From Escherichia phage a20: a stretch of 64,000 nucleotides of DNA. The notes under the pieces are model-generated. The model worked only from the letters and a program-made list of their open reading frames with translations. It was not told the origin of the DNA and ran no database searches. Positions 1 to 64,000 of the stretch are shown piece after piece; positions within the stretch are counted from its first letter, which is position 1; each line of letters starts with the position of its first letter. The stretch lies in the sequence record OQ067374.1. One strand, 5' to 3'. The translations under genes were made by a program, and so were the position numbers.

Positions 1-946
1 TCAGTAGCTTTAGCACGCCATGATTTCTCTTCACGAATCATTTCACCTGTTTCTTCGTCAAGGAATTCGCGAGCATACCAACCGGCTTTAGGCTTAACTA
101 CAAAACCAATTTCAGTTGCCATTTCTAACAAGCCACTGAATGGGTCAATACCGCCATCAAAATTAACCGTGATCGGGAAAGTAGATTTCTCTTTAACTGT
201 GCGAGATTTTTCTGCTTTCAACGTGAAGTCATAACCGGTCAATTCTGTACCTTCTTTAACCTGACGTTTAGAGATAAAAAATACCGTGTTGGCAGAATAA
301 AGAATACCTGTACCACCGCCCATAATCTCTTTAGGATACAATCCGCCAATTTCCATTGCTGTATGGTTAATTGCAACACACGGAATATCTTTAATAGTCA
401 GATACGGGGTCACAATGCGGAACAGAGATTTAAGTGCCTTAGCACGAGACATATCACCTACAACTTTCTCGTTCAATGCATCTTCGGTTTCTTTCTTAGA
501 TGCAGTATTACCAATCGAGTCAATAAAGATAATAACTTTATCACCGCGTTCAATAGCGTCAAGCTGATTAGTCATATCGACTTTAAGTTGTTCGACAGAT
601 TGAATCGGAGTATGAACTACACGGTCTAAATCAACACCCATTGAACGAAAATAAGATTCTGAAGCACCGAATTCTGAGTCATAAAACAAACAGATTGCAT
701 CTTTATATTTCTTCATATACGCTGCAACCATAGTCAGCCCAAACAACGTTTTAAAGTGTTTAGAAGGAGCAGCAAAAATAGTTAAGCCTGATTGCAACCC
801 TGCATTCAGTGCACCACCTAATGCAATATTCAACATCGGAATACGAGTAGGGACTTCATCACGATTATTAAACAGCTTAGACTTAGTCAAGTCTGCAGTC
901 ATTTTAGAAGTAGAAGCTTTAATCAGACGAGATTTTAAATCAGACA
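1..946 (-). CDS. uvsX: UvsX RecA-like recombinase, 5' part only (3' end lies beyond window start)
   Basis: Minus-strand reading from ATG at plus 944-946 gives MSDLKSRLIKASTSK...; codons at the window edge read REFLDEETGEMIREEKSWRAK. Matches T4 UvsX as I recall it. Absent from the ORF track because it is truncated. Confidence 0.85.
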
Positions 947-1045
947 TTGTATTTTTCCATAGGCATCATTATATTTTACTCATGTTTAAAAGATAAGATG
1001 ATTATATACTAAGGGTTATACAGCATTTAAAACTTTAAATGGCTC

Positions 1046-1594
1046 TTAACGAGCCCATTTGATGATTTCTGTAATCAAAACATTACGTTCGCTTGCATTA
1101 AATCCTATAACTTTGTTAGCACCATCATGATTAAGTAATTGATACGTTTGGATTTTGTTATGAATTGCAAACTCTTCAAAATGTGAAATGACTGTATTAA
1201 AACCGAATGAAGACAAAGTAATAAGGTCGTCTTCAAAACTTTCAGTCATTTCGTTACGTGTTAAAATAATTGTGAACACATCATGGTTTTGGCAAAGACG
1301 AACATAATCCTGTTCATAAACGTCAAGAACCGAGTCCGCATCTTGTCGAATACGTCCATAAACCCAGTTACTAATATATCCACGGTCTAACAGATAAATC
1401 TTAGTAGGGTCTAAATAATTCAACATCGTTTCGAAACAGCCAACTTCATTTCGAGACTTAACATCGAAACGTCCATCAACTGTTCGTTTAGGGAAATCAA
1501 TCTTTACATATCTTTCACTAATTTCCATTATGTCATTAATGAAAGTTGTTTTACCAGCATTATCCGGGCCATCTACTAAAATAATTTTAGCCAT
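1046..1594 (-). CDS. P-loop kinase (NMP-kinase-like fold)
   Basis: 182 aa; Walker A GPDNAGKTT near N-terminus and LLDRGY resembling the thymidylate-kinase DRY motif. Lies where T4 has beta-gt. Confidence 0.5.
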   Translation of the reverse strand: MAKIILVDGPDNAGKTTFINDIMEISERYVKIDFPKRTVDGRFDVKSRNEVGCFETMLNYLDPTKIYLLDRGYISNWVYGRIRQDADSVLDVYEQDYVRLCQNHDVFTIILTRNEMTESFEDDLITLSSFGFNTVISHFEEFAIHNKIQTYQLLNHDGANKVIGFNASERNVLITEIIKWAR

Positions 1595-1595
1595 T

Positions 1596-2495
1596 TTATT
1601 CCTCGATTACGACATCTTCATATTTAGGTATATTATACGGTGAAGAAATTAAAGCATTAAAGTAGATGAACTCACCAAGACCTGGATGAAATACTTCTTC
1701 AGGATTTTCGAAATATTGAATCTTCGGACGTCCTTTAAGAATTTGATAGTATTCAGTTTTAGTTGGTTTAAAAATTCGAATCAACGCTTCTTCAGGATAC
1801 TTATTTCTGTCGAAGCTATTATTTGGATCGGTTATATAAAGCGGTTGGCCTAATTGAATTGCACATTCAACCACTTGTTCAAAACGATAGCATGGGTCAC
1901 TAATTCGAAATGGATGAAAAATACCATCTAGATGAATAGGAGCCAAATCACCTACAAGACGCTGCATGATGGAAGGACGTATAACTTTCTGCGTTACGAT
2001 AATCTTATTACCATCTGCACCTGCGTTAACCAGCACTTCTTTTTGACGTTCATTCAACACAGTAGTTTGAAGTGAACGATTAACCGACAACATATCGGTT
2101 TTTAAGAATTCGTCAATATAAAAACGTGGTTTATTAGGGTCTGCAGTGATATTGAAATTGAATTCTACATCAAAAGCGCCGTCATATCCGGTGATATCTG
2201 TGATTAGAAAATCACAATCATAATAAGCAATTAATGAATCAACCACAAATTCATTTTCAGTCCAGAAATATTTACGAGTGTTATACGCGTTATCTTTATA
2301 CCATAATGGAACAAACTTAAATTCTGGGAAAAGACGTTCACATTCTTTAATATCAGATGCATTACGTGGATATGTAATCACATCACCTGGATTAGCACGG
2401 TGCAAATGAAGTTGGAAGTTGCCATCCTTAAGGATAGCATACTGCCCAGTTTCATAAGACCGCATACTCAAAATAGGTACGCGGAAAATAGCCAT
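1596..2495 (-). CDS. hypothetical protein at the beta-glucosyltransferase locus
   Basis: 299 aa, tightly packed between the P-loop kinase and the hydroxymethylase; no resemblance to T4 beta-gt or alpha-gt as I recall them; contains a DCD (DxD-like) tripeptide. Confidence 0.55.
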   Translation of the reverse strand: MAIFRVPILSMRSYETGQYAILKDGNFQLHLHRANPGDVITYPRNASDIKECERLFPEFKFVPLWYKDNAYNTRKYFWTENEFVVDSLIAYYDCDFLITDITGYDGAFDVEFNFNITADPNKPRFYIDEFLKTDMLSVNRSLQTTVLNERQKEVLVNAGADGNKIIVTQKVIRPSIMQRLVGDLAPIHLDGIFHPFRISDPCYRFEQVVECAIQLGQPLYITDPNNSFDRNKYPEEALIRIFKPTKTEYYQILKGRPKIQYFENPEEVFHPGLGEFIYFNALISSPYNIPKYEDVVIEE

Positions 2496-3211
2496 TAGTC
2501 AAGGAATCCTTTAACATAATCAAAATCACGTTCAAACACATGGGCACTTACCATGGTATGAGTATAATCACCAACTTCTACACCACATTCGTTAGCGATA
2601 TAATGAAGTAATTTTCCTTGGAGATAAAAATCCAACTGCATAACAACAGCACAGTTCTGAGAACGCATATGACAGTGGGTATAAAGCTTACCATCACGAA
2701 TATAATAAGTCACTGAGTCAGTACATGGATATTCAAGAGTTTCGTCCGAATCAAGCAAAGCCTGATCAGAACTTTCTAGAATTTGGAACACAACTCTTCG
2801 AGAGTTAGGCTTCTCTTTAAGTTCTTTTAGAAGAGCTGGTAATTGGGCCGCAATGCGAGGACCATAGAAAGTGTTGAAGTTCGCCGGCAAAACATCTGAT
2901 TTTGGTTTAGAAATAAATTTAGCGACATTAGGATATGCCTTAAACGCTTCTTCTGCGTTGGTACCACCAGAAATCATAAACTTCCAGAAGTCTTCGGCAT
3001 ATTCATAAGAGATGCGGTTAATACGTGGGTCAGTCATTTTGAATGATGATGGAGTGTCAACAACTACTGTCATAGACCCAATTTCATTACAACGTCCAAT
3101 ACGAGAATCAGTTACGAATTCCGGGTTTTCTAAAATTTCACGATTGACTGCTTTAAATGCGGTTTGAAAATCTGCGGCTTTGATATATTTCATTGTGTTA
3201 TGTTTTCCCAT
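2495..3211 (-). CDS. 42: deoxypyrimidylate hydroxymethylase (thymidylate synthase superfamily, gp42-like, divergent)
   Basis: 238 aa; SRRVVFQ ... YPCTDSVTYYIRDGKLYTHCHMRSQN resembles the catalytic-Cys region of T4 dCMP hydroxymethylase; syntenic with gene 42; GAGGT precedes the ATG. Confidence 0.65.
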   Translation of the reverse strand: MGKHNTMKYIKAADFQTAFKAVNREILENPEFVTDSRIGRCNEIGSMTVVVDTPSSFKMTDPRINRISYEYAEDFWKFMISGGTNAEEAFKAYPNVAKFISKPKSDVLPANFNTFYGPRIAAQLPALLKELKEKPNSRRVVFQILESSDQALLDSDETLEYPCTDSVTYYIRDGKLYTHCHMRSQNCAVVMQLDFYLQGKLLHYIANECGVEVGDYTHTMVSAHVFERDFDYVKGFLD

Positions 3212-3253
3212 GTTTACCTCAATACAATTTATTATATACTCAATTCATAAAGC

Positions 3254-3493
3254 TTATTTGAATTTCTTAGCGATGTTGATATAACGTAAAGCTTCAGCAT
3301 CGATACTTCCAAGAACACTATGAAGAAATGCATCAGCGTAGTATTCCAATTGAACAGGTTCTTTAATCACTTTAGCCGCTTTGGTTCCAAACAGGCCCAT
3401 AAGGGCCTTTTTAAGAATTTGTTCATTAGTGTTCAGTTTCATAGTCAAAATCTCTTCATTAAGTTGGTGGTTAAAAGTTTTTCTAGAAATCAT
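3254..3493 (-). CDS. hypothetical small protein
   Basis: 79 aa ORF in operon context; no motif recognised. Confidence 0.4.
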   Translation of the reverse strand: MISRKTFNHQLNEEILTMKLNTNEQILKKALMGLFGTKAAKVIKEPVQLEYYADAFLHSVLGSIDAEALRYINIAKKFK

Positions 3494-4650
3494 TCTGGGT
3501 ACCTCAAAGCGTCATCAGAGTTAGTTATATCAATAATAGATATAGAATTTTCTGATAACCCATTTTTAGATAACTGACGTTTATAATATCTTTCACAATA
3601 TGTACACGTCGTCCCGCAGATTTCATTAGCACAATCGAAATCTGGATGTCTGAACCACCTTTTTTCTAAAAAGCCATCTAACAAAGAGGTTTCAATATTT
3701 ACTGTATGTGAAAACTCAGTTTCGTTTTCAAGAGTGAAAATAGTCTCTAAAGGCTTCCACAGTTCTAACAAATTACCTTCAAACTTTTCAGAAGCGTATG
3801 CTTCAAGAACTTTCAAAATGTAGTCTGTGCTACCTGTACGTCCTGAAACTTTGAATTGAGTGATACCAATATCATTATAAAGTTTCAAATCTTGAGGACG
3901 AACAAAACGAGTTCTCAACCAGTTAAATGGGTCTGTATCACGAGCTTTAATGCAGTGTTGCATTGGATATCCGTTTAAGGATTTAGCATCATCAGCTGTA
4001 ACATCAGTACTATGGAAAATATAGCAAGAGTCACGATAGCTACAATGTGTTGTATACCCTTTACCAGCATTAGAACAGAACTCATTTACAAGAACTTCAA
4101 ATATTATATTGTTCTTATTGCAAAACTCTGCTGCACGCTTCAGGAAAGAAACTGAACGGTTCTTATGAATTCCACAGCAGACCTTTTTGATATTATATTG
4201 GTCATGCAAGTATTTGATTTGAGTTACAGCATCGACATGTAGAATTGTTGAAACTTCAATCTCAATGTCTTTATTGACTTCACGAACAATTTCCATAACA
4301 ACAGGGTTAGCGATAGTAATACGCCATACGCCTATTGACCAAAGATACTGAACATAATCCTGAATAGCTTTCTTCTTCCACTCAACTAGTTCTCTTTTTG
4401 AACCAGGATTTATCGTGTTGAGTGTATAGTTAAAGCAAATACCTAATTCGTTACAACGTTTAACGTAATCTTCTAACATCTTTTTGTCAACGTCAGGAAG
4501 CCTAAAATCAGGTCTGGCTGCTACAAAAGCCATTTCTCTTGTAGAGCCGTATACTTCGTTTATCAAGCTATTAGGATAAGTTTTATTGAGCTCTACGATT
4601 TTATCAAGAAGAGCTAAATCAAAATTCGTTCCAATTTTAAAAGTATTCAT
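3490..4650 (-). CDS. hypothetical protein with C-terminal CX4CX3CX2C cysteine cluster
   Basis: 386 aa; C-terminal CANEICGTTCTYC plus further scattered Cys; no family confidently assigned. Confidence 0.6.
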   Translation of the reverse strand: MNTFKIGTNFDLALLDKIVELNKTYPNSLINEVYGSTREMAFVAARPDFRLPDVDKKMLEDYVKRCNELGICFNYTLNTINPGSKRELVEWKKKAIQDYVQYLWSIGVWRITIANPVVMEIVREVNKDIEIEVSTILHVDAVTQIKYLHDQYNIKKVCCGIHKNRSVSFLKRAAEFCNKNNIIFEVLVNEFCSNAGKGYTTHCSYRDSCYIFHSTDVTADDAKSLNGYPMQHCIKARDTDPFNWLRTRFVRPQDLKLYNDIGITQFKVSGRTGSTDYILKVLEAYASEKFEGNLLELWKPLETIFTLENETEFSHTVNIETSLLDGFLEKRWFRHPDFDCANEICGTTCTYCERYYKRQLSKNGLSENSISIIDITNSDDALRYPE

Positions 4651-4707
4651 TTTTTTTGCATCTCACGTTAATTGATGCGATGGTTTTTGCAGGTCTTACT
4701 TAAATTA

Positions 4708-5097
4708 TTATAGATTCGGTTTATATGATTTAAATGTTTCGAATTCGCCTTTATTCATAAGAGCTTTGAATTCGTCAGGACGCATAGCTTTGTCGTCGAT
4801 AATCCAATCATATACTGGTTTATGTGTTAGCAAATTATGGTACTTCAAACCAATGTTTTCCAAGTTCTGAATCAGACTTGGGAGAATGTCAATTGCTATA
4901 CGTCCAGGACCTACTGACTTCATACCGCGAGCAGTGTAAAGCGTTATGGTATGCCCTGCATCATACAGAGCATTAATAGCAGTCACCATTTCGACGTCTG
5001 GTTTGAAGTTCACGTAATCACGATTGTTATTCCACTCTGTTATACAATCATCGACGTCCACGCAAAGATGTAATGGTTTCATAGCAATATCCTTCAA
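4708..5097 (-). CDS. HAD-superfamily phosphatase-like protein
   Basis: 129 aa; LCVDVDDCIT resembles HAD motif I (DxDx); start may be the second Met at 5082. Its 5' end overlaps the 3' end of the homing endonuclease gene. Confidence 0.5.
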   Translation of the reverse strand: MKDIAMKPLHLCVDVDDCITEWNNNRDYVNFKPDVEMVTAINALYDAGHTITLYTARGMKSVGPGRIAIDILPSLIQNLENIGLKYHNLLTHKPVYDWIIDDKAMRPDEFKALMNKGEFETFKSYKPNL

Positions 5098-5809
5098 TAG
5101 AATTTTTAATATTATCAGCTATACGCTTTCTAGGAATACCCGTTTTCTTTTCAGCTATCCTAAGAGATTCATAGTAATTTTCGTTTATTTTAACAAATTT
5201 TTGAGACTTGTGAGCATTTTTGCTTTCGTCCTGATATCGATAATTAAGATATTTAGGCGATTTTACTCTCTTTTGAATCGTGGCAGAAGATATACCCAAA
5301 TCTTTAGCCGCTTCCCGACAGGATTCATAATATTTGCCATCTACATTAATCTTTAGACCATGTAATGCAGGTTTACCATACCTCCTGTGCTTTTCTTTAC
5401 CCCTAGCTATAGATTCAGCTGACAAAGTTTTACCCCATCTTGGGTTTTTATCACCAACTAAACGTCCTTTATTTGCCTTAGAAATTTTATCCTTGGACCT
5501 TTGGGATAACCCGTCAGAACCGCCTTCGCCACCAGTTTTAAGATTGTAATAATTTGGGTCTTTAACTATGTCTAATGTTATTAGAGCCTTTTCAGCTATT
5601 TTTAATTCTTCTCTCGAGCTATGGTAGGAAATGATTTCTTTAAGAAAATTTTCCTTCCCGTATTTCCTTTCAGCCTTTTTATATAATTTACCAGAACCTT
5701 TATATAAATCTAAAGGCTCGGCTTCTTCAGCCGAGTGCATTCCTAAATAAACTTTACCGTTTATAAGATTAGTAGTTTTGTAGAGATAATGTATCAAATT
5801 CGTTCCCAT
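5048..5809 (-). CDS. GIY-YIG homing endonuclease (seg-like)
   Basis: 253 aa; N-terminal IHYLYKTTNLINGKVYLGMHS is a GIY-YIG module; basic C-terminal DNA-binding region. Confidence 0.8.
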   Translation of the reverse strand: MGTNLIHYLYKTTNLINGKVYLGMHSAEEAEPLDLYKGSGKLYKKAERKYGKENFLKEIISYHSSREELKIAEKALITLDIVKDPNYYNLKTGGEGGSDGLSQRSKDKISKANKGRLVGDKNPRWGKTLSAESIARGKEKHRRYGKPALHGLKINVDGKYYESCREAAKDLGISSATIQKRVKSPKYLNYRYQDESKNAHKSQKFVKINENYYESLRIAEKKTGIPRKRIADNIKNSIEGYCYETITSLRGRR

Positions 5810-7479
5810 TGATGAGTGATATCGCCACCGATTGGACGATAGGAAACACCAGTTTCTTTATCAGTTAGTACCCATTTACCAGGATTTTTTGTAATCAGAG
5901 TAGCCGTTACAGGTTCTGCTACGTCATAACTAATAGAGCCGTCTTGAAGTACACGGCCCATATTACGTAATTGCTTAGTCAGAAGTTCCATACCTTTATA
6001 ATATGCGGCTACCGCTTTAAGTGGATTATTCTTGAAATAACCACCTAATGCAATCCAGATAATTGCCACTGCCAAATGATGATACTCGTTAAACGAACTC
6101 ATCTTTCCATATTTGTAAACTAATGGATTGATGTTAATAGTCACATTACAAGTTGTTTCATCAATAGTAAACTGTCCCCAGGTCGGATTAGCATTGAATT
6201 CATCATAACCTGAAACAGCATAAAGCACTTTAGCTTCATCATACAATTTTGGCCCGTAAATCTTGGTTTCGCCAAAATATCCACGAGGGTCGATAAACTT
6301 AACTTCGCCGTTATCAGTAATCATAGTATTACTGAAGTTCGGGTCACCATGAATAACAGAGTACTGTCCCTGAGAACGGTTATGATAACGAATAAGATGT
6401 TCTAAAGCTTGTTTCAGCATTGGCTTCAGACGTCCAATCTTAGTGTAGTTCACATGTGTGATTTTACCAAATGAATCAATCAATGGTTGAATGCTTTCAC
6501 AACGATCAATAACTTTCGTATAGAATTCTTTAGTGAAATCACGACGAACAGTTTCAGGACTTACAAAATAAGTGTCTGTGCTGAATTTCAGTGCATCTAA
6601 AATTGTATCAACAATTTGTGGACGAGCAAGACTTGATTTGGATTTAATATATTCAAATGCCGGCTTACCTTTAATGCGTTCCATTTCAAAGTTATTTTCA
6701 TTAACAGAAACTAACTGAGGGACTGAATCTGATTTCACTTTCAAATACCACGAAATCTCATCTTTCTGAAGAGCTCGGCCCTGTTCGGTTAATGCGAATT
6801 TAGTTACAGTTTCTTCACCGATTTCAACTGCATTAAAACTACGATTAAGTTCACGAACTTCATGAGCTTTTTCAAGTTTAGGCATATCACCTAAATCAAT
6901 TAGATTCATAAGCTCTGATTTATTGAATGCGCCGCTGTAAAGGAATTCTACGAAATCACGTCCTTTGCAGTATTCATGAATTTCTTCATCAGTAGAACCC
7001 ATATAGAATTCCCAGTCTTTGAACTGATAAATTCCTACAACATTACCACCTGTTGAACCTACGTTAGTGATATTTTCACCGTCGAAATTATATCGACATT
7101 CGTCGCCCTTAACATAGATTGCGTTAACATTCCAAGACCATGAACCAAAATCGGGAATAATATCACACCAGTTAACAATTACATTATGGCCGTCTAAATC
7201 TTTGTGTAATTTAGCAAGAGCATAAGCAGATCCATACGCTTCATCAACTGTACGAATAGTCACATTGAACCCTTCTTGCTCACAATAAGCTCGAACAGTT
7301 TCAGCAAATTTTGAATGAACTACTACAATAATTTCATCTGCGCCTAGGTCAGAATAAATTGTATACAAATTGCTCAGAATAGTGTCTTGTTTATAGTTAA
7401 CAAGCACCTTAGGAATATGGTGAGTAATTGGATATAAACGAGTTGCCAGTCCAGCACCAAGAATAACAGCTTTTTTCAT
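5794..7479 (-). CDS. bifunctional sugar-1-phosphate nucleotidyltransferase / APH-like sugar kinase
   Basis: 561 aa; N-terminus MKKAVILGAGLATRLYPITHHIPKVLV is the classic G-x-G-T-R-x-x-P nucleotidyltransferase signature; C-terminal VIHGDPNFSNTMI ... FIDPRG is the HGD-x4-N catalytic loop of APH/choline-kinase-type kinases. Confidence 0.75.
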   Translation of the reverse strand: MKKAVILGAGLATRLYPITHHIPKVLVNYKQDTILSNLYTIYSDLGADEIIVVVHSKFAETVRAYCEQEGFNVTIRTVDEAYGSAYALAKLHKDLDGHNVIVNWCDIIPDFGSWSWNVNAIYVKGDECRYNFDGENITNVGSTGGNVVGIYQFKDWEFYMGSTDEEIHEYCKGRDFVEFLYSGAFNKSELMNLIDLGDMPKLEKAHEVRELNRSFNAVEIGEETVTKFALTEQGRALQKDEISWYLKVKSDSVPQLVSVNENNFEMERIKGKPAFEYIKSKSSLARPQIVDTILDALKFSTDTYFVSPETVRRDFTKEFYTKVIDRCESIQPLIDSFGKITHVNYTKIGRLKPMLKQALEHLIRYHNRSQGQYSVIHGDPNFSNTMITDNGEVKFIDPRGYFGETKIYGPKLYDEAKVLYAVSGYDEFNANPTWGQFTIDETTCNVTININPLVYKYGKMSSFNEYHHLAVAIIWIALGGYFKNNPLKAVAAYYKGMELLTKQLRNMGRVLQDGSISYDVAEPVTATLITKNPGKWVLTDKETGVSYRPIGGDITHQWERI

Positions 7480-7663
7480 GTTGTGGTCCTCATTGGTAAG
7501 TAGGAGTATTGTACACTATTCTAGTTAAAGCATTCATACTTTGCTTGTAGTCCAATCATAATCCATCCAATTACAAGTGTTGGAATCATTACCGGAGCCG
7601 TTAAGCTCCAGTAGATAGTCATGACAAGCATCAATAGTAAAAGTCCTATTGCTATTGCTTTCA

Positions 7664-8296
7664 TTATTCGCCTCGTAACATGGCACCTAGTGCACCACCA
7701 GGGTGGAACTTAAGGAAATCATTAGAGGTAAATCCACGTTCAGACGAAAGGTTGATAGCAAACGTATCGATAAGCGCTAACAACAATGTAGTGGACATAG
7801 TCGGAGCCAGAGAATTCTCATCAACCTCTACTGCGATGCCTGTACAGAAAGAGTAATCAAAAAGGGCTTCATTTTCTTGTGGAATGTCTGGGTTACAATG
7901 CAACAGAATCTGTTTGACGTTCGGACGAATCATTTTAAGATGCTTAGCCACGCCTATCATTTCTTCAGTTTTACCAGAACGACTAATATGAATCAACACA
8001 TCATTAGGCGCAATGAATCCTGCATCACCGTGAGAATAATGCCCAGTGTTCAAGTACATACTCGGGATACCTAGTGAAGCAAAAGTCTCGGAAGCTTTAG
8101 TTGCGATATTAGCATTCTTACCAACACCTGTAATAATTACTCGGCTTTCATAATTACTAAGTCCCGGGCGTCGAAGAGTTTCTAGAATAGCATTATAACG
8201 AGCAGGGTTTTGACTAATTACTTTGGCCATAGCGGCCAAAGAAGAAGCTTGTTTTATGATTGCGTCAATAGCGATAGTAATAGGAGTAGTTTTCAT
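7664..8296 (-). CDS. SIS-domain sugar-phosphate isomerase (KdsD/KpsF-type, arabinose-5-phosphate isomerase-like, no CBS domains)
   Basis: 210 aa; VIITGVGKNANIATKASETFASLGIPS...HGDAGFIAPNDVLIHISRSGKTEE and LAPTMSTT...FHPGGALG align closely with the SIS domain of E. coli KdsD as I recall it. Confidence 0.75.
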   Translation of the reverse strand: MKTTPITIAIDAIIKQASSLAAMAKVISQNPARYNAILETLRRPGLSNYESRVIITGVGKNANIATKASETFASLGIPSMYLNTGHYSHGDAGFIAPNDVLIHISRSGKTEEMIGVAKHLKMIRPNVKQILLHCNPDIPQENEALFDYSFCTGIAVEVDENSLAPTMSTTLLLALIDTFAINLSSERGFTSNDFLKFHPGGALGAMLRGE

Positions 8297-8336
8297 ATTT
8301 CTCTCATTTAATTAGTTTACCGTCCATGGCATTATA

Positions 8337-11048
8337 TCAAAAATCGAACATATCGAACAGAGATGCTTTCTTCTCGTAATCGAGTTTCGCTGCTGATGTG
8401 AATCCTTCAAGTGGTTTAATAAATGTCTTCTCAAGGAGAACAGTGTAGTCCATCCAATGAAGTACGTCGTCTTTAATTAAATCTGTGATTTCAGTGCCAG
8501 AAGGCCATGCGATACATTTATCACCGAATGGGTTTCCTTCACGTAAAGGCAGAACATATACTTTTTCACCTTCTACAACTTGCGGTGCATCGATATTACC
8601 TTTGATAGCCCGGTTATATGTCAGAATTCCACGAATATGGAACGGACATTTGGGACCAGGGAATCCACCTACGTCATATTTAGCAATGTTATTCGCAGAA
8701 GATACCGACGCGATGCTAATATAATTCAATTGGCGGAATTCTTTTTCAAACTCTTTAAAATATTCTTGTAATGATTCTTCACCTTCTTGAAGCATACGAC
8801 GAATACATTCTTTAAGAGCTTTCTGTACTGCTTTAGGAGTCGAAGATTTCTGTGTTTCGAGACCCATGATTTTAAGCTTAGGTTCAGCGTATCTGGTTCC
8901 TTCCATATCCCACACGTTTAATGCATAACGTTTCTTACCAGTCCAGAATCCACCAATACCTTTAGAACCGAGCGGAGGACCAGCGATAGCTTCTCGGTCC
9001 ATGAACATCAAATGTTGCTTATTATTCATGTATTCGCACATTTCACGGAAACCTCTATCAATAGCAGGTTCCATACGTTCACGAGCGAACTTATCTAAGA
9101 AGTCTACCCAATGGTTGGTATCACGGAATTTAGATTCACCAACCTTATCGATAATTTTATCAGCAGATACGTAAATAGAGTCTGTATCACCATATAGAAC
9201 GAAAGCTTCACCTTCTGTACCACAAACTTCATTCAGATATTCATTAACTTTACGTTCAATCCACTGTAAAGCCATTTGACCAAATGTTGTGATTGCAGTA
9301 GCATTACGCAAATCATAATAACGGAACCAAACGTTGCCAAGTGCACCATAAAGTGAGTTGATAAGCAATTTACGGTTAATCTGTGCAGTCATACCTGCAA
9401 CTTCAGTACGTTGAGCTCTAAACAACATTTCATTAAGAGATTTAGCAGACAACTTTTTAATCTTTTCTTTAATCTCATCACTGAAGTCGAAACGATAATC
9501 AACATCTAATGGTTCGTCAACAGAAAGATTAGGATTATGCAATGCCTCTTTAATTATTTCACCATTACGTTGAGCTGCAAGCATGTAACCTTTATGTTCT
9601 TTACGTTGATTAAAGACCTTAGTGATTTCAGTTGGAACTACACCATCACGGTCTTTATAATACATCATGCCGTTAGGAGAGCAACTGTACACATCTGAAG
9701 GACGTTCAGCGATTGCGTTAATATAATCATGCAGTGGAGCTACTTTAAACGTTCCTGCTATTGTTTCCGGGCTAATATTCACTTGGCGAATAATACTTGG
9801 ATACAGAGATGTAAGGTCGAAACTCATTACATATTTGTATCGATTTGGAATAGGTTCCTTAACAAAAGCGCCAGGATAAGGTTGAACCGGGTGAGAACGA
9901 CCTTGTGGAATCACCTTGTTCTGCTCTTTAAGGCTATTAAAAATAATAGCATCCCATGTTTTAATTGGACTGAACACAGATTGAATCTGAATTTTAGCAT
10001 AATAACCCATGTCCAAGCTCAAGTTAATGAACTGGCGTTTAGCATCAATTTGCAATACACGATATACGTCGATGATGTTATAGCTTATATATCGTTGATG
10101 ATTACTTTCGCGAAGTTTAGAAATAGGACCGTCATATTTCAGTTTACCAACGTTCAATTCAAATTCTGAAATGTAATCCAGAGAATACGACGGTTGATTG
10201 GTAAAAGAGAATTTTTTGTAAAGGTCAATGTAATCAAGAACAGAGATACCGAACAATGTAATGATTTCACGAGAACCATACATGTTTTCGATAACTTTAA
10301 CACGAGTTTTACGATGCGGTGATAAACGTTTCGCAGTAGATTCGCCAAAAATATTCTTGATTCGGTTATACACATATGGAATATCAAATGACTCAACGTT
10401 CCATCCAGTCAAAATGACAGGAGTTTTCTGTTGCCAGAAGTTGAGATATTCCATCAACAATTCTTTTTCGTTATCGAACGGCATATAAATGATTTTATCG
10501 ATAATTTCAGATGGAACTTCATCACCGCCTTGTTCTTGAAGCTTAGCAGCGATTTCAATAGACCATTCTTCTACATTACCATACGGAGAATTCAATAGAT
10601 CAAATACGTAGAACCTGTCGTCAATTGAGTCATAATGGGTGATAGCATCAATCGGATGTTTTGCTTGTGACGGCTCAGGGAACCCATCCGGAGATGTTAC
10701 TTCGATGTCGAAGTTAGCCACACGAATTTTTGTATGGTCGTATTTGATTTCATAGTTATAAGTGTCAGACAAATACGCCAATTTGAAATCGTCCATGCCA
10801 AGTGCTTCAAGTCCGATATCTTCCATGCGTTTAATCCATTGGGAGGCATCACGCATATTAGCGAACAACTTACGAGTACACGGTTTACCGTAGATATCGA
10901 AATATTTCGTAGCCTGACTTTCTGGACAATGAGCAAACAGTGATGGTTTATATTCTACTTCACGAGTACGTTCACGGCCATTAGAATCGATGTAACGTTC
11001 AAAAATTGAATCACCAATCTGTTCAACCGTTAAGTAAAATTCTTTCAT
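8337..11048 (-). CDS. 43: DNA polymerase (family B)
   Basis: 903 aa; exonuclease FDIE and polymerase YGDTDS motifs; reads as RB69 gp43 from memory. Confidence 0.97.
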   Translation of the reverse strand: MKEFYLTVEQIGDSIFERYIDSNGRERTREVEYKPSLFAHCPESQATKYFDIYGKPCTRKLFANMRDASQWIKRMEDIGLEALGMDDFKLAYLSDTYNYEIKYDHTKIRVANFDIEVTSPDGFPEPSQAKHPIDAITHYDSIDDRFYVFDLLNSPYGNVEEWSIEIAAKLQEQGGDEVPSEIIDKIIYMPFDNEKELLMEYLNFWQQKTPVILTGWNVESFDIPYVYNRIKNIFGESTAKRLSPHRKTRVKVIENMYGSREIITLFGISVLDYIDLYKKFSFTNQPSYSLDYISEFELNVGKLKYDGPISKLRESNHQRYISYNIIDVYRVLQIDAKRQFINLSLDMGYYAKIQIQSVFSPIKTWDAIIFNSLKEQNKVIPQGRSHPVQPYPGAFVKEPIPNRYKYVMSFDLTSLYPSIIRQVNISPETIAGTFKVAPLHDYINAIAERPSDVYSCSPNGMMYYKDRDGVVPTEITKVFNQRKEHKGYMLAAQRNGEIIKEALHNPNLSVDEPLDVDYRFDFSDEIKEKIKKLSAKSLNEMLFRAQRTEVAGMTAQINRKLLINSLYGALGNVWFRYYDLRNATAITTFGQMALQWIERKVNEYLNEVCGTEGEAFVLYGDTDSIYVSADKIIDKVGESKFRDTNHWVDFLDKFARERMEPAIDRGFREMCEYMNNKQHLMFMDREAIAGPPLGSKGIGGFWTGKKRYALNVWDMEGTRYAEPKLKIMGLETQKSSTPKAVQKALKECIRRMLQEGEESLQEYFKEFEKEFRQLNYISIASVSSANNIAKYDVGGFPGPKCPFHIRGILTYNRAIKGNIDAPQVVEGEKVYVLPLREGNPFGDKCIAWPSGTEITDLIKDDVLHWMDYTVLLEKTFIKPLEGFTSAAKLDYEKKASLFDMFDF

Positions 11049-11129
11049 TTAATTTCCTTTAGACGAGTTATTGTCTTTTGTTTGTTGATGAACTTATTAT
11101 ACTCCAAATGGGACCGAAGTCCCATTGCT

Positions 11130-11498
11130 TTAATTACCAATTGTATATTTTGCTTTCAAAGTCCAGTCATCTTTCTGTTTAAAAGAGATAACACGAAAGT
11201 TATTAGTCAGGCCAAACAGATCTTCACGAGCAGAGTCTTCAATAACAATCAAGCCCCAGTCTTCAAGCAACTGGGCAATCGAATCACGTCGCTGATAGTC
11301 TTCACCGTCAATATCAACCTGACGTCCATCCATACGCAACATTTCTTTAAAGTGGACGATGTAATATTTACCTTGCTTTTGGAGTATATGACAGGACTGA
11401 TAAAGGACTTTATCCTTGTTATTAGCGATGCCCATACGGGTCAAAGTCTCTTTGACTTTCAGAAAATCTTCAGGGTTCTTCAATTTAATTTCGATCAT
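11130..11498 (-). CDS. regA: RegA translational repressor
   Basis: ORF track gives 11130..11507; T4 RegA begins MIEI..., so start set at the in-frame Met at 11498; strong match to T4 RegA. Confidence 0.9.
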   Translation of the reverse strand: MIEIKLKNPEDFLKVKETLTRMGIANNKDKVLYQSCHILQKQGKYYIVHFKEMLRMDGRQVDIDGEDYQRRDSIAQLLEDWGLIVIEDSAREDLFGLTNNFRVISFKQKDDWTLKAKYTIGN

Positions 11499-11500
11499 TT

Positions 11501-12064
11501 TTACCATTCCAATGCTAATTTTTTAAATTGTTTTTGTTCTTTCACATTTTTTGTAACTTCTTTGAGAAACTCATCAGTGACCATGGCCTTCAGTTCTTTA
11601 AGGACTATTGGCAACTTGTTATTTTTTTCAAGGAGCCGCTTATACTCGGTAGCATCATTCATGTTGATTGTGTAATGTTTCATCAACAGTTTGATAACTA
11701 GTAACTCTGAAGTGTCTTCAACTAGTTTAGCCCATTTAGAGAATCGACGACCACGCGGAATTGCCGCCATCATATAGTTGAAGTGTGCTTCATCACTTAA
11801 TTCAGAACCGACTAAGTTCATCATGTAAACAGCTGGCATACATTCCGGGAACTGGGATAATGAGTTCTCAACCATAAATTTTGAGTAGTCGACCTGAGCA
11901 ATTGACATAGATTTCTTTTCATTAATAGCATTAATGATTTTAAAGAATTCATTCTCAGGTTTTTCTTTAAACATATCAGCACATTTTTGAATCGCATCAG
12001 CGTCATTAGACTTCCATGCAATTTGGTGCTCGTTAAGCCGGACGTCATCATCGAATAAGTTCAT
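11501..12064 (-). CDS. 62: clamp loader small subunit
   Basis: 187 aa; synteny 45-44-62-regA-43 and similarity to T4 gp62. Confidence 0.9.
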
Positions 12065-12065
12065 A

Positions 12066-13028
12066 TTATTTCCAAGTCAGTTCACAAGTCAATTGAAGAA
12101 GCATATACATAACATGTAATTCAATATTACTAGCTAGTCCATGAAACTTATTATTTTCGCCTGCAATTTCGTAAAGCGAAATAATACTTTTACCAGGTGC
12201 AACTTGGTCATAACATTCTGAAACTAATTTATCGATGAACCATGAATAATCTGCAGCATATTTTGGAGCTAATGCACGAAGTTGTTTGATATCTTTGTTC
12301 TTCATTGCTTCGATAACATCAGAGACTGTGCCACGGTCATTAGTTACGATAGACAGAATACCTGCATCGAGAACACCTTTAGACGAGTACTGGTCTAATT
12401 GTCCAATTGTACGACGAAAGTCCGGGAAGTTCTTTTTAACCAGAGCTGCAACAACTTTCATATCAGCGATTTCGATATTTTCGTTCTTACAGATTTCAAC
12501 CATACGATGAATCATTTTCTTCATCATCGAGATTTTATCTTCTTCGGTTGGACGTCCGAATTCGATAACTCGACAACGACTACGTAATGGTTCAATAATT
12601 CCATCGATGTTGTTAGCAGTAATAATAATAGAACAGTTACTAGAGAATTCTTCCATGAATGTACGAAGGTGCCGTTGTGATTCAGCAAGGCCACTACGGT
12701 CAAATTCATCGATAACGATAACTTTCGGCTTGCCTTCCATTGAGACTGAACGAGCGAATGCAGTTAACGGACCACGCACAAAATCAATCTTACAATCAGA
12801 ACCGTTGACGAACATCATTTCAGCGTTGATATCGTTACATAATGCTTTTGCTACGGTTGTTTTACCTGTACCAGGAGAAGGAGAGTGCAAAATAATATGA
12901 GGAAGTTTTCCTTTAGATACTAAAGACTTGAATGTTTCATGGTCATACGCAGGCAGAATACATTCGTCAATGGAAGAAGGACGATATTTCTGTTCTAGAA
13001 TGTGTTCTTTGGAATTGATAGTAATCAT
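12066..13028 (-). CDS. 44: clamp loader large subunit (AAA+)
   Basis: 320 aa; Walker [11 protein letters not shown]; synteny. Confidence 0.92.
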
Positions 13029-13103
13029 GTAATTTTCCTCATTATCATTAAACTGGAGGATTTCTCCTCCATAATCGTACTACATTAAACGTAAAGCTTT
13101 GAC

Positions 13104-13790
13104 TTAGAAGTCGTGAGTAGAATCGGCTTCCATCGCAATAACATAACTTACTTGAGAGCTTTCAAACTTGGCTGCAACTTTATCACCAGCTCCCCACAAC
13201 ATTACTTTATAGTTACCTGGCTGGATTTTCATATTAGCCATATTGATTACGAAGTTAAAGTTGTTAGAACCATCATAATCGGTAAGAGTCAAAGAATACT
13301 TAGGACGAGTTAGTCCAGAATCTTCAACTTTATTATAGCCGTTGATAACAATTTTACCATCTTTATTTGTAATAGCAATTGTATCAATCTGAAGACCACG
13401 TGAAACTCGAAGCAATTGTTGAAGGTCTTCGGCTTTAATTTCAGTAATCACAGAAGCCACTGGGAATTGAATTGGCTTATTAGGAAAAACAATGGTGCTC
13501 TTGTCAGCGGCAGGCCAATAAACTGTGGAACGTGTGTCTGCAATTTTAATATTGCCATCAGTGTGCATTGAAATTTCAGCATCATCAGACACTAGACTCA
13601 AAATGCTTAAGAAGCTATTCAAATCATAAAGTGCTACGTCAAAATCAATTTCATCGGAGATATTTGCTTCCGCATAAGTGGTGCCATTAACTGCACGAGT
13701 CATAATAAATTTACCTTGACTCAGCAGAATGCCGGAGTTAATAGAGGCAAAGTTTTTCAGAATAGCGATAGTATCTTTAGACAGTTTCAT
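13104..13790 (-). CDS. 45: sliding clamp
   Basis: Start set at MKLSKD (T4 gp45 N-terminus); AAGGAAA SD upstream. Confidence 0.92.
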   Translation of the reverse strand: MKLSKDTIAILKNFASINSGILLSQGKFIMTRAVNGTTYAEANISDEIDFDVALYDLNSFLSILSLVSDDAEISMHTDGNIKIADTRSTVYWPAADKSTIVFPNKPIQFPVASVITEIKAEDLQQLLRVSRGLQIDTIAITNKDGKIVINGYNKVEDSGLTRPKYSLTLTDYDGSNNFNFVINMANMKIQPGNYKVMLWGAGDKVAAKFESSQVSYVIAMEADSTHDF

Positions 13791-13832
13791 TTTATTTCCT
13801 TTCAAGACAATTCAAAGTTTATAACAAATTTA

Positions 13833-14249
13833 TTATGCAGCAACCATCTGCTTTTTAATAGCTTCAGGCAGTGATTCAATATATTCTGGAATTTTAGAAG
13901 CAACAATTTCGCCAGCTGCAATTAGTTGTTCGTCGGCATCAACACAATAGAAATCTTCCAGACGCTCAGAACCGTCTTTATCAAGAACGATTTTTCCGCC
14001 AGCTTCAATAGAATCTTTATAGTGCTTACGCATCAGATGAATCCACATATCAGATACATCGTTATCAATAAAACCATAAATCATAAAACGAGTTTCTTGT
14101 GGCAAAGATTGGAGTTTTTTAGCACTTGCGTCATCACAATGCAGGACCCATGCTTTACGAACACGATTATGGTTATGTGGGTTAGCGTCAGTACGGATAG
14201 AAGTAACTTTCAGATCAGCAGCAGTGAAACCTTTAGCAGTAGTAAACAT
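13833..14249 (-). CDS. rpbA: RNA polymerase binding protein RpbA-like
   Basis: 138 aa directly upstream of gene 45, as in T4. Confidence 0.65.
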   Translation of the reverse strand: MFTTAKGFTAADLKVTSIRTDANPHNHNRVRKAWVLHCDDASAKKLQSLPQETRFMIYGFIDNDVSDMWIHLMRKHYKDSIEAGGKIVLDKDGSERLEDFYCVDADEQLIAAGEIVASKIPEYIESLPEAIKKQMVAA

Positions 14250-14261
14250 ATTATTTCTCTC

Positions 14262-14453
14262 TTATTCGTAGAAGTCGGTAACTGTCCATGCGGAATTGCG
14301 ATTAGACATTATTTTATTATACTCATCTTTAAAAGCAGATTTGAGCATTTGTTCAGTAACAATATGTTCTTCACCTGAAAACGTATTGGTCAAAACATAT
14401 CTTTTAATTTCAGGGACAACGAGAAGATGTTGTCCGGTTGAATACTCCGCCAT
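14262..14453 (-). CDS. hypothetical small protein
   Basis: 63 aa ORF between rpbA and the HNH gene. Confidence 0.45.
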   Translation of the reverse strand: MAEYSTGQHLLVVPEIKRYVLTNTFSGEEHIVTEQMLKSAFKDEYNKIMSNRNSAWTVTDFYE

Positions 14454-14530
14454 TATAAATCTCCGTGATTAAAGCAATATAAATAGGTTTATCAATTTAT
14501 CTGTTGCTGTATCAAATAAGGATTTAGTAA

Positions 14531-15247
14531 ATGAATTATAACTCAATATACGAAAAGCTTATCACCAATGCTAAATCAAGAAGTTTAGATGGTTATACAG
14601 AACGTCATCACATTATACCACAATGTTTAGGTGGAAGTGATGATGCTTTAAACTTAGTAGACTTAACACCGGAAGAACATTATTTGGCACATCAACTGTT
14701 GGTAAAAATCCATCCAGATAATGCCTCTTTAATATATGCCGCTCGTATGATGACCATATCATCTCCTAAAGCAGATAGAAGCAAAAACAAATTATTTGGA
14801 TGGCTTCGACGTAAGAATCAAGAAGTTCAAAAGAATAAAGAATTCACTGCTGAAACCCGTAAGAAAATGTCCGAGTCTGCAAAAAATAAACCAAAGATTA
14901 CCTGTCCACATTGTGGTTTAACTGGAACTGAAGGAAACATGCGACGTTGGCATTTTGATAATTGTAAACAAGGTCCAACGCCTAAAATAGTAAAACTTGA
15001 TCAAGAAACAAAAGATAAAATAATTAAAACCATGGCCACGAAAATTTGGAAAGAAGATTCTTGCCCGTTTTGTGGCTTAACTACTAAGTTATCGGCGTTA
15101 AAGCCACATATAAAATTCTGTAAATCAAATCCTAACAGAAAGAAAAAAGAGGACAAGAAAATTAAATGTCCTCATTGCGATAAAATAGGGATCCCTGCTA
15201 ATATGCATCGTTGGCATTTCGATAATTGTAAATATAAGCCTCATTAA
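14531..15247 (+). CDS. HNH homing endonuclease (mob-like) with C-terminal zinc-finger repeats
   Basis: 238 aa; ERHHIIPQCLGGSDD...EEHYLAH HNH core; three C-terminal CPHCG...HFDNC units; transcribed opposite to flanking genes. Confidence 0.8.
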   Translation: MNYNSIYEKLITNAKSRSLDGYTERHHIIPQCLGGSDDALNLVDLTPEEHYLAHQLLVKIHPDNASLIYAARMMTISSPKADRSKNKLFGWLRRKNQEVQKNKEFTAETRKKMSESAKNKPKITCPHCGLTGTEGNMRRWHFDNCKQGPTPKIVKLDQETKDKIIKTMATKIWKEDSCPFCGLTTKLSALKPHIKFCKSNPNRKKKEDKKIKCPHCDKIGIPANMHRWHFDNCKYKPH

Positions 15248-16932
15248 GAGGCTTTCATTACAGTAAATCGTCCAACTTTGCTCATTTGAAGATGTTGTCC
15301 ATAAGCTTGTGGGTCATGGTCTCTGTGACTAATTATAAACACGTTTGCATCGGTTAGAGAGTTAAGAATTGTTGAAATAGCTTTAATACCTTCAGAATCA
15401 GTCGCGGAATCCATGACTTCGTCCATAATTAATGTATTGATTCTAACGCCAGAGACCTTTTCAGCGATATCTCGCCATGTAAACAACAATGCGATATCGA
15501 TACGTGCCTTTTCACCTTGACTAAACGAAGCATAACTGAATTCTTCACGTCCACGTGATTTTATAGATTCATTGAATTCTTCGTCAATAGAAAACACATA
15601 ATCAGCTTCCATGATTTTAAGATAATGGTTAATCTGCTTGTTGAACAGAGGCACATATTTTTTAATGATAGCACCTTTAATACCAGAATCTTTTAACATA
15701 TCTGTGATAATACCGCGATGGTATTTTTCAAGAACGATATCCGATTTTGTTTTAATGATTTTATCAAGTTCTTTTTGAAGCAAAGCTATCTCATCGGCAT
15801 GGTCGATAAATTCCGCCGAGGCTTGTTCTATTGCAGCTTTAACTTTCTTAGCTTTATCAATAGTGGCAATCATTGCTTGTTTCTTGGTACGAATATCAGA
15901 TGCAAGGTCCTGTTTAGTCTTAACATTAGCTCTATATTCGTCCACTAGGACACTCAGATTATCTCTGTGACATGTAAGTTGCTCGAATGAGTGATTACAT
16001 TCGTGAAGCTTATCGGTAATCTTAGAGACAATAGGATCACCCTGGTGCAACTGTGATGCACAAGTAGGACATGTACCGCCATCATGATACATCTTAATAA
16101 CTTTGTTATATGAGTCAATTTTAGATTTAATCAAGAATGCTTCTTGTCCTATCTTGTTGAATGCCTCAGTAGGGTCTTCGTCAAGAACGATATTAAGTAG
16201 ACGCTCGTTAGCTTCTTCGATTTCTGCTTTTAATGAACGAGCTTCTTTGGCTAGGTCGTCATACATATTCTGTAGACGCGCTACATTATCACCAGATAAT
16301 TTCTTTTGGCGTTCGATATTCTCGTTATAAATCTTAATTTGTTGGATAACACCATCTTTCTTGGCATCGAGAACTTGTCCCTGGGAATTAAGTTCTCGAA
16401 CTTGAGACTTATTGATTTTATCCATTTCAGCGAGTGTGCCGACTTCTAAAAGGTCTTCGACAAGTTTTCTACGAGCAGGGGTGCTAAGAGCCATGAAAGG
16501 GGTATACCCTGCCGTCCCAAGCACAACGATTTGTTTAAAAGACGCGTATGACATTCCGATGCTACGTTCAAATTCTTCTTGGAAGTCACGACTGCTGGCA
16601 GATTCATCAAGACGAACACCGTCAACGGAGATTTCGAAAATATTGGGCTTTTGGCCACGTCTAATGAAGTATTTTTTATCATCGAATTCCATCCAAAGCT
16701 CAACTAAGAGCTCTTTCTTGTTCGTGCTATTAATGATTTGTCCTTTCTTAACATCACGAAATGGTTTACCGAAAAGTCCGAAAGTAATGGCTTCTAACAT
16801 CGTAGATTTACCACCGCCATTTTTACCAGTGATTAATGTCTTTTGGACTTTATCTAATTGGATATCAATAGGATTCCCACCTACCGACATGATGTTTTGA
16901 TAACGAACACGATTTAATTTAAATGATTTCAT
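15244..16932 (-). CDS. 46: recombination endonuclease subunit (Rad50/SbcC-like)
   Basis: 562 aa; Walker A GKNGGGKST; coiled-coil middle; synteny with 47. Confidence 0.92.
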   Translation of the reverse strand: MKSFKLNRVRYQNIMSVGGNPIDIQLDKVQKTLITGKNGGGKSTMLEAITFGLFGKPFRDVKKGQIINSTNKKELLVELWMEFDDKKYFIRRGQKPNIFEISVDGVRLDESASSRDFQEEFERSIGMSYASFKQIVVLGTAGYTPFMALSTPARRKLVEDLLEVGTLAEMDKINKSQVRELNSQGQVLDAKKDGVIQQIKIYNENIERQKKLSGDNVARLQNMYDDLAKEARSLKAEIEEANERLLNIVLDEDPTEAFNKIGQEAFLIKSKIDSYNKVIKMYHDGGTCPTCASQLHQGDPIVSKITDKLHECNHSFEQLTCHRDNLSVLVDEYRANVKTKQDLASDIRTKKQAMIATIDKAKKVKAAIEQASAEFIDHADEIALLQKELDKIIKTKSDIVLEKYHRGIITDMLKDSGIKGAIIKKYVPLFNKQINHYLKIMEADYVFSIDEEFNESIKSRGREEFSYASFSQGEKARIDIALLFTWRDIAEKVSGVRINTLIMDEVMDSATDSEGIKAISTILNSLTDANVFIISHRDHDPQAYGQHLQMSKVGRFTVMKAS

Positions 16933-17183
16933 ATGTATTCTCTTCGAATGAAGTCCTCTACATATTTTAACATGTCATCCCTATCAGCAAAATATTCATC
17001 TAGTTCTGCATACATAACAACACCTGGTGCGTACTCACAGGTAACATACATTGTTCCAAAGAAACGAGGAGTTGATTCCTCGTAATTCTCAGTCCATTCA
17101 ACGATACCAATATAACCGTCACCAATACTAAATTCATGACGATGGATTTCATAATCAGTCTTCGTCATTATACGCATCCTCAA
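16929..17183 (-). CDS. hypothetical protein
   Basis: 84 aa ORF between 47 and 46. Confidence 0.5.
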   Translation of the reverse strand: MRMRIMTKTDYEIHRHEFSIGDGYIGIVEWTENYEESTPRFFGTMYVTCEYAPGVVMYAELDEYFADRDDMLKYVEDFIRREYI

Positions 17184-17412
17184 TACACGCTTCAGCCATT
17201 TTAAGAATAGAGCCAGGAGTATCGTTGTCCATTATATTAAAGCTAAATTCAATAGCCCAGTCGGTGCAGACATGAACTGCTTTAACTTCATTGCCTTCAA
17301 CGCGTAATGGCTCAATCCAATACTTGATAGTGTTCTCGAATCCATCATCATCTTTAACGTCCATTTCAACTTCAAGCCTGAGTCCAGCATTGTTAAATTC
17401 ATCTAAAGTCAT
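17155..17412 (-). CDS. hypothetical protein
   Basis: 85 aa acidic ORF between 47 and 46. Confidence 0.5.
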   Translation of the reverse strand: MTLDEFNNAGLRLEVEMDVKDDDGFENTIKYWIEPLRVEGNEVKAVHVCTDWAIEFSFNIMDNDTPGSILKMAEACIEDAYNDED

Positions 17413-18428
17413 TGTGTTGCCTCAATATAAAGTTCGTTGGAATATTTGACCAGCGCTTCTCTGTCTTCGTCTGAGATATCTGGAATCGCGTCAATATATT
17501 CTTTAATGATATCTTGAAGTGATTTAATCTCGATTTCCTGGTCGTCATCAGATTCAACACTGTTATCAACTTTAGAAACCATACGAAGAGAGTGAACTAC
17601 TTTTTCAAGTTCAGATTCAAACTTAGTCAACTCTGAATCAATTTCTGATACTATAACACGTACAGCTAGATTAGTATAATCAGAATAATTGATTTTGCCT
17701 TTAAACGGATAAGTGATTCGTCGATGCCATGTTGTTTCATTAGGAATAAATTCCATACGTTCAACATCAGTGTCAAATACCCAGAATCCGCGCGGGTCGT
17801 TCTCATCACCTGCAGTAAGGGTCCATGGTGTCCCAATATATTTGACGTTAGCAGCTTCAGAGATTGTGTGGAAGTGGCCAGACCAGACTTGTTTATAAGT
17901 CTTTAAGAAATCAGGTTCAAGCCCATGAGACTTCATCCCTTTATAGAAATAAAAGCCATTCAGTTCCCAGTGCCCAACACAATACGCTGCAGAAGAAGTC
18001 TTGATGTGCTCTAAGATTTCACCTGTATTTTCTTCACACATCCATGGAACGATATCAATCAGACATCCGTCAAAATCTACAGTAGTTGGATGCTCGTAAA
18101 TAGTAAAGTTTTCAAATTGAGTTAACAATTCAGAAACAGTGTTAGGTGTTATTGTATTCTTAAACGCCATGTCATGGTTTCCTATCGTGACATGAACGTG
18201 AATGCCTGCTTTAGAAATCATATCAACGATTTCACGATTGAATTCCATTGTACGATGTGTTATTGCTTTACGGACGTCGAACCAATCACCGTACTGAATC
18301 CAAGTTTTAATCCCGTGTTTCTTAGAGTATTCAATTGCTTGACGAATACCATCACGTTGAATATCTTGAACCCATGGGTCGTCTTGTTTGACTCCGATAT
18401 GGAAGTCGCCTAAGTGCAAAATTTTCAT
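17409..18428 (-). CDS. 47: recombination endonuclease subunit (Mre11/SbcD-like)
   Basis: 339 aa; MKILHLGDFHIG metallophosphatase motif. Confidence 0.92.
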   Translation of the reverse strand: MKILHLGDFHIGVKQDDPWVQDIQRDGIRQAIEYSKKHGIKTWIQYGDWFDVRKAITHRTMEFNREIVDMISKAGIHVHVTIGNHDMAFKNTITPNTVSELLTQFENFTIYEHPTTVDFDGCLIDIVPWMCEENTGEILEHIKTSSAAYCVGHWELNGFYFYKGMKSHGLEPDFLKTYKQVWSGHFHTISEAANVKYIGTPWTLTAGDENDPRGFWVFDTDVERMEFIPNETTWHRRITYPFKGKINYSDYTNLAVRVIVSEIDSELTKFESELEKVVHSLRMVSKVDNSVESDDDQEIEIKSLQDIIKEYIDAIPDISDEDREALVKYSNELYIEATQ

Positions 18429-18472
18429 ATTATTTCCTCATTAGTTAATTCATTTTATCATCCGTTTATAAA

Positions 18473-18498
18473 GCAAAAAAGGAACTCCGAAGAGTTCC
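18473..18498 (-). terminator. rho-independent terminator-like hairpin
   Basis: GGAACTC-CGAA-GAGTTCC (plus 18481-18498) followed on the minus strand by a T-run (plus AAAAAA 18475-18480), just upstream of gene 47. Confidence 0.5.
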
Positions 18499-18671
18499 TA
18501 TCCACATAGTACACCGTACAGAGGCTCATTTGAACTTTTAAATCGAATGGGCTTGTACGTAATAGTTCCTTCGGCTTTAGCTTTATCATAAGACTCTTTA
18601 AAACGTCTCGTTCTTTCTGCTTTGCCTTTACGGATTTTATCGAAATTTTCAGAAGTCGGGATGTTCGTCAT
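18498..18671 (-). CDS. hypothetical small protein (not on ORF track)
   Basis: About 57 codons from ATG at 18671 with GAGG upstream; ends at the terminator hairpin. Hand translation, low confidence. Confidence 0.3.
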   Translation of the reverse strand: MTNIPTSENFDKIRKGKAERTRRFKESYDKAKAEGTITYKPIRFKSSNEPLYGVLCG

Positions 18672-18710
18672 GCATAAGCACCTCTCAGAAAATGCCTAAA
18701 TCAATTTCTC

Positions 18711-18932
18711 TCATCGTTTCCACCATTTCTTAACTTGAAATGAATCGACCCACACGAGTTGTTTTGGGTCTGCCTTTACAATAGGCGGACAAATTTCTGT
18801 AATAGAACCGTCGTGATATTCCTTTTCAGAAATTTTAACACAAAGAGGACCTCCCAATTTAAGGGTGAACCCTGCGTTCAGCTTCAGACGTTTAAACTTT
18901 GTTTGAACTAGCGCCATTAATGATGTCCTCAA
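18711..18932 (-). CDS. hypothetical protein
   Basis: 73 aa ORF in the 55-47 interval, where T4 carries alpha-gt. Confidence 0.4.
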   Translation of the reverse strand: MRTSLMALVQTKFKRLKLNAGFTLKLGGPLCVKISEKEYHDGSITEICPPIVKADPKQLVWVDSFQVKKWWKR

Positions 18933-19215
18933 TAGCCTGACGAGTAGTAACCCACTGGATTTTAATTAACTTGTCATTATATGGTTGTCGTAGAATATCC
19001 CGAGATTTCTTAATAGCATATTCGTAAGCTTCGAAGTTGTTTTGAATTGCTGCTTCTTGAGCATGAGCATAAAGACGGTTTAGTTCAAAACGATTCTTTT
19101 TAAGAATCTTTTCGGATTTTTTACGTGCTTCAGCTTCATTTTTCTTTTGGATTTCTTGTAGCATTTTAGCTACTGCATCTTCTGCTTCTTTATTTTCAAT
19201 AATCTCGGTAGTCAT
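18892..19215 (-). CDS. hypothetical coiled-coil protein
   Basis: 107 aa, charged and helical. Confidence 0.45.
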   Translation of the reverse strand: MTTEIIENKEAEDAVAKMLQEIQKKNEAEARKKSEKILKKNRFELNRLYAHAQEAAIQNNFEAYEYAIKKSRDILRQPYNDKLIKIQWVTTRQAIEDIINGASSNKV

Positions 19216-19216
19216 A

Positions 19217-19432
19217 TTATCTCATTAAATTAAAATAAAAACGTCCATCCTCTTCAATACAGAACTCATACTCAACCGGAGTCCCATTTATCGAAAATGA
19301 CACGTCATGTGGGTTCAAAGGGTCGATGTCAAAATTAATTTTAAATTCACGACCCAACAGTTTTACCAAATAAGGGATTGCTTCGTCAAAAGGTTCTTCT
19401 AAGTAGTTAGAGATGTCAATTGTCATCCTCAT
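19217..19432 (-). CDS. hypothetical protein
   Basis: Track ORF 19217..19510 overlaps gene 55; shortened to the internal Met at 19432. Confidence 0.35.
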
Positions 19433-19973
19433 ATAAAAAATCCAAACTAGGCGAATCGCTAACAACTTCCTTCTTTTCAGCCCCAGGAGCTTTATAAGCG
19501 GATTCTTCATAATGCGTCATTTTATCGTAGATGTCTTGAATAAACGTTTCATCTACCAACGCTACCATATCATCGTCATGACTGTCGTAGACATTATGAA
19601 CGAAGTAACTATATTTCTTTGCAACTTCCTTACGTTCTTTTTTGATACGTTGGACAAAAGCATTAAAACAAGCTCGAGTTATGTATGCATGTGGGTTATT
19701 GTACTTAGTTTCGTCGAAATTATGAAGTCCCTTAATAGAGGCTTCAATCCCATCTGCAATCATCTCCTGCTTCCAAGACTGGGTATATCCTGAAAAGTTG
19801 AAACGTTTGGACAGGCCTTCGGCGATAAGCATAATTGCTAAACCGATGGTATCATTCTGACGAATAATTTTGTTTGGGTCTTTATTATTTAAGAGCTCCT
19901 TTTTCCACTCGATTATAGCGGCGAGAAGCTCTTTATTATTCACATAGTTATTTTTAGGTTTTTGTTCAGTCAT
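19416..19973 (-). CDS. 55: late-transcription sigma factor
   Basis: 185 aa; near-identical over long stretches to T4 gp55 as I recall it. Confidence 0.93.
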
Positions 19974-20045
19974 AAGTACCTCTTAGCTCAATTCATAGGT
20001 CTATTATATCATAATATTTAGAGACCTATCTTAAAGCACGAGATA

Positions 20046-20315
20046 CTATCGGAGCAAACAATAAGCCTGAAACACTTTTTCCATTAAACGTTTGAACTCA
20101 TGGATATCGATATAAAGCTCAGTAAGACCGGCATTATAAAGAAAATCTAAAAAGTTCTCATGTGTTTCGTTATAGTCGCCTTCGTTTAATTGAGATACAT
20201 GAGTTTCCCAAAAACCAACACCTTTAACGAATGGAAAATACGTGACTTTCATGTATTCGTCAACATAAAATTCGCCCAGCTTTTCTTCAGTTATACTGAT
20301 TCGAGTTAATTTCAT
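20046..20315 (-). CDS. hypothetical protein
   Basis: 89 aa ORF. Confidence 0.5.
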   Translation of the reverse strand: MKLTRISITEEKLGEFYVDEYMKVTYFPFVKGVGFWETHVSQLNEGDYNETHENFLDFLYNAGLTELYIDIHEFKRLMEKVFQAYCLLR

Positions 20316-20539
20316 TCTAGTTCCTTTGCTGCTTCAAGAGCAGCATCCAGCGAATCAAATTGGTCAACGAAATCAATATTCAACGCATCGTCAACCGTAG
20401 CATATAACCACCATTGTTTGAATTCATATTCTAGGATAAATCCAGGCCCTTCAATCTGAGGAAGACCTAGGCTATTTGTACCAACTTCGTAACCAGCTAG
20501 ACGCAGGTCATTAATCAAAGTTTCTGTTAATACGCTCAT
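20312..20539 (-). CDS. hypothetical acidic protein
   Basis: 75 aa ORF, overlapping stop/start with neighbours. Confidence 0.5.
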   Translation of the reverse strand: MSVLTETLINDLRLAGYEVGTNSLGLPQIEGPGFILEYEFKQWWLYATVDDALNIDFVDQFDSLDAALEAAKELE

Positions 20540-20868
20540 TTTACCGCCTTAACAATTTTCAGGTCAACGAATTTTTTCTTACGTTGATTTTTCATACGAC
20601 GGATAGTCTTTTCAGAGATTTCATGTTTCTGATAAGCTTTAGATTCAACACCAAATGCAGTAACGTCAAATTCAGAAAGAATATATTGTACTAGAATTTC
20701 ACGAATAGAATTACGTCCAATTTTCTGGTCGTGTTTTTGCATGATTTCATAAAGACGGAATTCCCACGCGTCAAGAACTTGAGGAGTAACAATATTGCCG
20801 GATTCCAGAAGAGCAACAACTTTATCGAAAGCGAAAGAATTAACTACGTTTTTGATTTTAGTAGACAT
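20536..20868 (-). CDS. hypothetical protein
   Basis: Track ORF 20536..20916; start set at the internal ATG at 20868, which has GAGGAAAATAAT upstream. Confidence 0.5.
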   Translation of the reverse strand: MSTKIKNVVNSFAFDKVVALLESGNIVTPQVLDAWEFRLYEIMQKHDQKIGRNSIREILVQYILSEFDVTAFGVESKAYQKHEISEKTIRRMKNQRKKKFVDLKIVKAVK

Positions 20869-20934
20869 ATTATTTTCCTCGGTTATTTTATTATCCAACG
20901 AGAGAATTATACTCATCTCTCAAGAGTTTGTATA

Positions 20935-21174
20935 CTATTTTTTAAGCATGAAAAGTAAGTAATTTGTATCACGTGGAGTAATATCAACACCCATATCAAA
21001 GATGCCTTTATAGATTGGGTATTTGTTTTCGGTTGTATCGAAGCTGAAACTATTTCCATCACAACTAACAGTAATAGCATCTGTTAAAATGTCATACTCA
21101 ATCCTAACAATTGAATCCCCAATTTTAACGTCGAGGTGTTTTTTGAATTTGATAAAATCTAATTCTTGGGCCAT
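20935..21174 (-). CDS. hypothetical protein
   Basis: 79 aa ORF. Confidence 0.45.
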   Translation of the reverse strand: MAQELDFIKFKKHLDVKIGDSIVRIEYDILTDAITVSCDGNSFSFDTTENKYPIYKGIFDMGVDITPRDTNYLLFMLKK

Positions 21175-21237
21175 GATATTTTCCTCATTTTAAGACGATA
21201 GGAAGATAATAACATGACTTCCTATCGTTGTACATTA

Positions 21238-21438
21238 TTAACCGAACTTTTTAGCGCCTTTCCAGCCTTCGTACATAACTGCACAAGTCAGTAGTACAGC
21301 GTGCTGGCATTCTTTGTATTTGTAAATCCAGAACCAGCGTAAGAAGTCTTCATCCTCAACGCCGTTGAGTTTCATATTGGCAAAGAATTCGGCACGTTCT
21401 TCACGAAGTTTTTGAGATAACATAGATTCAGGATTCAT
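21238..21438 (-). CDS. hypothetical protein
   Basis: 66 aa ORF. Confidence 0.45.
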   Translation of the reverse strand: MNPESMLSQKLREERAEFFANMKLNGVEDEDFLRWFWIYKYKECQHAVLLTCAVMYEGWKGAKKFG

Positions 21439-21569
21439 TTTATATTCCAGACCCCATTTTCATCGATGAACTTAATCCAGTCATTTACAGACCATTTAGT
21501 TGTATCACCCTTTGGATTAACATTTAAAGTGTAGAACCCTTGCTTAAAAAGCCAGCGTTTGATATTCAT
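21435..21569 (-). CDS. hypothetical small protein
   Basis: Track ORF 21435..21662 shortened to the internal ATG at 21569 (GAGGAAATT upstream) to avoid overlap. Confidence 0.35.
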   Translation of the reverse strand: MNIKRWLFKQGFYTLNVNPKGDTTKWSVNDWIKFIDENGVWNIK

Positions 21570-21576
21570 AATTTCC

Positions 21577-21870
21577 TCAACTGTAACGATAACATTCGTT
21601 AGCTTTACGTTTGGCTTCAGTATGAGAAGTATTATAATCATAATCTTCTTTACTGTAAACATCTTTTTTCAACTTACGAACTTCTTTGCGGAGTTGTCGA
21701 TTCATTTCATTCTTGACTTCAGAATCAACGCCTTTCATACGTTTCCATTTATCTGAGCGGAAAATGTTTTCAACCATGTCTTTGTGGCTAACACCGTCAG
21801 GAGCTTTACGCTTACCAAAATAGTCGTAATCGCGAACTTTCAAATCTTTACGACGATATGTTTTACCCAT
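21577..21870 (-). CDS. hypothetical basic protein
   Basis: Track ORF 21577..21897; start set at the internal ATG at 21870 with GAGG upstream. Confidence 0.45.
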   Translation of the reverse strand: MGKTYRRKDLKVRDYDYFGKRKAPDGVSHKDMVENIFRSDKWKRMKGVDSEVKNEMNRQLRKEVRKLKKDVYSKEDYDYNTSHTEAKRKANECYRYS

Positions 21871-21877
21871 AAGTACC

Positions 21878-22126
21878 TCAGAGGTTGATTGATACAATGC
21901 GTTTGATAAAATTCACTTCACTTACTGAAAGGTCTTTAAGGCCAATTGCTTCTAAACGCTGAGTAAGCGTCAACATCGGGATATAATCCCATTGAGTTTT
22001 ATTTGCTTGATAAGTACGAACGCCATTAGCAATTTCAACATGCAAATCGGAAATGGTAACGAATACCGGTCGCTCGTCATTAACTTTAAGGGTTAGAACA
22101 ACTTTCTTTGAATCTAAACTAATCAT
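21878..22126 (-). CDS. hypothetical protein
   Basis: 82 aa ORF. Confidence 0.45.
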   Translation of the reverse strand: MISLDSKKVVLTLKVNDERPVFVTISDLHVEIANGVRTYQANKTQWDYIPMLTLTQRLEAIGLKDLSVSEVNFIKRIVSINL

Positions 22127-22425
22127 GGCTTAATTTCCTTCGCAATTGAACAGAAGATACCACGGTCACAAAGCATTTCGCCAATTTCTGGATATTTGAT
22201 TGAACGGTACCAAACATCCAGGCTTGAAACTCTGGTTATCTGTACTGCATTACCGTTGACGGAATAGTACTGGTCAACCTTAATTTCTTTATCTTCAATT
22301 GTCATTTTATTTTCCTCTATAGTAGATGGTTTAATCTTAACACGTCTATTGAGGATGTAAACTGTTTTATGAAAATATTTTCGATTTGAGAGGGGCACAA
22401 GGAGATAGTGAAGTGAAGATTCCAA
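22123..22425 (-). CDS. hypothetical protein
   Basis: 100 aa ORF. Confidence 0.45.
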   Translation of the reverse strand: MESSLHYLLVPLSNRKYFHKTVYILNRRVKIKPSTIEENKMTIEDKEIKVDQYYSVNGNAVQITRVSSLDVWYRSIKYPEIGEMLCDRGIFCSIAKEIKP

Positions 22426-22470
22426 TGGATTATATTAGAAATGAGATAAAGAAGACCAGGCGGCACCTGG

Positions 22471-22779
22471 TCAATCTTCTATGATATCAGAGTCATATCC
22501 TAATGAAATCAAGGACTTTTTAAACTCTGCAATATTCTTTTGTTTCTTATCATTTAAAAATATGACAGGATAACGAATATTAAGTGAAGTGAATCCTGCA
22601 CGTTTAGCAAGAGATACGATTAAAGGACGGTCATATTCAATCTTACCATTATTAGTGAGGACTTTATAAAATGTATAAGGAGCATTGAGCTCCTTTAAAA
22701 GTTTTGTAACAGTATAACATCCTGGACAACGTCCTACTTCTTCAGGGATGCCATAAATTTCAATCTTGTTGTGTTCCAC
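22471..22779 (-). CDS. nrdH: glutaredoxin-like protein
   Basis: 102 aa; CPGC active-site motif; adjacent to nrdG/nrdD. Confidence 0.75.
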   Translation of the reverse strand: MEHNKIEIYGIPEEVGRCPGCYTVTKLLKELNAPYTFYKVLTNNGKIEYDRPLIVSLAKRAGFTSLNIRYPVIFLNDKKQKNIAEFKKSLISLGYDSDIIED

Positions 22780-22781
22780 AA

Positions 22782-22994
22782 TTATTCCTTGCCAAGAACA
22801 GAATTCAGTTTATTAGTAATTTTGTCCAAACGTTCATTGAATTCGCTGGAGGATAAACCCTTTTCCGGAGAAATTAAACTAATCACGAAAAATACAACAG
22901 TAAAAGGAATAAGAAAAATAGCTCCAACTGCCATAAACAAAAAGAATGTTACAGTTGTAAGAAAATCAGCTAAACCTTTACGAAATTTATACAT
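22782..22994 (-). CDS. small membrane protein
   Basis: 70 aa with two hydrophobic helices. Confidence 0.45.
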   Translation of the reverse strand: MYKFRKGLADFLTTVTFFLFMAVGAIFLIPFTVVFFVISLISPEKGLSSSEFNERLDKITNKLNSVLGKE

Positions 22995-23104
22995 ATTTAC
23001 CCTTAATTAACTAAGCATTGATAAGCACTAAACTATATTGGGAATAAAATTCTGGACCAAAATGAAAAATCATATCATTTATAGTATCCATAATATAATT
23101 CAAT

Positions 23105-23575
23105 TTAATCATGTTTCCACACCCCATCGGTATTTGTCCAAAGTCGCTGATTATCTGATCCTCGCCACAGCTTTTTAGTCGGAAGATTTTTCTCATACTT
23201 CCCATCAATAATAACATCAACATATTTAAGCATTTCTAGCTGTTTAATATCTTCAAACTTATATCCTGTCCACAACCAAATGCTTTTATTTGGATAAAGA
23301 TTTTTTACTGTTTGAGCAATGCAATGAATAACATCTCGATTGTCAGGATAGAGAGGGTCTCCTCCAGTTATAGTCAATCCTTCTATATAATCATTATTCA
23401 AACATTCAATTAATTGTTCTAGTGTTTCACCGGTGAATGGAATACCATTTCTAGCATTCCATGTTGATTTATTATAACACCCTTCGCATTTATGCAAACA
23501 ACCTGTAACGAAAAGAACGACCCTGCAACCAGGGCCATTCACAAAATCGCAAGGATAAAATCTATCATAATTCAT
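23105..23575 (-). CDS. nrdG: anaerobic ribonucleotide reductase activating protein (radical SAM)
   Basis: 156 aa; CLHKCEGC CX3CX2C motif; overlaps the nrdD stop. Confidence 0.92.
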   Translation of the reverse strand: MNYDRFYPCDFVNGPGCRVVLFVTGCLHKCEGCYNKSTWNARNGIPFTGETLEQLIECLNNDYIEGLTITGGDPLYPDNRDVIHCIAQTVKNLYPNKSIWLWTGYKFEDIKQLEMLKYVDVIIDGKYEKNLPTKKLWRGSDNQRLWTNTDGVWKHD

Positions 23576-25389
23576 TGGTGTTTAACCCTATGCATGATTT
23601 CTTTATTTTTGCCTAGATTAAATCCGCGTTCGTTCGGATTTCCAAGATAACCGCATGTTCTTCTTATGGTGTTCATCTTTTTAGGATCAGTTTCTCCACA
23701 AACTGAACAAACAAATCCGTTTTCAGTAGGAGTCATTTCATGGGTACTTCCGCATGTAAAACATTTATCTACTGGCATATTAACACCAAAATAATCTAAA
23801 TGTTGTGCAGCATAATCCCATACAGCCTCAAGTCCTTTTAAGTTATTTTTCATATCAGGAAGTTCAACATAAGAAATATGACCGCCGGTCGCTATGAAAT
23901 GATATGGCGCTTCACGAGAAATCTTTTCAAACGGAGTAATATTTTCTTCTACTGAAACATGGAAACTATTAGTGTACCAGCCTTTATCAGTGACATCCTT
24001 TACACTTCCATATTTTTCTGTGTCGAGTTTACAGAAACGATAACACAAGTTTTCGGCAGGAGTAGAATATAAACTAAAAGCAAAACCGGTTCTTTCGGTC
24101 CACTGCTTAAGACGAGCATTCATTTTAGTTAAAATTTCCTGTCCAATATCACGACCGACAAGAATATTCAATTCGTGAATACCAATGTATCCTAGGGACA
24201 CTGAACTTCTACCGTTTTTAAATAACTCAATTATATCGTCATCAGGTTTAAGACGAACCCCGAATGCACCTTCTTGGTAAAGAATAGGAGCAACAGTCGC
24301 TTTAACTCCTTTTAAGGAACTAATTCTACACATCAAGGCTTCAAAACACAGGTCCATTCGTTCGTTAAATAGCTCAACAAATTTCTGTTCATTGAACTGT
24401 GTTCCAATATAAGAATCTAATGCTATACGAGGAAGATTCAGTGTTACAACGCCAAGATTATTACGACCGTCAAGAATTTCATTTCCAGTTGAATCTTTCC
24501 ATACACTCAAGAAACTACGGCAGCCCATTGGAGAAACAGGAACAGATGAACCGGTAATAGCTTTATTATTCTTAACCGAAATAACGTCAGGATACATTCT
24601 TTTGCTTGCACATTCTAACGCAAGTTGTTTAATATCATAGTTTGGATCGTCTTTATAAAGATTAACACCTTCTTCAATGAACATAACAAGCTTAGGGAAA
24701 ATAGGAGTTATCCCATCACGACCAAGACCTTTAATACGATTTTTCAGAATTGCTTTCTGAATCATTCGTTCAGTCCAGTCAGTTCCCGTACCAAATGTAA
24801 TTGTTACAAAAGGCGTTTGTCCGTTTGAACTAAAGAGAGTGTTTACTTCATATTCATAAGCTTGGAATGCGTCATAGACATCTTTTTCTGTTTTGGATTG
24901 AGCATAATTCAACGCATCAGCGATTTGCCATTTTTCTGCATCTTCAATATGTTTTGCATAGGTGCGTTTAACATAAGGAGAAAGTACTTTATCTACATTA
25001 GCAAAAGTCGTTCCGCCGTATTGGTGAGAAGCAACCTGTGCAGTAATTTGTGCCATAATTGCAGTAGCAACGCCAATTGATTTAGGAGTTTCAATCTGCG
25101 CATTACCTAGCTTAAATCCGTTTTCAAGCATTCCTTTTAAATCTACTAAACAACAATTAGTAAATGGAAGAGCAGGGGAATAATCAATATCATGGAAATG
25201 GATAATTCCGCTTTCATGTGCTTTCATAATAAAAGACGGGACCATATTTTTGGCAATGTGTTTAGACACAATACCAGCCATAAGGTCCCGTTGAGTTGGA
25301 AAAACACGAGAATCTTTATTAGCATTCTCGTTTAAAAGGTCTTTATTAGTTTTATGAATCAATCCTTCAATTTCTTTTTCAATTGTCAT
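23572..25389 (-). CDS. nrdD: anaerobic ribonucleoside-triphosphate reductase
   Basis: 605 aa; C-terminal glycyl-radical RRTCGYLG and Zn-ribbon cysteines; uninterrupted (no intron). Confidence 0.97.
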   Translation of the reverse strand: MTIEKEIEGLIHKTNKDLLNENANKDSRVFPTQRDLMAGIVSKHIAKNMVPSFIMKAHESGIIHFHDIDYSPALPFTNCCLVDLKGMLENGFKLGNAQIETPKSIGVATAIMAQITAQVASHQYGGTTFANVDKVLSPYVKRTYAKHIEDAEKWQIADALNYAQSKTEKDVYDAFQAYEYEVNTLFSSNGQTPFVTITFGTGTDWTERMIQKAILKNRIKGLGRDGITPIFPKLVMFIEEGVNLYKDDPNYDIKQLALECASKRMYPDVISVKNNKAITGSSVPVSPMGCRSFLSVWKDSTGNEILDGRNNLGVVTLNLPRIALDSYIGTQFNEQKFVELFNERMDLCFEALMCRISSLKGVKATVAPILYQEGAFGVRLKPDDDIIELFKNGRSSVSLGYIGIHELNILVGRDIGQEILTKMNARLKQWTERTGFAFSLYSTPAENLCYRFCKLDTEKYGSVKDVTDKGWYTNSFHVSVEENITPFEKISREAPYHFIATGGHISYVELPDMKNNLKGLEAVWDYAAQHLDYFGVNMPVDKCFTCGSTHEMTPTENGFVCSVCGETDPKKMNTIRRTCGYLGNPNERGFNLGKNKEIMHRVKHQ

Positions 25390-25859
25390 TTTAAACTCTT
25401 TCTAAGTTGCTTCTTAAATGAAGCTATTAACTGTGTTTTGGTGTCAGATTCATTATATTCAAATCCTCTTTGAAGCATCTCAGCCATCATTTCCTCTTTA
25501 CCTAGTCTTGAGAACTCTTTAGTTTTGTCTGGAACAAAATTAGGATGGATATTATTATAAGAATAATCTTGTTTCAAATAAGCAAGAAGAGCTTCAAGCC
25601 ATTCGAGGTAGTCAACATCACGTCCTTTAAGACCGGAACGGTTGAACTTATGCTTCATTTGACCTTCTGCTGCGTTGCACAGATTACAGAGTAATCCACG
25701 AACTCTACCGGCTTTTGGCCCGTTTAATTCGTGGTCGTGGTCAAGATGGTTACCTTGAACATCAGGGTCTAATTCACGGTGGCAAATAGGACACTTACCA
25801 TTCTGTGCATCATAAAATTTTTGTTTTTCTTCTTTATATTTTGCGCCTGATAATAACAT
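25386..25859 (-). CDS. 49: endonuclease VII (Holliday junction resolvase)
   Basis: 157 aa; strong match to T4 gp49 including the Zn-binding cysteines. Confidence 0.95.
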   Translation of the reverse strand: MLLSGAKYKEEKQKFYDAQNGKCPICHRELDPDVQGNHLDHDHELNGPKAGRVRGLLCNLCNAAEGQMKHKFNRSGLKGRDVDYLEWLEALLAYLKQDYSYNNIHPNFVPDKTKEFSRLGKEEMMAEMLQRGFEYNESDTKTQLIASFKKQLRKSLK

Positions 25860-26197
25860 GATAAACCCTTACCTTAAATAGATAAGGGTATTTATAATTT
25901 AGTAAACGTTATAAAAGTTACGATGAGAACGTTTAGCTTTGCGAAGCTGACGTTTAGTAGGACGAACTGTAAATGGTTGTCCGGAGAAAAAATTCGGATC
26001 GGTTTTAATAAGCAAATACCAATCATGCTTGCCATTTTTTAATAAACGGTACAATAATTTAACTTGCATAATAATCTCTTCCCATTTCCATATTAATTAA
26101 TTCATTTATTGAAGGTTCATCATAACACGTTTCTTCGTCGTTGTAAACTGTTTCGACGTCTGGCTCGACTGTCTCCCATCGAGCCGAATACCACGGT

Positions 26198-26533
26198 TTA
26201 ACCGCGGAGCTTATCGAGCTCTTCATAATCAATCCAGGATTCTAGTCCGGACGGCAAATCAGATTCAACATTCCACAGAAGCTCTTCGATGGCTTGTAGG
26301 CGATTATATTCTTCAACAGTAATAGTAACCATTGTTTCAGGCTTTTTAACCATCATGTCATTCATCAGAATGTACAGGTCTTCACAAACAGCTGGGTCGT
26401 CCCATGTCCATATTTCAGCATCTCGAACCAATGAAGCCGGAATCAAATTTAAAACTTCAAGCTTAGTAGGAGCGTCAGGGCCGAGAAGAGTTGCTACAAA
26501 TTTATATGCTTTGGCGAAATCAATATTGTTCAT
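26198..26533 (-). CDS. hypothetical acidic protein
   Basis: 111 aa ORF between nrdC and gene 49. Confidence 0.5.
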   Translation of the reverse strand: MNNIDFAKAYKFVATLLGPDAPTKLEVLNLIPASLVRDAEIWTWDDPAVCEDLYILMNDMMVKKPETMVTITVEEYNRLQAIEELLWNVESDLPSGLESWIDYEELDKLRG

Positions 26534-26793
26534 TTAAAATATTCTCGCAGTTGGTCAAATCCACCAATGTGACTTCCGTCAGGAGCAAACACTTGAGGCA
26601 TAGTCAATCCGACTTGTGATTCACGACCAAGCTTAACCAGAAGCTCAGCAATTTTCTCATCATCGAACACACCTTTTTCTGGCATAACATTAATGAATTC
26701 GAATGGCTGTTTCTTAACAGTCAGCAATCTTTTCGCATTATCACAGAAAACACAACGGTGAATAGTAGAGTCATACCCGTACACTTTAAACAT
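26530..26793 (-). CDS. nrdC: thioredoxin/glutaredoxin
   Basis: Track ORF 26530..26808; start set at MFKVYGYD (T4 NrdC N-terminus) with AAGGA upstream; CVFC active site. Confidence 0.9.
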   Translation of the reverse strand: MFKVYGYDSTIHRCVFCDNAKRLLTVKKQPFEFINVMPEKGVFDDEKIAELLVKLGRESQVGLTMPQVFAPDGSHIGGFDQLREYFK

Positions 26794-27199
26794 TATTTTT
26801 CCTTTCATCGATTAAATATGCAACACCAAATACAATACATGTAATAAAACCTGTGATACCGATAGAGAACATCAACACTGTACCAAAGAACCAAATCAGG
26901 TTATCTTTAGTAGTTTGTTTGATATCCATCTCACGAATTTCTATAGCTATCGTATCACCTTTATTCAGAAGCGTATAAAACGACGGTGATACACGCCTGT
27001 CAAAAACTCGTCCTTGCTCATCTTTATAGACGGCAATAAATTCTAATTTAGAATATTTTCCTGTAGATTGACCTGAAATTAATTCCACTACCTCCACAGG
27101 AATTACTTTAGTTTCCATGTAAGTATTCTGGCTGTTCCAAATGAATGGAATGATGGCAAAAACTAAAGCTGCAATAAAACAACGAAGGCTATATCTCAT
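26786..27199 (-). CDS. membrane protein
   Basis: 137 aa; N- and C-terminal hydrophobic helices. Confidence 0.5.
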   Translation of the reverse strand: MRYSLRCFIAALVFAIIPFIWNSQNTYMETKVIPVEVVELISGQSTGKYSKLEFIAVYKDEQGRVFDRRVSPSFYTLLNKGDTIAIEIREMDIKQTTKDNLIWFFGTVLMFSIGITGFITCIVFGVAYLIDERKNNV

Positions 27200-27504
27200 T
27201 ATAATGTTCTCTCAAATTTGTGGAAGCATTTACGGCATTTCAATTTCAAGTTATCAGTGGTCCAGTTAACCAGTTGGACTTGGATAGTTCCACATTCTGG
27301 GCATGGATGTTTTGCTGCCGATTTGGCAGCATTTTCACGTCGTTCAACCATTTTCATGATTTCGTTCCATGCCGGAGGAACGAACTCTTCTTCACCGTGG
27401 ATTTTATCTCGCTGAACAAATTCAATCTTTGAACTATCATCAATAAACTTAACCAAGTCATGATTAGTGCTCATATCAATATCCTCTAAAAGACGTAGTT
27501 TCAT
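27199..27504 (-). CDS. hypothetical Zn-ribbon protein
   Basis: 101 aa; CPECG...CRKC pair. Confidence 0.5.
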   Translation of the reverse strand: MKLRLLEDIDMSTNHDLVKFIDDSSKIEFVQRDKIHGEEEFVPPAWNEIMKMVERRENAAKSAAKHPCPECGTIQVQLVNWTTDNLKLKCRKCFHKFERTL

Positions 27505-28454
27505 TATAAAACCTCAATGGCATTTCGTAAACCATCCGCTTTCGCATTCAGAGCTTTTAACGATTTAGTTTGTTCTGCAATCTGGGCTTCGACTTCTTTC
27601 AGACGAGATTTGAGATATTCGCGTTCTTCTCTTAAGTTATCAACTTTTTCTGCTTTAGGCTCTTTAATAGGCTTAGGTTTATACGTATTAGGGTTCTTCA
27701 GTTTAATTTGAATTCGAGAACTGAATAACATTGAACCGTTATCTTCGGTTTCACTGTGTATTTCTACCACGTCCATGATTCTTAACATCATGCGAAGTTT
27801 ATAAGACAGCGAACGAACGGTTTTATTGTGCTTCTTAATTTCTTCAGCTTTCATGGTGCCGAGATTACGTGAGTAGTAATAAGGAACCTGAATATCAATT
27901 GATAATGATGCGGTACCATTACCGGTTGGTTTGAACACTGCAGTAACCCAATCTTTAGCATGAACTGTATTTGTACGATCATCGCCGCCTGTGAATAATT
28001 TACGAGAATGTTTAAAAAGCATATTCACTTGGTTATTGAATTCACAAGCAAATTTATCAGCAAATTTAGTTTCAGGAATGGTAGTTAACCAATCAGCCAA
28101 ATGAGTCTTTTTAACATCATTAACAATAGTGAATTCAACCAAATCGGTTTTAGATGTCACAGATTTAATAAAGCTCGGCTTCATAAAGTTTTTAATGTTA
28201 TCGCGAGCTACAGTAGAAGATAATAAACGAGAACGTTTGAACCATTGAAGCAACGTCCCTAACGAATGAGAATACGCATTTTGAGTATCTTTACAGATAT
28301 GATTTTCTTGGCCTATGTATGTACCAAAATCGCGAAGAATACCACTTACTACATCTCGGTGTGGAACATCAAATCCTAGTGCACCAGAAGCACGTTGGGC
28401 ATGAACGTTAGCGATAAGACCTGCAAAGTATTCAATGTAATGTGAACGTGTCAT
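27504..28454 (-). CDS. hypothetical protein with C-terminal coiled coil
   Basis: 316 aa; promoter cassette directly upstream. Confidence 0.55.
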   Translation of the reverse strand: MTRSHYIEYFAGLIANVHAQRASGALGFDVPHRDVVSGILRDFGTYIGQENHICKDTQNAYSHSLGTLLQWFKRSRLLSSTVARDNIKNFMKPSFIKSVTSKTDLVEFTIVNDVKKTHLADWLTTIPETKFADKFACEFNNQVNMLFKHSRKLFTGGDDRTNTVHAKDWVTAVFKPTGNGTASLSIDIQVPYYYSRNLGTMKAEEIKKHNKTVRSLSYKLRMMLRIMDVVEIHSETEDNGSMLFSSRIQIKLKNPNTYKPKPIKEPKAEKVDNLREEREYLKSRLKEVEAQIAEQTKSLKALNAKADGLRNAIEVL

Positions 28455-28482
28455 AATATTTTCCTCTCGTTAAGATAGATTC

Positions 28483-28512
28483 ATTATACTCCAACCATCC
28501 TTGGTTGTAAAC
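28483..28512 (-). promoter_or_regulatory. early-promoter-like cassette with spacer hairpin (PeSL-like)
   Basis: Minus strand: GTTTAC (plus 28507-28512), 18-bp spacer containing hairpin CAACCA-TCCT-TGGTTG, TATAAT (plus 28483-28488); SD and ATG of the 27504..28454 gene follow. Confidence 0.5.
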
Positions 28513-28516
28513 TATT

Positions 28517-29476
28517 TTATGATTTTAACGCATTCATTGCGTTAAAAAGTTTAGAATACTGCAACTGGAGATTCGTTACAACACTTTGAGCATCACGAAG
28601 CTTAGCTTGTGCTTTGTCAAGTTCAACAGACAGTTGGTCCATAGTGGCCTTGATTTGATTGTAACGGTAATCTTCGGCCGGAAGAAGGTCATTAGAAACA
28701 TTTAGTTTTACTGCAGACAGTTTGCACACATTTGGCAAACCTTTAAACATTGATTTACCCGAAGTAGAATAAGCACTTAGGACTTCGGCCTGTTCAATTG
28801 GGGTCCCAGTAAGCGATGCTTCAAACAATGCATTTTCCTTTTTAAGATTTTGATAATATTCGGAGTCTTTGTGCCACCATGGCGCAGGAACCTTTTTACC
28901 AATAGATACACGAGCCTGGATAGCGATATGGCCCTTATTCTTGATAGGGTCGATAATATTAAGCTCACGAGAATAAATTGCTTTAATCTGGTGGATATTA
29001 TCACCTAAAACTTCCAACGCTTGGTGGAATACACGAGCAACGTTATCATTCTTAGGTTTATACGTAAGAGTGAACTCGTTCTCACTGATAACCATGATTT
29101 CTAACTTATCGTAAGTATATTTCAAATGTTTCATGTTAATTGCTTGAGGACGAATACGAGAAGCAATGGCCATCAGATTGTTAAGGTTATTCCGGAACTG
29201 CTTAGCGAAATATTGTCCTTCACCACCAATACAAAAATTACGAAGTTTCTGTTTGGCTAATAAACGGCTGAACTCACCATTTTTAATGAACTCTTTAACG
29301 GGTGTGTTAGTAACGCATTCAAATTGAGTAAACTTACGAGAAGTAATCCCATAATATGAACAGATTTCCTCAATCTCTTCAGGAGTCTTTACAGGCATAC
29401 GGATAGGATTAGGTCCTGGAGTATATGCGTTCGAGGTAAATTCTTTGATAAGTTCTCTACGTGTAATAAAAGCCAT
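28517..29476 (-). CDS. hypothetical protein with C-terminal coiled coil
   Basis: 319 aa; same promoter cassette upstream. Confidence 0.55.
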   Translation of the reverse strand: MAFITRRELIKEFTSNAYTPGPNPIRMPVKTPEEIEEICSYYGITSRKFTQFECVTNTPVKEFIKNGEFSRLLAKQKLRNFCIGGEGQYFAKQFRNNLNNLMAIASRIRPQAINMKHLKYTYDKLEIMVISENEFTLTYKPKNDNVARVFHQALEVLGDNIHQIKAIYSRELNIIDPIKNKGHIAIQARVSIGKKVPAPWWHKDSEYYQNLKKENALFEASLTGTPIEQAEVLSAYSTSGKSMFKGLPNVCKLSAVKLNVSNDLLPAEDYRYNQIKATMDQLSVELDKAQAKLRDAQSVVTNLQLQYSKLFNAMNALKS

Positions 29477-29502
29477 TTTATATTCCTCATGTTGAAAAAT
29501 TT

Positions 29503-29532
29503 ATTATACTCCAACCATCCTTGGTTGTACAT
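29503..29532 (-). promoter_or_regulatory. early-promoter-like cassette with spacer hairpin (PeSL-like)
   Basis: Near-identical copy of the 28483-28512 element (TATAAT at plus 29503-29508, same CAACCA-TCCT-TGGTTG hairpin, -35 variant ATGTAC). Confidence 0.45.
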
Positions 29533-30527
29533 CATTCCTTAAGAAGTTTTACTACTTGAATAAGATTAGCTCGTTCTGTTTTATTTTTACCGTTTAAGCC
29601 TGCTAATCGTGAGATTTCATCGTCAGTCTGTTGAATAGTTACATTAAGTTCGTTAATCAAAGCTTCAAAGTATTTGATTTGCTCAGCATGTTTTGATTCA
29701 AATTTCTGAACCGGAATAACGTCTTGATTCAGTTCATCAATAAGGTCTTTAAGAGCATCTTCTTGGTTGATATCATATTCAACTTCTTTTATTTCTTCAA
29801 CGAGCTCGTCTTTATATCTAACGTCTTTTAGTCCTGGAGCTGGTCCTAAAATCTCTTCTTTAAGAGTACAAACATATCCAATACGATATCCAGTGCCGTC
29901 TCGCTTGATATCAACTTCGTCGATAAATCCACAATGTTTAAGACCAGAGCCGATTAGGTTAAAATATCCTTGACGTCGTCCTTCAAACGTTACACGAACT
30001 ACTAAGACGGTTTTGCCACTGACCTTTTGAAGCTCACATTTATAAAAGTCTGTTGAACCTGAATAACATGGATGAGTTTTAAAGTTCATCTGACGATCTA
30101 GACCCATTTGTAAGCGTGCTGATACGGCCATAAAACGTGTTTGGTTCTCGTTAAGATGAGCAACAATCCATTTCAAAGGCATTTTACACTGTTCACGACC
30201 GAACAAATCAGTACGTCCTAGATTACGCAGGATGTTGTTAGAGTTAATCATCGACAGAACGTTAAGTTTATTCAGCGCGCTGAAGATTCCATCAGCCATT
30301 GATTTTCCGTAACCTTTACACGCTTTAATAAGCGCTCGCGGCAGATTAGTATAGATTTCAGACGGCATATGAAAATCAAATTTACTAGTCAGTAATTGAT
30401 GAACTTGGATAGCAATTTGCTCATAATTAAGTGCTCTGCGATCATTATGGTCTTTAAACCACACTTTAATCTGTGAAGCACATAAACCGTTAATTTCATG
30501 TTTTACCGCATCAGATGTAATGCTCAT
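29532..30527 (-). CDS. hypothetical protein with C-terminal coiled coil
   Basis: 331 aa. Confidence 0.55.
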   Translation of the reverse strand: MSITSDAVKHEINGLCASQIKVWFKDHNDRRALNYEQIAIQVHQLLTSKFDFHMPSEIYTNLPRALIKACKGYGKSMADGIFSALNKLNVLSMINSNNILRNLGRTDLFGREQCKMPLKWIVAHLNENQTRFMAVSARLQMGLDRQMNFKTHPCYSGSTDFYKCELQKVSGKTVLVVRVTFEGRRQGYFNLIGSGLKHCGFIDEVDIKRDGTGYRIGYVCTLKEEILGPAPGLKDVRYKDELVEEIKEVEYDINQEDALKDLIDELNQDVIPVQKFESKHAEQIKYFEALINELNVTIQQTDDEISRLAGLNGKNKTERANLIQVVKLLKE

Positions 30528-30589
30528 AACTATTTCCTCAGATTGAATTGGAACTCAAAACCATTATAACCCGTCCTTGGGTAAAGCGT

Positions 30590-31117
30590 TTATGCGTGAA
30601 CCGTCTTTAAACGTTCTTCAAATTTCCGAAGAGTACTAATACGTTCTGCTTTCTGTTTTGTATAGTTTGCAATACGTTCTGAAGTGAGAGCGTATCGTTC
30701 GTTTACTGTTTCTTTCATGAAGTCAGGGATTTCACGAGAAGCTTTAATTTCATCAAACTTATCGAGTACTGCCTGGTCTTCAGCGATTAAATTTTCGTAC
30801 ATCTCGATATCTTTCTTGATAAACTCGATATCTTCCTGGGTTACTTTGGATAAACGAGACGCTTTATCCTTTTTGTACTGCTCGTTAGTTTCACGAGACC
30901 AGAATAATGTACGTTTTTTGTTAGTGTTTTTGTAGACTTCCACAATTCCAACTGAATCGATGATAGCAATCCAATTCCAGCGAGATTTGAAAATCTGACC
31001 TCCATCCACGGTAATCTCGTTACCATAAGCAACGTCATTAAAGAACTTGCTTTGTGCTTCAGATTTAAATTTACCGTCGTTATAATTTACCAGGTTGAAA
31101 ATATCTTTAGCGTTCAT
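30590..31117 (-). CDS. hypothetical protein
   Basis: 175 aa; GGAGGTAAAAC precedes the ATG. Confidence 0.55.
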   Translation of the reverse strand: MNAKDIFNLVNYNDGKFKSEAQSKFFNDVAYGNEITVDGGQIFKSRWNWIAIIDSVGIVEVYKNTNKKRTLFWSRETNEQYKKDKASRLSKVTQEDIEFIKKDIEMYENLIAEDQAVLDKFDEIKASREIPDFMKETVNERYALTSERIANYTKQKAERISTLRKFEERLKTVHA

Positions 31118-31144
31118 GTTTTACCTCCAGTAGTTGATAGGTCT

Positions 31145-31173
31145 ATAATAACATAACCATAGACCTTGTAAAC
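31145..31173 (-). promoter_or_regulatory. early-promoter-like element with hairpin
   Basis: Minus strand GTTTAC (plus 31168-31173), 17 bp, TATTAT (plus 31145-31150); inverted repeat AGGTCTAT/ATAGACCT spans the -10. Confidence 0.45.
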
Positions 31174-31175
31174 AA

Positions 31176-31463
31176 CTAAAAGAAACTTTTTTCGGTATTT
31201 TTTCCACTGAACCAAACAGACTTCGGTATTTTTTGTAATTTTTCAGATTTAAGTTTCTCTTCCTGTTCTTTCTTATATGCATCCTTGTCGTACTGGAACA
31301 ACTCTAGGGCATTCTTTTGTAGACGGTCTAAGGTAATTAAGGCTTTAGTTTTTCCTTTCAAGGAAGAGTCCTGGCGAACCTCCTCGCTATATTGCATCGT
31401 AGAACTAACCATACGATGAGCATACAGTTCGACTGCGGCTTTAATTTTTTGCATAAAATCCAT
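31176..31463 (-). CDS. hypothetical protein
   Basis: 95 aa ORF. Confidence 0.45.
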   Translation of the reverse strand: MDFMQKIKAAVELYAHRMVSSTMQYSEEVRQDSSLKGKTKALITLDRLQKNALELFQYDKDAYKKEQEEKLKSEKLQKIPKSVWFSGKNTEKSFF

Positions 31464-31601
31464 AACATATCCTCTTTGATTTGTACACCATTATTTTTAA
31501 ATATTTCTATGCCCTCAGTAAGTTCCTGGTGTCCTTCTTTGAGGTAAGCCATATGATTATTCATCTTTATGGCTTTTGTTACCTCAGAACTTCCTATAAG
31601 C

Positions 31602-32603
31602 TTATTTCAGTAAAGTTACTTCAGAGATTTCCTCCCAACCATCTTTATCAGTTGAAATAAAATCCGCTACATAAAGAGCCGTACGTAATGATACATTGCG
31701 AAGACGAGATACGTTAGCCTTCATCCAGGACAATGCTTTATACGTTTCTGCATCCGTCAGGCCACGTTTCTGCATCATGTCAGTAGATAATATTACATCT
31801 TCAACTCGAACCATAATCTCTTCATTAGAGTGTACTCCAAGGTCCAAATACACTGAACGAGATACTAAAGCTTGAAGGTGCGGAGCAAGTTTCGAACCGC
31901 GTTCTAACTCTTTATCGATATCAACGTTTGTAATGAAAACGATAGTACCTTCAAACTCAAATTCTTTATCAATACCCTTATCATCGAGATAAGATGACGC
32001 AGTGCTCCAACAAACTTTGCGTTTATCTCCGGTATCTAATGCTGCTTTAAGAAGGTTCAAGATGTCCATATCTGAGAATACATCAACGTCGTCGATTAAG
32101 AGAACGCTGTATGCATCACGGTTGAGCCAAAGTTGTTCGTAAAGGCCAATACCAGAGATTTTACCATTAATGCTTTTGTATTTGATGAAACCATTATCAT
32201 TAGCATTATTAAGTGCTTTATCCAGAGAATACGTCTTACCAATACCAGCTGCACCTGAAATAATGAGTGAACGAATTTTGCCATCGATAATGCCGTTCGT
32301 CATCATGTTCATTACTTTAAAGCGTTTGTTGATACGAGTTTTCATATCTTCAGTGCTTTCAACAACTGCAACTGGTGATGTCTCAACTCCTTCCATTACG
32401 ATGTCTGATTTGAAGACCCATACTCCACGTTCAGAACCATCAATCATAACGAAAATTTTACCATCACCTAAGTGGGAACATTCAGGATTAAGCTTTGCCG
32501 GGAACCAGGTCTTTGTGGCAACATAAGAACCAGAGATTTCGTTATTACGATAGATACCTTTTTTGATTTGAACGTTGAACATTTTATTCTCCAATTTACT
32601 CAT
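31602..32603 (-). CDS. AAA-type P-loop ATPase
   Basis: 333 aa; Walker A GAAGIGKT and Walker B LLIDDVD. Confidence 0.6.
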   Translation of the reverse strand: MSKLENKMFNVQIKKGIYRNNEISGSYVATKTWFPAKLNPECSHLGDGKIFVMIDGSERGVWVFKSDIVMEGVETSPVAVVESTEDMKTRINKRFKVMNMMTNGIIDGKIRSLIISGAAGIGKTYSLDKALNNANDNGFIKYKSINGKISGIGLYEQLWLNRDAYSVLLIDDVDVFSDMDILNLLKAALDTGDKRKVCWSTASSYLDDKGIDKEFEFEGTIVFITNVDIDKELERGSKLAPHLQALVSRSVYLDLGVHSNEEIMVRVEDVILSTDMMQKRGLTDAETYKALSWMKANVSRLRNVSLRTALYVADFISTDKDGWEEISEVTLLK

Positions 32604-32620
32604 TTCGTTTCGATAGGTCT

Positions 32621-32649
32621 ATAATAACATATCCTAAAAGCATGTACAC
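32621..32649 (-). promoter_or_regulatory. promoter-like element (possible MotA-type)
   Basis: Minus strand GTGTAC...ATGCTTTTA (MotA-box-like) and TATTAT (plus 32621-32626) upstream of the ATPase gene. Confidence 0.35.
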
Positions 32650-32670
32650 TACTTTTTTAAATATTTTAAC

Positions 32671-32694
32671 CCCCTAAAGGGACCCGAAGGTCCC
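32671..32694 (-). terminator. terminator-like hairpin
   Basis: GGGACC-CGAA-GGTCCC (plus 32679-32694), tetraloop hairpin just downstream of the 32700..32966 gene; weak U-tract. Confidence 0.35.
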
Positions 32695-32699
32695 CACAT

Positions 32700-32966
32700 T
32701 TACTTATCGCACTTAGCAACATAATTAGGCATATCACAGAATACAGAGCGAGTAACTACTCGGCCCTTTGACCATGCTTCAGTTGCTTGTCCGGCCGTGC
32801 TATTAATATAGCTTGATTTAATGTTCTCAATACCCTGAGAATGTGATGCATTTACCGAACCGTTGGAAGGCCCAGAAGACTGGTTACCACCAGCTCCTGC
32901 ACCTGTGGTAGCACCAACAGAGAATGCCATCATTACTGCGAATAAACCAATTACTAATTTTTTCAT
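32700..32966 (-). CDS. small secreted protein (signal peptide)
   Basis: 88 aa; hydrophobic N-terminus MKKLVIGLFAVMMAFSVGA, Gly/Ser-rich middle, C-terminal Cys pair. Confidence 0.55.
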   Translation of the reverse strand: MKKLVIGLFAVMMAFSVGATTGAGAGGNQSSGPSNGSVNASHSQGIENIKSSYINSTAGQATEAWSKGRVVTRSVFCDMPNYVAKCDK

Positions 32967-32997
32967 ATTTACCTCAAGTTAAGGGTTATTTATCTAT

Positions 32998-33984
32998 TTA
33001 TTTATAGTAAGAATTATGATTTTCGAGATAGACTTGCTCAAGGAAATCATCCCAGAAACTCATATCTACTTTTTGTTGCATACCGTTCTTAGCGGCTTGT
33101 TCCGATGCTTGTTCAACTTGGTCAACGATATCTTCTAGGAATTCTTGTACAGTTTTAAACGTATGTTTACCAAGCTTAACATCGAGAATAAATGGAGCAT
33201 CCTGAAGTGGGTAAACTAAGTCGCCGGTTTTGTAAATTTCCAATAGTTGAAGTCCACCACGACATGCATGACTCAATGCTTTCCAGTCAATACCTTCGTT
33301 GGCTTCCGCCTTACGAGCACGTTCACCGTAGTTCTCTTCCAGTTTAACCAGGATGGCATTGAACTCTTTATTGGTTAACGTATCTTGGAATTTACGGTCT
33401 AACAGATTATAGAATGTTTGCTTACCTGTTTTCTCGTTTTCGGTTTCAACCCACGAAGCAAATTCACCTATAGGCAGAACATTCTTCATATGTGATAAAC
33501 GAATTACTGCACCATTATCAAAGTATTGTCCCCATTCATTAGAACGTTTAAGGGCTTGACGAAGAACAGCCAGTCGAGAACCCTTGACACCGTATTTAGA
33601 AGCTTGCTTACGGACATACCCTAAATAAGATTTCATGTTAGTGGTATAGAAACGAGACCTGTTATCTTGAATATACTTCCATACATCAGGCAAATCAGAT
33701 TTAACTACTAGACTTTGTGGAGTGTGAAGCATATCTAATGCGACGGTTTCACCATCTGCAGCTAGTTTAAAGAAATATTTGAGACTATATAACTCATGGT
33801 CTACGTCGTCTTTTGTGTTCTTAGAAGATGTGTTATTCGTGTTCTTGCTCATGTGTTCTTTAACGTTACCGGTCAAGATATCACGAGCATGAGGGACATA
33901 AATTTCTTTAAAATCAACGTCAGATTCAGGGGTAGACGTTCCATAAAGGTGGCTACCAAAGTAAGCCTTAACAATCGTTTTCAT
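32998..33984 (-). CDS. Pol-beta-superfamily nucleotidyltransferase-like protein
   Basis: 328 aa; N-terminal GSHLYGTSTPESDVDF fits the GS-x(9-13)-DxD nucleotidyltransferase signature. Confidence 0.5.
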   Translation of the reverse strand: MKTIVKAYFGSHLYGTSTPESDVDFKEIYVPHARDILTGNVKEHMSKNTNNTSSKNTKDDVDHELYSLKYFFKLAADGETVALDMLHTPQSLVVKSDLPDVWKYIQDNRSRFYTTNMKSYLGYVRKQASKYGVKGSRLAVLRQALKRSNEWGQYFDNGAVIRLSHMKNVLPIGEFASWVETENEKTGKQTFYNLLDRKFQDTLTNKEFNAILVKLEENYGERARKAEANEGIDWKALSHACRGGLQLLEIYKTGDLVYPLQDAPFILDVKLGKHTFKTVQEFLEDIVDQVEQASEQAAKNGMQQKVDMSFWDDFLEQVYLENHNSYYK

Positions 33985-34750
33985 TATTCACTTTCCTTTC
34001 ATAATCTTCAATGAACTGTAATATTAAGCGTTGGTAATTTGATTTAGGATAACCCATTTTACTAATATGGGTTCCGAAAGCCCCACGCTTAGGTCGATTC
34101 AATTTAATCCAAAGTTCGTAAAGCATATCATAATCTTCCCAGTGTTTACCAGTTCGTTGTCTAGCTTTAGACGCTTCAGACTGTCTCTTTTTAGTTTCTG
34201 GATTATCTAGGGCCTTTTTAACAGCTCTTGAATGCCGTTCTTTAACATCATCTCTCTTAAAGGCCTCTTTGATAGCAGTAGATATTTTTGCTTTAACTTC
34301 AGGTCTATTCTGTGCCTCTATTTGAGAATCTGACATTTTAGCCTTTATCTCAGGGAGGCTCATGGTCGCTGAACGCTTATCACGATATTCTTGTGATTCC
34401 CATATATCTTTCATTCTATTAGAGTGAATTTCTGAAAACTTTTCCCTTACGTCTTTATAGCCTCTTGAGGTTAATTTAAGATTTCGTCCTAAAGCATCTT
34501 CGCCTAAATTATAGAACGCCCAGTAAGCGTAAATCAATCCTTCAGAGTTTGGGTGAATTTTTGATAATAACCAATGAGCGATAAAATGTTCCCTGGCAGT
34601 CAATAAAACTTTATTACTCGGGTCATCACTCCCTCCAATACATGAAGGGATTATGTGATGGGATTCAGTATAATAATTCAACTCAGACTTATCACTGCCT
34701 CTAAGTTTTCCTCGTTGAATTATTGCATCATAACATTTGATATAATTCAT
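33968..34750 (-). CDS. HNH homing endonuclease (mob-like), paralog of 14531..15247
   Basis: 260 aa; N-terminal ...YTESHHIIPSCIGGSDD...REHFIAH parallels the plus-strand HNH gene. Confidence 0.75.
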   Translation of the reverse strand: MNYIKCYDAIIQRGKLRGSDKSELNYYTESHHIIPSCIGGSDDPSNKVLLTAREHFIAHWLLSKIHPNSEGLIYAYWAFYNLGEDALGRNLKLTSRGYKDVREKFSEIHSNRMKDIWESQEYRDKRSATMSLPEIKAKMSDSQIEAQNRPEVKAKISTAIKEAFKRDDVKERHSRAVKKALDNPETKKRQSEASKARQRTGKHWEDYDMLYELWIKLNRPKRGAFGTHISKMGYPKSNYQRLILQFIEDYERKVNNENDC

Positions 34751-35223
34751 TTGCCTGGCTTGTATTCAAGAGTAGGACACACTTTAGCTTTACGAGCTTT
34801 TAAAAATTCAACGATAATCGATTTCTTACGTTCAATAGGCTCAAGTCCATTTTTAATTCGTTCTTGGTTTTGTGCAATGAGCTCAATTTCTTTATAATAT
34901 TTTCTGTCGTTATATTTGTCTAACAACCAAGACGGACCAATTACCAACCCGGTAGCAATAAAAGCCATGACTGCTACCATTAAAATGCCTACACCAATTG
35001 AAGCCAGAACTAATGTCCATAGACTGCTAAAAACAAAGAATTTAGTTAAAATTTCCTGGCCAATGATTGTGACTGCTGCTAAAATCGCAAATCCAATAAT
35101 TGAAGCAGCCAATACCGGGAGAAACGTTTTCCAAAAATAAGCACACAACGTTTTCGGACGATTCCATGTACTATTGAACGCGGCATAAATTTTAAAATGC
35201 CAAGAGTTTTCATTGATAATCAT
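34747..35223 (-). CDS. membrane protein
   Basis: 158 aa with multiple hydrophobic helices. Confidence 0.5.
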   Translation of the reverse strand: MIINENSWHFKIYAAFNSTWNRPKTLCAYFWKTFLPVLAASIIGFAILAAVTIIGQEILTKFFVFSSLWTLVLASIGVGILMVAVMAFIATGLVIGPSWLLDKYNDRKYYKEIELIAQNQERIKNGLEPIERKKSIIVEFLKARKAKVCPTLEYKPGK

Positions 35224-35232
35224 AATAATTCC

Positions 35233-35775
35233 TTATTTCAAAGTTGGGATAATAGAATCGAGATAAGCTTTAAGAGCAACTGCTTCATCTTTGTCTAATG
35301 TAATGATATGTTGACGAAGGTCATCAATTTGGCGAATAACTACGACATCACCGTCTTCATAAGAAGGATTAACTCCCAGGACTGTTGTATAGTCAGGGCG
35401 ATCCTGATTTGTAATAAAAGCATTACGGCATTTAGCCCATTGAAGTTTGGCCTTTTTGGCTGTTTCAGATTCCATGAATTCTTTCACCTTAGTGACAAAT
35501 GTTTTCCAATTATTAATAGAAAAACATTCATCTTCGGTTTCGATATTAACCCCACTATAAAGTCCGTGATAAAAACGAACTTGAAGGTCTTCGTCAATGT
35601 TAATTACAGATGCATGACCTGGTGGATTGAGTTTCAAAATCTTGTCTAGTTCCATAGGAAGAATAGTAACAACATCATCTTCTTGCGTCAGAACGTACGC
35701 ATAACCACGTTTTTCGATACATAAATCACCAAACAACTCAGTCGTTTCAATTACAGTTTTCATATTATTCACCAA
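35233..35775 (-). CDS. hypothetical protein
   Basis: 180 aa ORF. Confidence 0.55.
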   Translation of the reverse strand: MVNNMKTVIETTELFGDLCIEKRGYAYVLTQEDDVVTILPMELDKILKLNPPGHASVINIDEDLQVRFYHGLYSGVNIETEDECFSINNWKTFVTKVKEFMESETAKKAKLQWAKCRNAFITNQDRPDYTTVLGVNPSYEDGDVVVIRQIDDLRQHIITLDKDEAVALKAYLDSIIPTLK

Positions 35776-35999
35776 TTAAAGTTTCAACAAAATTCACCAA
35801 ATCATTCTGACGAGCATCAACCTGATTTCTATAAAAATTAAATAAGATCCATTTCACAGGTCATTTTACCATACTCGCTTCAATAAGATTCATTACACCA
35901 TTTACCATGTTATACGTAAACATCGGATAATTGTATTGTACTACAACATAAGCGATAAGCAAAAGTTTCATTTTGTTCTCCATTTGTTTTGGTAGGACT

Positions 36000-36029
36000 A
36001 CTATAACATAGTCCTACCAAGTTGTAAAC
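36000..36029 (-). promoter_or_regulatory. early-promoter-like cassette with hairpin
   Basis: Minus strand GTTTAC (plus 36024-36029), 18 bp, TATAGT (plus 36000-36005); inverted repeat TAGGACTA/TAGTCCTA flanks the -10. Confidence 0.45.
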
Positions 36030-36235
36030 TACCGATTGTGTTTTAAATGTTGATAAAGTTCTTCAACTTGTTTAGGGTCCAAAACAATTAAGTCATTTTC
36101 TTGACGAAGATAAATCCATCCCTTATCCCCAGGGCCATTTTTACAAAACATCGCCACCATATCATCATCTTCAGCGCTTTCAGGTAAAAGTTCAAGTACA
36201 CCGTCTTCAGATTTTCCAGTATAATCGTAAAGCAT
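36029..36235 (-). CDS. hypothetical acidic protein
   Basis: Track ORF 36029..36286 shortened to the internal ATG at 36235, which has GAGGA upstream. Confidence 0.45.
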   Translation of the reverse strand: MLYDYTGKSEDGVLELLPESAEDDDMVAMFCKNGPGDKGWIYLRQENDLIVLDPKQVEELYQHLKHNR

Positions 36236-36242
36236 AATATCC

Positions 36243-36422
36243 TCACATAATCTCGTTAACATACATTTGCAATTCGGTGTGGGCATCAGCCATCTTTTTC
36301 ATAGCTCTGTTAATGTCGATGTCTCCATCTTCGCAACCATGAGCATTTTCCCAATCAGATACCGCATTAGCGTACTCTTCAATCAAAAACATTAACTTAG
36401 AAATTTTTTCTTTACGTGTCAT
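36243..36422 (-). CDS. hypothetical small protein
   Basis: Track ORF 36243..36509 starts at TTG inside the duplicated segment; the likely start is ATG at 36422 (MTRKEKISK...) with GAGGAG upstream. Confidence 0.5.
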   Translation of the reverse strand: MTRKEKISKLMFLIEEYANAVSDWENAHGCEDGDIDINRAMKKMADAHTELQMYVNEIM

Positions 36423-36449
36423 AACGTTCTCCTCTAGTAAGTAAGGTTT

Positions 36450-36478
36450 ACTATAACACAACCTGAGGAGAAGTAAAC
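36450..36478 (-). promoter_or_regulatory. early-promoter-like cassette (copy 1)
   Basis: Minus strand GTTTAC (plus 36473-36478), 17 bp, TATAGT (plus 36450-36455); inverted repeat TTCTCCTC/GAGGAGAA pairs the SD with a spacer segment. Confidence 0.5.
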
Positions 36479-36576
36479 TGATAGATGCCAAAAAGCCCCT
36501 ACTCTTCAATCAAAAACATTAACTTAGAAATTTTTTCTTTACGTGTCATAACGTTCTCCTCTAGTAAGTAAGGTTT

Positions 36577-36605
36577 ACTATAACACAACCTGAGGAGAAG
36601 TAAAC
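36577..36605 (-). promoter_or_regulatory. early-promoter-like cassette (copy 2, within the tandem duplication)
   Basis: Identical to copy 1, shifted by 127 bp; would drive a truncated 16-codon ORF and read into copy 1. Confidence 0.45.
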
Positions 36606-36613
36606 TGATAGAT

Positions 36614-36644
36614 GCCAAAAAGCCCCAACCTTTCGGAAGGGGCT
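36614..36644 (-). terminator. rho-independent terminator
   Basis: Hairpin AGCCCC-AACCTTTCGGAA-GGGGCT (plus 36621-36644) followed on the minus strand by TTTTTGGCAT; downstream of the 36651..36953 gene. Confidence 0.55.
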
Positions 36645-36650
36645 AGTAAA

Positions 36651-36953
36651 TTAGATAGATGTAGGCTCTAATTTTATTTTCATGAACTCGGCAAATTGTC
36701 TGGCAGTTTTTATGCCTTGTTCGTGACATTCAAATGCATCATCACAGGGGCTATTTTTGTAATGCTTTGCCATATACTTATAGAATTTTTCAGAATTCTC
36801 GACATTTTGAATTTCAAACAAAGTATATACGTTTTTAATCCCTGATTCCATAAAGTTATCAAAATATGGGTCGATATATGCAGTACCAACGATAGGAGTT
36901 GTTGCTGCAAAAAACCCCAGCATCGCCATGACAGCTATCGCTCTTAAGGCCAT
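36651..36953 (-). CDS. small secreted protein (signal peptide)
   Basis: 100 aa; N-terminus MALRAIAVMAMLGFFAATTPIVGTA. Confidence 0.55.
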   Translation of the reverse strand: MALRAIAVMAMLGFFAATTPIVGTAYIDPYFDNFMESGIKNVYTLFEIQNVENSEKFYKYMAKHYKNSPCDDAFECHEQGIKTARQFAEFMKIKLEPTSI

Positions 36954-36965
36954 ATAGGCCTCCTG

Positions 36966-37178
36966 TTAATTTTGGCCAGTATTTATTTTTCGCCTTTGGA
37001 CGGCCTTAACATCTGTGAGGTATTTTTCCAGCTTGCGCTTGCGTGTATAATCAGCTTTAGAACCAGTTTGACGGATATCCTCGTTTAAATGAGAAATAGA
37101 ATGTCCTAATTCTCTTCGGATTTCATCCAATTGGGTTACAGTAAGATTACGAAGTTGTCTTTCGTTTAATTGCTGCAT
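36966..37178 (-). CDS. hypothetical basic protein
   Basis: 70 aa ORF. Confidence 0.45.
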
Positions 37179-37205
37179 ATATACCTCTTGGTTAGATATT
37201 AGTAT

Positions 37206-37787
37206 TTATAACAATCCTGTCAAATCATTCCAATGCTTCCGGCATAATGACACATATCTATCAGTATCACCAATTTCAATTTGACTGCCATCTGTAATTG
37301 GAAGTCCGTCTTCCGTGACTCTAGCTACCATTGTGGCCTTTTTACCACAATGACAGACACCTTTAAGTTCAACAAGCTTATCGGCAATAGCCATTAATGC
37401 TTGAGAACCTTCAAATAGATTACCTTTAAAATCTGTTCGTAGTCCATATGCCATTACCGGCACATTGTATACGTCAACAATACGACTAAGTTGATACACC
37501 TTTTCAGTAGTTAAGAACTGAGCTTCGTCAACAAATACGCAGTGAATATCCTTTTGTGCTGCAGCCCATTTATAGAATTCAAAGATATCCATGTCTTTTG
37601 TAATTATATTGGCATCTTGACGAATACCAATACGGGAGACTATTTCACCCTTTGAATCACGAGTATCAATAGCCGGTTTAAGAACTAATACACCCATGCC
37701 ACGTTCTTTATAGTTATGTGCGGCAGTAAGTAATGAAGCAGACTTACCAGCGTTCATAGCGGCATAGGTAAAAATTAAACTAGCCAT
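37206..37787 (-). CDS. tk: thymidine kinase
   Basis: 193 aa; P-loop AAMNAGKS and C-terminal Zn-binding cysteines. Confidence 0.9.
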   Translation of the reverse strand: MASLIFTYAAMNAGKSASLLTAAHNYKERGMGVLVLKPAIDTRDSKGEIVSRIGIRQDANIITKDMDIFEFYKWAAAQKDIHCVFVDEAQFLTTEKVYQLSRIVDVYNVPVMAYGLRTDFKGNLFEGSQALMAIADKLVELKGVCHCGKKATMVARVTEDGLPITDGSQIEIGDTDRYVSLCRKHWNDLTGLL

Positions 37788-37796
37788 AAGAGTCCT

Positions 37797-37979
37797 TTAT
37801 AGTGAATTCACGTAGTCAATGAGTTCTTGTTCTTTCCTGTCAAATGATTCCATCAATGCGTGATATTCTTCATCTGTTAAAGGAGCATATTCATCGTACG
37901 CATTGGTGGCTGCTTGCTCATCCAATAGGTCATGGATAAGTTCGAACAGTTTAGCTTTCTCTTCTTTAGTTAATTTCAT
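37797..37979 (-). CDS. hypothetical acidic protein
   Basis: 60 aa ORF. Confidence 0.4.
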   Translation of the reverse strand: MKLTKEEKAKLFELIHDLLDEQAATNAYDEYAPLTDEEYHALMESFDRKEQELIDYVNSL

Positions 37980-38203
37980 TTAGGTTCACCTTCTTTAACG
38001 AAATCTGGGTAAGGGTAAAATCCTGAGTAAAACCCTTCACCTTTATGATTGCTACAACCTTTGTTTGAACAGTAACACCAATAATCAAAATCACAGGCCA
38101 TTTCGTCATTGCATAGAGCAAATACTACAGGCCATTCACACTTTTCGCATTTAGCGCCTTTAATAATTTTTGTTTGACTCATAACCATTTGACCTGCATG
38201 CAA
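37976..38203 (-). CDS. hypothetical Cys-rich protein
   Basis: 75 aa with about 10 Cys; start may be an internal Met (about 38182). Confidence 0.45.
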   Translation of the reverse strand: MHAGQMVMSQTKIIKGAKCEKCEWPVVFALCNDEMACDFDYWCYCSNKGCSNHKGEGFYSGFYPYPDFVKEGEPK

Positions 38204-38406
38204 TATTCTTCGACATGCTTTTTACGACCTTTCTTATCAATAAAGGTATATTCCATAAAGCGTCCATGATAACGACGTTCAACATCGTGAGGGGTGTTAA
38301 TAGGACACTTAGTCTGACGAATTTCTTCCCATTCACGAATAATAACTGCTTTATTCTTTGGGTCATACGGGTGAGGATAATGCACATTCATAACAATGGT
38401 TCCCAA
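38179..38406 (-). CDS. hypothetical protein
   Basis: 75 aa; preferred over the overlapping alternative frame 38160..38387 because it abuts neighbours without large overlap; likely starts at the internal Met. Confidence 0.4.
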   Translation of the reverse strand: MGTIVMNVHYPHPYDPKNKAVIIREWEEIRQTKCPINTPHDVERRYHGRFMEYTFIDKKGRKKHVEEYCMQVKWL

Positions 38407-38885
38407 TCAACAATCACAATTTCTAGTTTAGTGGAATATGTATCAAGAATTTCTTCAATGATATCCCAGTTTCCACCACCTATACCTGCTCCAATTCTTG
38501 GCATGTAAATCACAGGCTTTGCTATCTTATTCTTTCCGAATTTATTTAATTCTATTATACAATTCATTAAAGCAGAGTACTCAAAATTAGGTCCGGGCTC
38601 AAACTGTGTATAAAGATTAAAGCAATAAGCTTTATGGGTCTTAAAATATTTTTCATAAACCGAATAGGAACCGAGTTTAGACTCGTCTCCGAATTCGGTT
38701 TGAAGTTTATCGGCTTCTAAAATTTTTGGATAAGCCTTTGCTAATTGGCCTGCTACACCGGCGCCCATTGTATGAAAACAATTACACCCATGAGCAATAT
38801 TATTACCTTTAGAAAACAGGGCGACAATATCGCCCTTGATATAGTTTTTAATCACTTGCTGCAAGTCCTCTATTATAAGAGTCAA
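38388..38885 (-). CDS. macro-domain protein (ADP-ribose binding/processing)
   Basis: 165 aa; NNIAHGCNC...MGAGVAGQLAK and PRIGAGIGGG resemble macro-domain glycine-rich motifs; track start is a non-ATG codon. Confidence 0.55.
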   Translation of the reverse strand: MTLIIEDLQQVIKNYIKGDIVALFSKGNNIAHGCNCFHTMGAGVAGQLAKAYPKILEADKLQTEFGDESKLGSYSVYEKYFKTHKAYCFNLYTQFEPGPNFEYSALMNCIIELNKFGKNKIAKPVIYMPRIGAGIGGGNWDIIEEILDTYSTKLEIVIVDWEPLL

Positions 38886-39195
38886 CTAGACGGTCCACCA
38901 TAGAATTGCATGCTGCCTTATCTTTAGGTTCCGCCACCGAGCATTCTAATATTTGCCATTTTTTATAGTATCTTTTAATTAAGGTAGACGCCTTGAACCT
39001 ACTAGACGCCCCATCTTTTTCTCCGTCTTTATACGCATATAACAATTTTTGTGAAAAATCTACTTTACACTCTTGACTTTTACCACAATAATCAGACGCC
39101 GTTCTGTTTGTATACTCCGTTACATCAGTATATGTAGTATTAGCAAGAGCGTTAAATGAAACCAAGCCAACTATTAAAGCCAACATTTTGGTCAT
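38848..39195 (-). CDS. secreted protein (signal peptide); syntenic with T4 vs
   Basis: 115 aa; N-terminus MTKMLALIVGLVSFNALA; position between regB and tk matches T4 vs, but I cannot confirm sequence similarity. Confidence 0.45.
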   Translation of the reverse strand: MTKMLALIVGLVSFNALANTTYTDVTEYTNRTASDYCGKSQECKVDFSQKLLYAYKDGEKDGASSRFKASTLIKRYYKKWQILECSVAEPKDKAACNSMVDRLVDSYNRGLAASD

Positions 39196-39734
39196 TCTTT
39201 TATTTCCAGTAGTTTATTTGATTTAAGGTAATTAGCCTTTTCTAGGACTTCAGAAGCATATTTACTTCCAGCACTTGTCTTCCATCCCGCATTATATGAG
39301 GATATAGCTTTTCTTATATCCCCGTTATGTATATTTAACCAGTAAGAAAATTCGATATAAGCCCATCTGGTTGAATTAGACCGCTTAGATAGCATTTTCT
39401 TAATTTGGGCATCAGTCATATTATAACCAAGCTGGTTAATTCTTGCCCTCATTGTTGGTAGATAATTTTGGAACATTCCATACGCATGGTGACCTTTCTT
39501 ATCTTTAAGATTAATGCCGGCAGATGATTCTTGCCATAGTATTGCGGCCATTATGTATCCAAGTCCTTTCTTATGCATATTTTCATGCGTTTTAAATTTT
39601 CCGTCCTTAGAAAACTGTTCCCCAAACTGATAAGCATAATTCAAGTTATCGAGTTGGACATTACTAAAAGTATGCTCGGAGCTATGTGCTGATAATGAAA
39701 GAGCAAATAGACCAGCGAGTAGTGCTTTTCTCAT
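39192..39734 (-). CDS. periplasmic lytic-transglycosylase-like protein
   Basis: 180 aa; signal peptide; WQESSAG...YGMFQ resembles the SLT catalytic E-S and GLMQ motifs. Confidence 0.5.
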   Translation of the reverse strand: MRKALLAGLFALSLSAHSSEHTFSNVQLDNLNYAYQFGEQFSKDGKFKTHENMHKKGLGYIMAAILWQESSAGINLKDKKGHHAYGMFQNYLPTMRARINQLGYNMTDAQIKKMLSKRSNSTRWAYIEFSYWLNIHNGDIRKAISSYNAGWKTSAGSKYASEVLEKANYLKSNKLLEIKE

Positions 39735-39742
39735 GTTTACCT

Positions 39743-40201
39743 CTAGATTTTAATCACTGCTTTAGAAGCTTTTCCTGGTAGTCGTTTACTGTTAATAATA
39801 GCCATTCTGCATTGAAGAGTCTTCATTTTGAATGCCGGATTTTCGCGACAAACTGTAAGTCCCAACCAAAGATTTCCATCAGTTATTTCTAAACGGCCTG
39901 GACGGTATTCGACACCTTCGACAAAATCTTCATCAACATCTGGACGTGCCGGCATTGATAAAAATTCTGCAACTTCTTTAACATGATTTTTTACTTTACG
40001 AAATAATTCAAAAACGTAATTCTCATCTATTTCTCTCTGGATGGCACGATCTAAGAGATGTTGAGAATACTTGATATGAAAGCCTGGTAGTCCAAGAGAC
40101 TTTGCAGCATCTTTTATACTGGCATTTATTTTGCGGAACTCCGTTTCAAAGATTCGACGGAGTTTATTACGGCGGATAAAAACGTCTGAATTGATAGTCA
40201 T
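39743..40201 (-). CDS. regB: RegB site-specific endoribonuclease
   Basis: 152 aa; strong match to T4 RegB as I recall it. Confidence 0.9.
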   Translation of the reverse strand: MTINSDVFIRRNKLRRIFETEFRKINASIKDAAKSLGLPGFHIKYSQHLLDRAIQREIDENYVFELFRKVKNHVKEVAEFLSMPARPDVDEDFVEGVEYRPGRLEITDGNLWLGLTVCRENPAFKMKTLQCRMAIINSKRLPGKASKAVIKI

Positions 40202-40207
40202 TTTGAT

Positions 40208-40258
40208 TTCTCCTCTAGTTGACAGGTCTATAGTAACACAACTAGAGGAGAAGTAAAC
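40208..40258 (-). promoter_or_regulatory. promoter cassette with SD-sequestering inverted repeat upstream of regB
   Basis: Minus strand GTTTAC (plus 40253-40258), 17 bp, TACTAT (plus 40230-40235); 14-bp inverted repeat TTCTCCTCTAGTTG (40208-40221) / CAACTAGAGGAGAA (40239-40252) pairs the regB SD with the spacer. Confidence 0.5.
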
Positions 40259-40262
40259 TACT

Positions 40263-40478
40263 TTATTGATAAAATGGAGTTAAAGCCCAAGATTCTTTAG
40301 ATACCATATTGGCGAAATGCCTCATCTCTTCGATTTGGCGACGACGCTGGTCAGCATAGTCTTCTTCGCCTTCTTCCTTACAATCTTCAAGGTCTTCTTC
40401 AAGATACTTTAAGTATTCACTACAAATTTTGTTGACTTTTTCTTGGAAGTCCAATAACCCAGTAATAGTAGAAGCCAT
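40263..40478 (-). CDS. hypothetical acidic protein
   Basis: 71 aa ORF. Confidence 0.45.
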   Translation of the reverse strand: MASTITGLLDFQEKVNKICSEYLKYLEEDLEDCKEEGEEDYADQRRRQIEEMRHFANMVSKESWALTPFYQ

Positions 40479-40723
40479 TAGTATTTTTCCTCAGGCTGAA
40501 ATACTGCGCGGCAAGCCCACATACTAGCTTCCTTTAGACGCTCTTTAGCACAGTTAAGTTGGGACAAAGCCGTCAGAGCTTCAGGAGTATTTGCTGATAA
40601 TGCTTCTTCTGCCAGGGCGTCCAGAATAAGTCCTAAACGAACTTCAGCATCTTTGATAGCATTCACTTTACCGATTTTATCATCGGTATGCGGCTTGTAG
40701 CCTTTGATGTCTTCAATCGACAT
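40478..40723 (-). CDS. hypothetical protein
   Basis: Track ORF 40478..40891 shortened to the internal ATG at 40723 (GAGGAAA upstream); the longer N-terminus overlaps the better-looking 40713..40937 frame. Confidence 0.4.
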   Translation of the reverse strand: MSIEDIKGYKPHTDDKIGKVNAIKDAEVRLGLILDALAEEALSANTPEALTALSQLNCAKERLKEASMWACRAVFQPEEKY

Positions 40724-40937
40724 AAGGAATTTCCTCATCGGTGGCAAGGTCATATTCGACCAATTGGATAGGCTCATTAATACCATATCCACGTACAGTG
40801 ATATCAGTTGTCGGATAGTTTCCAGTAATATCACCCGTTCTAAATGCTTCAATGAATGATTGCTCGCCTGAGCAACTAAACCAGGCGGCAAAACATTTTA
40901 AAACATCTTCAGACCCTTCTATAATCAATTTAGCCAT
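40713..40937 (-). CDS. hypothetical acidic protein
   Basis: 74 aa; start overlaps the stop of the upstream glycyl-radical gene. Confidence 0.45.
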   Translation of the reverse strand: MAKLIIEGSEDVLKCFAAWFSCSGEQSFIEAFRTGDITGNYPTTDITVRGYGINEPIQLVEYDLATDEEIPYVD

Positions 40938-41299
40938 TATAGACTCTCAGTAAAGGTACGAGCGATAACGTCGCGCTGCTGTTCCGGAGTCAGAGAGTTA
41001 AAGCGAACTGCATATCCGGATACACGGATGGTCAGCTGCGGATATTTTTCCGGATGCTTAACTGCATCTTCCAGAGTTTCACGACGCAGAACGTTAACGT
41101 TCAGGTGTTGACCACCTTCAATTTTAACTTTAGGTTGATGTTCAATTTCAATTTCACGAGCATGCAAACCGTAGAAAATTTCCGGGTCTACAATAGCGTC
41201 TTCTTTAAAAGTCTTAGAGACAATAATCCGGGCTTGAGTACTGTCTTCAAAATAAATAGTGCCTTTATGTGCACCTTCAAGAATTTGATATGCTTTCAT
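40937..41299 (-). CDS. autonomous glycyl radical cofactor (GrcA/YfiD-like; T4 Y06I-like)
   Basis: 120 aa; C-terminal [25 protein letters not shown] carries the pyruvate formate-lyase glycyl-radical motif RVSGY. Confidence 0.7.
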
Positions 41300-41305
41300 A
41301 TAACC

Positions 41306-41614
41306 TCAATTAGAAAATAAATTTATCCAAGATTTTTCTTTAATCAAAAATGGGTCGGAATTAAACGCCATTAAACTTTGAGTGATTAATCCCTTAAATG
41401 GCCCATCAATAAATTCCATTTTGAAATGCGGAATACTAGTCATCAACCGTGCATTAGGAGCAGTACAAAGAACCTGCTGCCCTGCGAACGGACCTTTAGT
41501 CAAACGATATCGTTTAGGTTTAAAATGGTAAATCTCATAATTTTCTACAAGAGCCCTTTTATTGCATACTGGGCTGTTATAACAATACTCAAAAACTTCA
41601 ATAGTGGTCATCAT
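41306..41614 (-). CDS. hypothetical protein
   Basis: 102 aa ORF. Confidence 0.45.
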   Translation of the reverse strand: MMTTIEVFEYCYNSPVCNKRALVENYEIYHFKPKRYRLTKGPFAGQQVLCTAPNARLMTSIPHFKMEFIDGPFKGLITQSLMAFNSDPFLIKEKSWINLFSN

Positions 41615-42150
41615 TGCATTCCAATCACAAAAAATTGAGGACGAGCATTACCGCCGATGCAATATTTGCTTTTGCAGCAGTGCTGTACTGTTTTAATGTG
41701 GACATTGTAAATCTTATCCATATCAGGAGCTTTAATAGGCTCGTCAATTATATACAGAATACGAGAAAGCGTTAATCCACGAAATTTAGAACCTTCATTG
41801 CCAATAAAACTACGAACAGAATCAGTAAATAAACGGAATCGAATATCATCGCTAGAATAACGAGAAAATTCTTTTTCAATGTTGCCAGCAGAAATTTTAG
41901 CGTAAGCTGAAGTATTAGAAAGAACAATAACTGTTCCACCATCATACAGCCAATTAACAGCAAAATTAGTTACTGCGGTCGATTTACCTGATTGTCTGCC
42001 GCCGTCTAAACGAAGTGTACAGTACTGCTTGAGTACGTCTTCAAATGGTGGGGCATAACCGTTCTTACAAATTTCTTCTACTCTAGCATCAGAATGGTGT
42101 GTAAAAGCATTCATCAGGGATAGATAAGGACCAGTTAAAAATGTTCTCAT
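41611..42150 (-). CDS. P-loop NTPase
   Basis: 179 aa; Walker A GGRQSGKST and Walker B-like ILYIIDEP. Confidence 0.5.
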   Translation of the reverse strand: MRTFLTGPYLSLMNAFTHHSDARVEEICKNGYAPPFEDVLKQYCTLRLDGGRQSGKSTAVTNFAVNWLYDGGTVIVLSNTSAYAKISAGNIEKEFSRYSSDDIRFRLFTDSVRSFIGNEGSKFRGLTLSRILYIIDEPIKAPDMDKIYNVHIKTVQHCCKSKYCIGGNARPQFFVIGMQ

Positions 42151-42322
42151 TTAGTTTCTCTTTTAGGTTGGGCCATTCCGTGGCACATGTTAGGTCCTTC
42201 GACTCGCTATGTAAACCCATTACCGCATTGCGCTCGACCTTATTACAGGTTGGAAAAGGTACATCACTCAGAGGACTCGACGTTCATGAGGAGAGGTTGC
42301 GTTTCCCTTTATTAGGCAAGAA

Positions 42323-42652
42323 TTATACTCTAGGCTTTTGAGCTTGTTTGGTATTGGATTCCCATGCGGCTTTGGTAATTTTGTTAGCGGCATAACCAAA
42401 GGCATTAGATAGAACACCTTTAGAGTTGAATACATCCAATCCAATAAGTACACCGGCTGTGTTAAATTTAGGAGCAAAGTACGCATTAGTTTTAGAAAGA
42501 GCTTTTTTCAATTCAGGGTCTTGAACCAAGCCATCAAAAACGCCTTTACTATTTACTTTGTATGTTACTTTGGGATTTTTACCTTCTTCGATAGCAGCTT
42601 TCTGTTCCGCAGATAATGTAACTTCAGTGATAAACTCCTGATATGTTTTCAT
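42323..42652 (-). CDS. internal-protein-like head protein with capsid-targeting N-terminus
   Basis: 109 aa; N-terminus MKTYQEFITE matches the T4 internal protein capsid targeting sequence. Confidence 0.6.
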   Translation of the reverse strand: MKTYQEFITEVTLSAEQKAAIEEGKNPKVTYKVNSKGVFDGLVQDPELKKALSKTNAYFAPKFNTAGVLIGLDVFNSKGVLSNAFGYAANKITKAAWESNTKQAQKPRV

Positions 42653-42677
42653 TTTGTTCCTATTGTTTTAATTTATG

Positions 42678-42992
42678 TTATTCTTTAGGGAAGTTTTTAG
42701 AGTATGCATCATAAAGTTTATTACCAATACGACGGAAGACTTTAGCTGCAAAACGGTTTTCAGGGTTTTTAATCATGATTTGCATCATGTAAGTTCCTGC
42801 ATCCGAAAGAGCTTCTTCATAGTACCCATTAATTTCTTTAAGAGTCCTACGTTTACCACCAGGACCGTCAACAGTAATTTTCCATTTACCTGTAGAAGTG
42901 CGGCTCGGTGGCTCAACTTGTTCAATCCAAATATAACCACCTTCAACGCGTTGGTTGGCGGATTCTGCAATAAATTCTTTATACGTTTTCAT
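42678..42992 (-). CDS. internal-protein-like head protein with capsid-targeting N-terminus
   Basis: 104 aa; N-terminus MKTYKEFIAE. Confidence 0.6.
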   Translation of the reverse strand: MKTYKEFIAESANQRVEGGYIWIEQVEPPSRTSTGKWKITVDGPGGKRRTLKEINGYYEEALSDAGTYMMQIMIKNPENRFAAKVFRRIGNKLYDAYSKNFPKE

Positions 42993-43055
42993 TTTTGTTT
43001 CCTTGTTTGTTTTGATAGAGTAATTATACCATATTAATACTTAAGCGTAAACAAT

Positions 43056-43316
43056 TTAAGCTTTACCGCCAGAAATAATTCCGAAGTTGTTAAAATCATA
43101 TCCAATATCGTCAACATCTACTTTAGGACTTGCTACAACATAAGCAATTTCACTACGTTTTGCATAGGTGTTGATTTCTTTACCATCGCCACCTAAGAAA
43201 GAATACCCATTACGTTTTAATGAGCCAAAGTCTTCCGCATCACCAATGAAAGCTTTAACTTTAAATTTAGGACCTTTGGCATCTGCTTCAATGATAAATT
43301 CTTGATACATTTTCAT
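43056..43316 (-). CDS. internal-protein-like head protein with capsid-targeting N-terminus
   Basis: 86 aa; N-terminus MKMYQEFIIE. Confidence 0.55.
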   Translation of the reverse strand: MKMYQEFIIEADAKGPKFKVKAFIGDAEDFGSLKRNGYSFLGGDGKEINTYAKRSEIAYVVASPKVDVDDIGYDFNNFGIISGGKA

Positions 43317-43322
43317 TTTTCC

Positions 43323-43736
43323 TTAGTAAATTGATTTACCATAGTATTTGTACCAAGTCGGACGTTGAGCAATTTTTTCATCTAAGCGTGCTTGACTTAT
43401 CGCAATGGACGCTTCGGACGGGACATAATTATTACGAAATTCGGCAGGGATGTCGGAAATATCCTGGACTGTCGTGTCCTTGATTTTGAAACCACGTTTC
43501 AAACATTCAGCGATTAGCTCGATTTGACGTAAACGTAAAAATTCGAGTTTGTCGTAAAAGAATGTTACGTGACCTGTGCCTAAGATAAATGTTGGAGAGA
43601 TTTTAAAATCCTTTACACGTTTACCGTTTTGAACATGTTTACGGACTGCACCAAATACGCGTGGTAATTCACGATACTCAGCCATAAGATGTTGGTCGGA
43701 CAGTTCAGAAACAAGTGTTAAATTGATACGAGTCAT
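43323..43736 (-). CDS. denV: endonuclease V (pyrimidine dimer DNA glycosylase)
   Basis: Track ORF 43323..43748; start set at MTRINLTL (T4 DenV N-terminus); GGAGGAAATT precedes the ATG. Confidence 0.93.
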
Positions 43737-43738
43737 AA

Positions 43739-43793
43739 TTTCCTCCAAGTAGTTGATGAATGTATAGTATCAAAGTCCTTGGAGGAAGTAAAC
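43739..43793 (-). promoter_or_regulatory. promoter cassette with SD-sequestering inverted repeat upstream of denV
   Basis: Minus strand GTTTAC (plus 43788-43793), 18 bp, TACTAT (plus 43764-43769); 10-bp inverted repeat TTCCTCCAAG / CTTGGAGGAA includes the denV SD. Confidence 0.5.
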
Positions 43794-43794
43794 A

Positions 43795-44076
43795 CTATTT
43801 TTCTGAAGCGCCTGAAATATATTTTTCAAGACGTTGTTTCATTAGCGAGCCGTTCTTAGCGATTTCTTCCGGTTTATCGCACATACGCAACAATGCTTCA
43901 AGCTTAACGATATCGCTGGTGCGCTCAAATTTGCGAGTGTCTATCTTACTAGCAAGTTCAGAAATACGTGCTAATAGACTTTCAGCTTCAACCAAAGCTG
44001 CACCTAGCTTAGTTGCAAATGTGTCAGTAGCTTCATTAAGAATAGATTCTGATAAAAATTCACTATATGTTTTCAT
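43795..44076 (-). CDS. internal-protein-like head protein with capsid-targeting N-terminus
   Basis: Track ORF 43795..44091; start set at [10 protein letters not shown] (44076). Confidence 0.55.
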
Positions 44077-44561
44077 ATATACGCTTTCCAAGTTCCTGTT
44101 TTAAATGTTGAGATTACGCGTTTCGCGCGATTAGGTGTCTGACGATACCATTTAGATTGGGCGAGATTTACTGCCGCCTCGTCCCAACGTTTCTGTTGAA
44201 GCATACGAAGAGAATTAGTAAAACCAGCGACGCCTGCTACACCCATTTGGAAGACCATATTGACCAATGCACATCGACGAACCGCATCTAAAGAATCATA
44301 TACCGGTTTAAGTTTAGCATTACCCAAGATTCCGCGAACGGCTTTATCAACGTCTTCATTAAATAGCTTTTCAGCCTCATCAAGGGTAATTGTACCGTTG
44401 CATTTACGACCGATCATTCTGTCAAGTTCAGCTTTAGCTACGGCTAAAGACGGATTCTTTGTTACTAAATGGCCTATGCCAATCGTCCAAAAGCCTTCAG
44501 TGTCTTTGTATAAAGTCAGTCTAAGACCTTCGTCATTACGAAGCATTTCAAATATATTCAT
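44073..44561 (-). CDS. e: lysozyme (endolysin)
   Basis: Start set at [15 protein letters not shown] (T4 lysozyme N-terminus); catalytic Glu and Asp context conserved. Confidence 0.95.
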
Positions 44562-44562
44562 A

Positions 44563-44588
44563 ATACCTCCCACGTTTATAGGAGGTAT
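44563..44588 (-). promoter_or_regulatory. hairpin sequestering the lysozyme SD, with late-promoter-like loop
   Basis: Inverted repeat ATACCTCC (plus 44563-44570) / GGAGGTAT (44581-44588); the minus-strand loop reads TATAAACGTG, close to the T4 late promoter TATAAATA; same architecture as described for T4 gene e. Confidence 0.5.
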
Positions 44589-44595
44589 TTATTAC

Positions 44596-45054
44596 TTATA
44601 GGAGGGTAGTGAGCACCTTATATAATGATTTGCCCATTACATATTCCCATTGAGAAGGTTTAATTAAAGCGAATGCATCAAATTCAGGAATCTGACGTCC
44701 GTCTGGGAATGTATGATAGGAATTACAAACACTATTTCTGAATTGCTCGTGCTCTACAGGGATGGTATATAAGAACAGATGAATATTCTTATTGTCTGAG
44801 TAATGATGTTCACCTAGGTCTTTCAGGAAGGCAGGGTCATATTGTGTAAACCCAGTTTCTTCTTCGCATTCACGAATAGCGGCTTCAATAGGAGATTCGC
44901 CAGGTTCGACACGGCCTTTAGGAATATCCCACCGATGAGCTAAAGAACCTTTAGGACGAGAACCAGTTACACGCCCCATGAATAATTCTTTATCTTCGGT
45001 AAGGAAAATAATACCGGCTGATAGTTCTTTCACTTTATTTTTCTTACTCATCAT
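44596..45054 (-). CDS. nudE: Nudix hydrolase
   Basis: 152 aa; Nudix box GRVEPGESPIEAAIRECEEETG. Confidence 0.85.
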   Translation of the reverse strand: MMSKKNKVKELSAGIIFLTEDKELFMGRVTGSRPKGSLAHRWDIPKGRVEPGESPIEAAIRECEEETGFTQYDPAFLKDLGEHHYSDNKNIHLFLYTIPVEHEQFRNSVCNSYHTFPDGRQIPEFDAFALIKPSQWEYVMGKSLYKVLTTLL

Positions 45055-45295
45055 CTCGGTCCCATGATTTGGCCATTAATTCGGACATAAATTCTTCAAT
45101 GCGCGTTTCTTTAGATGGACTTTCACTATTAGAGACCGCAAGTTTGTAATCTGCAATAGGACAGAACATATCAAGGTCCATATTAAGATCGTCTTTGATT
45201 TTTTCTTCTGACACATCTTTATCGTATGTGTACAGATAACTATCACATGATTCTGATTTAATGTAAATTGCTATACTCATCTCAAATTCCTGCAT
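45044..45295 (-). CDS. hypothetical acidic protein
   Basis: 83 aa ORF. Confidence 0.45.
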   Translation of the reverse strand: MQEFEMSIAIYIKSESCDSYLYTYDKDVSEEKIKDDLNMDLDMFCPIADYKLAVSNSESPSKETRIEEFMSELMAKSWDRDDE

Positions 45296-45756
45296 TCGGT
45301 AATAAAACGTTCAACTTCATTATTCTTGGCCTTTATCTTGTCTTTACGTTCTTGTAAACTACTTTTAACAAGATTAATAATGATGCCTACAGTACCTCCA
45401 CCAATAATACCACCAATAATACTTACAATAGTAGATGCTAATAAGATAGCGATAATATCTAGTACAGCAAAGGCACTTACTTTAGTACTAAAAAACCATA
45501 CCGACGGTACAAATATAATCCATCCTGTTATCCATTGGCACTTATTGAAAAACTTTTCAAGCTCAGCTTGGGTTGTTCGTATTACTTCATCGATAGGTTG
45601 ATATCCATTAATGTATCTGTTCACGATAATACCTGCTGGCTGGTTGATTTTAAATTCTTGGCAAATATGTTTCACTAAGTAGGATGGACATCCTGTCCAA
45701 TCTACTGAATAGTATGAAATACCTTCGTCGCCATCGTCTATATTATTGTTAATCAT
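45277..45756 (-). CDS. membrane protein
   Basis: 159 aa; hydrophobic helices with a GGIIGGG segment. Confidence 0.5.
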   Translation of the reverse strand: MINNNIDDGDEGISYYSVDWTGCPSYLVKHICQEFKINQPAGIIVNRYINGYQPIDEVIRTTQAELEKFFNKCQWITGWIIFVPSVWFFSTKVSAFAVLDIIAILLASTIVSIIGGIIGGGTVGIIINLVKSSLQERKDKIKAKNNEVERFITECRNLR

Positions 45757-46259
45757 TACCAGCCTTCCATAGGGAATTCCAGATAAACTTGGGCATTGAC
45801 ACGAATTTCATTGGTAATCTTTTTAACTCGGTCTGTATTACGAGATACACGTCCGAACCAACGCCATCCGTTACTAATTGCACGAGAACCAGTGTGCCAT
45901 GTTTGCCAATCAAACTGAAGAAGAGTACGATCTGGAGCTTCCCATTCAGTGTTTAAACAACAAACAGACCATGTAGGAGCAACGAAATCGGTGAATCTAA
46001 TATCATGGTCTGCAACTAGTTTAGCAATAGCTCCGATATCATGAATCATAATACCTGGGGCTAATAAAGATTTTCTGCTATGGCTAGCCGTTTTCTCGGT
46101 GGTCTCATAAGAAGACGACCAGTACCATTTACGTCCAGTTGCAACATATCGTAATGAATCAACTAAAGACGTAGGTGGATTTACCTTATCTCGGAACTCT
46201 TCGAACATTGAGTCAATATCATTATTTTGGTTTCGCATGTTAACTCCTTTATTATCCAA
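45756..46259 (-). CDS. hypothetical protein
   Basis: 167 aa, Trp-rich; no motif recognised. Confidence 0.5.
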   Translation of the reverse strand: MDNKGVNMRNQNNDIDSMFEEFRDKVNPPTSLVDSLRYVATGRKWYWSSSYETTEKTASHSRKSLLAPGIMIHDIGAIAKLVADHDIRFTDFVAPTWSVCCLNTEWEAPDRTLLQFDWQTWHTGSRAISNGWRWFGRVSRNTDRVKKITNEIRVNAQVYLEFPMEGW

Positions 46260-46287
46260 AAGGAGGACCGGAGTCCTCCGTATTATT

Positions 46288-46881
46288 TTATTTCAAAGAG
46301 TTAATATATTCTTGTACATCAGCAGAAGTGGTTTCGACGCCGGCTGGAGTGCCATTGAACGTTTCAACACGAGTCAGAGTGTCTTCGATATCAACCTTAG
46401 TCAGTGCAGCTATTTCAATTACATCATCGGCCGTAGAGATACCAAGGGCATTGGCTGCTCGAGTTTCACGAATGTATTCGAGTTTGATTGCCAGGTTCTG
46501 ACGAGCATCGTCAAGTTCAACCACCTTACGAGCAATTTCAATTCGCATAGCGGCATACCCGTCAGCCTTTGTATTAAGTTGTTCGGCAGTTCGACGATAC
46601 AGAAGACCAAGCTTAGCATGCATGGTAACATCTTGTCCTTCAGCCAGGAGCTTACGAATTTCACGTTCCTTAGAAGCGGCTTGCTTGTTCTTTTCATTAA
46701 CAAGTTCGCGAATACGTTTTTCTTCATTAATAGATTTAACAGAAGCCGTTTTTAGTTCTTTGATTTGGGTAATCAACTTATCTGCAGCTGCGTTATACTG
46801 TTCTTCGACAGTCAGATTTTTAGCCATAGCAGTACCCAGTTTAGTGCGGATGAATTCGACAAGTTTCTTCAGTGTGTTCAT
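46288..46881 (-). CDS. coiled-coil protein (possibly PspA/IM30-like)
   Basis: Track ORF 46288..46896 starts at a non-ATG codon; set to ATG at 46881 (MNTLKKLV) with AAGG upstream; long amphipathic helices. Confidence 0.5.
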
Positions 46882-46922
46882 ATTATTACCTTTCAATTGG
46901 TGGTTTATTATCCAACGAGAGC

Positions 46923-46952
46923 ATTATACTCTGCTCTCAAGAGTTTGTAAAT
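46923..46952 (-). promoter_or_regulatory. promoter-like cassette with -10 in a hairpin loop
   Basis: Minus strand ATTTAC, 18 bp, TATAAT (plus 46923-46928) inside hairpin GAGAGC/GCTCTC; a variant copy at 20906-20935 has stem GAGAGA/TCTCTC (compensatory change). Confidence 0.4.
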
Positions 46953-47179
46953 TATTTTTTAATCAAATTGACATAAAACTTGGCGTCTTCGGGGTGCATG
47001 CCTTCGCAGTATTCTTCAACCATGAACTTCTTAACAGCTTCATAAGGACCACTCAGATTAAGCTCAGTTGTCCAGAACTTGGAATCTTGGACTGAATCGA
47101 TACGAACTTCAGGGTGTCGGTTGCGAATAACTTCTTCGGTGTATTCATAATCAACGACATCAATACTAACTTTAGCCAT
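46952..47179 (-). CDS. hypothetical acidic protein
   Basis: 75 aa; AGAGGAAAACAAA precedes the ATG. Confidence 0.5.
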   Translation of the reverse strand: MAKVSIDVVDYEYTEEVIRNRHPEVRIDSVQDSKFWTTELNLSGPYEAVKKFMVEEYCEGMHPEDAKFYVNLIKK

Positions 47180-47207
47180 TTTGTTTTCCTCTTGATTTGA
47201 TAGGACT

Positions 47208-47237
47208 ACTATAACATAAACTTACTTAGATGTAAAT
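47208..47237 (-). promoter_or_regulatory. early-promoter-like element
   Basis: Minus strand ATTTAC (plus 47232-47237), 18 bp, TATAGT (plus 47208-47213). Confidence 0.4.
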
Positions 47238-47390
47238 TATTTCAACGTCACCTTTAGCTGCTTTATAACCTTCAGCCCAAGATACAACAGAGTTTTTATC
47301 TGAGGATTCAAATTCAGGCATTGGACTTTCACCAATATTCACACAGTATGTTTCTTCATTTTCATCGAACCAAATAATTAAAGTAGTCAT
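47226..47390 (-). CDS. hypothetical small protein (not on ORF track)
   Basis: 54 codons from ATG at 47390 with GGAGTAAACAAA upstream; hand translation MTTLIIWFDENEE... Confidence 0.3.
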   Translation of the reverse strand: MTTLIIWFDENEETYCVNIGESPMPEFESSDKNSVVSWAEGYKAAKGDVEIIYI

Positions 47391-47420
47391 TTTGTTTACT
47401 CCTCTGTAGTTGATAAGTCT

Positions 47421-47450
47421 ATAGTATCACCATCCTTGGTGCTTGTACAT
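47421..47450 (-). promoter_or_regulatory. early-promoter-like cassette with spacer hairpin (PeSL-like)
   Basis: TACTAT (plus 47421-47426) and ATGTAC flank hairpin CACCA-TCCT-TGGTG, a variant of the 28483 and 29503 hairpins. Confidence 0.4.
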
Positions 47451-47458
47451 CATTATTT

Positions 47459-47764
47459 TTAATTTTTCCAACTTAACAACTTGTAGTGTCCTTCATTCAT
47501 ACGTGGTTTATCCCAAGAAATACTAATATATGATTCACTGTCAATAGAAATCGCCGGGTTTTTCTCTACCGTAAGACCTTCACTTTCCAGCCATTCAATA
47601 GTATTTGCGCATAAATCGGAAGAACACCTCATCGGGAACCGGCAAGATTTTTCACCTTTAGCTGCAGTGTTATACATCTTTTCTAAAATACGCTTTTGCA
47701 CGTTTTTAAAAATAGTTTCAGCAGATTCTTCAGATTTTTTATTCAGTTCAGTGTAAAGACTCAT
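47459..47764 (-). CDS. hypothetical protein
   Basis: 101 aa; GAGGAGAATATT precedes the ATG. Confidence 0.5.
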   Translation of the reverse strand: MSLYTELNKKSEESAETIFKNVQKRILEKMYNTAAKGEKSCRFPMRCSSDLCANTIEWLESEGLTVEKNPAISIDSESYISISWDKPRMNEGHYKLLSWKN

Positions 47765-47792
47765 AATATTCTCCTCTGTGGTTGATAAGTCT

Positions 47793-47821
47793 ATAGTATC
47801 ATGTCCTTAGAAGAAGTAAAC
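47793..47821 (-). promoter_or_regulatory. early-promoter-like element
   Basis: Minus strand GTTTAC (plus 47816-47821), 17 bp, TACTAT (plus 47793-47798). Confidence 0.45.
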
Positions 47822-47852
47822 ATCTTTATGAAATATTTTTATGCCCTAGATG

Positions 47853-47881
47853 CCAAAAAGCCCCAACCATAAGGAAGGGGC
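47853..47881 (-). terminator. rho-independent terminator (same hairpin family as 36621-36644)
   Basis: GCCCCAACCATAAGGAAGGGGC preceded on plus by GCCAAAAA, giving a U-run after the hairpin on the minus strand; immediately downstream of the 47888..48352 gene. Confidence 0.55.
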
Positions 47882-47887
47882 ATTCTA

Positions 47888-48352
47888 TTATTTAATTTGT
47901 TTAGCAGACCAGATACGGTCTTTAATAAGTTTTTGGATATCTTCAACATACTCAAGGCTATGAGCGTGAGGATTATCTTTGAAGCTATGTGCTCGTGCCA
48001 GTTTCTGTCCTTCTGTTTTGATTACTAAAAGCTCTTTAAGAATTGCTTCATACTTAGAAATAATTCCTTTGGCGATATTTTTTTCTTGAGCTGCTTTAGG
48101 GTCCGCTTTTGGCGCAGGTGCTTTACCTGTAGCTTTCTGGAACAATTCACCTGATGCAGCTAGGCTTTTAAAAACTCGGCTAACAGTATTAGCATTAGTA
48201 AAACCTTCGGCTTTAAAATCTCTAATAAAACGGAAACGTTCTTCATCAGAGGCGTCTTTGTAAGAATATTTACCTGCTTGAATTGCTGCAATCGCAGCGG
48301 CTTTTACATCTGAACTAGATTGTTCAGTCAAAAATTCAGCGTATGATTTCAT
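47888..48352 (-). CDS. internal-protein-like head protein with capsid-targeting N-terminus
   Basis: 154 aa; N-terminus MKSYAEFLTE. Confidence 0.55.
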   Translation of the reverse strand: MKSYAEFLTEQSSSDVKAAAIAAIQAGKYSYKDASDEERFRFIRDFKAEGFTNANTVSRVFKSLAASGELFQKATGKAPAPKADPKAAQEKNIAKGIISKYEAILKELLVIKTEGQKLARAHSFKDNPHAHSLEYVEDIQKLIKDRIWSAKQIK

Positions 48353-48394
48353 GTTGCTTTTCCTAAGTTAATTAACTTATCTATTTATTATTAT

Positions 48395-48425
48395 GCCAAA
48401 AAGCCCCAACCTTTCGGAAGGGGCT
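48395..48425 (-). terminator. rho-independent terminator (third copy of the hairpin family)
   Basis: AGCCCC-AACCTTTCGGAA-GGGGCT (plus 48402-48425) with GCCAAAAA on its plus-strand 5' side; separates the RNA-gene region from the internal-protein gene. Confidence 0.55.
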
Positions 48426-48477
48426 AAGCCTTGCGGCAACCTTGTCGGGGTTTCCACCTGCTAAGGCAAGTGTTTGT

Positions 48478-48569
48478 ACGAAACGCCGGGATTCGAACCC
48501 GGTTATTAAGCAGTTGACGCTACTCAATATTTTTAAAAGGCCATATCTCGACCATATCCGAACGTTCCG
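48478..48569 (-). ncRNA. tRNA-like element / possible stable RNA or tRNA remnant
   Basis: Minus strand has a canonical T-arm CCGGG-TTCGAAT-CCCGG and a 3' acceptor strand CGTTTCG that can pair with CGGAACG about 85 nt upstream, but the D and anticodon arms do not fold canonically. Confidence 0.3.
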
Positions 48570-48737
48570 TCAAAAACGCTACTCGGCTTACGGCAAAGAT
48601 ATTTCCTCGAATCGATAATTCTGTGCGCCGTTTCTGCTGTGATGTAAGGGGATATTAACAAATCGTAAAGATTTATTAAGACCAGTCCTTACTCAGGGAA
48701 CATCAGTCCGACGACTTACCGGTAGCGACCCGGCTTC

Positions 48738-49082
48738 TTATTTTGGCATATCATCAATTTGCTCTCGACGCCGACGCCATAGATTAATCGCTTCATTAAC
48801 ACATTCGGCGTTTGGTATATGACGGCAATAATATAATGATTCGCGTTTCTGGAATCGATGTTGCAATGGGATTTCGTTTAAAAGGTCTTTACGGTCAAAG
48901 TATTCAAAACTAGTTAACCCGTAACGATTTTTAATGAACTTCCAATGTCCAAATTCATTTTGAACATAAATGTAATCGGCATGCTGATACAGCGAATTAA
49001 TCAATCGATGAGAAATAACTGTATCATATTCGTTAAAATAAAACGTTAAATCATGAACTACCAGATAAATATTGCCTTTCAT
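48738..49082 (-). CDS. hypothetical protein
   Basis: Track ORF 48738..49130 would overlap the tRNA; start set at the internal ATG at 49082 (MKGNIYLVVHD) with GAGGAAAAT upstream. Confidence 0.5.
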   Translation of the reverse strand: MKGNIYLVVHDLTFYFNEYDTVISHRLINSLYQHADYIYVQNEFGHWKFIKNRYGLTSFEYFDRKDLLNEIPLQHRFQKRESLYYCRHIPNAECVNEAINLWRRRREQIDDMPK

Positions 49083-49100
49083 ATTTTCCTCACTTAAAGT

Positions 49101-49177
49101 TGGTCGAGACAGAAGGATTCTAACCTTCAACCTACGGATTAGAAGTCCGTTGCTCCATACAATTGAGCTATGCCTCG
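49101..49177 (-). tRNA. tRNA-Arg (anticodon TCT)
   Basis: Hand fold of 77 nt: acceptor CGAGGCA/TGTCTCG, D-stem GCTC/GAGC, anticodon stem ACGGA/TCCGT with loop CTTCTAA, T-stem GAAGG/CCTTC, discriminator A, encoded CCA; T-loop is TTAGAAT (non-canonical). Confidence 0.65.
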
Positions 49178-49183
49178 AATATA

Positions 49184-49257
49184 TGACCCAGACCAGATTC
49201 GAACTGGTAACCTTTCCCTTATGAGGGGACTGCTGCTAACCATTGAGCTACAGGGCC
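49184..49257 (-). tRNA. tRNA with CAT anticodon (Met, or Ile if lysidine-modified)
   Basis: Hand fold of 74 nt: acceptor GGCCCTG/CTGGGTC (one mismatch), anticodon loop CTCATAA, T-arm ACCAG-TTCGAAT-CTGGT, no encoded CCA; D-arm imperfect. Confidence 0.5.
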
Positions 49258-49336
49258 TAAATAACTTTCTATTATGAAAGGCACTTTAGAGCACCTTTGG
49301 TAATAGAGGGTACGAATTAATAATAACACATAATTC

Positions 49337-49852
49337 TTAAAGCAAATCAATCATTTTAACAGTCGGCAAAACAATTTCTTCTTCAATATAAGCGAATTCA
49401 ACACGTTCAACTACACGCAAGAAATCATAGTCGTAGTATTCAGAAGCATAGCCAAGAATATCAATAAGTCCTTGAGATATCTCATCGCCTTTCACAAAGA
49501 ACAGGTCGAATACACGCGATTCGTCTTCTTCAGATTTATTACCAAGGTCGACTTCAATATCAAAGACCTTTTTAATGAATTCTGGATAAAGCTGGTCTGA
49601 GAACAGCCCTTCAACCAAGTATTCATAGATTAAAAGCGAGCAATCACTGAATGGTGTATTACCACAGTAACGTTCAGCTTTAGTGCTGGAATGACGACTC
49701 TTAAATTTCTTCAAGAGATATTTAAACTGTTGGAGCTCATGCTCTTCCACACCAAATAATGTTTTGGTTTTATAGTTGTCGCCGTCATTTTCCCAAGTAG
49801 TGACATCAATTACGTAACCCTTAGGAATTGTACTGCCTAAACAAATATTCAT
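49337..49852 (-). CDS. hypothetical acidic protein
   Basis: 171 aa ORF. Confidence 0.55.
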   Translation of the reverse strand: MNICLGSTIPKGYVIDVTTWENDGDNYKTKTLFGVEEHELQQFKYLLKKFKSRHSSTKAERYCGNTPFSDCSLLIYEYLVEGLFSDQLYPEFIKKVFDIEVDLGNKSEEDESRVFDLFFVKGDEISQGLIDILGYASEYYDYDFLRVVERVEFAYIEEEIVLPTVKMIDLL

Positions 49853-49856
49853 TTAC

Positions 49857-50147
49857 TCACCGTACCATATTAATGTAATTATATTCAATGCAACGTAATT
49901 TCAAAGGATTCTTGAAAATATCATATTCAAGAGGGCCTTTTTCTGTTTCAATAAAGAAATCAAAGTTAACTGTGTTAAATTTATCATCTTCACAGAGTAA
50001 TTTAACCTGTGAAGATGAACGGTCGATATAAACCTTTTCAACCTCAAAGTTAGTCAGAATACCGTAGTCATCGACTAGTGCTTTAGCTGCACGTTGATCG
50101 CTTTCATATCCATTCTCAATGGACGATACTTTAGCATAAAGAATCAT
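49857..50147 (-). CDS. hypothetical protein
   Basis: 96 aa ORF. Confidence 0.5.
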   Translation of the reverse strand: MILYAKVSSIENGYESDQRAAKALVDDYGILTNFEVEKVYIDRSSSQVKLLCEDDKFNTVNFDFFIETEKGPLEYDIFKNPLKLRCIEYNYINMVR

Positions 50148-50524
50148 GAATGTTCCACCACTTCAAAAGTATGTGCACTGACAATCTGGTACCAGTCAAA
50201 ATTTTCTTCAGCATTTTTGTAGATTTCACGAAGAGCTTCAACAGTTTTTCCTGTAGCAACAAGATCGTCAATACCGCCAAGAGGATAACAGTCGTAACCA
50301 GCAAACAGAAGGAAATTAATAGTTTCTGTAGGTTCTGGATGCAGAATACCGTTATCATCTACCACTTCAAAGAAAGTGTAAGAAGGAGTACAAGTTTTAA
50401 TCCAAGCCCATGCTTGAGCCGCTGAATCAAATGGTCTGCGTATCAAACGACAATCATGGTCTTTAGAAGGATTTGCTTCAAAATCCGCATATACATGATA
50501 TTTCATTTTACCCACCTTTTGCAA
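50144..50524 (-). CDS. hypothetical protein
   Basis: 126 aa ORF. Confidence 0.5.
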   Translation of the reverse strand: MQKVGKMKYHVYADFEANPSKDHDCRLIRRPFDSAAQAWAWIKTCTPSYTFFEVVDDNGILHPEPTETINFLLFAGYDCYPLGGIDDLVATGKTVEALREIYKNAEENFDWYQIVSAHTFEVVEHS

Positions 50525-50714
50525 TTTTATCCATAACGATAGCGATTAAGCCGATTAGAAATGCTACTACCAATGAGATAGAATTTTCTGTTGTTGTCAG
50601 TAGTCCACAAATGAATCCTACAAACATCGAAAAACTAAAAGCCATTGAAGCAATTACTACAGCAACATTACGAATCAGTTCAGCGCGTTTCATTTTATTT
50701 CTCCATTTACTCAT
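50508..50714 (-). CDS. small membrane protein
   Basis: 68 aa; two hydrophobic helices. Confidence 0.5.
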   Translation of the reverse strand: MSKWRNKMKRAELIRNVAVVIASMAFSFSMFVGFICGLLTTTENSISLVVAFLIGLIAIVMDKIAKGG

Positions 50715-50723
50715 TTGTTTTGA

Positions 50724-50760
50724 TAGGACTACTATAACATAGTCCTATCAGCATGTAAAC
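50724..50760 (-). promoter_or_regulatory. early-promoter-like cassette with hairpin
   Basis: Minus strand GTTTAC (plus 50755-50760), 18 bp, TATAGT (plus 50731-50736); inverted repeat TAGGACTA/TAGTCCTA identical to the 36000 element. Confidence 0.45.
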
Positions 50761-50763
50761 TAC

Positions 50764-51051
50764 TTACAGAAGAGTTTTTGCAATAATTTTAAGCTGAGCT
50801 ACAGAAATATGCTTAGCTTTAAACAGTGCAGTCTCTTCAGCCGGAGAGATAACAATAGTAGCGCCATCTTTCTTAGCAGACCATCCATCCCCTAAGTAAA
50901 CAGTACCTTTTACTTCTTCGCCGTCAACCAGGCCGATCATTGGTTTACCCTCACGTCCTTTATTTGCTTTAATAACTTCGGAAGTAAGGGTTGCTTCGGT
51001 TAGAGTAGAAACGTTAGCATCAGGTGATATAAATTCTTTATAGGTTTTCAT
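50764..51051 (-). CDS. internal-protein-like head protein with capsid-targeting N-terminus
   Basis: 95 aa; N-terminus MKTYKEFISPD; AAGGAAATAAA precedes the ATG. Confidence 0.55.
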   Translation of the reverse strand: MKTYKEFISPDANVSTLTEATLTSEVIKANKGREGKPMIGLVDGEEVKGTVYLGDGWSAKKDGATIVISPAEETALFKAKHISVAQLKIIAKTLL

Positions 51052-51085
51052 TTTATTTCCTTGAGGTCGTTTATTTGATAGGATG

Positions 51086-51115
51086 ATAGTAACACGCCAT
51101 CATCCTTATGTAAAC
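51086..51115 (-). promoter_or_regulatory. early-promoter-like cassette with hairpin
   Basis: Minus strand GTTTAC (plus 51110-51115), 18 bp, TACTAT (plus 51086-51091); inverted repeat AGGATGAT/ATCATCCT flanks the -10. Confidence 0.45.
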
Positions 51116-51127
51116 TGTTTTGTGAAA

Positions 51128-51813
<686 letters not shown>

Positions 51814-51817
51814 TTTA

Positions 51818-52552
51818 TTACCTTAAGATTGTTTCAATTTTAGAATAAAGCTCTTCTAAAGAGCCGTCGTTTGTAATAACTAAATCGCCTTCTTCAATAG
51901 GCAACCCAGCTTCTGTAATATGTTTATCTGTGGATTCCGTACCAGAGCGAACCACATGAATAACTGTAGCACCCATCGCTCTAGCGGTTTCCATTTCATG
52001 GACTTGGCGTGTATCGGTTACAACATAGTAATCGAAATCACTTCCAATATAATCCATATAGTTTAATGCAAAAAGTTTAACCCAATACATACGGTCAAAT
52101 AAATTAACGACAACATCCGTACCGAGGGCTTGCATAAGACGGCGGATTGACCATGTGTCGTTGATATTATTTATAGCTTCACGCAGGGCTTCATATGGTT
52201 TAATATCTAGATATGAATACCCACCTTCTAATGATGATAATACTTTAACATTATTAATTGGTAAATATTGACTTTGTAAATAAATTAGCGCTTCTTCCAT
52301 TAATTCAATAACATCCAACTTATTGAGATTTAATGGTGTTTCACGGTCGTATCCAATGCCTTCAAAGTATTCGTATTTCAACTCTGTGAATACATCAGGA
52401 TCTTCAGCATGTTTACGTCCCCAGGCTATTGCTAGAGCGTCTTTAATCGGATATGCCAATTGGTATTTTACGGATTTAAAGTTTGAATTGATGTAATCAG
52501 CAGTAGTGTCTTTACCACTACGTTTGATGCCACTTAAAAAGATTAGCTCCAT
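51818..52552 (-). CDS. 1: deoxynucleoside monophosphate kinase
   Basis: 244 aa; LSGIKRSGKDTTAD P-loop and strong match to T4 gp1. Confidence 0.93.
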   Translation of the reverse strand: MELIFLSGIKRSGKDTTADYINSNFKSVKYQLAYPIKDALAIAWGRKHAEDPDVFTELKYEYFEGIGYDRETPLNLNKLDVIELMEEALIYLQSQYLPINNVKVLSSLEGGYSYLDIKPYEALREAINNINDTWSIRRLMQALGTDVVVNLFDRMYWVKLFALNYMDYIGSDFDYYVVTDTRQVHEMETARAMGATVIHVVRSGTESTDKHITEAGLPIEEGDLVITNDGSLEELYSKIETILR

Positions 52553-52605
52553 AGGTTTTCCTCATATAATTTATGAGTGATTATAACATACGGAGCTAGA
52601 AGCGA

Positions 52606-53196
52606 TTAACGCAAAGAAGGGTGTCTAGAAATGGATTTAGATTCGACCGCTTGTCGTGGTTGTTGAGATACAATGACTTCGCCATCTTTTTCTATCGTCA
52701 TATACGCATAGTGAATAGTTGCTACGCACGTAACGGCAGGGTCAGAGTCTTCAGTGTAACTAAATTCAATTTCACTCAAATCAGAAATCCATGGTTTATA
52801 GAAATTTGCCGTCAAAACGACTTCAGTCTTATTGTTGTTTAAAATGTGCAAAGTAACAAACTCAGGACCATCGGAGTGGGCCGTATTATGTCCGGTTATA
52901 TAGTTATTAGTGCTGAGCATCCATTTATACATGTTCATCCAGGACGTCATGTCTTCATCAACTATAAATCGTACAATAAAAGGGTCATATTCAAATGTGG
53001 TGCCTGCACGCATTGCACGTCCTAACCCCATTGTGCCTGTCACAGTTTCAACAACAGGAATTCTCACACCTGGCAGTGGAGCCGTTTGGGCATTGAGCAC
53101 AAAACCTGAAGTTCGTGTACTATCCGGGATATCCACAACAAAGTTTGTTATATTTGTTTGGTTAAAAATCTGTCTCGTTGGACGAGTCATAAGCAC
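52606..53196 (-). CDS. 3: tail completion / sheath stabilizer protein
   Basis: 196 aa; assigned by synteny between gene 1 and gene 2. Confidence 0.6.
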   Translation of the reverse strand: MLMTRPTRQIFNQTNITNFVVDIPDSTRTSGFVLNAQTAPLPGVRIPVVETVTGTMGLGRAMRAGTTFEYDPFIVRFIVDEDMTSWMNMYKWMLSTNNYITGHNTAHSDGPEFVTLHILNNNKTEVVLTANFYKPWISDLSEIEFSYTEDSDPAVTCVATIHYAYMTIEKDGEVIVSQQPRQAVESKSISRHPSLR

Positions 53197-53292
53197 CTCA
53201 AAAACGCTTTAATAAAAATGCAGTATAATGGTTTTAGGTCTCTTCCATTAATCTGGTTCAACAGAATATCAGAAGAACGGAAGAGAATAGAA

Positions 53293-54114
53293 TTAAGATT
53301 TCCAAACAGTATTCGCAGAGAAACGTTTTCCTTTTGACATAAACTGCTGAGTAGGTAACATGATTATGTTGGCCCAGTCTTTAGGAGCTATTTCTGTTAT
53401 TGTTCCTCTAATGTGGCCTGGCAGGTATGCTTTAATCATTTTGTCCGCACCTTGAAATCCTTTCACCTTGCTCCAGTCTATCTTCAACTTTGTGTTATTA
53501 GTAATAGTAGTTGTGCTAGCATATTGCTTCAGCAATTCTTCAAGAAACTGTTGTCGTGCTTTAGGTGGGATATAGTGCAAGTTTAACCCATACATCAAAT
53601 TATGTTTACCTAATCCTAAATAAATAATCAAAGGATATCTGTCCCAATACGGCAGAGTATCTTTATGTTTAGCATCATACACGTAAGTATAAATTTTGCC
53701 TGGCGTAGGCTTGACTACTTTATGACCTTTTACACTTTTCTTAATTGTTTCAACAAACCACTTAGATGATTTGTTGTTTACTGCTGCGCCTTCATTTCTA
53801 ATCTTTTCTCGTATTGAACTGCGAAACGAGTTTATCATCAGAAGTTGACGTTCTTGCTTATTGAGTTTATTTTTAGGTTTAGATTCAAGCGTTTCAATTT
53901 TCTGTGCAGTCTTAATAGATGATGCATATCTAGACATTGCAGATGTAAACGACGAGTATTTTATTCCTTTTGATTCTGCAAATGCTTTTGCAGTGATTCC
54001 TTTCTCTTTAGCTTTCTTGTATTCTAATCCTATCTCAATCCATTTTCTTTCATTCATAGACTGAGCAATCTTAGGGGCTTGTACGCCTTCAGATATAATT
54101 TGGAATATGCTCAT
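53293..54114 (-). CDS. 2: DNA end protector protein
   Basis: 273 aa; synteny and size match T4 gp2. Confidence 0.75.
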
Positions 54115-54116
54115 AA

Positions 54117-54566
54117 TTACCCCTTGTATCCGAGTTTTCTAAGTCCGTCTTCGGTTAGAACTCGAAATTTTATATTTCTCTTTTCAGCAACAGCTGAGGC
54201 AGCTTTCCATTTATCACAGTTCACAGACCACACGTAGATCTCGTTCATATAACGTTTCTTTGCTGCAGTCGTAAGATTTGCAGGCTTAATAGGTGGTTGA
54301 GTTTCTTTCTTTGGTTTTATTTCTACAAAGAACTCTTGACCTGATGCATCTTTCATCCATATGTCCATATAGTATCGACGTTTCTTACCTTCAGCATTAC
54401 AAAAATATGGAATTACTGCTGTTTCACTACCCCATGCAATAATTTCTGGATTTTTATCCAACCATTCGAAAAAGAATTTTTCCCAGTTTGAACGATACGT
54501 TATTTTGGTATGGTCTCCACGGTATTTTTTTAAATTTTTTGGGACCCATTTACCAGAGTAGGCCAT
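54117..54566 (-). CDS. 4: head completion protein
   Basis: Track ORF 54117..54710; start set at [11 protein letters not shown] (T4 gp4 N-terminus); AAGGAGG precedes the ATG. Confidence 0.9.
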
Positions 54567-54577
54567 GTTGTCCTCCT

Positions 54578-54600
54578 TATAAATAGTATTATTATTTATA
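54578..54600. promoter_or_regulatory. divergent pair of T4-type late promoters (TATAAATA)
   Basis: Plus strand TATAAATA at 54578-54585 (toward gene 53) and minus strand TATAAATA at plus 54593-54600 (toward gene 4), both in the 61-bp divergent intergenic region. Confidence 0.6.
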
Positions 54601-54627
54601 CCAATTTCATATTGGAAGGAGACTATC

Positions 54628-55203
54628 TTGTTATTTACATTCTTCGACCCAATAGGATATAGTGCTAAAACAGTTAATAAGAATGCACCTACTATTCCTA
54701 TGACAGACATATTTCGTAACTATAAAGAGTACTTTAAGCGTGTTGCTGCCAATTATAGATTACGTTCTTATTATATTAAAGGCTCTCCGCGTCCTGAAGA
54801 ACTAGCAAACATAATTTATGGCAACCCTCAATTATACTGGGTCCTTTTGATGTGTAATGATAACTATGATCCGTATTATGGTTGGATTACATCTCAGGAA
54901 GCAGCGTATCAAGCTTCTATTCAGAAATATGCTAATGCAGGCGGAGACCAAATTCTTTATCATATTAACGAGAACCGTGAGAAATTTTACAATTTGGTTT
55001 CATATCCAGACGAGCCTTTAGTGTGGTACGATAAAGGTGATGAAGCTCGTAAGTATCCGCAATATAAAGGACCTTTAGCTGCAGTAGATACTTATGAAGC
55101 GGCAGTATTAGATAATGAAAAACTTCGTAAAATAAAAATTGTTGCAAAAGAAGATATAAACTCGTTTATTACTGATTTGATTCGTGAGATGGAGATTGCA
55201 TAA
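54628..55203 (+). CDS. 53: baseplate wedge protein
   Basis: 191 aa; TTG start with GGAAGGAG SD; strong match to T4 gp53. Confidence 0.9.
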   Translation: MLFTFFDPIGYSAKTVNKNAPTIPMTDIFRNYKEYFKRVAANYRLRSYYIKGSPRPEELANIIYGNPQLYWVLLMCNDNYDPYYGWITSQEAAYQASIQKYANAGGDQILYHINENREKFYNLVSYPDEPLVWYDKGDEARKYPQYKGPLAAVDTYEAAVLDNEKLRKIKIVAKEDINSFITDLIREMEIA

Positions 55204-56936
55204 TGGAAATGATTAGCAGTAGCCTTAATTGGTTCGTGGGTGTTGTCGAGGACAGAATGGACCCATTAAAACAAGGGCGAGTTCGAGTGCGAGTAGTTGG
55301 GCTTCATACCGCACAGAGAGTACAAGGCGATGTGCAGGGTATTCCTACAGAAAAACTTCCATGGATGACTGTTATTCAACCTATTACGTCTGCATCAATG
55401 TCAGGTATTGGTGGTTCTGTTACAGGTCCTGTTGAAGGAACTCGAGTATATGGTCATTTCTTAGACAAATGGAAAACAAACGGTATTGTACTTGGTACAT
55501 ATGGCGGAATCGTACGTGAAAAGCCTAATAGACTTGAAGGTTTTTCAGACCCGACGGGCCAGTATCCACGACGTTTAGGTAATGATACGAACGTATTAAA
55601 CCAAGGTGGTGAAGCTGGTTATTATTCGAACTCTAACGTAATTCAAGATAACAACTTAGATTATGGTATAAACCCAGACGATACAGATTTAGCAAATATT
55701 CCAGAAGATGACGACCCTAATTTTACAATAACAGAAATGTTACGTCGTGACGAAGGTCTTCGTGATAAAGTGTATTGGGACCATCTCGGGTATCCTACAG
55801 TAGGTATTGGACACCTTATCGTAATGGAAAAGACCCGAGATATGTCTCGAATTAATAAATTGTTATCTGATCAAGTAGGGCGTGAAGTAACAGGAAATCC
55901 GGGAACTATTACATTAGAAGAAGCAACAGCGTTATTTGAGAAGGACCTTGCTAAGATGCAGAAAGACATTCGTTCTAATTCTAAAGTAGGTCCTGTTTAT
56001 GCTAAAATGAACAGATCTCGCCAAATGGCATTAGAAAACATGTGCTTCCAAATGGGCGTTGGTGGTGTAGCAAAATTCAATACTATGCTTAAAGCAATGG
56101 CCGAAGGTGATTGGAAAACTGCATACAAATCCGGGCGCGATTCATTATGGTTCCAACAGACTAAAGGACGCGCTTCACGTGTAACAACAATTATTTTAAC
56201 CGGTAACATGGAATCATACGGTGTTCCTGTTAAAACACCGCCTTCACCAGGAGTTGGTGCCGATTTAGTTACTAGAAATACCGATTCAGAAGACCCGGCT
56301 GGTCCTCCTGTTCCATTAGATTCACGCATCCTTTTTAAAGAACCGGAATCAAGTTATCGTGGTGAGTATCCATATGTTCATGCTATGGAAACAGAAAGCG
56401 GTCATATCCAAGAATTTGACGATACTCCAGGTAATGAACGTTATCGTTTAGTTCATCCAACAGGGTCATATGAGGAAGTTTCTCCGTCTGGGCGTCGTAC
56501 TCGTAAAACTGTAGAAGACCTTTTTGACATCACTAATGGTGATGGGAACTTCTTGATTTCTGGCGATAAGCTTGTTAACGTTGGTGCTAATGAAATATAT
56601 TATAACATGGCAGACCGCCTCCATCAAATAGACGGCAATGACACAATCTTTATTCGTGGTAACCAATCTAAAACTGTTGAAGGCGATGGAACTCTTTACG
56701 TTAAGGGTAATATCAAAATAGTTGTTGACGGAAATGCAGATATTCTTGTTAAAGGTGATGCTAAAACTCAGGTCGAAGGGAATCATGATTACACCGTCAA
56801 CGGAAACGTTAAATGGACTGTTAATGGTAATGTTGATATGACTGTTGCCGGGGATTGGGCAGAAACAATGTCTACAATGAGCTCAGTAGCTTCAGGACAA
56901 TACACTGTTGACGGATCTCGTATTGATATTGGGTAA
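55203..56936 (+). CDS. 5: baseplate hub / tail lysozyme / cell-puncturing spike
   Basis: 577 aa; internal lysozyme domain (EGLRDKVYWDHLGYPTVGIGHL) and C-terminal beta-helix repeats. Confidence 0.95.
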   Translation: MEMISSSLNWFVGVVEDRMDPLKQGRVRVRVVGLHTAQRVQGDVQGIPTEKLPWMTVIQPITSASMSGIGGSVTGPVEGTRVYGHFLDKWKTNGIVLGTYGGIVREKPNRLEGFSDPTGQYPRRLGNDTNVLNQGGEAGYYSNSNVIQDNNLDYGINPDDTDLANIPEDDDPNFTITEMLRRDEGLRDKVYWDHLGYPTVGIGHLIVMEKTRDMSRINKLLSDQVGREVTGNPGTITLEEATALFEKDLAKMQKDIRSNSKVGPVYAKMNRSRQMALENMCFQMGVGGVAKFNTMLKAMAEGDWKTAYKSGRDSLWFQQTKGRASRVTTIILTGNMESYGVPVKTPPSPGVGADLVTRNTDSEDPAGPPVPLDSRILFKEPESSYRGEYPYVHAMETESGHIQEFDDTPGNERYRLVHPTGSYEEVSPSGRRTRKTVEDLFDITNGDGNFLISGDKLVNVGANEIYYNMADRLHQIDGNDTIFIRGNQSKTVEGDGTLYVKGNIKIVVDGNADILVKGDAKTQVEGNHDYTVNGNVKWTVNGNVDMTVAGDWAETMSTMSSVASGQYTVDGSRIDIG

Positions 56937-56939
56937 TAT

Positions 56940-57455
56940 ATGGCACAAATACTTCCTTTAAATACCGACTTAGGAGAAGACATGGAAGGGGCGTCTATTG
57001 ACGTCCTTTTTACTCCACAGTTAGAAACAACCGAAACTTTAGTGTCAATAAATATAACAGATTATGAACCGACACAAGGCATTACGGTAGATGGTAATCG
57101 TTTATATGGAACATATGAAAGTGTGTTTAGCTTTTCTTCGGACGCATTGAAATACCGATTAAATGACGATTTTGAAACCGCATCTTCATGGGATGATTTA
57201 CCAAAAGATGAGTCCACACAGTTATATTTGTGGAGAGCTCCTCAGAATCTTCGTAAAGTGTTTAGTTATACGGTTGAAATGATTTATAACTACCAAGAAG
57301 AAAGTTCATCAGGCGGTTCTAGAAGTGACTCTGGTACAGAACCTCCACCGGCTCCAGTACAAAAAACTCTTACTAAGGTTTATACAAAAACTATAGTAGG
57401 AAATTGGAGCAAATGGGCTCATCAATTACGAAACTATGTTTATGTGAGGCCGTGA
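56940..57455 (+). CDS. 5.1: baseplate-associated protein
   Basis: 171 aa between gene 5 and the PAAR protein; synteny. Confidence 0.6.
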
Positions 57456-57457
57456 AA

Positions 57458-57751
57458 ATGTCTGGCTTAAGTTACGACAAGTGCGTTACAACAGGTCATG
57501 AAGCATGGCCTCCTACTGTAATAAATGCTTCCCAATCTAAAGTGTTCACCGGCGGTATTCCTGTTCTTGTAGCAGGAGACCAAATAACACCTCATACAGA
57601 AATTAAAAAACCATACGAGACTCATGGAGGTGTTACTGAACCTCGTACATCTAAAGTATACGTCACCGGTAAAAAGGCCGTTCAAATGGCTGACCCAATT
57701 TCATGCGGGGATACTGTTTCTCAGGCCTCGTCAAAAGTCTTTATCAAATAG
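57458..57751 (+). CDS. 5.4: PAAR-repeat spike tip protein
   Basis: Track ORF 57404..57751; start set at [10 protein letters not shown] (T4 gp5.4 N-terminus). Confidence 0.85.
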
Positions 57752-57759
57752 GAATTAAA

Positions 57760-59733
57760 ATGGCAAACACTCCTGTAAATTATCAATTAACCCGAACAGC
57801 GAATGCTATTCCCGAGATTTTTATCGGGGGCACATTTGCCGAAATCAAACAGAACATTATCGAATGGCTTAATGGGCAGAATGAATTTCTTGATTATGAT
57901 TTTGAAGGTTCACGCTTAAACGTATTGTGCGACCTTTTAGCATATAACACTCTTTACATCCAACAGTTCAGTAATAGTGCAGTGTATGAAAGTTTTATGC
58001 GTACTGCAAACTTGCGTAGTTCTGTTGTACAAGCGGCTCAAGATAACGGATATCTGCCTTCATCTAAATCAGCAGCACAAACAGAAATTATGCTCACATG
58101 TACGGATGCATTAAATAGAAACTATATCACCATTCCACGTGGCACTCGTTTCTTAGCATACGCTAAAGATACTTCTGTTAACCCGTATAACTTTGTTTCT
58201 ACTGAAGATGTCATTGTAGTTAAAGACAAAAATAACCAATATTTTCCACGTCTTCGATTAGCTCAAGGACGTATTGTTCGCACTGAATTAACATTTGATA
58301 AATTAAAACCTATCATTATTCGTGATAAGAATATTGACCGTAATTTGGTTAAGTTGTATGTTGACGGAGCAGAATGGATTAACTGGACTCGTAAGTCGAT
58401 GGTTCACGCTGGTTCTACGTCAACAATCTATTATATGCGTGAAACAGTTGACGGGAACACCGAATTTTATTTTGGTGAAGGCGAAATCTCTATTAACACG
58501 TCAGAAGGTGCGTTAACGTCTAACTATATTGGTGGCCTTAAACCTGTTCAGGGTTCTAAAATCGTAATTGAGTATATTTCTACTAATGGCGCAGATGCTA
58601 ACGGTGCTGTAGGATTTTCTTATGCTGATACATTAGCTAATATCACTGTAATCGGTATTAACGAGAACCCTAGCAATAACCCAGACTTTGTTGGGGCCGA
58701 TGGTGGTGGTGACCCTGAAGATATTGAACGTATCCGCGAATTAGGCACAATTAAACGCGAAACTCAACAACGTTGTGTAACCGCTTCCGACTATGACACA
58801 TTCGTCTCTGAGCGGTTTGGTTCTATTATTCAAGCGGTTCAAACATTCACAGATTCATCTAAACCAGGGTACGCATATATTGCTGCTAAGCCTAAATCTG
58901 GATTGTATTTGACTTCTGTCCAACGCGATGATATCAAAAACTATTTGAATGATTATAACTTAGGGACTATTACACCTGTTGTTATTTCGCCTGATTATTT
59001 GTTTATCAAAATGAATATCAAAGTTACATACGCGTTGAATAAACTCCAAGAATCAGAACAATATCTTGAAGGGCAGATTATTAATAAAATAGACCGATAT
59101 TATATTGAAGATGTAGAAATTTTTAACTCATCGTTTGCAAAATCTAAAATGCTAACTTATGTCGATGATGCAGATATTTCTATTATTGGTTCTTCAGCTA
59201 CCATTCAAATGGTTCGCGAAGTACAAAACTTCTATAAAACGCCTGAGGCCGGTATTAAATACAATAATCAGATTAAAGATAGATCGATGGAATCTAATAT
59301 ATTCTCGTTTGATTCGCACAGACCTAATCCAGAAAATGCAAACGAAACTATTAAATACGGTGTTCGCATAGTATCTTCCGACCGTAATGACCGTGGCATA
59401 GGTCAAGTTATTATTGGTCCATTTGCAGACGGTGATGTTGTTGAAAACGAAAATATACAACCTTATACAGGTAATGATTTTAATAAACTTACTGTTACTG
59501 ACGGACGAAACAAATACTATTCAATTGGTGAAGTGAATTATCCTGCCGATTCGATTTATTGGAACATTGCTAAAATTGACCTCACTTCAGACCGTTTTGA
59601 AGTTCAAACAATTGAACTTTATTCCGACCCTGCAGATGATATTATTTTTACAAAGGATGGTTCTTTAATCGTATTCGAAAATGACTTACGTCCTCAGTAC
59701 TTAACTATAGATTTGGAGCCTATTTCACAATGA
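57760..59733 (+). CDS. 6: baseplate wedge protein
   Basis: Track ORF 57703..59733; start set at MANTPVNYQL (T4 gp6 N-terminus). Confidence 0.93.
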   Translation: MANTPVNYQLTRTANAIPEIFIGGTFAEIKQNIIEWLNGQNEFLDYDFEGSRLNVLCDLLAYNTLYIQQFSNSAVYESFMRTANLRSSVVQAAQDNGYLPSSKSAAQTEIMLTCTDALNRNYITIPRGTRFLAYAKDTSVNPYNFVSTEDVIVVKDKNNQYFPRLRLAQGRIVRTELTFDKLKPIIIRDKNIDRNLVKLYVDGAEWINWTRKSMVHAGSTSTIYYMRETVDGNTEFYFGEGEISINTSEGALTSNYIGGLKPVQGSKIVIEYISTNGADANGAVGFSYADTLANITVIGINENPSNNPDFVGADGGGDPEDIERIRELGTIKRETQQRCVTASDYDTFVSERFGSIIQAVQTFTDSSKPGYAYIAAKPKSGLYLTSVQRDDIKNYLNDYNLGTITPVVISPDYLFIKMNIKVTYALNKLQESEQYLEGQIINKIDRYYIEDVEIFNSSFAKSKMLTYVDDADISIIGSSATIQMVREVQNFYKTPEAGIKYNNQIKDRSMESNIFSFDSHRPNPENANETIKYGVRIVSSDRNDRGIGQVIIGPFADGDVVENENIQPYTGNDFNKLTVTDGRNKYYSIGEVNYPADSIYWNIAKIDLTSDRFEVQTIELYSDPADDIIFTKDGSLIVFENDLRPQYLTIDLEPISQ

Positions 59734-62700
59734 CAGTAAAAGCGCCAGCAGTCACAAGTCTCAGAATATCCAAGTTGTCCGCTAACCAAGTTCAAATACG
59801 CTGGGATGACGTTGGTGCTAATTTCTACTATTTCGTAGAAATCGCTGAGACTAAAACGGCAGACGGGGAGATAATTCCACCTGCCAGCTACAGATGGATA
59901 AATTTAGGATATACTCCTAATAGCAACTGGTTCGAAAGTAGCTTAGACCCATTAACTTCTTATATTATTCGTGTATCAACTGCCGCCGAAGGCTTCGAGA
60001 GATCTGATTGGGTATATACCGAAATATTTGAATCATTTCAGACTAACGCGTATACATTTCAACATATGATTGAAATGCAATTGGCTAACACTTTTATTAG
60101 AGAAAAATTTACAAATAACAACATGGCTTATGTCGATTTTAATAACGACACTATAATGGCAGCTCTAATGAATGAATCGTTCCAATTTAGCCCTGCTTAT
60201 GCAGATATTTCATCTATTAAAAATTTCATTATTGGCGAAAATGAGTATCATGAAATTCAAGGTTCGATTCAACAGGTGTGTCATGATATAAACCGTGTTT
60301 ATTTGATGGAATCCGAAGGAATTCTTTATTTGTTTGAACGGTATCAGCCTGTGGTTAAAGTCTCTAATGATAAGGGACAAACCTGGAAATCGGTTAAATT
60401 GTTTAATGACCGTGTAGGGTACCCTGTATCAAGAACAGTGTATTACCAGACAGATTACACCACGTATGTTCTTGGGTATGATAAATTATTTTACGGCCGT
60501 AAATCAACTGACGTTCGTTGGTCTGCTGATGATGTGAGATTTAGTTCTCAAGATATAACATTTGCTAAAGTTGGTGACCAGTTAAATTTAGGATTTGATG
60601 TAGAAATATTTGGTAACTATGCATCATTACCTGCTAACGTATCACGTATTGCAGAAGCTATCGTTTGCAATGACGATTATGTATACGTTGCTGCTCGAGA
60701 TAAAGTTCGTTTTATTAAAACTAGTAATGCCCCTATTGATTCAGACCCGTTATCTCCGACATATTCCGAACGTTTGTTTGAACAAGAAACATTTAACATC
60801 ACAGGTAACCCTAAGGCAGTTTGCTATAAAATGGATTCTGTCGGTGGTAAAATATTTGCACTGATTATCGGTGAAGTTGTTAATCTTAATGACGACCCGA
60901 GGACTACTCCTATTGTTGATTCTGCTGATAAGGGTGTTTACGTTCTAGACCATGATGCTGGCACATTTAAACGTGTGTTTGGTAATACTGAAGAAGAACG
61001 CCGTCGTATTGAACCTGGGTACACCAGTATGTCTACTGATGGTGTTGAGTTATCTATTTCATCTAGTAATTTTAAATTTTTAGAATCAGATATTGTTAAT
61101 GACCCAAAAACACAAATCAAGTACGGTTTAATCGGTGCTGTTAAATATGAGTATCCTCGCGAATGGTTGGCTGATAAACATTATCATATGATGGCATTTA
61201 TTTCAACTGAAGACTCTCAATGGGAATCGTTCACTCCTCAACCGATGGAATACTATGCCGAGCCATTCTTTAGTTATTCTAGAAAGTCTGGTACTCGATG
61301 TTGGATTAATAACTCAGACAAGGCCGTTGTAATTTATTCTGATTTACTTTACACTAAGGTTATTGAGAATCATCCACTTAGTTCTTCAGACCGTGAAGTT
61401 CATGAATATTGGAAGGACGGTGACTGTACAATAGTGATGCCTAACGTAGATTTCACCGGATTTAAAAAATATGCATCCGGCATGATTTTCTATAAATCAT
61501 CAGGTGAGATTATTTCTTATTATGATTTTAGTTATCGTGTTAGAGATAATGTTTCTATAATTTGGAAGCCTACTAATATATTCTTAACAGCATCGTTACA
61601 AAACCAAGAAAAAGATACCACATGGACTCCTGTAGAAGAGAATGGTATTGCAGACCCAGATTTACGACCATTGCTCACTACAATGATGCCAGAGTCTTAT
61701 CTTTTAGATAATACAAACTTCGAAGCATTCTGCGAGGCTTATATTCAGTATCTTTCTGACGGTTATGGGACCCATTATAACAACCTTTTGAATCTTATTA
61801 AAAATCAATATCCGCGCGAAGAACATGCGTGGGAATATTTATGGTCTGAGATTTATAAACGAAACATTTACTTAAACGCCGAAAAACGCGACTTAGTGTC
61901 TCGTTTCTTTGAATCAAGAAGTTATGACTTCTATTCAACTAAAGGAACTGAAGCATCATATAAATTCTTGTTTAAAGTGCTTTATAACGAAGATGTTGAA
62001 ATTGAAATTGAATCTAGTTCCGGGACCGAATATGATATCATCATTGAATCTGATTCGTTGACAGAAGATTTGGTCGGACAAACCATATACACCGCGACAG
62101 GACGTTGTAATGTGACGTATATCGAGAGAAGTTACTCTAAAGGTAAATTACAATGGACTGTAACAATTCACAACCTCTTAGGACGTTTAATCCAAGGACA
62201 GGAAGTTAAAGCTGAAAGACTCCCTGGTTTTGAAGGTGAAATTGTTCGTGGTATTAAAGGTAAAGAGCTTTCTCAGAACAACATCGATTACATAAATCGT
62301 GGTAGAGCATACTACGTAATGAAGATTAAATCTAAACTTCCATCATCTCGTTGGAAATCAGACGTATTACGTTTTGTTCATCCGGTTGGATTTGGATTTA
62401 TCGCAATTACCCTTCTCACAATGTTTATTAACACCGGATTAACACTTAAACATGTTGAAACCATTATTAATAAATACAAAAACTATAAGTGGGATTCTGG
62501 ATTACCGACTAAATATGCAGACCGAGTGGCTAAATTAGACCCACAAGGAAATGTTGAGTTTGACCCTATTACAGGTAAAGCGATATATGAAATAGGCCCT
62601 ATGGCTGGTCAAGATTATCCATTACCTGAAGATTATAACGCTGAAAACAATAACTCCATATTTCAAGGTCAACTTCCATCGGAACGACGTAAACTGATGA

Positions 62701-62828
62701 GCCCATTATTTGATGCGTCCGGAACAACATTCTCTAGATTTAGAGATTTGGTTGAACAACGGTTAATCGATAATGTAGGAAATCCAAGAGACCCCGTGAA
62801 TCCACCACAGGTTAAATTAGATGAATGA
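59730..62828 (+). CDS. 7: baseplate wedge protein
   Basis: 1032 aa; size and synteny match T4 gp7. Confidence 0.93.
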   Translation: MTVKAPAVTSLRISKLSANQVQIRWDDVGANFYYFVEIAETKTADGEIIPPASYRWINLGYTPNSNWFESSLDPLTSYIIRVSTAAEGFERSDWVYTEIFESFQTNAYTFQHMIEMQLANTFIREKFTNNNMAYVDFNNDTIMAALMNESFQFSPAYADISSIKNFIIGENEYHEIQGSIQQVCHDINRVYLMESEGILYLFERYQPVVKVSNDKGQTWKSVKLFNDRVGYPVSRTVYYQTDYTTYVLGYDKLFYGRKSTDVRWSADDVRFSSQDITFAKVGDQLNLGFDVEIFGNYASLPANVSRIAEAIVCNDDYVYVAARDKVRFIKTSNAPIDSDPLSPTYSERLFEQETFNITGNPKAVCYKMDSVGGKIFALIIGEVVNLNDDPRTTPIVDSADKGVYVLDHDAGTFKRVFGNTEEERRRIEPGYTSMSTDGVELSISSSNFKFLESDIVNDPKTQIKYGLIGAVKYEYPREWLADKHYHMMAFISTEDSQWESFTPQPMEYYAEPFFSYSRKSGTRCWINNSDKAVVIYSDLLYTKVIENHPLSSSDREVHEYWKDGDCTIVMPNVDFTGFKKYASGMIFYKSSGEIISYYDFSYRVRDNVSIIWKPTNIFLTASLQNQEKDTTWTPVEENGIADPDLRPLLTTMMPESYLLDNTNFEAFCEAYIQYLSDGYGTHYNNLLNLIKNQYPREEHAWEYLWSEIYKRNIYLNAEKRDLVSRFFESRSYDFYSTKGTEASYKFLFKVLYNEDVEIEIESSSGTEYDIIIESDSLTEDLVGQTIYTATGRCNVTYIERSYSKGKLQWTVTIHNLLGRLIQGQEVKAERLPGFEGEIVRGIKGKELSQNNIDYINRGRAYYVMKIKSKLPSSRWKSDVLRFVHPVGFGFIAITLLTMFINTGLTLKHVETIINKYKNYKWDSGLPTKYADRVAKLDPQGNVEFDPITGKAIYEIGPMAGQDYPLPEDYNAENNNSIFQGQLPSERRKLMSPLFDASGTTFSRFRDLVEQRLIDNVGNPRDPVNPPQVKLDE

Positions 62829-63825
62829 TTCAAGTGTTATCTATCGTGCAATAGTTACATCAAAATTTAGAACAGAGAAAATGCTGAATTTTTATAATTC
62901 AGTTGGGGATGGAGATGATAAGAACTCCATTTATATTACGTTTGGACGTTCAGAGCCTTGGGCGTCAAATGAAAATGAGGTGGGCTTCGCCCCACCTTAT
63001 CCTACAGATTCTGTTCTTGGTGTTACTGATATGTGGACCCATATGATGGGTACCGTTAAAGTTTTACCTTCAATGTTAGATTCTGTTATTCCTAGACGTG
63101 ATTGGGGAGATGTGCGATATCCAGACCCTTACACGTTTAGAATTAACGATATAGTCGCATGTAATACTGCTCCGTACAACGCGACAGAAGTTGGAGCCGG
63201 TTGGTTAATTTACCGTTGTTTAGATGTCCCTGACGTAGGGCTCTGTTCAATAGAATCTTTAGATAATAAAGATGAATGTCTTAAATTAGGTGGTAAATGG
63301 ACTCCGTCTGTTCGTTCTATGTCTCCTCCTGAAGGCAGAGGCGATGCTAATGGGGTTATCGAAACCGGTGATGGATATATTTGGGAATATCTTTATGAGA
63401 TTCCTGCCGATGTGTCAATTAACCGTTGCACTAACGAATATCTTGTAGTTCCATGGCCCGAAGAAATTAAAGAAGACCCCACCCGTTGGGGATATGAAAA
63501 TAACTTAACTTGGCAACAAGATGACTACGGTTTGATTTACCGTGTTAAAGCTAATACGATGCGGTTTAAAGCATATTTTGATTCTGTTTATTTCCCTGAG
63601 GCAGCTTTGCCTGGTAACAAGGGTTTTAGACAGATATCAATTATCGCAAACCCGTTAGAAGCTAAGAAAAATCCAAATGACCCTAATGTTAAAGCAGAAA
63701 AGGATTATTACGACCCTAGAGACCTGCAACGTCATTCCGGTGAAATGATTTATATGGAAAACCGACCACCTGTTATTATGGCAATGGACCAAACAGAAGA
63801 AATTAACATTTTGTTTATGTTTTAA
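62821..63825 (+). CDS. 8: baseplate wedge protein
   Basis: 334 aa; size and synteny match T4 gp8. Confidence 0.93.
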   Translation: MNDSSVIYRAIVTSKFRTEKMLNFYNSVGDGDDKNSIYITFGRSEPWASNENEVGFAPPYPTDSVLGVTDMWTHMMGTVKVLPSMLDSVIPRRDWGDVRYPDPYTFRINDIVACNTAPYNATEVGAGWLIYRCLDVPDVGLCSIESLDNKDECLKLGGKWTPSVRSMSPPEGRGDANGVIETGDGYIWEYLYEIPADVSINRCTNEYLVVPWPEEIKEDPTRWGYENNLTWQQDDYGLIYRVKANTMRFKAYFDSVYFPEAALPGNKGFRQISIIANPLEAKKNPNDPNVKAEKDYYDPRDLQRHSGEMIYMENRPPVIMAMDQTEEINILFMF

Positions 63826-63827
63826 TT

Positions 63828-63852
63828 AGGGAGCCTTCGGGCTCCCATTTTT
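63828..63852 (+). terminator. rho-independent terminator after gene 8
   Basis: GGGAGCC-TTCG-GGCTCCC followed by ATTTTTG, starting 3 bp after the gene 8 stop. Confidence 0.6.
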
Positions 63853-63857
63853 GTATC

Positions 63858-63865
63858 TATAAATA
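63858..63865 (+). promoter_or_regulatory. T4-type late promoter (TATAAATA) for gene 9
   Basis: Exact TATAAATA about 33 bp upstream of the gene 9 ATG at 63898. Confidence 0.55.
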
Positions 63866-63897
63866 GAATATAATATCGGACAACAAAAGGCAGAATT

Positions 63898-64000
63898 ATG
63901 GCATTTTTTAAGCAAACTCCTAAACAATTAATTGATACCGGCGAAATTGGTAATGCCTCAACAGGTGATATCTTATTCGACGGTGGTAATAAAATAAATG
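63898..64000 (+). CDS. 9: baseplate wedge / tail fiber socket protein, 5' part only
   Basis: MAFFKQTPKQLIDTGEIGNASTGDILFDGGNKIN matches the T4 gp9 N-terminus; runs off the window end. Confidence 0.85.
   Translation, partial: MAFFKQTPKQLIDTGEIGNASTGDILFDGGNKIN

Follow-up and report, generated by a model that had tools for sequence, protein, structure and literature searches.

A thymidylate synthase-fold protein of Escherichia phage a20 as a very probable flavin-dependent dCMP 5-hydroxylase

Which enzyme sits between uvsX and gene 43 of Escherichia phage a20 (OQ067374.1), the place that T4 gives to gene 42? A preliminary description of the window, that is, the whole 64-kb stretch of DNA analyzed here, had read the ORF at 2495–3211 as a hydroxymethylase markedly divergent from T4 gp42 amid highly conserved core genes, and had offered co-evolution with a different downstream modification or a different substrate as possible reasons. 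Our analysis points to another activity: the protein is very probably a dCMP 5-hydroxylase (5-hydroxy-dCMP synthase) of the AfhB type, belonging to a branch of the ThyA fold in which folate has been exchanged for a loosely bound flavin.

The gene, its relatives and its distance from T4 gp42

The ORF lies on the minus strand, starts with ATG and encodes 238 amino acids (ORF listing), with a GAGG Shine-Dalgarno sequence 6 nt 5' of the start; no further thymidylate-synthase-family ORF came up when the 64-kb window was searched by tblastn for relatives of T4 gp42 and of E. coli ThyA. The window is Mosigvirus (RB69-like) DNA, 98–99% identical at the nucleotide level to Mosigvirus genomes including RB69, and many RB69-like phages encode proteins 100% identical to the ORF product. 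RB69 gp48 (ORF048c) is identical at 236 of the 238 positions, the two differences being N85D and V107A (Asn85 in the a20 protein, common to many natural phages, is Asp in >90% of the family), and the HY126 AfhB chains in PDB entries 9IQC and 9IQU are ~98% identical, with five substitutions. Homologues are mostly named 'thymidylate synthase' in database records, and several 'dCMP hydroxymethylase'.

Alignment with T4 gp42 gives 54/218 identities (24.8%, 13% gaps, E 3e-13), with likeness only in the PxSRR phosphate loop, at the catalytic Cys and in the MRS, D(F/Y) and H-V-(F/Y) motifs, as anticipated by the earlier statement that only catalytic-core motifs are common to the two proteins; the ordinary gp42 conservation that alignment with gp42 and thymidylate synthases could have brought out was not seen. 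With the same scoring, identity to T4 is 61.7% for gp43, 78.9% for RegA, 73.3% for gp62, 77.5% for gp44, 78.9% for gp45, 81.9% for gp46, 75.8% for gp47, 90.7% for gp55, 79.5% for NrdG and 88.9% for gp49, and 98.6% over 425 aligned amino acids for NrdD. The enzyme thus stands apart from its T4 counterpart while its neighbors do not (24.8% versus 62–99%), and 'highly conserved' holds in a relative sense only, given the value for the polymerase. Accelerated divergence of a gp42 ortholog, by contrast, had to be abandoned: in phmmer the protein scores 29.9 bits with gp42 and 41.8 bits with E. coli ThyA, and so is no closer to the former than to the latter, gp42-type and AfhB-type identities across phage genomes are bimodal without intermediates, and the gene resides in a swapped cassette (see below). 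In the phage collection, gp42 matches drop from about 55% directly to <30% identity; when the gp42 clade in Straboviridae is taken as members with roughly 55% or more identity to T4 gp42, the a20 protein falls well outside it.

Fold, signature residues and reaction

The ORF product matches PF00303 with 56.9 bits (cut-off 24.3) and fails all NCBIfam thymidylate-synthase equivalog cut-offs, the best score being 68.1 bits versus 174.55. Searching the PDB by sequence returned 9IQC, 9IR2 and 9IQU at E 1e-157 to 1e-161, of which 9IQC is titled 'Monooxygenase dependent on riboflavin with dCMP and FAD' and 9IQU 'phage HY126 dCMP hydroxylase-AfhB with substrate dCMP'. An AlphaFold model built from an 81-sequence alignment reached a pLDDT of 86.9 (single-sequence input gave 36.9 and was unusable), and Foldseek with this model yielded TM-scores of 0.94 and 0.88 to 9IQC and 9IQU, respectively, and of 0.7–0.8 to thymidylate synthases. 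The best non-self structure is that of MilA, the mildiomycin CMP 5-hydroxymethylase (5JNH, 5B6D; Foldseek E 1e-16, TMq 0.83, 24% identity), likewise a ThyA-fold enzyme specific for a cytosine nucleotide, but folate-dependent, acting on a ribonucleotide and about 80 residues longer.

The signature residues of the a20 protein are R138/R139, E160, C163, R183/S184, N186, D194 and H224. C163 aligns with ThyA C146 and with the T4 gp42 Cys, N186 (motif MRSQN) occupies the position of ThyA D169, which is Asp in both T4 gp42 and ThyA, and D194 and E160 occupy those of ThyA N177 and L143; these four residues are invariant among all 81 members of the family, the most divergent having 52% identity, and are shared, together with length and fold, with RB69 gp48 and HY126 AfhB (9IQC, 9IR2, 9IQU). 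E. coli ThyA is alike in fold, phosphate-binding arginines and Cys nucleophile (core 29.6% identical over 115 aa), while the a20 enzyme departs from it by N177D, L143E, D169N and a missing C-terminal tail; the ThyA W80/W83 segment finds no matching Trp in a20, in a region where the alignment is uncertain. T4 gp42 resembles the a20 enzyme in ThyA fold, catalytic Cys, dCMP-selecting Asp, acidic L143 position, short C-terminus and locus, and differs from it in retaining Asp where the a20 enzyme has Asn (D169 position), in installing CH2OH from methylene-THF where the a20 enzyme would install OH from O2 via flavin, and in feeding glucosylation where the a20 enzyme would feed arabinosylation.

The AfhB-type enzyme is already known. 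The RB69/HY126 enzyme converts dCMP into 5-hydroxy-dCMP with flavin and O2, and the hydroxyl is then arabinosylated in DNA (NAR 2026, PMC13326640), a paper that cites the 2026 Nat Chem Biol study of He et al. for the same dCMP 5-hydroxylation by HY126 AfhB. RB69 gp48 and dNMP kinase in E. coli give 5hodC in DNA, label from 18O2 appears in the gp48 product, FMN co-purifies with the protein, and in the same assay T4 gp42 yields 5hmdC whereas the RB69 protein yields 5hodC; D169N was proposed as diagnostic of a 5hodCMP synthase, with N177D and L143E also present (PMC13326640). The flavin species differ by source, with FMN in RB69 preparations versus FAD/riboflavin in the PDB titles. The product formed, the derivation of its oxygen from O2 and the binding of flavin are experimental results for the RB69/HY126 proteins, not for that of a20, and the predicted function in a20 is transferred through 98–99% identity to them; the label 'hydroxymethylase' is accordingly to be replaced, the ORF not being a drifted copy of the T4 hydroxymethylase. 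A literature search on AfhB and 'dCMP hydroxylase', from whose scope He et al. 2026 fell out, returned nothing further beyond PMC13326640.

In the mechanism that we propose, Cys163 would add to C6 of dCMP, as throughout ThyA-family enzymes, with the cytosine N3/N4 edge read by Asp194. Rather than attack methylene-THF, the activated C5 would take up an O2-derived oxygen via reduced flavin (presumably as the hydroperoxide), and elimination of the Cys would release 5hodCMP. Phosphorylation by the phage dNMP kinase and by kinases of the host would turn this into 5hodCTP, to be incorporated by the polymerase in place of dCTP, and products of neighboring genes would make UDP-arabinose and arabinosylate the 5-hydroxyl in DNA, yielding a genome shielded from host nucleases. 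We infer the covalent Cys and flavin-hydroperoxide steps and the source of the reduced flavin, rather than take these from experiment. Since RB69 gp48 and HY126 AfhB use flavin and O2, reaction with methylene-THF is expected to be negative.

A true but rapidly evolving T4 gp42 ortholog, still producing 5-hydroxymethyl-dCMP from methylene-THF, would share with gp42 the ThyA fold, the catalytic Cys, the dCMP-specifying Asp, the acidic residue at the L143 position and the locus between uvsX and gene 43, and would agree with those records that carry the name 'dCMP hydroxymethylase'. We consider this very unlikely in view of the 99%-identical RB69 protein, which yields 5hodC and not 5hmdC (PMC13326640), of Asn at the D169 position where gp42 and ThyA have Asp, and of scores that bring the ORF no nearer to gp42 than to ThyA. 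Glucosyltransferase genes, moreover, are absent from the window: no homologue of T4 alpha-gt or beta-gt occurs among its ORFs of at least 60 aa, the uvsX–43 and 47–55 positions both being covered. The chance that the protein is an ordinary thymidylate synthase, converting dUMP into dTMP as the name in many records and the passed PF00303 cut-off would have it, is close to nil given the failed equivalog cut-offs, the dCMP-selecting Asp instead of Asn at the N177 position, Glu instead of Leu at L143 and the lack of the ThyA C-terminal tail.

Other phages do have ThyA-fold dUMP hydroxymethylases, and dUMP, undergoing uracil 5-hydroxylation or hydroxymethylation, would be the different substrate that the preliminary description had raised as a possibility. 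This is extremely improbable: no family member departs from Asp194, which corresponds to N177D, the crystal structure 9IQU contains dCMP, and modified cytidines replace all C in RB69 virion DNA. The substrate is thus still dCMP. For the dCMP 5-hydroxylase, the value of the finding is corrective, in that the AfhB-type gene is misannotated as 'thymidylate synthase' or 'dCMP hydroxymethylase' in a large T4-like phage group whose carriers include many therapeutic candidates (E. coli, Klebsiella, Serratia, Proteus, Acinetobacter), and 5-hydroxycytosine alters how DNA looks to restriction enzymes, CRISPR nucleases, sequencers and possibly innate immune sensors. Replacement of folate by flavin as cofactor in an enzyme with a thymidylate-synthase fold is a striking piece of biology, though one already described in publications of 2025–2026.

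The arabinosylation cassette

The ORF belongs to a swapped 6.6-kb cassette at the position of T4 segA, beta-gt and gene 42, and HY126 and RB69 have the same arabinosylation cassette between uvsX and gene 43. The surrounding glycosylation gene cluster (isomerase, kinase/pyrophosphorylase, HAD phosphatase, glycosyltransferase and nucleotide kinase) lies entirely within 1046–8296. The features are as follows.

1046–1594, minus strand: P-loop nucleotide kinase, thymidylate-kinase-like, RB69 gp45 equivalent (NAR Table 1, PMC13326640); weak dTMP-kinase match
1596–2495, minus strand: first DNA arabinosyltransferase, a single intact 299-aa ORF, RB69 gp46:47 equivalent (NAR Table 1, PMC13326640); annotated as glycosyltransferase in NRG-P0074
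2495–3211, minus strand: very probable dCMP 5-hydroxylase / 5hodCMP synthase, ortholog of RB69 gp48 and HY126 AfhB
3254–3493, minus strand: 79-aa ORF, RB69 ORF049c equivalent
3490–4650, minus strand: U32-family protein, putative Fe-S, RB69 gp50 equivalent (PF01136, E 7e-11)
4708–5082, minus strand: HAD-type sugar phosphatase, RB69 gp51 / HY126 AfhF equivalent (capsule biosynthesis phosphatase TIGR01689, E 1e-13; literature)
5048–5809, minus strand: GIY-YIG (Seg-like) homing endonuclease, 45% identical to T4 SegB
5794–7479, minus strand: bifunctional arabinose-phosphate kinase / UDP-arabinose pyrophosphorylase, 561 aa, RB69 gp52:53 / HY126 AfhE equivalent (literature)
7531–7643, no strand: remnant of the T4 42-imm intergenic region (in T4 upstream of gene 42), matching T4 26237–26349
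7664–8296, minus strand: arabinose-5-phosphate isomerase, SIS domain, RB69 gp55 equivalent (KpsF/GutQ E 2e-32, KdsD E 7e-31)
51818–52552, minus strand: dNMP kinase, T4 gp1 / RB69 gp159 equivalent, only 62.7% identical to T4 gp1

UDP-arabinose genes thus flank the hydroxylase and arabinosylation replaces glucosylation, so that the proposed tie between divergence and a different downstream modification proved well founded. The remnant at 7531–7643 (71% nucleotide identity over 115 nt, E 3e-9) is the right-hand anchor of the cassette swap, and the RB69 ORF054c record bears the same 42-imm remark. The kinase/pyrophosphorylase is a single ORF with an N-terminal NTP_transferase domain and a kinase-like C-terminus, and the RB69 dNMP kinase phosphorylates 5hodCMP (PMC13326640). 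The homing endonuclease is inserted in the a20 cassette, stands outside the pathway and is absent from RB69, which in the nucleotide comparison aligns in two segments that make up 92% of the query. The last 4 nt of the U32 gene are also the first 4 nt of the 79-aa ORF, homologues of which are present at only some T4-like loci. PDB sequence searches with the glycosyltransferase, the bifunctional kinase/pyrophosphorylase, the kinase and the U32 protein gave no match.

The neighboring U32-family gene

The potentially new part of this locus is the U32 gene, whose RB69 counterpart, gp50, is listed merely as 'sugar or heterocycle reductase' (PMC13326640). It lies upstream of the AfhB-type gene, at a distance given as about 40 bp. 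The Thanatos phage paper leaves its U32 homologue undiscussed, and nothing further on U32 in phages was found in the literature covered, which did not extend to He et al. 2026, where the gene may be characterized. The a20 protein has nine Cys that are invariant among 61 homologues. The PF01136 match and the conserved cysteines suggest a likeness to RlhA, TrhP and UbiU/UbiV, but the protein is very distant from these, with different Cys spacing and an extra C-terminal CX4CX3CX2C motif; hhalign against single E. coli TrhP/UbiU sequences gives a probability of only 6–13%, and MAFFT leaves the cysteine motif unaligned. RlhA produces 5-hydroxycytidine in rRNA and TrhP 5-hydroxyuridine in tRNA, both in a prephenate-dependent manner (PMC5727448, PMC6599085, PMC10990095).

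A 40–56% identical U32 homologue occurs at 37 non-T4-like viral or metagenomic loci, and at none of these does an AfhB-type gene occur within ±10 kb; ThyA-family matches in this range are limited to a ThyA-type thymidylate synthase (L036) and a marginal 14-bit match (L065). A gp46:47-type glycosyltransferase is found at about 27 of the 37, one locus having a kinase-glycosyltransferase-U32 module versus kinase-glycosyltransferase-AfhB in a20, and at 7 viral loci a DAHP synthase or DAHP-synthase/chorismate-mutase fusion adjoins the U32 gene, which suggests prephenate supply for the U32 protein. Because the U32 gene recurs beside the same glycosyltransferase family without a nearby ThyA homologue, in some cases with DAHP synthase/chorismate mutase, a second hydroxylase is suggested. 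Tentatively, and with the chances somewhat short of even, the U32 protein may be a prephenate-dependent, O2-independent enzyme that installs the same 5-hydroxypyrimidine handle anaerobically and that serves as the sole DNA-glycosylation hydroxylase in other phage lineages. AfhB and U32 would form an aerobic/anaerobic enzyme pair like NrdAB/NrdDG, UbiIHF/UbiUV and TrhO/TrhP. If true, this would account for an O2-requiring DNA-modification pathway working in the anoxic gut, extend prephenate-dependent hydroxylation beyond RNA and quinones to DNA precursors, and provide phages with a second, widespread means of glycosylating their DNA.

Acinetobacter hosts are strict aerobes, and Acinetobacter phages have AfhB and lack U32. 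These phages fit a strict link between U32 and facultatively anaerobic hosts, but E. coli Dhakavirus WG01 is also without U32; the strict link was therefore rejected and the U32 gene is regarded as accessory. A reading of the DAHP-synthase-like neighbor as a KDO8P synthase acting on arabinose-5-phosphate was likewise considered and rejected: at one locus (L016) the protein scores 237 bits as DAHP synthase versus 63 as KDO8P synthase, and the four fusion proteins contain a chorismate mutase domain.

Identity of the enzyme at 2495-3211

The genes that concern us are listed below, with two homing endonucleases.

Cassette genes and neighbouring elements
1046-1594, kinase
1596-2495, glycosyltransferase (gp46:47 type), single intact ORF, 299 aa
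2495-3211, minus strand, dCMP 5-hydroxylase ORF, 238 aa, ATG at 3211
3490-4650, minus strand, Peptidase_U32 protein, 386 aa (PF01136, E 7e-11), directly upstream of the hydroxylase in the operon
4708-5082, HAD phosphatase
5048-5809, minus strand, SegB-like GIY-YIG homing endonuclease (45% identical), between the phosphatase and bifunctional genes and overlapping both
5794-7479, bifunctional kinase/pyrophosphorylase, single intact ORF, 561 aa
7664-8296, arabinose-5-P isomerase
14531-15247, plus strand (opposite), MobB-like HNH homing endonuclease (43% identical), between the 45.2 and 46 homologues

The hydroxylase ORF, with a GAGG Shine-Dalgarno sequence 6 nt 5' of its ATG, is the sole thymidylate-synthase superfamily member in the window; it meets Pfam Thymidylat_synt (PF00303, 56.9 bits) and passes none of the curated NCBIfam thymidylate-synthase models (best 68 bits versus a cut-off of 174.55). 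The first 9 kb of the window share 98-99% nucleotide identity with Mosigvirus genomes (NRG-P0074, BEU50, RB69 and many others). The RB69 counterpart, RB69ORF048c (gp48), recorded as 'similar to dCMP hydroxymethylase, td', is identical at 236 of 238 residues, and several RB69-like phages encode a protein 100% identical to that of the window. Residue 85 (codon 2957-2959) is Asn in the window and Asp in RB69, HY126 and >90% of 81 family members; Asn85 falls in a loop (residues about 81-110) that is modelled with low confidence and is also common to many natural RB69-like phages.

In a PDB sequence search the top hits, with E values between 1e-157 and 1e-161, were 9IQC/9IR2 (238 aa) and 9IQU (234 aa); typical thymidylate synthases and MilA came next, at about 1e-11. 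Foldseek with an AlphaFold model built from 81 homologues (pLDDT 86.9) likewise gave 9IQC (TM 0.94) and 9IQU (TM 0.88) at 98% identity, and then MilA at 24%. Both entries were released on 2025-07-16, 9IQC as 'Monooxygenase dependent on riboflavin with dCMP and FAD' and 9IQU as 'phage HY126 dCMP hydroxylase-AfhB with substrate dCMP'. A 2018 study reportedly found an arabinosyl cytosine modification in RB69 DNA, said to have been read then as arabinosyl-hmC. DNA of RB69 and of Acinetobacter phage DLP3 carries ether-linked, arabinosylated 5-hydroxycytosine (Lee et al., NAR 2026, PMC13326640; bioRxiv June 2025). RB69 gp48 with phage dNMP kinase yields the 5-hydroxycytosine nucleoside 5hodC in E. 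coli, the product being labelled by 18O2 and FMN co-purifying with gp48 (PMC13326640), and a crystal structure of the HY126 enzyme with flavin and its in vitro reconstitution are cited there to He et al., Nat Chem Biol 2026. The proposed diagnostic residue, D169N (ThyA numbering), beside N177D and L143E (PMC13326640), corresponds to N186 in the window protein, with D194, E160 and the nucleophile C163; all four are invariant in 81 homologues, down to 52% identity, whereas T4 gp42 and ThyA have Asp at the D169 position.

Given 98% identity to HY126 AfhB and near-identity to gp48, which makes 5hodC, the label "hydroxymethylase" of the preliminary description has to be dropped, as does its suggestion of a different substrate: the substrate is still dCMP. 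The function of this gene is already published, not new.

Replacement of the gene 42 region

All translated window ORFs of at least 60 aa were compared with T4 nt 1-100,000 by tblastn. The hydroxylase ORF shares 24.8% identity with gp42 across 218 aa (tblastn E 1e-10; BLASTP E 3e-13), whereas core genes reach 61.7% (gp43), 78.9% (RegA), 73.3% (gp62), 77.5% (gp44), 78.9% (gp45), 81.9% (gp46), 75.8% (gp47), 90.7% (gp55), 79.5% (NrdG), 98.6% (NrdD) and 88.9% (gp49), and baseplate gp6, gp7 and gp8 82-89%. The marked divergence from gp42 beside conserved flanking genes, noted earlier, is therefore real and large, and the residues common to both proteins are indeed confined to ThyA-family motifs, which the earlier reading had called the catalytic core. 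Among large replication and nucleotide-metabolism enzymes of the window, gp43 (8337-11048, 61.7%) and the dNMP kinase gp1 (51818-52552, 62.7%) are the least T4-like, the remainder being 73-99% identical; this may reflect co-adaptation, as both would have to handle an altered cytosine nucleotide.

By phmmer, the hydroxylase reaches 41.8 bits with E. coli ThyA, 29.9 bits with T4 gp42, and gp42 itself 30-32 bits with ThyA, so that on these scores the three are roughly equidistant branches. With T4 gp42 as tblastn query, the matches among 50,697 phage records fall into identity bands of >=90%, 60-80% and about 55%, and then jump to <30%, the Mosigviruses lying at 24.8% with one match per genome. 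The window hydroxylase as query gives the mirror image: >=95%, 60-90% (phages of Edwardsiella, Klebsiella, Serratia, Pectobacterium, Proteus and Acinetobacter), and then about 30% or less. Neither query found intermediates across the phage records, and essentially every genome that matched did so at a single site. In nucleotide alignments, T4 uvsX matches the window at 4-947, and 115 nt at 7531-7643 are 71% identical (E 3e-9) to the 42-imm intergenic region of T4, located upstream of gene 42 there and upstream of a sugar-activation gene in the window. Between these anchors, T4 has 2.7 kb that comprise segA, beta-gt and gene 42; the window has a 6.6-kb cassette. Equidistance, the lack of intermediates and the anchored cassette together rule out drift; by sequence, the gene 42 region is a module swap, and 7531-7643 resembles a scar, or a leftover regulatory sequence, at the site where the cassette replaced the three T4 genes.

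Proposed pathway and cassette genes

Cys163 would add to C6 of dCMP, as ThyA-family chemistry suggests, and C5 would then take up O2-derived oxygen through flavin; for orthologs, both the binding of flavin and the derivation of the oxygen from O2 have been demonstrated, and a flavin hydroperoxide is the presumed intermediate. The resulting 5-hydroxy-dCMP (5hodCMP) would be phosphorylated by the window gp1 homologue (51818-52552), RB69 gp159 being known to accept it (PMC13326640), and the nucleotide would enter DNA and then be arabinosylated, the arabinose-5-P isomerase, bifunctional enzyme, HAD phosphatase, glycosyltransferase and kinase of the cassette supplying the remaining functions. The different downstream modification proposed earlier is thus borne out: the arabinosylation cassette is present, and no alpha-gt or beta-gt homologue occurs among window ORFs of at least 60 aa (tblastn against T4 nt 1-100,000). 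At 18428-18711 the window lacks the segment with alpha-gt and mobB that T4 has between gp47 and a-gt.3, in keeping with loss of glucosylation.

In the RB69 reference genome both the glycosyltransferase (ORF046c, ORF047c) and the bifunctional enzyme (ORF052c, ORF053c) are split, which has been put down to sequencing errors (PMC13326640); the intact 299-aa and 561-aa window ORFs agree with this. In L001, a scanned locus, the two lie at 7596-8496 and 11093-12779. The GIY-YIG gene occurs in NRG-P0074, BEU50 and JM17 and not in RB69 or most relatives; those lacking it match just 92% of the query sequence, split into two pieces. Public records widely misname the cassette (2495-8296), calling the hydroxylase 'thymidylate synthase' or 'dCMP hydroxymethylase', the bifunctional enzyme 'GlmU' or 'dCMP deaminase' and the HAD phosphatase 'phosphoheptose isomerase'.

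The U32 neighbour

Chorismate mutase makes prephenate, and DAHP synthase is the entry to the shikimate pathway. Members of the U32 family include RlhA (5-hydroxycytidine 2501 in 23S rRNA), TrhP (5-hydroxyuridine 34 in tRNA) and UbiU/V, Fe-S enzymes that hydroxylate without O2, with prephenate as oxygen donor (PMC5727448, PMC6599085, PMC10990095); the phage protein appears in the NAR paper solely as a table entry, 'sugar or heterocycle reductase' (PMC13326640). It resembles the characterised U32 hydroxylases only remotely; nine cysteines, including a C-terminal CX4CX3CX2C, are invariant in 61 homologues. Among complete phage genomes it is confined to T4-like phages that infect Enterobacterales or Shewanella, with identity never below 80%. 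The genera listed for 221 U32-carrying records do not include Acinetobacter, while the AfhB query matches 65 records from phages of that genus; in the Acinetobacter phage Konradin, AfhB is present and U32 is absent within ±9 kb, and U32 is likewise absent from E. coli Dhakavirus WG01.

Homologues at 40-58% identity abound in metagenomes and IMG/VR, and we scanned 52 loci (47 IMG/VR, 5 metagenomic contigs; ±10 kb per contig in view). U32 and AfhB occur together in 15/15 T4-like loci; an AfhB-type ORF lies within ±10 kb in 0/37 of the others, whose ThyA-family matches are a genuine ThyA (L036) and a marginal 14-bit match (L065). About 27 of these 37 hold a gp46:47 glycosyltransferase homologue and about ten UDP-arabinose gene homologues. 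The loci with 40-56% identical U32 homologues, among which this co-occurrence is seen, include L011, L016, L017, L019 and L034-L064. L063 reads kinase, glycosyltransferase, U32, DNA polymerase III alpha, that is, the kinase-glycosyltransferase-AfhB module of the window with U32 at the AfhB position. A dCMP deaminase gene lies directly upstream of U32 in L011 and L017, and a DAHP synthase gene directly downstream in L016 (8145-8891) and L034 (9384-10127). DAHP synthase, alone or fused, occurs at seven U32 loci, in four cases fused to chorismate mutase within 1-3 kb of U32 (L045, L047/L048, L049, L059).

DAHP-synthase/type II chorismate mutase fusions
L045, 8399-9430
L048, 7290-8354
L049, 8323-9384
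L059, 11076-12194

The viral DAHP synthases and fusions act here as auxiliary phage genes within a DNA-modification cluster. The glycosyltransferase and UDP-arabinose co-occurrence, the lack of AfhB within ±10 kb and the DAHP/chorismate-mutase neighbours point to the hypothesis that the U32 protein is a candidate prephenate-dependent, O2-independent hydroxylase supplying the glycosylation handle. In the window phage, which also encodes an anaerobic ribonucleotide reductase (NrdD, NrdG), it would complement the O2-dependent AfhB anaerobically. Beside the already published hydroxylase, this role is a side lead that is possibly new. Public records name the protein 'peptidase' or 'collagenase'.

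Follow-up and report, generated by a model that had tools for sequence, protein, structure and literature searches.

The gene at positions 3490 to 4650 on the minus strand of a 64,000-nucleotide stretch of Escherichia phage a20 DNA (sequence record OQ067374.1; the whole stretch is referred to as the window) encodes a 386-residue protein of the U32 family that possesses two conserved sets of four predicted metal ligands and is associated with genes for DNA modification. It is the ortholog of ORF050c/gp50 of phage RB69 and is called gp50 here. The balance of evidence tilts slightly toward gp50 being an O2-independent, prephenate-dependent cytosine-5 hydroxylase that provides an anaerobic route to 5-hydroxycytosine DNA, for instance in the gut. 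Its metal content, use of prephenate, substrate and physiological role are what we infer from the features described below.

Family membership and predicted metal ligands of gp50

The gene is an ATG-started open reading frame, and its translation contained HPDFDC(340)ANEIC(345)GTTC(349)TYC(352)ERYY, an exact CX4CX3CX2C motif whose codons, read directly from the sequence, were window nucleotides 3633–3595 on the minus strand. Thus, the 386-residue frame with a C-terminal cysteine cluster described in the initial annotation is real. C340, C345, C349 and C352 were all invariant in 121 of 121 sequences with identities of 46–87%. In a divergent set of 126 sequences, consisting of 125 full-length representatives with identities of 24–47% plus the query, each of the four was retained in 118–120 sequences (94–95%). 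The cysteines, whose variation in homologs had been named at the outset as a ground for abandoning their proposed role, are therefore conserved in close and distant relatives. Judged from these sequences, the motif is well beyond chance.

Residues 94–286 of gp50 (3793–4371, minus strand) matched the Pfam profile PF01136 (Peptidase_U32) with 42.2 bits (gathering cutoff 22.4; E = 7e-11) and form part of a TIM-barrel-like core. Comparison with RlhA/TrhP/UbiU by hhalign gave a probability of 96% (E = 4.9e-9, 209 columns), and a TIM-barrel-like U32 fold was found for gp50. In the hhalign alignment, C203 and C209 of gp50 fell on C169 and C176 of RlhA, which are the conserved cysteine pair of the U32 motif. 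Plain MAFFT placed the gp50 cysteines elsewhere, and the profile alignment was preferred. BLASTP of gp50 against RlhA and TrhP yielded no significant match (best E = 0.05, for RlhA), phmmer against the PDB yielded no meaningful match and an NCBIfam scan yielded no RlhA-type match. The score against the NCBIfam UbiU model (NF047963) was 18.5 bits, below the equivalog cutoff of 440. The clear assignment to PF01136 was overlooked in the initial annotation, as was a mid-protein ligand set that is conserved as strongly as the C-terminal motif.

This mid-protein set, C192-X10-C203-X5-C209-X23-C233 (3952–4077, minus strand), is a predicted U32-type [4Fe-4S] site on the basis of conservation and hhalign. 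C192, C203 and C233 were 100% conserved in the 126 divergent sequences, of which 75 had Cys and 50 had His at position 209. Because of their invariance and the Cys/His exchange at one mid-protein position, the cysteines of gp50 appear to act like metal ligands, which supports the metal-binding reading offered earlier. The spacing of the set (X10, X5, X23) deviates from the U32 standard of CX6CX15CX3/4C, and those of UbiU (CX6CX16CX38C) and UbiV (CXnCX12CX3C) likewise deviate from it (PMC6747719). The mid-protein set is predicted to be the canonical U32 metal site of gp50, and the C-terminal motif (3595–3633, minus strand) a putative additional site holding [4Fe-4S] or Zn, as in RlhA.

The characterized U32 proteins RlhA, TrhP and UbiU/UbiV are Fe-S proteins needed for hydroxylations that depend on prephenate and not on O2. 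RlhA (YdcP) of Escherichia coli is needed for formation of 5-hydroxycytidine-2501 in 23S rRNA. It depends on prephenate and Fe-S biogenesis, and the cysteines of its U32 motif, including C169 and C176, and two of its C-terminal cysteines are essential (PMC5727448). UbiU and UbiV contain one [4Fe-4S] cluster each, and C169 and C176 of UbiU are Fe-S ligands (PMC6747719). Similar to gp50, RlhA possesses the U32 fold and motif and two sets of four cysteines, the C-terminal one being C572, C580, C611 and C614, and it serves the cytosine C5 hydroxylation that is proposed for gp50. Different from gp50, however, RlhA is a protein of 653 residues that has two regions of the U32 type and works on pre-50S rRNA, whereas gp50 is a phage-encoded single-domain protein among DNA-precursor genes. 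Given their lengths (386 versus ~650 residues), an identity of about 19% and the unlike cysteine spacing, gp50 was rejected as an ortholog of RlhA, the ho5C2501 synthase, which has the standard CX6CX15CX3C motif and a long middle region and has only the layout of two cysteine sets in common with gp50. The U32 “peptidase” Mk0906 of Methanopyrus kandleri (PDB 5d88) has 247 residues and is 11–14% identical to gp50; since it is shorter and was aligned over 221 residues, it does not cover the C-terminal tail of gp50.

It is a real possibility, if on the doubtful side, that the C-terminal motif serves folding or binding of nucleic acid or a partner as a structural Zn(Cys)4 knuckle and is not a redox cluster, or that C345, C349 and C352 make up a radical-SAM-like CX3CX(aromatic)C site. 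A knuckle would fit the AF2 model, which places C340 and C345 in a short hairpin-like segment and C349 and C352 at the start of a helix. Compact four-cysteine loops can also hold [4Fe-4S] clusters, as in endonuclease III, and Zn and Fe-S sites look alike in sequence. The residues CGTTCTYC fit CxxxCx(aromatic)C, but the aromatic position was Y, H or L across homologs and no radical-SAM Pfam match was found (PF04055, E ≤ 1). Membership in the radical SAM family was rejected, as the CX3CX2C of gp50 sits in the C-terminal tail outside the U32-profile region and is preceded by a fourth cysteine. Both possibilities touch the motif alone and are compatible with gp50 being a hydroxylase.

The modification cassette and its variants

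In keeping with the gene order of the initial annotation, the gp50 gene is located between a thymidylate synthase (TS) homolog and the sugar-activation genes; all of these are on the minus strand. The TS homolog (2495–3211; Pfam Thymidylat_synt) is the ortholog of RB69 gp48. It had been taken for a hydroxymethylase; RB69 gp48, however, was shown to be an O2/flavin-dependent 5-hydroxy-dCMP synthase whose oxygen comes from 18O2 (Lee et al. 2026, PMC13326640). Adjoining it are the genes for a gp46:47-like DNA arabinosyltransferase (1596–2495) and a gp45-like thymidylate-kinase-like protein (1046–1594), which are core partners that occur with either type of hydroxylase. On the other side of gp50, the UDP-arabinose supply genes encode a HAD phosphatase (4708–5097), an AfhE-like kinase/nucleotidyltransferase (5794–7479) and a SIS arabinose-5-P isomerase (7664–8296); they are split by the gene for a GIY-YIG homing endonuclease (5048–5809). 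UDP-arabinose supply has been ascribed to AfhE and AfhF, and arabinosylated 5-hydroxycytosine (5hoC) is the only non-canonical base reported in RB69 DNA (PMC13326640). A promoter and terminator scan found no more sites than in shuffled sequence.

A 79-residue open reading frame (RB69 ORF049c; 3254–3493, minus strand), whose ATG overlaps the stop codon of the U32 gene (ATGA), may encode an accessory protein and had no Pfam or NCBIfam match. It occupies the slot next to that where other phages have a chorismate mutase. Identification of ORF049c as a diverged chorismate mutase was rejected, as no chorismate mutase profile matched it, and was ruled out by the presence of both ORF049c and a real chorismate mutase in Yersinia, Pectobacterium and Serratia 92A1 phages.

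The U32 gene was found in 221 isolate phage records, for which all host genera listed were Enterobacterales or Shewanella. Acinetobacter was absent from the U32 matches, though 57 Acinetobacter phage records carried an AfhE-like gene. The cassette of Acinetobacter phage DLP1 is syntenic but lacks U32. Acinetobacter is an aerobic host. In Dhakaviruses such as JS98, which are E. coli phages, the cassette was also present and U32 absent, so the correlation with oxygen is imperfect. Among 185,579 species genomes, matches were found at only seven loci, in gut-anaerobe bins or isolates, and host assignment from the bins of metagenome-assembled genomes (MAGs) is indirect. Phage DLP3 of Acinetobacter lacks a U32 gene and still makes tri-arabinosylated 5hoC (PMC13326640). 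As phages without U32 carry the same sugar modification, U32 is not needed for the sugar, and the role in UDP-arabinose synthesis given in the BASEL annotation is unlikely in view of the cassettes that Acinetobacter phages and Dhakaviruses keep without U32.

More distant U32 genes were found at 42 loci linked to gut anaerobes, on metagenomic contigs that were not dereplicated. Only one of these had a TS homolog within 8–10 kb of U32, the range within which such homologs were excluded. Recurring partners were AfhE-like genes (19 loci), HAD genes (18 loci) and gp46:47-like glycosyltransferase genes (at least 16 loci), and thymidylate-kinase-like genes also recurred beside U32. The near absence of TS homologs together with the recurring partners suggests that U32 replaces the TS homolog beside them. 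Some minimal modules had no sugar-activation genes and contained MazG/dUTPase-like, kinase, glycosyltransferase, U32 and DnaE genes. In some distant loci, such as L001, a dCMP deaminase gene was immediately beside U32. In all lineages examined, the U32 gene was set among DNA-precursor and DNA-glycosylation genes.

Chorismate mutase and the proposed hydroxylation

Chorismate mutase makes prephenate. In Entb_45 and LC53, the U32 and TS genes flank a gene for a chorismate mutase (Pfam CM_2) of 77–114 residues, and tblastn identified chorismate mutase homologs in 51 isolate phage records, adjoining the TS and/or U32 gene in those listed. Two unrelated groups of metagenomic phages also had chorismate mutase adjoining U32, as a DAHP-synthase/chorismate-mutase fusion in one and as a stand-alone protein of ~105 residues in the other. 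Altogether, three unrelated phage lineages have it beside U32. It was present in four of the seven MAG loci with U32. The chorismate mutase HMM had no match in any frame of the 64-kb window, where a20 and other Mosigviruses have no recognizable chorismate mutase. Mosigviruses would thus rely on host prephenate.

As a hydroxylase, gp50 would act on C5 of cytosine, most likely in dCMP before replication and less likely in DNA. The dCMP-level substrate is an extrapolation, because RlhA and TrhP work on polynucleotides. The hydroxyl group would come from prephenate, which would leave as phenylpyruvate. Inside the barrel, C192, C203, C209 and C233 would hold one metal cluster, and a second metal center on the CX4CX3CX2C tail would pass on the two electrons taken from the ring. 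gp50 would thereby be the anaerobic counterpart of the neighboring O2/flavin-dependent gp48, with which it would be redundant, and without oxygen in a facultatively anaerobic host the phage could still replace all cytosine by arabinosyl-5-hydroxycytosine.

Such a pairing of gp50 with gp48 would parallel the host pairs TrhO/TrhP and UbiI,H,F/UbiU,V. TrhP (YegQ) is a U32 protein for prephenate-dependent pyrimidine C5 hydroxylation, which yields 5-hydroxyuridine and is the type of reaction proposed for gp50. It pairs with the unrelated O2-dependent TrhO, which gives the same tRNA 5-hydroxyuridine product (PMC6599085, PMC12783734), and by analogy gp50 and gp48 may form the same kind of dual route. 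Different from gp50, TrhP has the standard CX6CX15CX3C spacing, has no C-terminal four-cysteine motif and acts on tRNA U34. The oxygen donor is prephenate (PMC10990095). UbiU-UbiV, for which prephenate also serves as the donor, belong to the U32 family and hold two [4Fe-4S] clusters per functional unit, with four conserved cysteines each; however, they form a heterodimer that acts on a lipid (ubiquinone), whereas gp50 appears to hold both predicted sites on one chain. RB69 gp48, an HY126-type synthase, would make the same product as gp50, and the two genes are only ~280 bp apart in the cassette. Its fold is unrelated, it uses a flavin cofactor and oxygen from O2 and, unlike gp50, it has been characterized experimentally. 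Up to 2024, in vitro hydroxylation had not been demonstrated for any U32 protein (PMC10990095). Our literature search, of partial coverage, found no paper linking a phage U32 protein to prephenate-dependent 5-hydroxycytosine formation.

A broader reading, which we regard as plausible but slightly short of probable, is that the phage proteins form a U32 clade of their own that uses prephenate rather than O2 to hydroxylate DNA pyrimidine precursors. They would back up the synthase in phages of facultative anaerobes and be the sole hydroxylase in phages of strict gut anaerobes. In some of the phages with U32, a chorismate mutase or the DAHP-synthase/chorismate-mutase fusion would supply the oxygen donor.

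In these phages, 5-hydroxy-dCMP is known to arise only by a route that needs O2, yet their hosts live largely without O2. If gp50 is an O2-independent hydroxylase, it would account for full replacement of cytosine in the gut, with relevance to phage therapy and to evasion of restriction and CRISPR. Prephenate-dependent U32 chemistry would then not be confined to RNA and quinones but also apply to DNA precursors and occur in viruses. As gp50 would be a small single-chain enzyme with a small, soluble and commercially available candidate substrate, a first in vitro reconstitution of a U32 hydroxylase would become possible. The U32-only cassettes in anaerobe-linked phages are a search key for new DNA modifications, and could be the sign of many glycosylated DNA hypermodifications, as yet unexamined, that are based on 5-hydroxypyrimidines in phages of gut anaerobes. 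Finally, the chorismate mutase and DAHP synthase genes of phages would count as a new type of auxiliary metabolic gene.

Other functions considered for gp50

A prephenate-dependent U32 hydroxylase could also act on another substrate, such as cytosine in new DNA after replication, dUMP/uracil, or host or phage tRNA/rRNA, which we consider rather unlikely for gp50. Although RNA polymers are the substrates of RlhA and TrhP, the U32 gene was amid DNA-precursor and DNA-glycosylation genes in each lineage examined, and its thymidylate-kinase-like and dNTP-pyrophosphatase-like neighbors suggest action at the nucleotide level. The dCMP deaminase beside U32 in loci such as L001 would feed dUMP; the sole non-canonical base reported in RB69, however, is a 5-hydroxycytosine derivative.

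It is quite improbable that gp50 is an Fe-S reductase or electron-transfer helper that reduces a sugar or base intermediate, or re-reduces the flavin of gp48, and does not hydroxylate. Lee et al. labeled gp50 a “sugar or heterocycle reductase” in their Table 1, but DLP3 makes arabinosyl-5hoC without U32 (PMC13326640), and Acinetobacter phages and Dhakaviruses retain the cassette without it. Arabinose-activation genes often co-occur with U32, as the AfhE-like genes at 19 of the 42 distant loci illustrate, but the minimal modules do without them. Electron transfer fits the two conserved metal sites; the repeated linkage to chorismate mutase, however, would be left unexplained. Moreover, 41 of the 42 distant loci had no TS homolog, so U32 is not an obligate partner of gp48. 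To our knowledge, no U32 protein is a sugar reductase. Of the redox or transferase role in the modification that was suggested initially, redox is the best reading, as a hydroxylase, and a transferase role is without support. A true collagenase-like (PrtC-type) peptidase, which appears only in annotations (“peptidase,” “collagenase-like protease,” “peptidase family U32 protein”), is extremely improbable, as the family members considered with genetically established function are all needed for hydroxylations and not for proteolysis, and the eight conserved metal ligands and nucleotide-metabolism setting of gp50 do not fit a protease.

The U32 gene within the RB69-like cassette

The window comes from a T4-like Mosigvirus very near RB69; its 903-aa DNA polymerase (8337–11048, minus strand), which we take to be the ortholog of RB69 gp43, places it among the RB69-like Mosigviruses. 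The U32 gene (3490–4650, minus strand) starts with ATG, encodes 386 aa and was 99.5% identical at the DNA level to RB69 ORF050c, and its protein was 100% identical to those of several Escherichia phages. Also on the minus strand are genes for a thymidylate-kinase-like protein (1046–1594), a gp46:47-type glycosyltransferase (1596–2495), a thymidylate-synthase (TS) homolog (2495–3211), the 79-aa ORF049c (3254–3493), a HAD phosphatase (4708–5097), a GIY-YIG homing endonuclease (5048–5809), an NTP-transferase/kinase similar to AfhE (5794–7479) and a SIS isomerase (7664–8296).

RB69 DNA contains arabinosylated 5-hydroxycytosine, not hydroxymethylcytosine, and RB69 gp48, a flavin-associated enzyme, synthesizes 5-hydroxy-dCMP with oxygen taken from 18O2 (Lee et al., 2026, PMC13326640). 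Thus, the cassette forms its 5-hydroxypyrimidine by an O2-requiring route, and the gp48 gene at 2495–3211, which the initial annotation regarded as a hydroxymethylase gene, encodes an enzyme making 5-hydroxy-dCMP (PMC13326640). Beside this O2-requiring gene is a member of a family required for O2-free formation of 5-hydroxypyrimidines in RNA. The main text of Thomas et al. (2018) mentions neither ORF050c nor any peptidase, and in the Thanatos paper the ortholog TH1_065 was modelled with no role reported.

The start of ORF049c overlaps the stop of the U32 gene (ATGA), by which the two are translationally coupled, and ORF049c is conserved in Mosigviruses as well as in Yersinia, Pectobacterium and Serratia 92A1 phages. 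Family profile searches with ORF049c returned no match, its assignment as a chorismate mutase was rejected, and it may assist the U32 enzyme as an accessory factor. The homing endonuclease (253 aa; Seg-like GIY-YIG/NUMOD; Pfam I-TevI_DNA-bd, NUMOD1/3 and SegE_GIY-YIG) is encoded between the AfhE-like and HAD genes and overlaps the ends of both ORFs. In RB69, only ~440 bp separate the end of ORF050c (27,652) from the ORF053c-052c primer coordinates (from 28,094), which is too small for both a GIY-YIG gene and a HAD gene. In Serratia phage LC53, a "putative endonuclease" gene adjoins the U32 gene. Moreover, the ORF046/047 and ORF052/053 splits of the RB69 GenBank record, which are sequencing errors, correspond to single intact ORFs in the window (1596–2495, 299 aa, and 5794–7479, 561 aa, both minus strand), in agreement with the published corrections (PMC6024577; PMC13326640).

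Family membership and conserved cysteines

The phage protein belongs to the U32 family. When its profile was compared with that of the E. coli RlhA, TrhP and UbiU catalytic regions, the probability was 96% (E = 4.9e-9), and THC(203)SYRDSC(209)YIFHS was aligned with GALC(169)VAYSGQC(176)YISHA. C169 and C176 are essential in RlhA (PMC5727448) and are among the Fe-S ligands of UbiU (PMC6747719). With identities of ~18–19%, no significant BLASTP match and a score of 18.5 against the UbiU equivalog model (cutoff 440), the phage protein is not orthologous to RlhA, TrhP or UbiU. In the studies considered here, U32 proteins of established role are Fe-S proteins for O2-independent, prephenate-requiring hydroxylation of aromatic rings (PMC5727448; PMC6599085; PMC12783734; PMC6747719). 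RlhA is required for 5-hydroxycytidine-2501 in 23S rRNA (PMC5727448), TrhP for 5-hydroxyuridine in tRNA, with the O2-dependent TrhO as a backup (PMC6599085; PMC12783734), and UbiU/UbiV for ubiquinone synthesis (PMC6747719), in which 18O tracing identified prephenate as the oxygen donor (PMC10990095). According to the latter study, in vitro hydroxylation had at that time yet to be demonstrated for any U32 protein.

Nine cysteines (C158, C192, C203, C209, C233, C340, C345, C349 and C352) were invariant in 121 sequences of 46–87% identity. When 1.84 billion representatives were searched exhaustively with a profile, 1646 relatives scored E ≤ 1e-3 and 436 of them E ≤ 1e-30. Among 125 full-length representatives of 24–47% identity, C192, C203 and C233 were kept in 100%, position 209 was Cys in 75 and His in 50, a type of swap known at metal ligands, and C340, C345, C349 and C352 were retained in 94–95%; C158 and C177 were not generally conserved in this set. 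The phage U32 clade thus carries two sets of four ligands, one in mid-protein and one at the C-terminus. The CX4CX3CX2C motif noticed in the initial annotation (C340-ANEI-C345-GTT-C349-TY-C352, nt 3633–3595, minus strand) is therefore real, and all four of its cysteines are kept in homologs, in 121 of 121 close and 94–95% of more distant ones. Similar to the phage protein, RlhA has a two-set layout, with the standard U32-motif cysteines 169, 176, 192 and 196 plus C-terminal cysteines 572, 580, 611 and 614, of which C580 and C611 are essential (PMC5727448). A radical-SAM site at the C-terminal motif had no profile support.

Prephenate supply, partner genes and hosts

Chorismate mutase makes prephenate. 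A gene for it (Pfam CM_2, E = 2e-10 and 2e-11) lies between the U32 and TS-homolog genes of Enterobacter phage Entb_45 and Serratia phage LC53, respectively. Tblastn with this gene matched 51 isolate phage records and, among the matches listed, it adjoins the TS-homolog gene, the U32 gene or both; the hosts were Klebsiella, Serratia, Yersinia, Enterobacter, Edwardsiella, Erwinia, Pectobacterium, Shewanella, Providencia, Morganella, Kosakonia and Escherichia (phage EcS1). A search of IMG/VR with the family alignment gave 47 loci; 15 were T4-like, and 13 of these had chorismate mutase. It also occurred in other forms in two unrelated groups of distant phages (U32 identity 40–55%). In L036, L038, L039 and L040, a DAHP-synthase/chorismate-mutase fusion (Pfam CM_2, 2e-24, and DAHP_synth_1, 6e-24; also NCBIfam) is upstream of U32 with one HAD gene between; in L042, L045, L047, L048, L050 and L056, contigs of 194–294 kb, a stand-alone chorismate mutase of ~105 aa is encoded just downstream of U32. 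No chorismate mutase was found in any frame of the window by profile search, so that Mosigviruses would need host prephenate, as RlhA, TrhP and UbiU/V do. The fusion was also found in L060, making five loci, and L024 has DAHP synthase (3-deoxy-7-phosphoheptulonate synthase) alone; in both, the gene directly adjoins U32. DAHP synthase of these metagenomic phages would be a shikimate-pathway auxiliary gene and, to our knowledge, has not been described as a phage auxiliary gene before.

U32 was present in 221 isolate phage records whose host genera, among the matches listed, all belonged to Enterobacterales or were Shewanella, which are facultative anaerobes. For the AfhE-like sugar-activation gene, 373 records matched, 57 of them from Acinetobacter phages. 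Acinetobacter is strictly aerobic, and the cassette of Acinetobacter phage DLP1 has, in this order, SIS, AfhE, HAD, TS, glycosyltransferase and kinase genes and no U32. Dhakaviruses such as JS98 also lack U32, yet their hosts are E. coli. Across 185,579 species, each represented by one genome, there were only seven U32 loci, all in gut-anaerobe bins or isolates (Erysipelotrichales, Bacillota, Oscillospiraceae, Gastranaerophilaceae, two Romboutsia and Phocaeicola faecalis), where assignments by MAG bin are indirect; none had a nearby TS homolog and four had chorismate mutase.

The TS-homolog HMM matched in all 15 T4-like loci versus 1 of 42 distant loci (L026). The distant loci, counted without dereplication and with 8–10 kb visible per side, contained gp46:47-like glycosyltransferase (at least 16), AfhE-like (19), HAD (18) and SIS (11) genes as well as thymidylate-kinase-like proteins, and some were minimal modules of MazG/dUTPase-like, kinase, glycosyltransferase and U32 genes beside DnaE. 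Thus, U32 stands where the TS homolog would, among the same partners.

Proposed function and alternatives

On balance, we lean slightly toward the phage U32 protein being an O2-independent, prephenate-dependent cytosine-5 hydroxylase of the DNA-modification pathway; the narrower proposal of a prephenate-using U32 redox enzyme in that pathway is held more firmly. Membership of the U32 family, both conserved ligand sets and the genomic association with prephenate synthesis, DNA-precursor genes and low-oxygen hosts are observed, whereas the metals and the reaction are inferred. The barrel cysteines would bind a [4Fe-4S] cluster, and either zinc or another cluster would sit at the C-terminal set. 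Following the scheme of PMC10990095, the cytosine ring would lose two electrons and take up the hydroxyl that prephenate gives off on decarboxylation, and the resulting 5-hydroxy-dCMP would pass through phage kinases and polymerase into DNA for arabinosylation. The gene, its U32 label and the chemistry of the family are already known. Assigning a phage clade to DNA-pyrimidine hydroxylation without O2 appears to be new, as do the second Cys motif that serves as its signature and the recurrent phage-encoded prephenate supply; literature searches, with incomplete coverage of directly relevant papers, found no published link of phage U32 to such hydroxylation.

Alternatively, but less likely, the U32 hydroxylase may act on DNA, dUMP or RNA. 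Kinase and pyrophosphatase neighbors favor a nucleotide such as dCMP, whereas RlhA and TrhP favor a polymer, such as DNA. In the distant loci L001 (a 466-kb JGI contig), L027, L031, L034, L035 and L059, a dCMP deaminase gene is beside or near U32, and in those phages the substrate might be dUMP/uracil instead of cytosine. From its sequence, the C-terminal motif could be a zinc knuckle instead of a cluster site. A role as a reductase, or in assisting gp48 or sugar synthesis, is disfavored: gp50 was listed, in a table entry without discussion, as a "sugar or heterocycle reductase" (PMC13326640), but there are U32 loci lacking TS homologs and U32 loci lacking sugar genes, the same modification is made by phages that have no U32, and the chorismate-mutase linkage would be left unexplained. 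A protease role comes from names only.

Other contexts were also observed. In L002/L058 and L063 (a Phocaeicola faecalis scaffold), genes for a GP88-like protein, a methyltransferase (414–425 aa) and a protein without assignment (265–267 aa) precede U32; in L002, it is followed by NT5C, an NMN-transporter-like gene, deoxynucleoside kinase, radical SAM/SPASM, a second U32 paralog and a nucleoside deoxyribosyltransferase-like gene. In such contexts, hydroxylation may precede O-methylation or nucleoside salvage. Finally, some phages encode the gp46:47-like glycosyltransferase and gp45-like thymidylate-kinase-like protein as one fused polypeptide, as read in L043; the ORF is 605–606 aa in L043, L033 and L053, and L049 has a 550-aa ORF of the same cluster. 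The "kinase" may therefore act with the glycosyltransferase, not as a free dNMP kinase.

Follow-up and report, generated by a model that had tools for sequence, protein, structure and literature searches.

A capless HAD-type phosphatase of an RB69-like Escherichia phage probably performs the AfhF step on the route to UDP-D-arabinofuranose

The modified base in the DNA of phage RB69 is 5-hydroxycytosine in mono- and di-arabinofuranosylated form, rather than arabinosyl-hydroxymethylcytosine (Lee et al., NAR 2026, PMC13326640), and DNA containing arabinosyl-5-hydroxycytosine resists many restriction enzymes (PMC13326640). The RB69 protein gp48 has been shown by experiment to be a 5-hydroxy-dCMP synthase (PMC13326640). 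The sugar chemistry has been described by He et al. (Nat Chem Biol 2026) and, as summarized from that work in PMC13326640, Araf5P is formed from ribulose-5-P by gp55 and turned into Araf1,5P2 by the C-terminal kinase domain of gp52:53 (AfhE), the Mg2+-dependent HAD phosphatase gp51 (AfhF) converts Araf1,5P2 to Araf1P, and the N-terminal domain of gp52:53 leads on to UDP-Araf. In the same summary AfhF is said to remove 'a terminal phosphate', and its assignment to the 5-phosphate is the reading of Lee et al. 'by analogy' for gp51 and gp81 (PMC13326640).

In the current study, we analyzed a stretch of 64,000 nucleotides from Escherichia phage a20 (OQ067374.1), referred to here as the window, with the focus on one small phosphatase gene. 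The window belongs to an RB69-like Mosigvirus: in a nucleotide search, Escherichia phage NRG-P0074 matched the whole 7.4-kb stretch round the phosphatase gene with 99.0% identity, and RB69, along with about 150 further Mosigvirus genomes, matched with about 98%. Between 1046 and 11048 every gene is on the minus strand, and this part corresponds to the RB69 segment between uvsX and the DNA polymerase gene 43. The sequence-only reading had located the phosphatase within a cassette, and it is indeed surrounded on the same strand by sugar-activation genes, the cassette comprising an arabinose-5-P isomerase, a nucleotidyltransferase-kinase fusion, a thymidylate-synthase homologue, a glycosyltransferase, and a nucleotide kinase. 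These genes, together with a U32-family neighbor, are as follows.

1046..1594, minus strand: thymidylate-kinase-like nucleotide kinase (RB69 gp45), from cassette position, annotated relatives, and PMC13326640
1596..2495, minus strand: arabinosyltransferase 1, 299 aa, from annotated relatives and PMC13326640
2495..3211, minus strand: thymidylate-synthase homologue (Pfam Thymidylat_synt), the 5-hydroxy-dCMP synthase (RB69 gp48) and source of the acceptor base
3490..4650, minus strand: U32-family protein (RB69 gp50; Pfam Peptidase_U32, E 7e-11), immediately downstream of the phosphatase gene
5794..7479, minus strand: AfhE-like bifunctional enzyme, 561 aa (Pfam NTP_transferase; weak APH, Fructosamin_kin, and EcKL matches)
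7664..8296, minus strand: arabinose-5-phosphate isomerase (SIS domain, KdsD/GutQ-like; RB69 gp55; Pfam SIS, E 1e-10; NCBIfam kpsF and KdsD; phrog_5670)

The N-terminal half of the AfhE-like enzyme is a sugar-1-P nucleotidyltransferase, with NCBIfam matches of the MurU/GlmU type, and its C-terminal half is an APH-type kinase. Both this fusion and the arabinosyltransferase are single intact ORFs in the window, while the RB69 reference record splits them into ORF052c/053c and ORF046c/047c, respectively. The intact ORFs agree with the conclusion in PMC13326640 that the splits in RB69 are sequencing errors.

The phosphatase ORF had been described as a protein of 129 aa at 4708-5097. The ORF itself is real (4708..5097, minus strand, 129 aa in the ORF listing), but its TTG at 5097 is simply the first possible start of a mechanical ORF, and the likely start lies further in. 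The coding strand around the start reads TTGAAGGATATTGCTATG, with AAGGA (5090..5094) 7 nt ahead of an ATG at 5082; upstream of this ATG it reads TTGAAGGATATTGCT-ATG, so that the TTG falls in the Shine-Dalgarno region. The closest annotated relative, NRG-P0074, has a 375-nt CDS starting with ATG. Based on the position of AAGGA and on this CDS, the product probably comprises 124 aa from the ATG and not 129 aa from the TTG, and the 5' extension, judged from the sequence, is probably untranslated.

4708..5082, minus strand: probable true CDS, 124 aa plus TAA, orthologue of RB69 gp51 (ORF051c) and HY126 AfhF
5083..5097, minus strand: in-frame 5' extension (TTG at 5097) containing the Shine-Dalgarno AAGGA, from direct reading of the sequence and the NRG-P0074 CDS

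Homologues of the phosphatase were detected by tblastn in 380 phage records, 57 of them from Acinetobacter phages, and a search of 5.8 billion proteins gave 50 protein clusters with identities down to 35%, nearly all from T4-like phages or metagenomes. Since homologues occur in so many phage records and the catalytic residues are kept down to 35% identity, the ORF is not a chance one.

A phmmer search against PDB sequences matched the protein to 9iqw (E 9.2e-80), with 117 of the 121 aligned residues identical (96.7%). This entry, released on 2025-07-16, bears in Foldseek the title 'phage HY126 encoded D-arabinose 1,5-diphosphate phosphatase AfhF'. The close identity to this characterized enzyme extends over the full length and to the structure, and the window gene also shares the association with an AfhE-type fusion (5794..7479), an arabinose-5-P isomerase (7664..8296), and a 5hodCMP synthase (2495..3211). 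We therefore consider, with a probability of roughly 0.85, that the window protein is a capless (C0-type) Mg2+-dependent HAD phosphatase, orthologous to HY126 AfhF and RB69 gp51, that catalyzes a step toward UDP-D-arabinofuranose and completes a phage-encoded route to this nucleotide sugar. The substrate and the order of steps are taken from the literature, namely the PDB title and the summary of He et al. (2026) given in PMC13326640. A near-identical AfhF has already been crystallized and assayed, and the function is thus known and not a new finding; the practical value lies in the corrected start codon and in the replacement of the names 'phosphoheptose isomerase' and 'capsule biosynthesis protein' by a function backed by experiment.

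The window protein differs from HY126 AfhF in its rewritten N-terminus (MKPLHLCV against M..MLNLCF), where the first seven or so residues differ, and, within the alignment, in the four substitutions H5N, V8F, T34S, and E75A. Another difference from HY126 is that in the window the first 35 nt of the phosphatase CDS are overlapped by a homing endonuclease gene.

5048..5809, minus strand: free-standing GIY-YIG homing endonuclease, 253 aa (Pfam I-TevI_DNA-bd, NUMOD1, and NUMOD3; weak SegE_GIY-YIG match)

This gene is situated exactly at the junction of the AfhE-like and phosphatase genes, at the AfhE-like stop codon, and shares 16 nt with the AfhE-like gene. It is absent from RB69 in a comparison with that genome, from which the first residues of the phosphatase and its codons up to motif I also differ. 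Among the 25 relatives listed, 3 cover the entire query in a single alignment and 22 cover 90% of it in two segments, which is consistent with a missing endonuclease insert in the latter. We attribute the N-terminal differences from AfhF to the insertion of the homing endonuclease, and the rewritten 5' codons are as expected for a co-conversion tract or for target-site immunity. The rewritten positions vary freely among homologues in a 24-protein alignment, and the window variant would be expected to act like AfhF. The endonuclease itself has no part in the arabinose pathway. Serratia CHI14 and Erwinia Vettismorki have other endonuclease genes close to this position.

The proposal of a small HAD phosphatase was borne out by the sequence motifs, by an AlphaFold model, and by fold searches, and the DxDx-type motif I on which it had been based is real. 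The motifs are given below, with invariance scored in an alignment of 24 proteins drawn from the 50 clusters.

5047..5058, minus strand: HAD motif I, D9-V-D11-D12 (DVDD; nucleophile Asp and acid/base Asp), D9 and D11 invariant in the 24 homologues
4924..4935, minus strand: HAD motif II, T50-A-R52-G53, with T50, R52, and G53 invariant in the 24 homologues
4819..4821, minus strand: HAD motif III, K88, invariant in the 24 homologues
4792..4797, minus strand: HAD motif IV, D96-D97 (Mg2+ ligands), invariant in the 24 homologues

The catalytic and Mg2+-binding roles of D9, D11, T50, K88, and D96/D97 are those predicted by the HAD paradigm. We conjecture that R21, R52, and K98 could be ligands of the C1-phosphate. 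The AlphaFold2 model (mean pLDDT 86.8, pTM 0.80) consists of a minimal Rossmannoid alpha/beta core, as is typical of the HAD superfamily, without a cap domain, and D9-V-D11 comes right after strand E5-9, which is the placement of HAD motif I at the end of the first beta-strand. The HAD fold on which the sequence-only reading depended, and whose cap type it had left to structure prediction, was thus found, in its capless form. Neither outcome named as refuting that reading, lack of a HAD fold or activity on nucleotides alone, applies here.

In the Pfam-A scan of the phosphatase no family was matched at E <= 0.1, including any HAD model; this miss reflects the model coverage of the mini-HAD clade and is no argument against the HAD fold. 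The best NCBIfam match was TIGR01689, 'capsule biosynthesis phosphatase' (EcbF-BcbF), with 51.4 bits (E 9.5e-14), which is far below the cutoff of 162 bits, and the phosphatase is thus a relative of this clade, not a member. The small HAD proteins of TIGR01689 and Vibrio cholerae APC26283 (PDB 1xpj) are about 30% identical to it. PHROGs assigns the phosphatase to phrog_1238 (E 1.6e-41) under the name 'phosphoheptose isomerase', and many GenBank annotations use this label or 'capsule biosynthesis protein'. Taken at face value, these labels would make the protein an isomerase or a capsule protein, for which we see practically no chance: the phosphoheptose isomerase GmhA is a SIS-domain protein, whereas the window protein has no SIS match and adopts the HAD fold, and the PHROG name is thus a misnomer. 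The homologue PSSM2_311 of cyanophage P-SSM2 (locus L009, 2874-4330) is likewise annotated 'phosphoheptose isomerase', a misnomer for a HAD phosphatase, and this cyanophage label may be how the name reached phrog_1238 and then many phage annotations.

Two further readings have the enzyme act on nucleotides or nucleic acids. A 5'(3')-(deoxy)nucleotidase trimming the nucleotide pool, e.g., canonical dCMP or dNMPs, is very improbable, as the matches to such enzymes reach 14-15% identity and are much weaker than those to AfhF and 1xpj, no Pfam NT5C model was matched at E <= 0.1, and the phosphatase shows neither sequence membership of the NT5C family nor its helical nucleoside-binding cap. Besides, the gene accompanies sugar-activating genes in every genome examined. 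Slightly less probable still is an enzyme like the polynucleotide 3'-phosphatase T4 Pnkp, acting on nucleic-acid ends. The likeness to Pnkp is that of a generic capless HAD core with an identity of only 14-16%, the window protein has no kinase domain, and both the identity to AfhF and the synteny indicate sugar metabolism.

Based on the published chemistry and the gene content of the window, we propose the following scheme. The SIS-domain isomerase (7664..8296) would convert host ribulose-5-P to arabinose-5-P. Phosphorylation of the latter at C1 by the kinase domain of the AfhE-like fusion (5794..7479) would give arabinofuranose-1,5-bisphosphate. The phosphatase would then remove the phosphate at C5, its presumed specific target. 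In this step, D9 would form an aspartyl-phosphate intermediate and D11 would serve as the acid/base; the phosphoryl group would be held by T50 and K88, and the Mg2+ by D96/D97. The nucleotidyltransferase half of the fusion would join the resulting arabinofuranose-1-P with UTP to form UDP-Araf, and the arabinose of UDP-D-arabinofuranose would be transferred to 5-hydroxycytosine in the phage DNA. In this scheme, the AfhE-like fusion would both make the substrate of the phosphatase and consume its product.

Such a route over a bisphosphate follows the logic of the ADP-heptose pathway, with its SIS isomerase GmhA, its kinase/nucleotidyltransferase fusion HldE, and its HAD 7-phosphatase GmhB. The correspondence is one of analogy and not of orthology. 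GmhB, the D,D-heptose-1,7-bisphosphate 7-phosphatase, measures about 180-190 aa and carries a Zn-binding Cys/His insert, whereas the window phosphatase has only two cysteines, lacks this insert and any NCBIfam GmhB match, and is 11-13% identical to GmhB. AfhE also differs from HldE, combining an APH-type kinase with a GlmU/MurU-type transferase, in contrast to the ribokinase-like and cytidylyltransferase-like domains of HldE. Another comparable enzyme is KdsC (YrbI), the Kdo-8-phosphate phosphatase, which is likewise a capless HAD protein and which in bacteria also acts downstream of an arabinose-5-P isomerase (KdsD). It was matched by Foldseek with E ~2e-3, but with a TM-score of ~0.36 and 13% identity, and both its substrate (Kdo-8-P) and its place in the pathway are different.

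In an alternative order of steps, the phosphatase would release free arabinose from arabinose-5-P, phosphorylation of the anomeric hydroxyl would fall to the APH-type kinase domain, and the transferase domain would make the NDP-sugar. This order has an exact precedent in Pseudomonas, where the HAD phosphatase MupP releases free MurNAc, which is then used by the anomeric kinase AmgK and by MurU; it was kept as an alternative because of this precedent, and the N-terminal half of the fusion does resemble MurU (NCBIfam). Table 1 of PMC13326640 also still lists RB69p051 as 'dephosphorylates Araf5p to Ara', with the kinase domain given as 'Phosphorylates Ara to Araf1p'. On the other hand, the 96.7%-identical crystallized enzyme has been deposited as a D-arabinose 1,5-diphosphate phosphatase and, in the account that PMC13326640 gives of He et al., AfhE makes Araf1,5P2 from Araf5P and AfhF acts next. 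We thus regard the passage via free arabinose as unlikely. It had also been the route assumed in the sequence-only reading, a fair guess that matches the label in that table; its placement of the enzyme as a dephosphorylation step stands, in the pathway to the nucleotide-activated arabinose, whereas the free sugar does not, the published route running from Araf5P over Araf1,5P2 to Araf1P without free arabinose.

Homologues of the phosphatase are found in comparable gene neighborhoods in other phages. Acinetobacter phage KARL-1 and RB69 have the same order of isomerase, fusion, HAD protein, thymidylate-synthase homologue, glycosyltransferase, and kinase. Shewanella phage Thanatos-1 has the order fusion, HAD protein, thymidylate-synthase homologue, 300-aa ORF, and 186-aa ORF, and the isomerase was not found in its cassette. 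More distant homologues of 109 aa (35-40% identity) occur at loci L003-L006 (e.g., L003:7168-10559), on metagenomic contigs that are phage-derived by the look of their gene content; a Tet/JBP dioxygenase gene flanks them on one side and separate genes for an NTP-transferase (228 aa) and an APH-like kinase (248 aa) on the other, with Amidoligase_2, GATase, and ParB_N genes upstream. Here the trio of kinase, phosphatase, and transferase belongs to a TET-type cytosine hypermodification island. In the cyanomyovirus P-SSM2, a Prochlorococcus phage, the homologue comes after a 'carbohydrate kinase' and an HldE-like adenylyltransferase fragment, which is the same trio. Considering these neighborhoods, the trio of kinase, phosphatase, and transferase seems to be reusable. 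We tentatively suggest, at somewhat less than even odds, that the mini-HAD protein is part of a portable module, in which C1 of a sugar phosphate is phosphorylated by an APH-type kinase, the mini-HAD protein takes off the distal phosphate, and the NDP-sugar is then made by a nucleotidyltransferase; unrelated DNA-hypermodification systems of phages would have recruited this module repeatedly. If this is true, phages of the L003-L006 type and P-SSM2 would make so far undescribed sugar decorations through sugar-bisphosphate intermediates.

A scan of 3200..8400 for promoters and terminators, including a search for the T4 late promoter TATAAATA, gave counts no higher than those in shuffled sequence. 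The best sigma-70-like match of the region (TTTAAA, 16 nt, TATAAT; 10/12) is at 4707..4734 on the minus strand, within the 3' end of the phosphatase gene and directed toward the U32 gene; with a region total that does not exceed that of shuffled sequence, it may mean nothing.

Across all 221 phage records with the U32 gene that follows the phosphatase gene, the identity is at least 80%, and it is 82% in Shewanella phage Thanatos-2. The ten most frequent names in these 221 records do not include Acinetobacter, although the phosphatase is present in 57 Acinetobacter phage records, and KARL-1 has no annotated gene at that position. The RB69 protein gp50 has been called only a 'sugar or heterocycle reductase' (PMC13326640). 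Of the 13 cysteines in the U32 protein of the window, four form the pattern C340-x4-C345-x3-C349-x2-C352 close to the C-terminus. Its identity to E. coli UbiU and UbiV is 22%, too divergent to place Fe-S cysteines reliably, and phmmer gave no match to it among PDB sequences. In phages of Shewanella, Serratia, Proteus, and Klebsiella, the U32 gene is followed, directly or past one small ORF, by an ORF for a type II chorismate mutase (Pfam CM_2).

L008:10746-12136: U32/chorismate mutase locus
L011:2492-4002: U32/chorismate mutase locus
L012:2495-4285: U32/chorismate mutase locus
L013:2501-3903: U32/chorismate mutase locus

The CM_2 scores of 34.7 (Thanatos-1), 44.6 (Serratia CHI14), 46.8 (Proteus Pm5461), and 39.5 (Klebsiella PhiKpNIH-6) all lie above Pfam's gathering threshold (27 bits). 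Six residues are invariant among these ORFs (R10, R27, K38, E51, S73, and Q77), and we take them to correspond to the active-site residues of the E. coli chorismate mutase.

The U32 proteins UbiU/V, RlhA, and TrhP have been implicated in prephenate-dependent, oxygen-independent hydroxylation, and RlhA is needed for 5-hydroxycytidine in 23S rRNA (PMC10990095, PMC5727448). The thymidylate-synthase-like 5hodCMP synthase takes its oxygen from O2. Considering this need for O2, the pairing of U32 and chorismate mutase genes, and the prephenate dependence of the known U32 hydroxylases, the phage U32 protein, by analogy and together with chorismate mutase, may provide an oxygen-independent route to 5-hydroxycytosine in phages of facultative anaerobes. 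The E. coli host makes its own prephenate. In the window, the position of the chorismate mutase in the other genera is occupied by a small ORF.

3254..3493, minus strand: 79-aa ORF (RB69 ORF049c), at the chorismate mutase position of other genera

This ORF was considered as a diverged chorismate mutase and rejected, there being no Pfam match, no BLASTP alignment, and an hhalign probability of 0.1. Homologues of it were found in close relatives only, with identities of at least 78%, and the named ones are Escherichia phages.

Follow-up and report, generated by a model that had tools for sequence, protein, structure and literature searches.

The DNA-modification cassette of Escherichia phage a20 (OQ067374.1) contains an additional open reading frame between two genes of the same biosynthetic pathway, and the questions raised by this locus are what the gene is, how it came to lie at this particular junction and whether its presence tells anything about the mobility of the cassette. 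A reading of the sequence alone had proposed a GIY-YIG homing endonuclease at 5048-5809 that invaded between pathway genes and may mark the cassette as horizontally mobile. The whole stretch of 64,000 nucleotides that was analysed is called the window here, and all positions refer to it. In the ORF list the reading frame is given as 5048..5809 on the minus strand, with an ATG start and a product of 253 aa. Together with its neighbours it forms the following arrangement.

5048..5809, minus strand: free-standing Seg-type GIY-YIG homing endonuclease ORF (assigned by Pfam, PHROG, a family profile and AF2/Foldseek).
5794..7479, minus strand: AfhE-like bifunctional nucleotidyltransferase/kinase, 561 aa, homologue of RB69 gp52:53 (PMC13326640).
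4708..5082, minus strand: AfhF-like HAD phosphatase, 124 aa from the ATG at 5082, homologue of RB69 gp51 (PMC13326640).

Further downstream of the HAD gene, on the same strand, are a U32-family protein (3490..4650) and a thymidylate-synthase homologue (2495..3211). On the other side of the cassette lie the DNA polymerase gp43, regA and gp62, by which the window is recognised as coming from a T-even-type phage, and megablast placed it in Mosigvirus (RB69-like) with 96-99% identity. The DNA of RB69 bears arabinosylated 5-hydroxycytosine (PMC13326640, 2026). In that phage gp48, the thymidylate-synthase homologue, is the 5-hydroxy-dCMP synthase and gp55 the arabinose-5-P isomerase, while gp52:53 is the counterpart of AfhE (kinase and UDP-arabinose pyrophosphorylase) and gp51 that of the HAD phosphatase AfhF (PMC13326640). 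What the earlier reading had termed a modification cassette is now described as the pathway for arabinosyl-5-hydroxycytosine (PMC13326640). The role assignments of gp52:53 and gp51 place the endonuclease ORF between an afhE-like gene, for an arabinose-5-P kinase/UDP-arabinose pyrophosphorylase, and an afhF-like gene. A homing endonuclease is absent from the text of the 2026 NAR paper on the cassette (PMC13326640), and a full-text literature search found no paper discussing the window endonuclease; in GenBank, "homing endonuclease" is already the automatic label for identical proteins and for gp079 of Acinetobacter phage Ac42. No paralogues of the endonuclease were detected in the 64-kb window by tblastn (E<=1e-3), and a foreign base composition was not seen, the insert having 34.4% GC vs 37.1% for the window.

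The identity of the protein was supported by several comparisons. It matched PHROG 314 ("homing endonuclease") with E=3e-43 and, at or above the Pfam cutoffs, I-TevI_DNA-bd (PF20987, 33.6 bits), NUMOD1 (24.6) and NUMOD3 (20.4). Taken alone, the window protein stayed under the cutoffs for the GIY-YIG models (18.6 vs 25 bits for SegE_GIY-YIG), but SegE_GIY-YIG (PF19835) was matched by all eight of eight family members and PF01541 by three of them. When a profile of 16 family sequences was compared with PDB, residues 9-90 matched the catalytic domain of I-TevI (1mk0/1ln0, E=0.006), and the same profile matched the I-TevI DNA-binding domain (1i3j, E=1e-4). Direct hhalign of an eight-sequence family against an I-TevI sequence aligned the DNA-binding domain alone, at a probability of 50%. 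The AF2 model had a mean pLDDT of 82, and its three best Foldseek matches in PDB were 1i3j, 1ln0_B (probability 0.98, target TM 0.66) and 1ln0_A. The domains are, in residues of the protein:

~5-95: N-terminal GIY-YIG domain.
~102-135: NUMOD3 linker.
~152-192 and ~203-246: two C-terminal HTH/NUMOD1-like modules.

Five residues, Y10, Y21, G23, E73 and N89, are invariant across 16 homologues and are expected to correspond to the Tyr of GIY, the Tyr-x-Gly of YIG, the catalytic Glu and the Asn. The catalytic Arg of I-TevI (R27) falls in an insertion relative to the endonuclease family in the profile alignment and has no alignable counterpart; the family has an invariant Y36-x-G38-S39-G40, and K41 is invariant among the eight close homologues. 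The assignment as a Seg-type GIY-YIG endonuclease gene is confirmed by the PHROG 314, I-TevI profile and Foldseek matches, and the ORF lies exactly where the sequence-only reading had put it. The protein adds an as yet uncharacterised member to the familiar Seg family of free-standing enzymes.

Two characterised proteins come close to it. Like I-TevI, the window endonuclease combines a GIY-YIG catalytic domain with a flexible NUMOD3-type linker and a C-terminal HTH, and both are associated with the coding sequence of a conserved active-site motif of an enzyme. However, I-TevI is encoded by a group I intron (T4 td), whereas the window endonuclease lies between two separate genes, and the zinc finger of I-TevI is not evident in it. 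Cleavage by I-TevI is at CNNNG, 23-25 bp away from its insertion site. Among characterised proteins, the nearest relative is SegB (35.5% identity over residues 5-201; tblastn E ~5e-21 with SegB of the T4-like phage e11/2). In T4, SegB is a free-standing GIY-YIG homing endonuclease encoded within the cluster of tRNA genes (Brok-Volchanskaya et al. 2008, PMC2330249). The two proteins share an N-terminal GIY-YIG domain with Y-x-G-S-G, followed by NUMOD3, and both are free-standing and optional in a T-even genome. The site and presumed target of SegB are in the tRNA region, whereas the window endonuclease lies at the afhE/afhF junction, is longer in its C-terminal region, where it has two HTH modules, and has a 3' end that is dual-coded with the downstream gene.

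Comparison with relatives showed that the gene is an optional insertion between the two pathway genes. In the phage collection, three records (Escherichia phages NRG-P0074, JM17 and BEU50) encode the protein, each with 100% amino acid identity to that of the window and at the same site, and the next match is that of Ac42 with 51%. About 150 Mosigvirus records have flanks of 95-99% identity and skip the endonuclease gene, leaving a precise empty site; on the invasion between pathway genes the earlier reading was right. The window is apparently a fourth carrier, as for another 20-kb segment its best record has 96.9% identity (96% coverage). Compared with RB69, 724 nt (5074..5797) are found where the clean empty site has 25 nt. 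The empty junction ...CAATGGGAACGAATCTAATGCACCGTGTAGAAAACATGCTTAATCTTTGTTTTGATGTCGATGAT... is common to all eight aligned empty-site genomes, save scattered SNPs, and in these genomes the afhE stop is coupled to the afhF start (TAATG). Instead of being present in all relatives with no signature at the target site, the gene occurs in three of ~155 close relatives and is accompanied by four carrier-private substitutions. An alignment covering 11 kb of the window and 11 relatives showed carrier-private bases in a single interval only, besides two isolated SNPs at 579 and 10017.

5056..5797, minus strand: carrier-specific DNA, i.e., the insert and the donor-derived 5' end of the HAD gene (from the alignment with relatives).

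Two other origins were considered and rejected. A large donor block or an extended co-conversion tract does not account for the locus, as the flanks are ordinary Mosigvirus mosaic; the carriers differ from each other at SNPs close to the insert (4983 at ~75 bp, 5944 at ~150 bp), and linkage among them is lost within ~75-150 bp. An intron-encoded endonuclease of the I-TevI kind is ruled out, as Rfam, searched over 4000..8000 at E<=1, gave no match to group I introns or to any other RNA family, and both flanking genes are complete and separate. The AfhE and AfhF ORFs, separate here, are adjacent to each other in the relatives, in line with a free-standing placement.

The four Mosigvirus copies differ by seven SNPs, all seven at third positions and synonymous (chance p 2e-5 to 5e-4), which shows that the gene is under purifying selection. 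Family members of 50-71% identity also keep the full length and 87 invariant positions. These observations argue that the gene may well encode a working protein. Among the four copies the protein is identical and the DNA near-identical, while their genomic backgrounds differ by 1-2% on average and by up to 5% in single 500-nt bins. Between carriers, divergence of the gene is only 2.5-3 times lower than that of its flanks, and this weakly suggests a recent horizontal spread.

The junction itself is tightly packed at both ends. As the earlier reading had stated, the 3' end of the endonuclease ORF overlaps the 5' end of the HAD gene; the overlap measures 35 nt from the ATG at 5082, the start that is backed by homologues, or 50 nt from the TTG at 5097 of the mechanically called ORF. 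An overlap at the other end had gone unnoticed in that reading: the endonuclease overlaps the upstream gene by 16 nt from ATG 5809, or by 2 nt from TTG 5797 in a TTGA stop/start. The ATG at 5809 sits four codons upstream of this TTG, within host DNA. The signals at the junction are as follows.

5795..5797, minus strand: TTG, probable native start of the endonuclease, aligning with the M-[ILV]-H-Y N-terminus of all homologues.
5717..5735, minus strand: 7-bp GC-rich hairpin in the 5' coding region of the endonuclease, retained in two homologues by synonymous compensatory changes.
5090..5095, minus strand: GAAGGA, Shine-Dalgarno-like sequence for the HAD gene inside the 3' end of the endonuclease, conserved in HAD-overlapping homologues.
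5048..5050, minus strand: endonuclease stop TGA, an out-of-frame reading of GAT GAT in HAD motif I (DVDD).

The TGA stop of the upstream gene (5794..5796) overlaps the TTG as TTGA. The same TTGA overlap is found in four further loci with the gene (L013, L021, L022 and L071), and L014 has GTGA; this recurrence makes it likely that the endonuclease is expressed by translational coupling to the ORF upstream of it. Sigma-70-like matches that could serve as a promoter of its own were no commoner than in shuffled sequences, and there is no T4 late promoter near the endonuclease, the nearest exact TATAAATA being at 14478. The hairpin at 5717..5735 may attenuate expression of the endonuclease. In T4, overlap with or coupling to the upstream ORF has been described for segC, segF, mobA, mobC and mobE (PMC2988022), and the overlap noted in the earlier reading is thus typical of the class. 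The likeness extends to the start codon overlapping the end of the upstream gene (TTGA here, UAAUGA in nrdA/mobE), to the lack of a good independent translation initiation region and to an internal hairpin that may limit expression (PMC2988022). The window element differs from these T4 genes in that it also overlaps the downstream gene, by 35 nt, and provides its start.

The insertion has left the protein of one neighbour unchanged and has altered the beginning of the other. The C-terminus HQWERI of AfhE is intact despite the insertion (ATC TAA changed to ATT TGA). In the HAD protein, the N-terminus MH[HR]VENMLNLCF of the empty-site relatives is replaced by MKPLHLCV, and the insertion supplies AfhF with a new ribosome-binding site, a start codon and the first eight codons. 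Over 35 nt the end of the endonuclease ORF is dual-coded, including the HAD ATG at 5082 and the first 11 HAD codons in another frame. This dual-coding Shine-Dalgarno/ATG segment is kept in five of eight aligned family members. The endonuclease stop at 5048..5050 sits in DNA that is common to empty-site genomes.

Such an arrangement could also be explained if the gene were retained as a partly domesticated part of the operon, supplying the ribosome-binding site, start and N-terminus of AfhF and the coupling to AfhE, with a deletion that would cripple DNA modification; the protein might then be mainly a DNA-binding regulator or an excluder of competing phages. The position of GAAGGA and the HAD ATG within the endonuclease ORF, in a segment kept in most of the aligned family members, agrees with this, as do the conserved TTGA/GTGA coupling, the lack of a promoter of its own above chance and the fact that I-TevI doubles as a transcriptional autorepressor (PMC2988022). 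However, more than 95% of close relatives are without the gene, which therefore gives no required function; their empty counterparts keep an intact operon; and purifying selection acts across the whole protein, with the nuclease residues Y10, Y21, G23, E73 and N89 invariant. Domestication is consequently considered very unlikely.

A search among 5.8 billion proteins gave full-length matches of 53-71% identity. All ten homologues of at least 50% identity with readable context (the window type, Ac42, L013-L016, L021, L022, L070 and L071) sit directly upstream of a HAD gene. In most of these loci the nucleotidyltransferase/kinase gene is immediately upstream, with small ORFs intervening in Ac42 and L071. 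The host phages of the homologues are divergent T4-like phages, Acinetobacter phage Ac42 among them. Ac42 gp079 (51% identity) likewise lies immediately upstream of the HAD gene in a homologous cassette and is linked to the same TTTGCGTGGAC, but it has no HAD overlap, and three small ORFs lie between it and afhE. About 57 other Acinetobacter phage records have afhE and the HAD gene adjacent, without the endonuclease. A second, independent pair is formed by L021 with the gene and L020 without it: 738 nt replace 23 nt, and the flanks have 86-94% identity, with the first Asp codon of motif I again marking the right boundary. The lineage is quite likely one of Seg-type homing endonuclease genes specialised on the afhE/afhF junction.

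The same distribution could result if the gene were ancestral at this junction and had been precisely deleted in most lineages, i.e., by retention and not invasion. Very divergent phages have it at one and the same junction (50-71% protein identity), which implies an old association; empty alleles of the L020 type, with a V/I codon and an MKKLKL-type N-terminus, resemble the footprints of a loss, and L022 is a decaying copy. On the other hand, the aligned empty sites in Mosigvirus share the coupled junction ATCTAATG...CTTTGTTTTGAT and are free of footprints, and a recent introduction fits better with four near-identical copies in differing backgrounds. Ancestral presence with loss in most lineages is hardly probable. 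A homing cycle of gain and loss covers both processes, and this alternative is more a matter of timing than of mechanism.

The preferred reading, a mobile gene specialised on this junction, leads to the question of where its enzyme would cut and how carriers would escape. The only signature near the insert is in the HAD gene.

5056..5064, minus strand: HAD codons 7-9, TGC GTG GAC (C-V-D), vs TGT TTT GAT (C-F-D) in the aligned empty-site relatives.

Four substitutions lie within 7 nt (5056-5062), all of them from A/T to G/C, private to carriers and just before the Asp of motif I; apart from the isolated SNPs at 579 and 10017, they are the sole carrier-private substitutions outside the insert in Mosigvirus. 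The residue before the catalytic Asp is V, I or L in all nine intact copies (GTG, ATA or CTG). Among 25 empty T4-like loci sampled from IMG/VR irrespective of this residue, it is F in 23 and another residue in two. The contrast of 9/9 non-Phe in intact copies vs 23/25 Phe in empty loci gives a Fisher p of 1e-6, for loci that are phylogenetically non-independent. L022, the single copy found beside an F-type site, lacks 22 aa, among them the otherwise invariant KISKANKGR segment of NUMOD3, and this deletion would be expected if a cleavable site could not persist beside an active enzyme. V or I is also seen in some empty alleles: two of these, L030 and L042, belong to the unselected sample, while L019 and L020 were looked up for their lack of Phe and stand outside the 25 loci; the association between non-Phe residues and the endonuclease is therefore one-way only. 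These empty V/I alleles fit resistant or post-loss alleles of a homing cycle.

Based on this pattern, we infer that the homing site may include CTTTGTTTTGAT and that the carrier allele could be immune, the candidate basis of immunity being the change from TGTTTTGAT to TGCGTGGAC. The 5' end of the HAD gene is physically linked to the endonuclease gene, and the presence of V, I or L in all carriers could also reflect shared ancestry of this linked end. Free-standing T4 endonucleases cut away from their own genes, often by hundreds of bp (PMC2988022), and the polymorphism at the junction may therefore be hitch-hiking donor sequence. In that case the endonuclease would be active but its cleavage site would lie at some distance (tens to hundreds of bp), in afhE or farther into afhF, and C-[VIL]-D would be co-converted donor sequence and not what confers immunity. 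There is precedent in SegF, SegG and SegE, in keeping with the T4 habit of cutting at a distance (PMC2988022); the empty alleles with V or I (L019, L020, L030 and L042) also agree with it, and the 5' end of the HAD gene is inseparable from the 3' end of the endonuclease, an overlap by which the two must be co-inherited. However, the Mosigvirus carriers have no other carrier-specific differences within several kb of the gene. A distant site would then not differ between carriers and non-carriers, and the enzyme would also cut the genome that carries it. Moreover, the carrier codon varies (GTG, ATA, CTG) and is never TTT/TTC except beside the copy with the NUMOD3 deletion. A distant cleavage site is accordingly rated as unlikely.

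The gene is probably best explained as a free-standing T4 Seg-type homing endonuclease gene specialised on the afhE/afhF junction and spread by intronless homing. In a mixed infection, the enzyme would cleave genomes that lack its gene, within or close to the 5' end of afhF and around the conserved HAD motif-I coding sequence CTTTGTTTTGATGTCGATGAT. The break would be repaired off the carrier genome, and the endonuclease gene would be copied in by what is called 'intronless homing'. The carrier would be protected by its own afhF allele, which has TGC GTG GAC instead of TGT TTT GAT. A more far-reaching version of this mechanism is doubtful but can be formulated: the enzyme would be a long-term specialist of the arabinosyl-5-hydroxycytosine operon, its target would be the C-poor HAD-motif stretch (TTAATCTTTGTTTTGAT), and the A/T to G/C changes would confer immunity via arabinosylated cytosines. 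These changes would put bulky arabinosylated cytosines into the recognition site and, at the protein level, change Phe to Val, Ile or Leu beside the catalytic Asp.

The suggestion that the gene may mark the cassette as horizontally mobile was not supported. The DNA of the element does not reach beyond 5056..5797, the donor-derived tract is very small, and synteny of the cassette is kept between genera: it adjoins gene 43/imm in Mosigvirus, Acinetobacter and metagenomic T4-like phages and is upstream of uvsX where the contig reaches that far. The identity of AfhE in other T4-like loci to the window protein ranges from 38% to 99%. This synteny and spread of identities fit vertical descent, and mobilisation of the cassette by the endonuclease is unsupported; the gene has no bearing on the mobility of the cassette itself.

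The endonuclease gene is a real but ordinary mobile element. For annotation, it accounts for the extra gene that a few RB69-like phages have in the arabinosyl-5-hydroxycytosine cluster and for their different AfhF N-terminus, and a list of pathway enzymes should leave this gene out. Three points of modest weight are added here: the lineage keeps strictly to the afhE/afhF junction, its junction with the catalytic motif of the HAD gene is dual-coded, and the immunity hypothesis can be sharply tested. The locus forms a compact natural system: besides carriers there are numerous empty sites, empty alleles that are candidates for resistance, and a single decaying copy, and all stages of a homing cycle are thus represented at one junction. 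The target hypothesis is sharply defined, as a 9-nt difference, and is testable on hypermodified DNA; a possible use would be to move markers into the modification operon of Mosigvirus. If the reading as a specialist with an immune allele is true, a selfish nuclease would shape the protein sequence of a DNA-modification enzyme, and phage hypermodification would act as a shield against the phage's own homing endonuclease. The cassette looks like a hot spot for homing-endonuclease-type genes.

Some further ORFs were observed around the cassette in other phages. In four IMG/VR loci another Seg-like ORF lies just downstream of the HAD gene, L021 has an additional NUMOD3 ORF, and in Ac42 a second endonuclease adjoins uvsX.

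For genes of homing endonucleases, the cassette of arabinosyl-5-hydroxycytosine genes appears to be a hot spot. In other phages, junctions of the cassette other than that between afhE and the HAD gene are also occupied by Seg-like or NUMOD3 endonuclease genes, at the following positions in their own loci:

~3363..3990, just 3' of the HAD gene, in four IMG/VR T4-like loci (L025, L026, L028 and L029)
7291..7824, adjoining uvsX, in Ac42 (L004)
3714..4352, upstream of the U32 gene, in the divergent T4-like locus L021

One homologue of the window endonuclease, in the divergent T4-like locus L022 (1831..2526), carries a deletion. It is missing 22 aa, including an invariant NUMOD3 segment, and has GGLGG in place of GGEGG, and is likely a decaying copy. 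Its neighbour is a HAD gene with a Phe-type (RB69-like) site.

The endonuclease ORF of the window contains a hairpin about 60-75 nt 3' of its start:

window 5717..5735, minus strand, GC-rich hairpin with a 7-bp stem, CTCGGCTGAAGAAGCCGAG

The stem is maintained in the homologues of L022, where paired synonymous changes preserve it (G-C to A-T and T-A to C-G), and of L013, another divergent T4-like locus, where G-U pairs are substituted. In the more distant homologues, another hairpin occupies a roughly equivalent position. By likeness to mobE, for which attenuation of expression by a hairpin has been described, this structure may attenuate expression of the endonuclease.

In genomes without the endonuclease gene, an ATG within the 3' end of afhE (CAATGG) lies in the HAD frame. 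The junctions equivalent to window 5797..5809 in two such empty-site relatives are:

4692..4707 in L007
4694..4709 in L012

Since this in-frame ATG was annotated as the start in two records (MGTNLMHR...), the HAD start in the empty genomes, with three candidate ATGs, is ambiguous. The first five codons (MGTNL) are common to the HAD gene so annotated and the endonuclease ORF of the window.

Two genes, the glycosyltransferase (window 1596..2495) and the AfhE-like gene (window 5794..7479), each form one unbroken ORF in the window, as they do in most relatives, but the RB69 reference record (L001) has them split into ORF046/047 and ORF052/053, respectively. The unsplit ORFs agree with the attribution of the RB69 splits to sequencing errors (PMC13326640).

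Downstream of the HAD gene are two further features:

window 4649..4652, intergenic T-run between the HAD stop and the start of the U32-family gene
window 3490..4650, minus strand, U32-family 'peptidase' gene inside the cassette

Among 12 aligned Mosigvirus genomes the T-run differs in length by up to 5 bases; it could be a homopolymer prone to slippage, or the differences could be an artefact of sequencing. The position of the U32-family gene is conserved in Mosigvirus and several metagenomic relatives, and the Acinetobacter versions of the cassette are without it. Its product has been given only a putative role as a 'sugar or heterocycle reductase' (PMC13326640).
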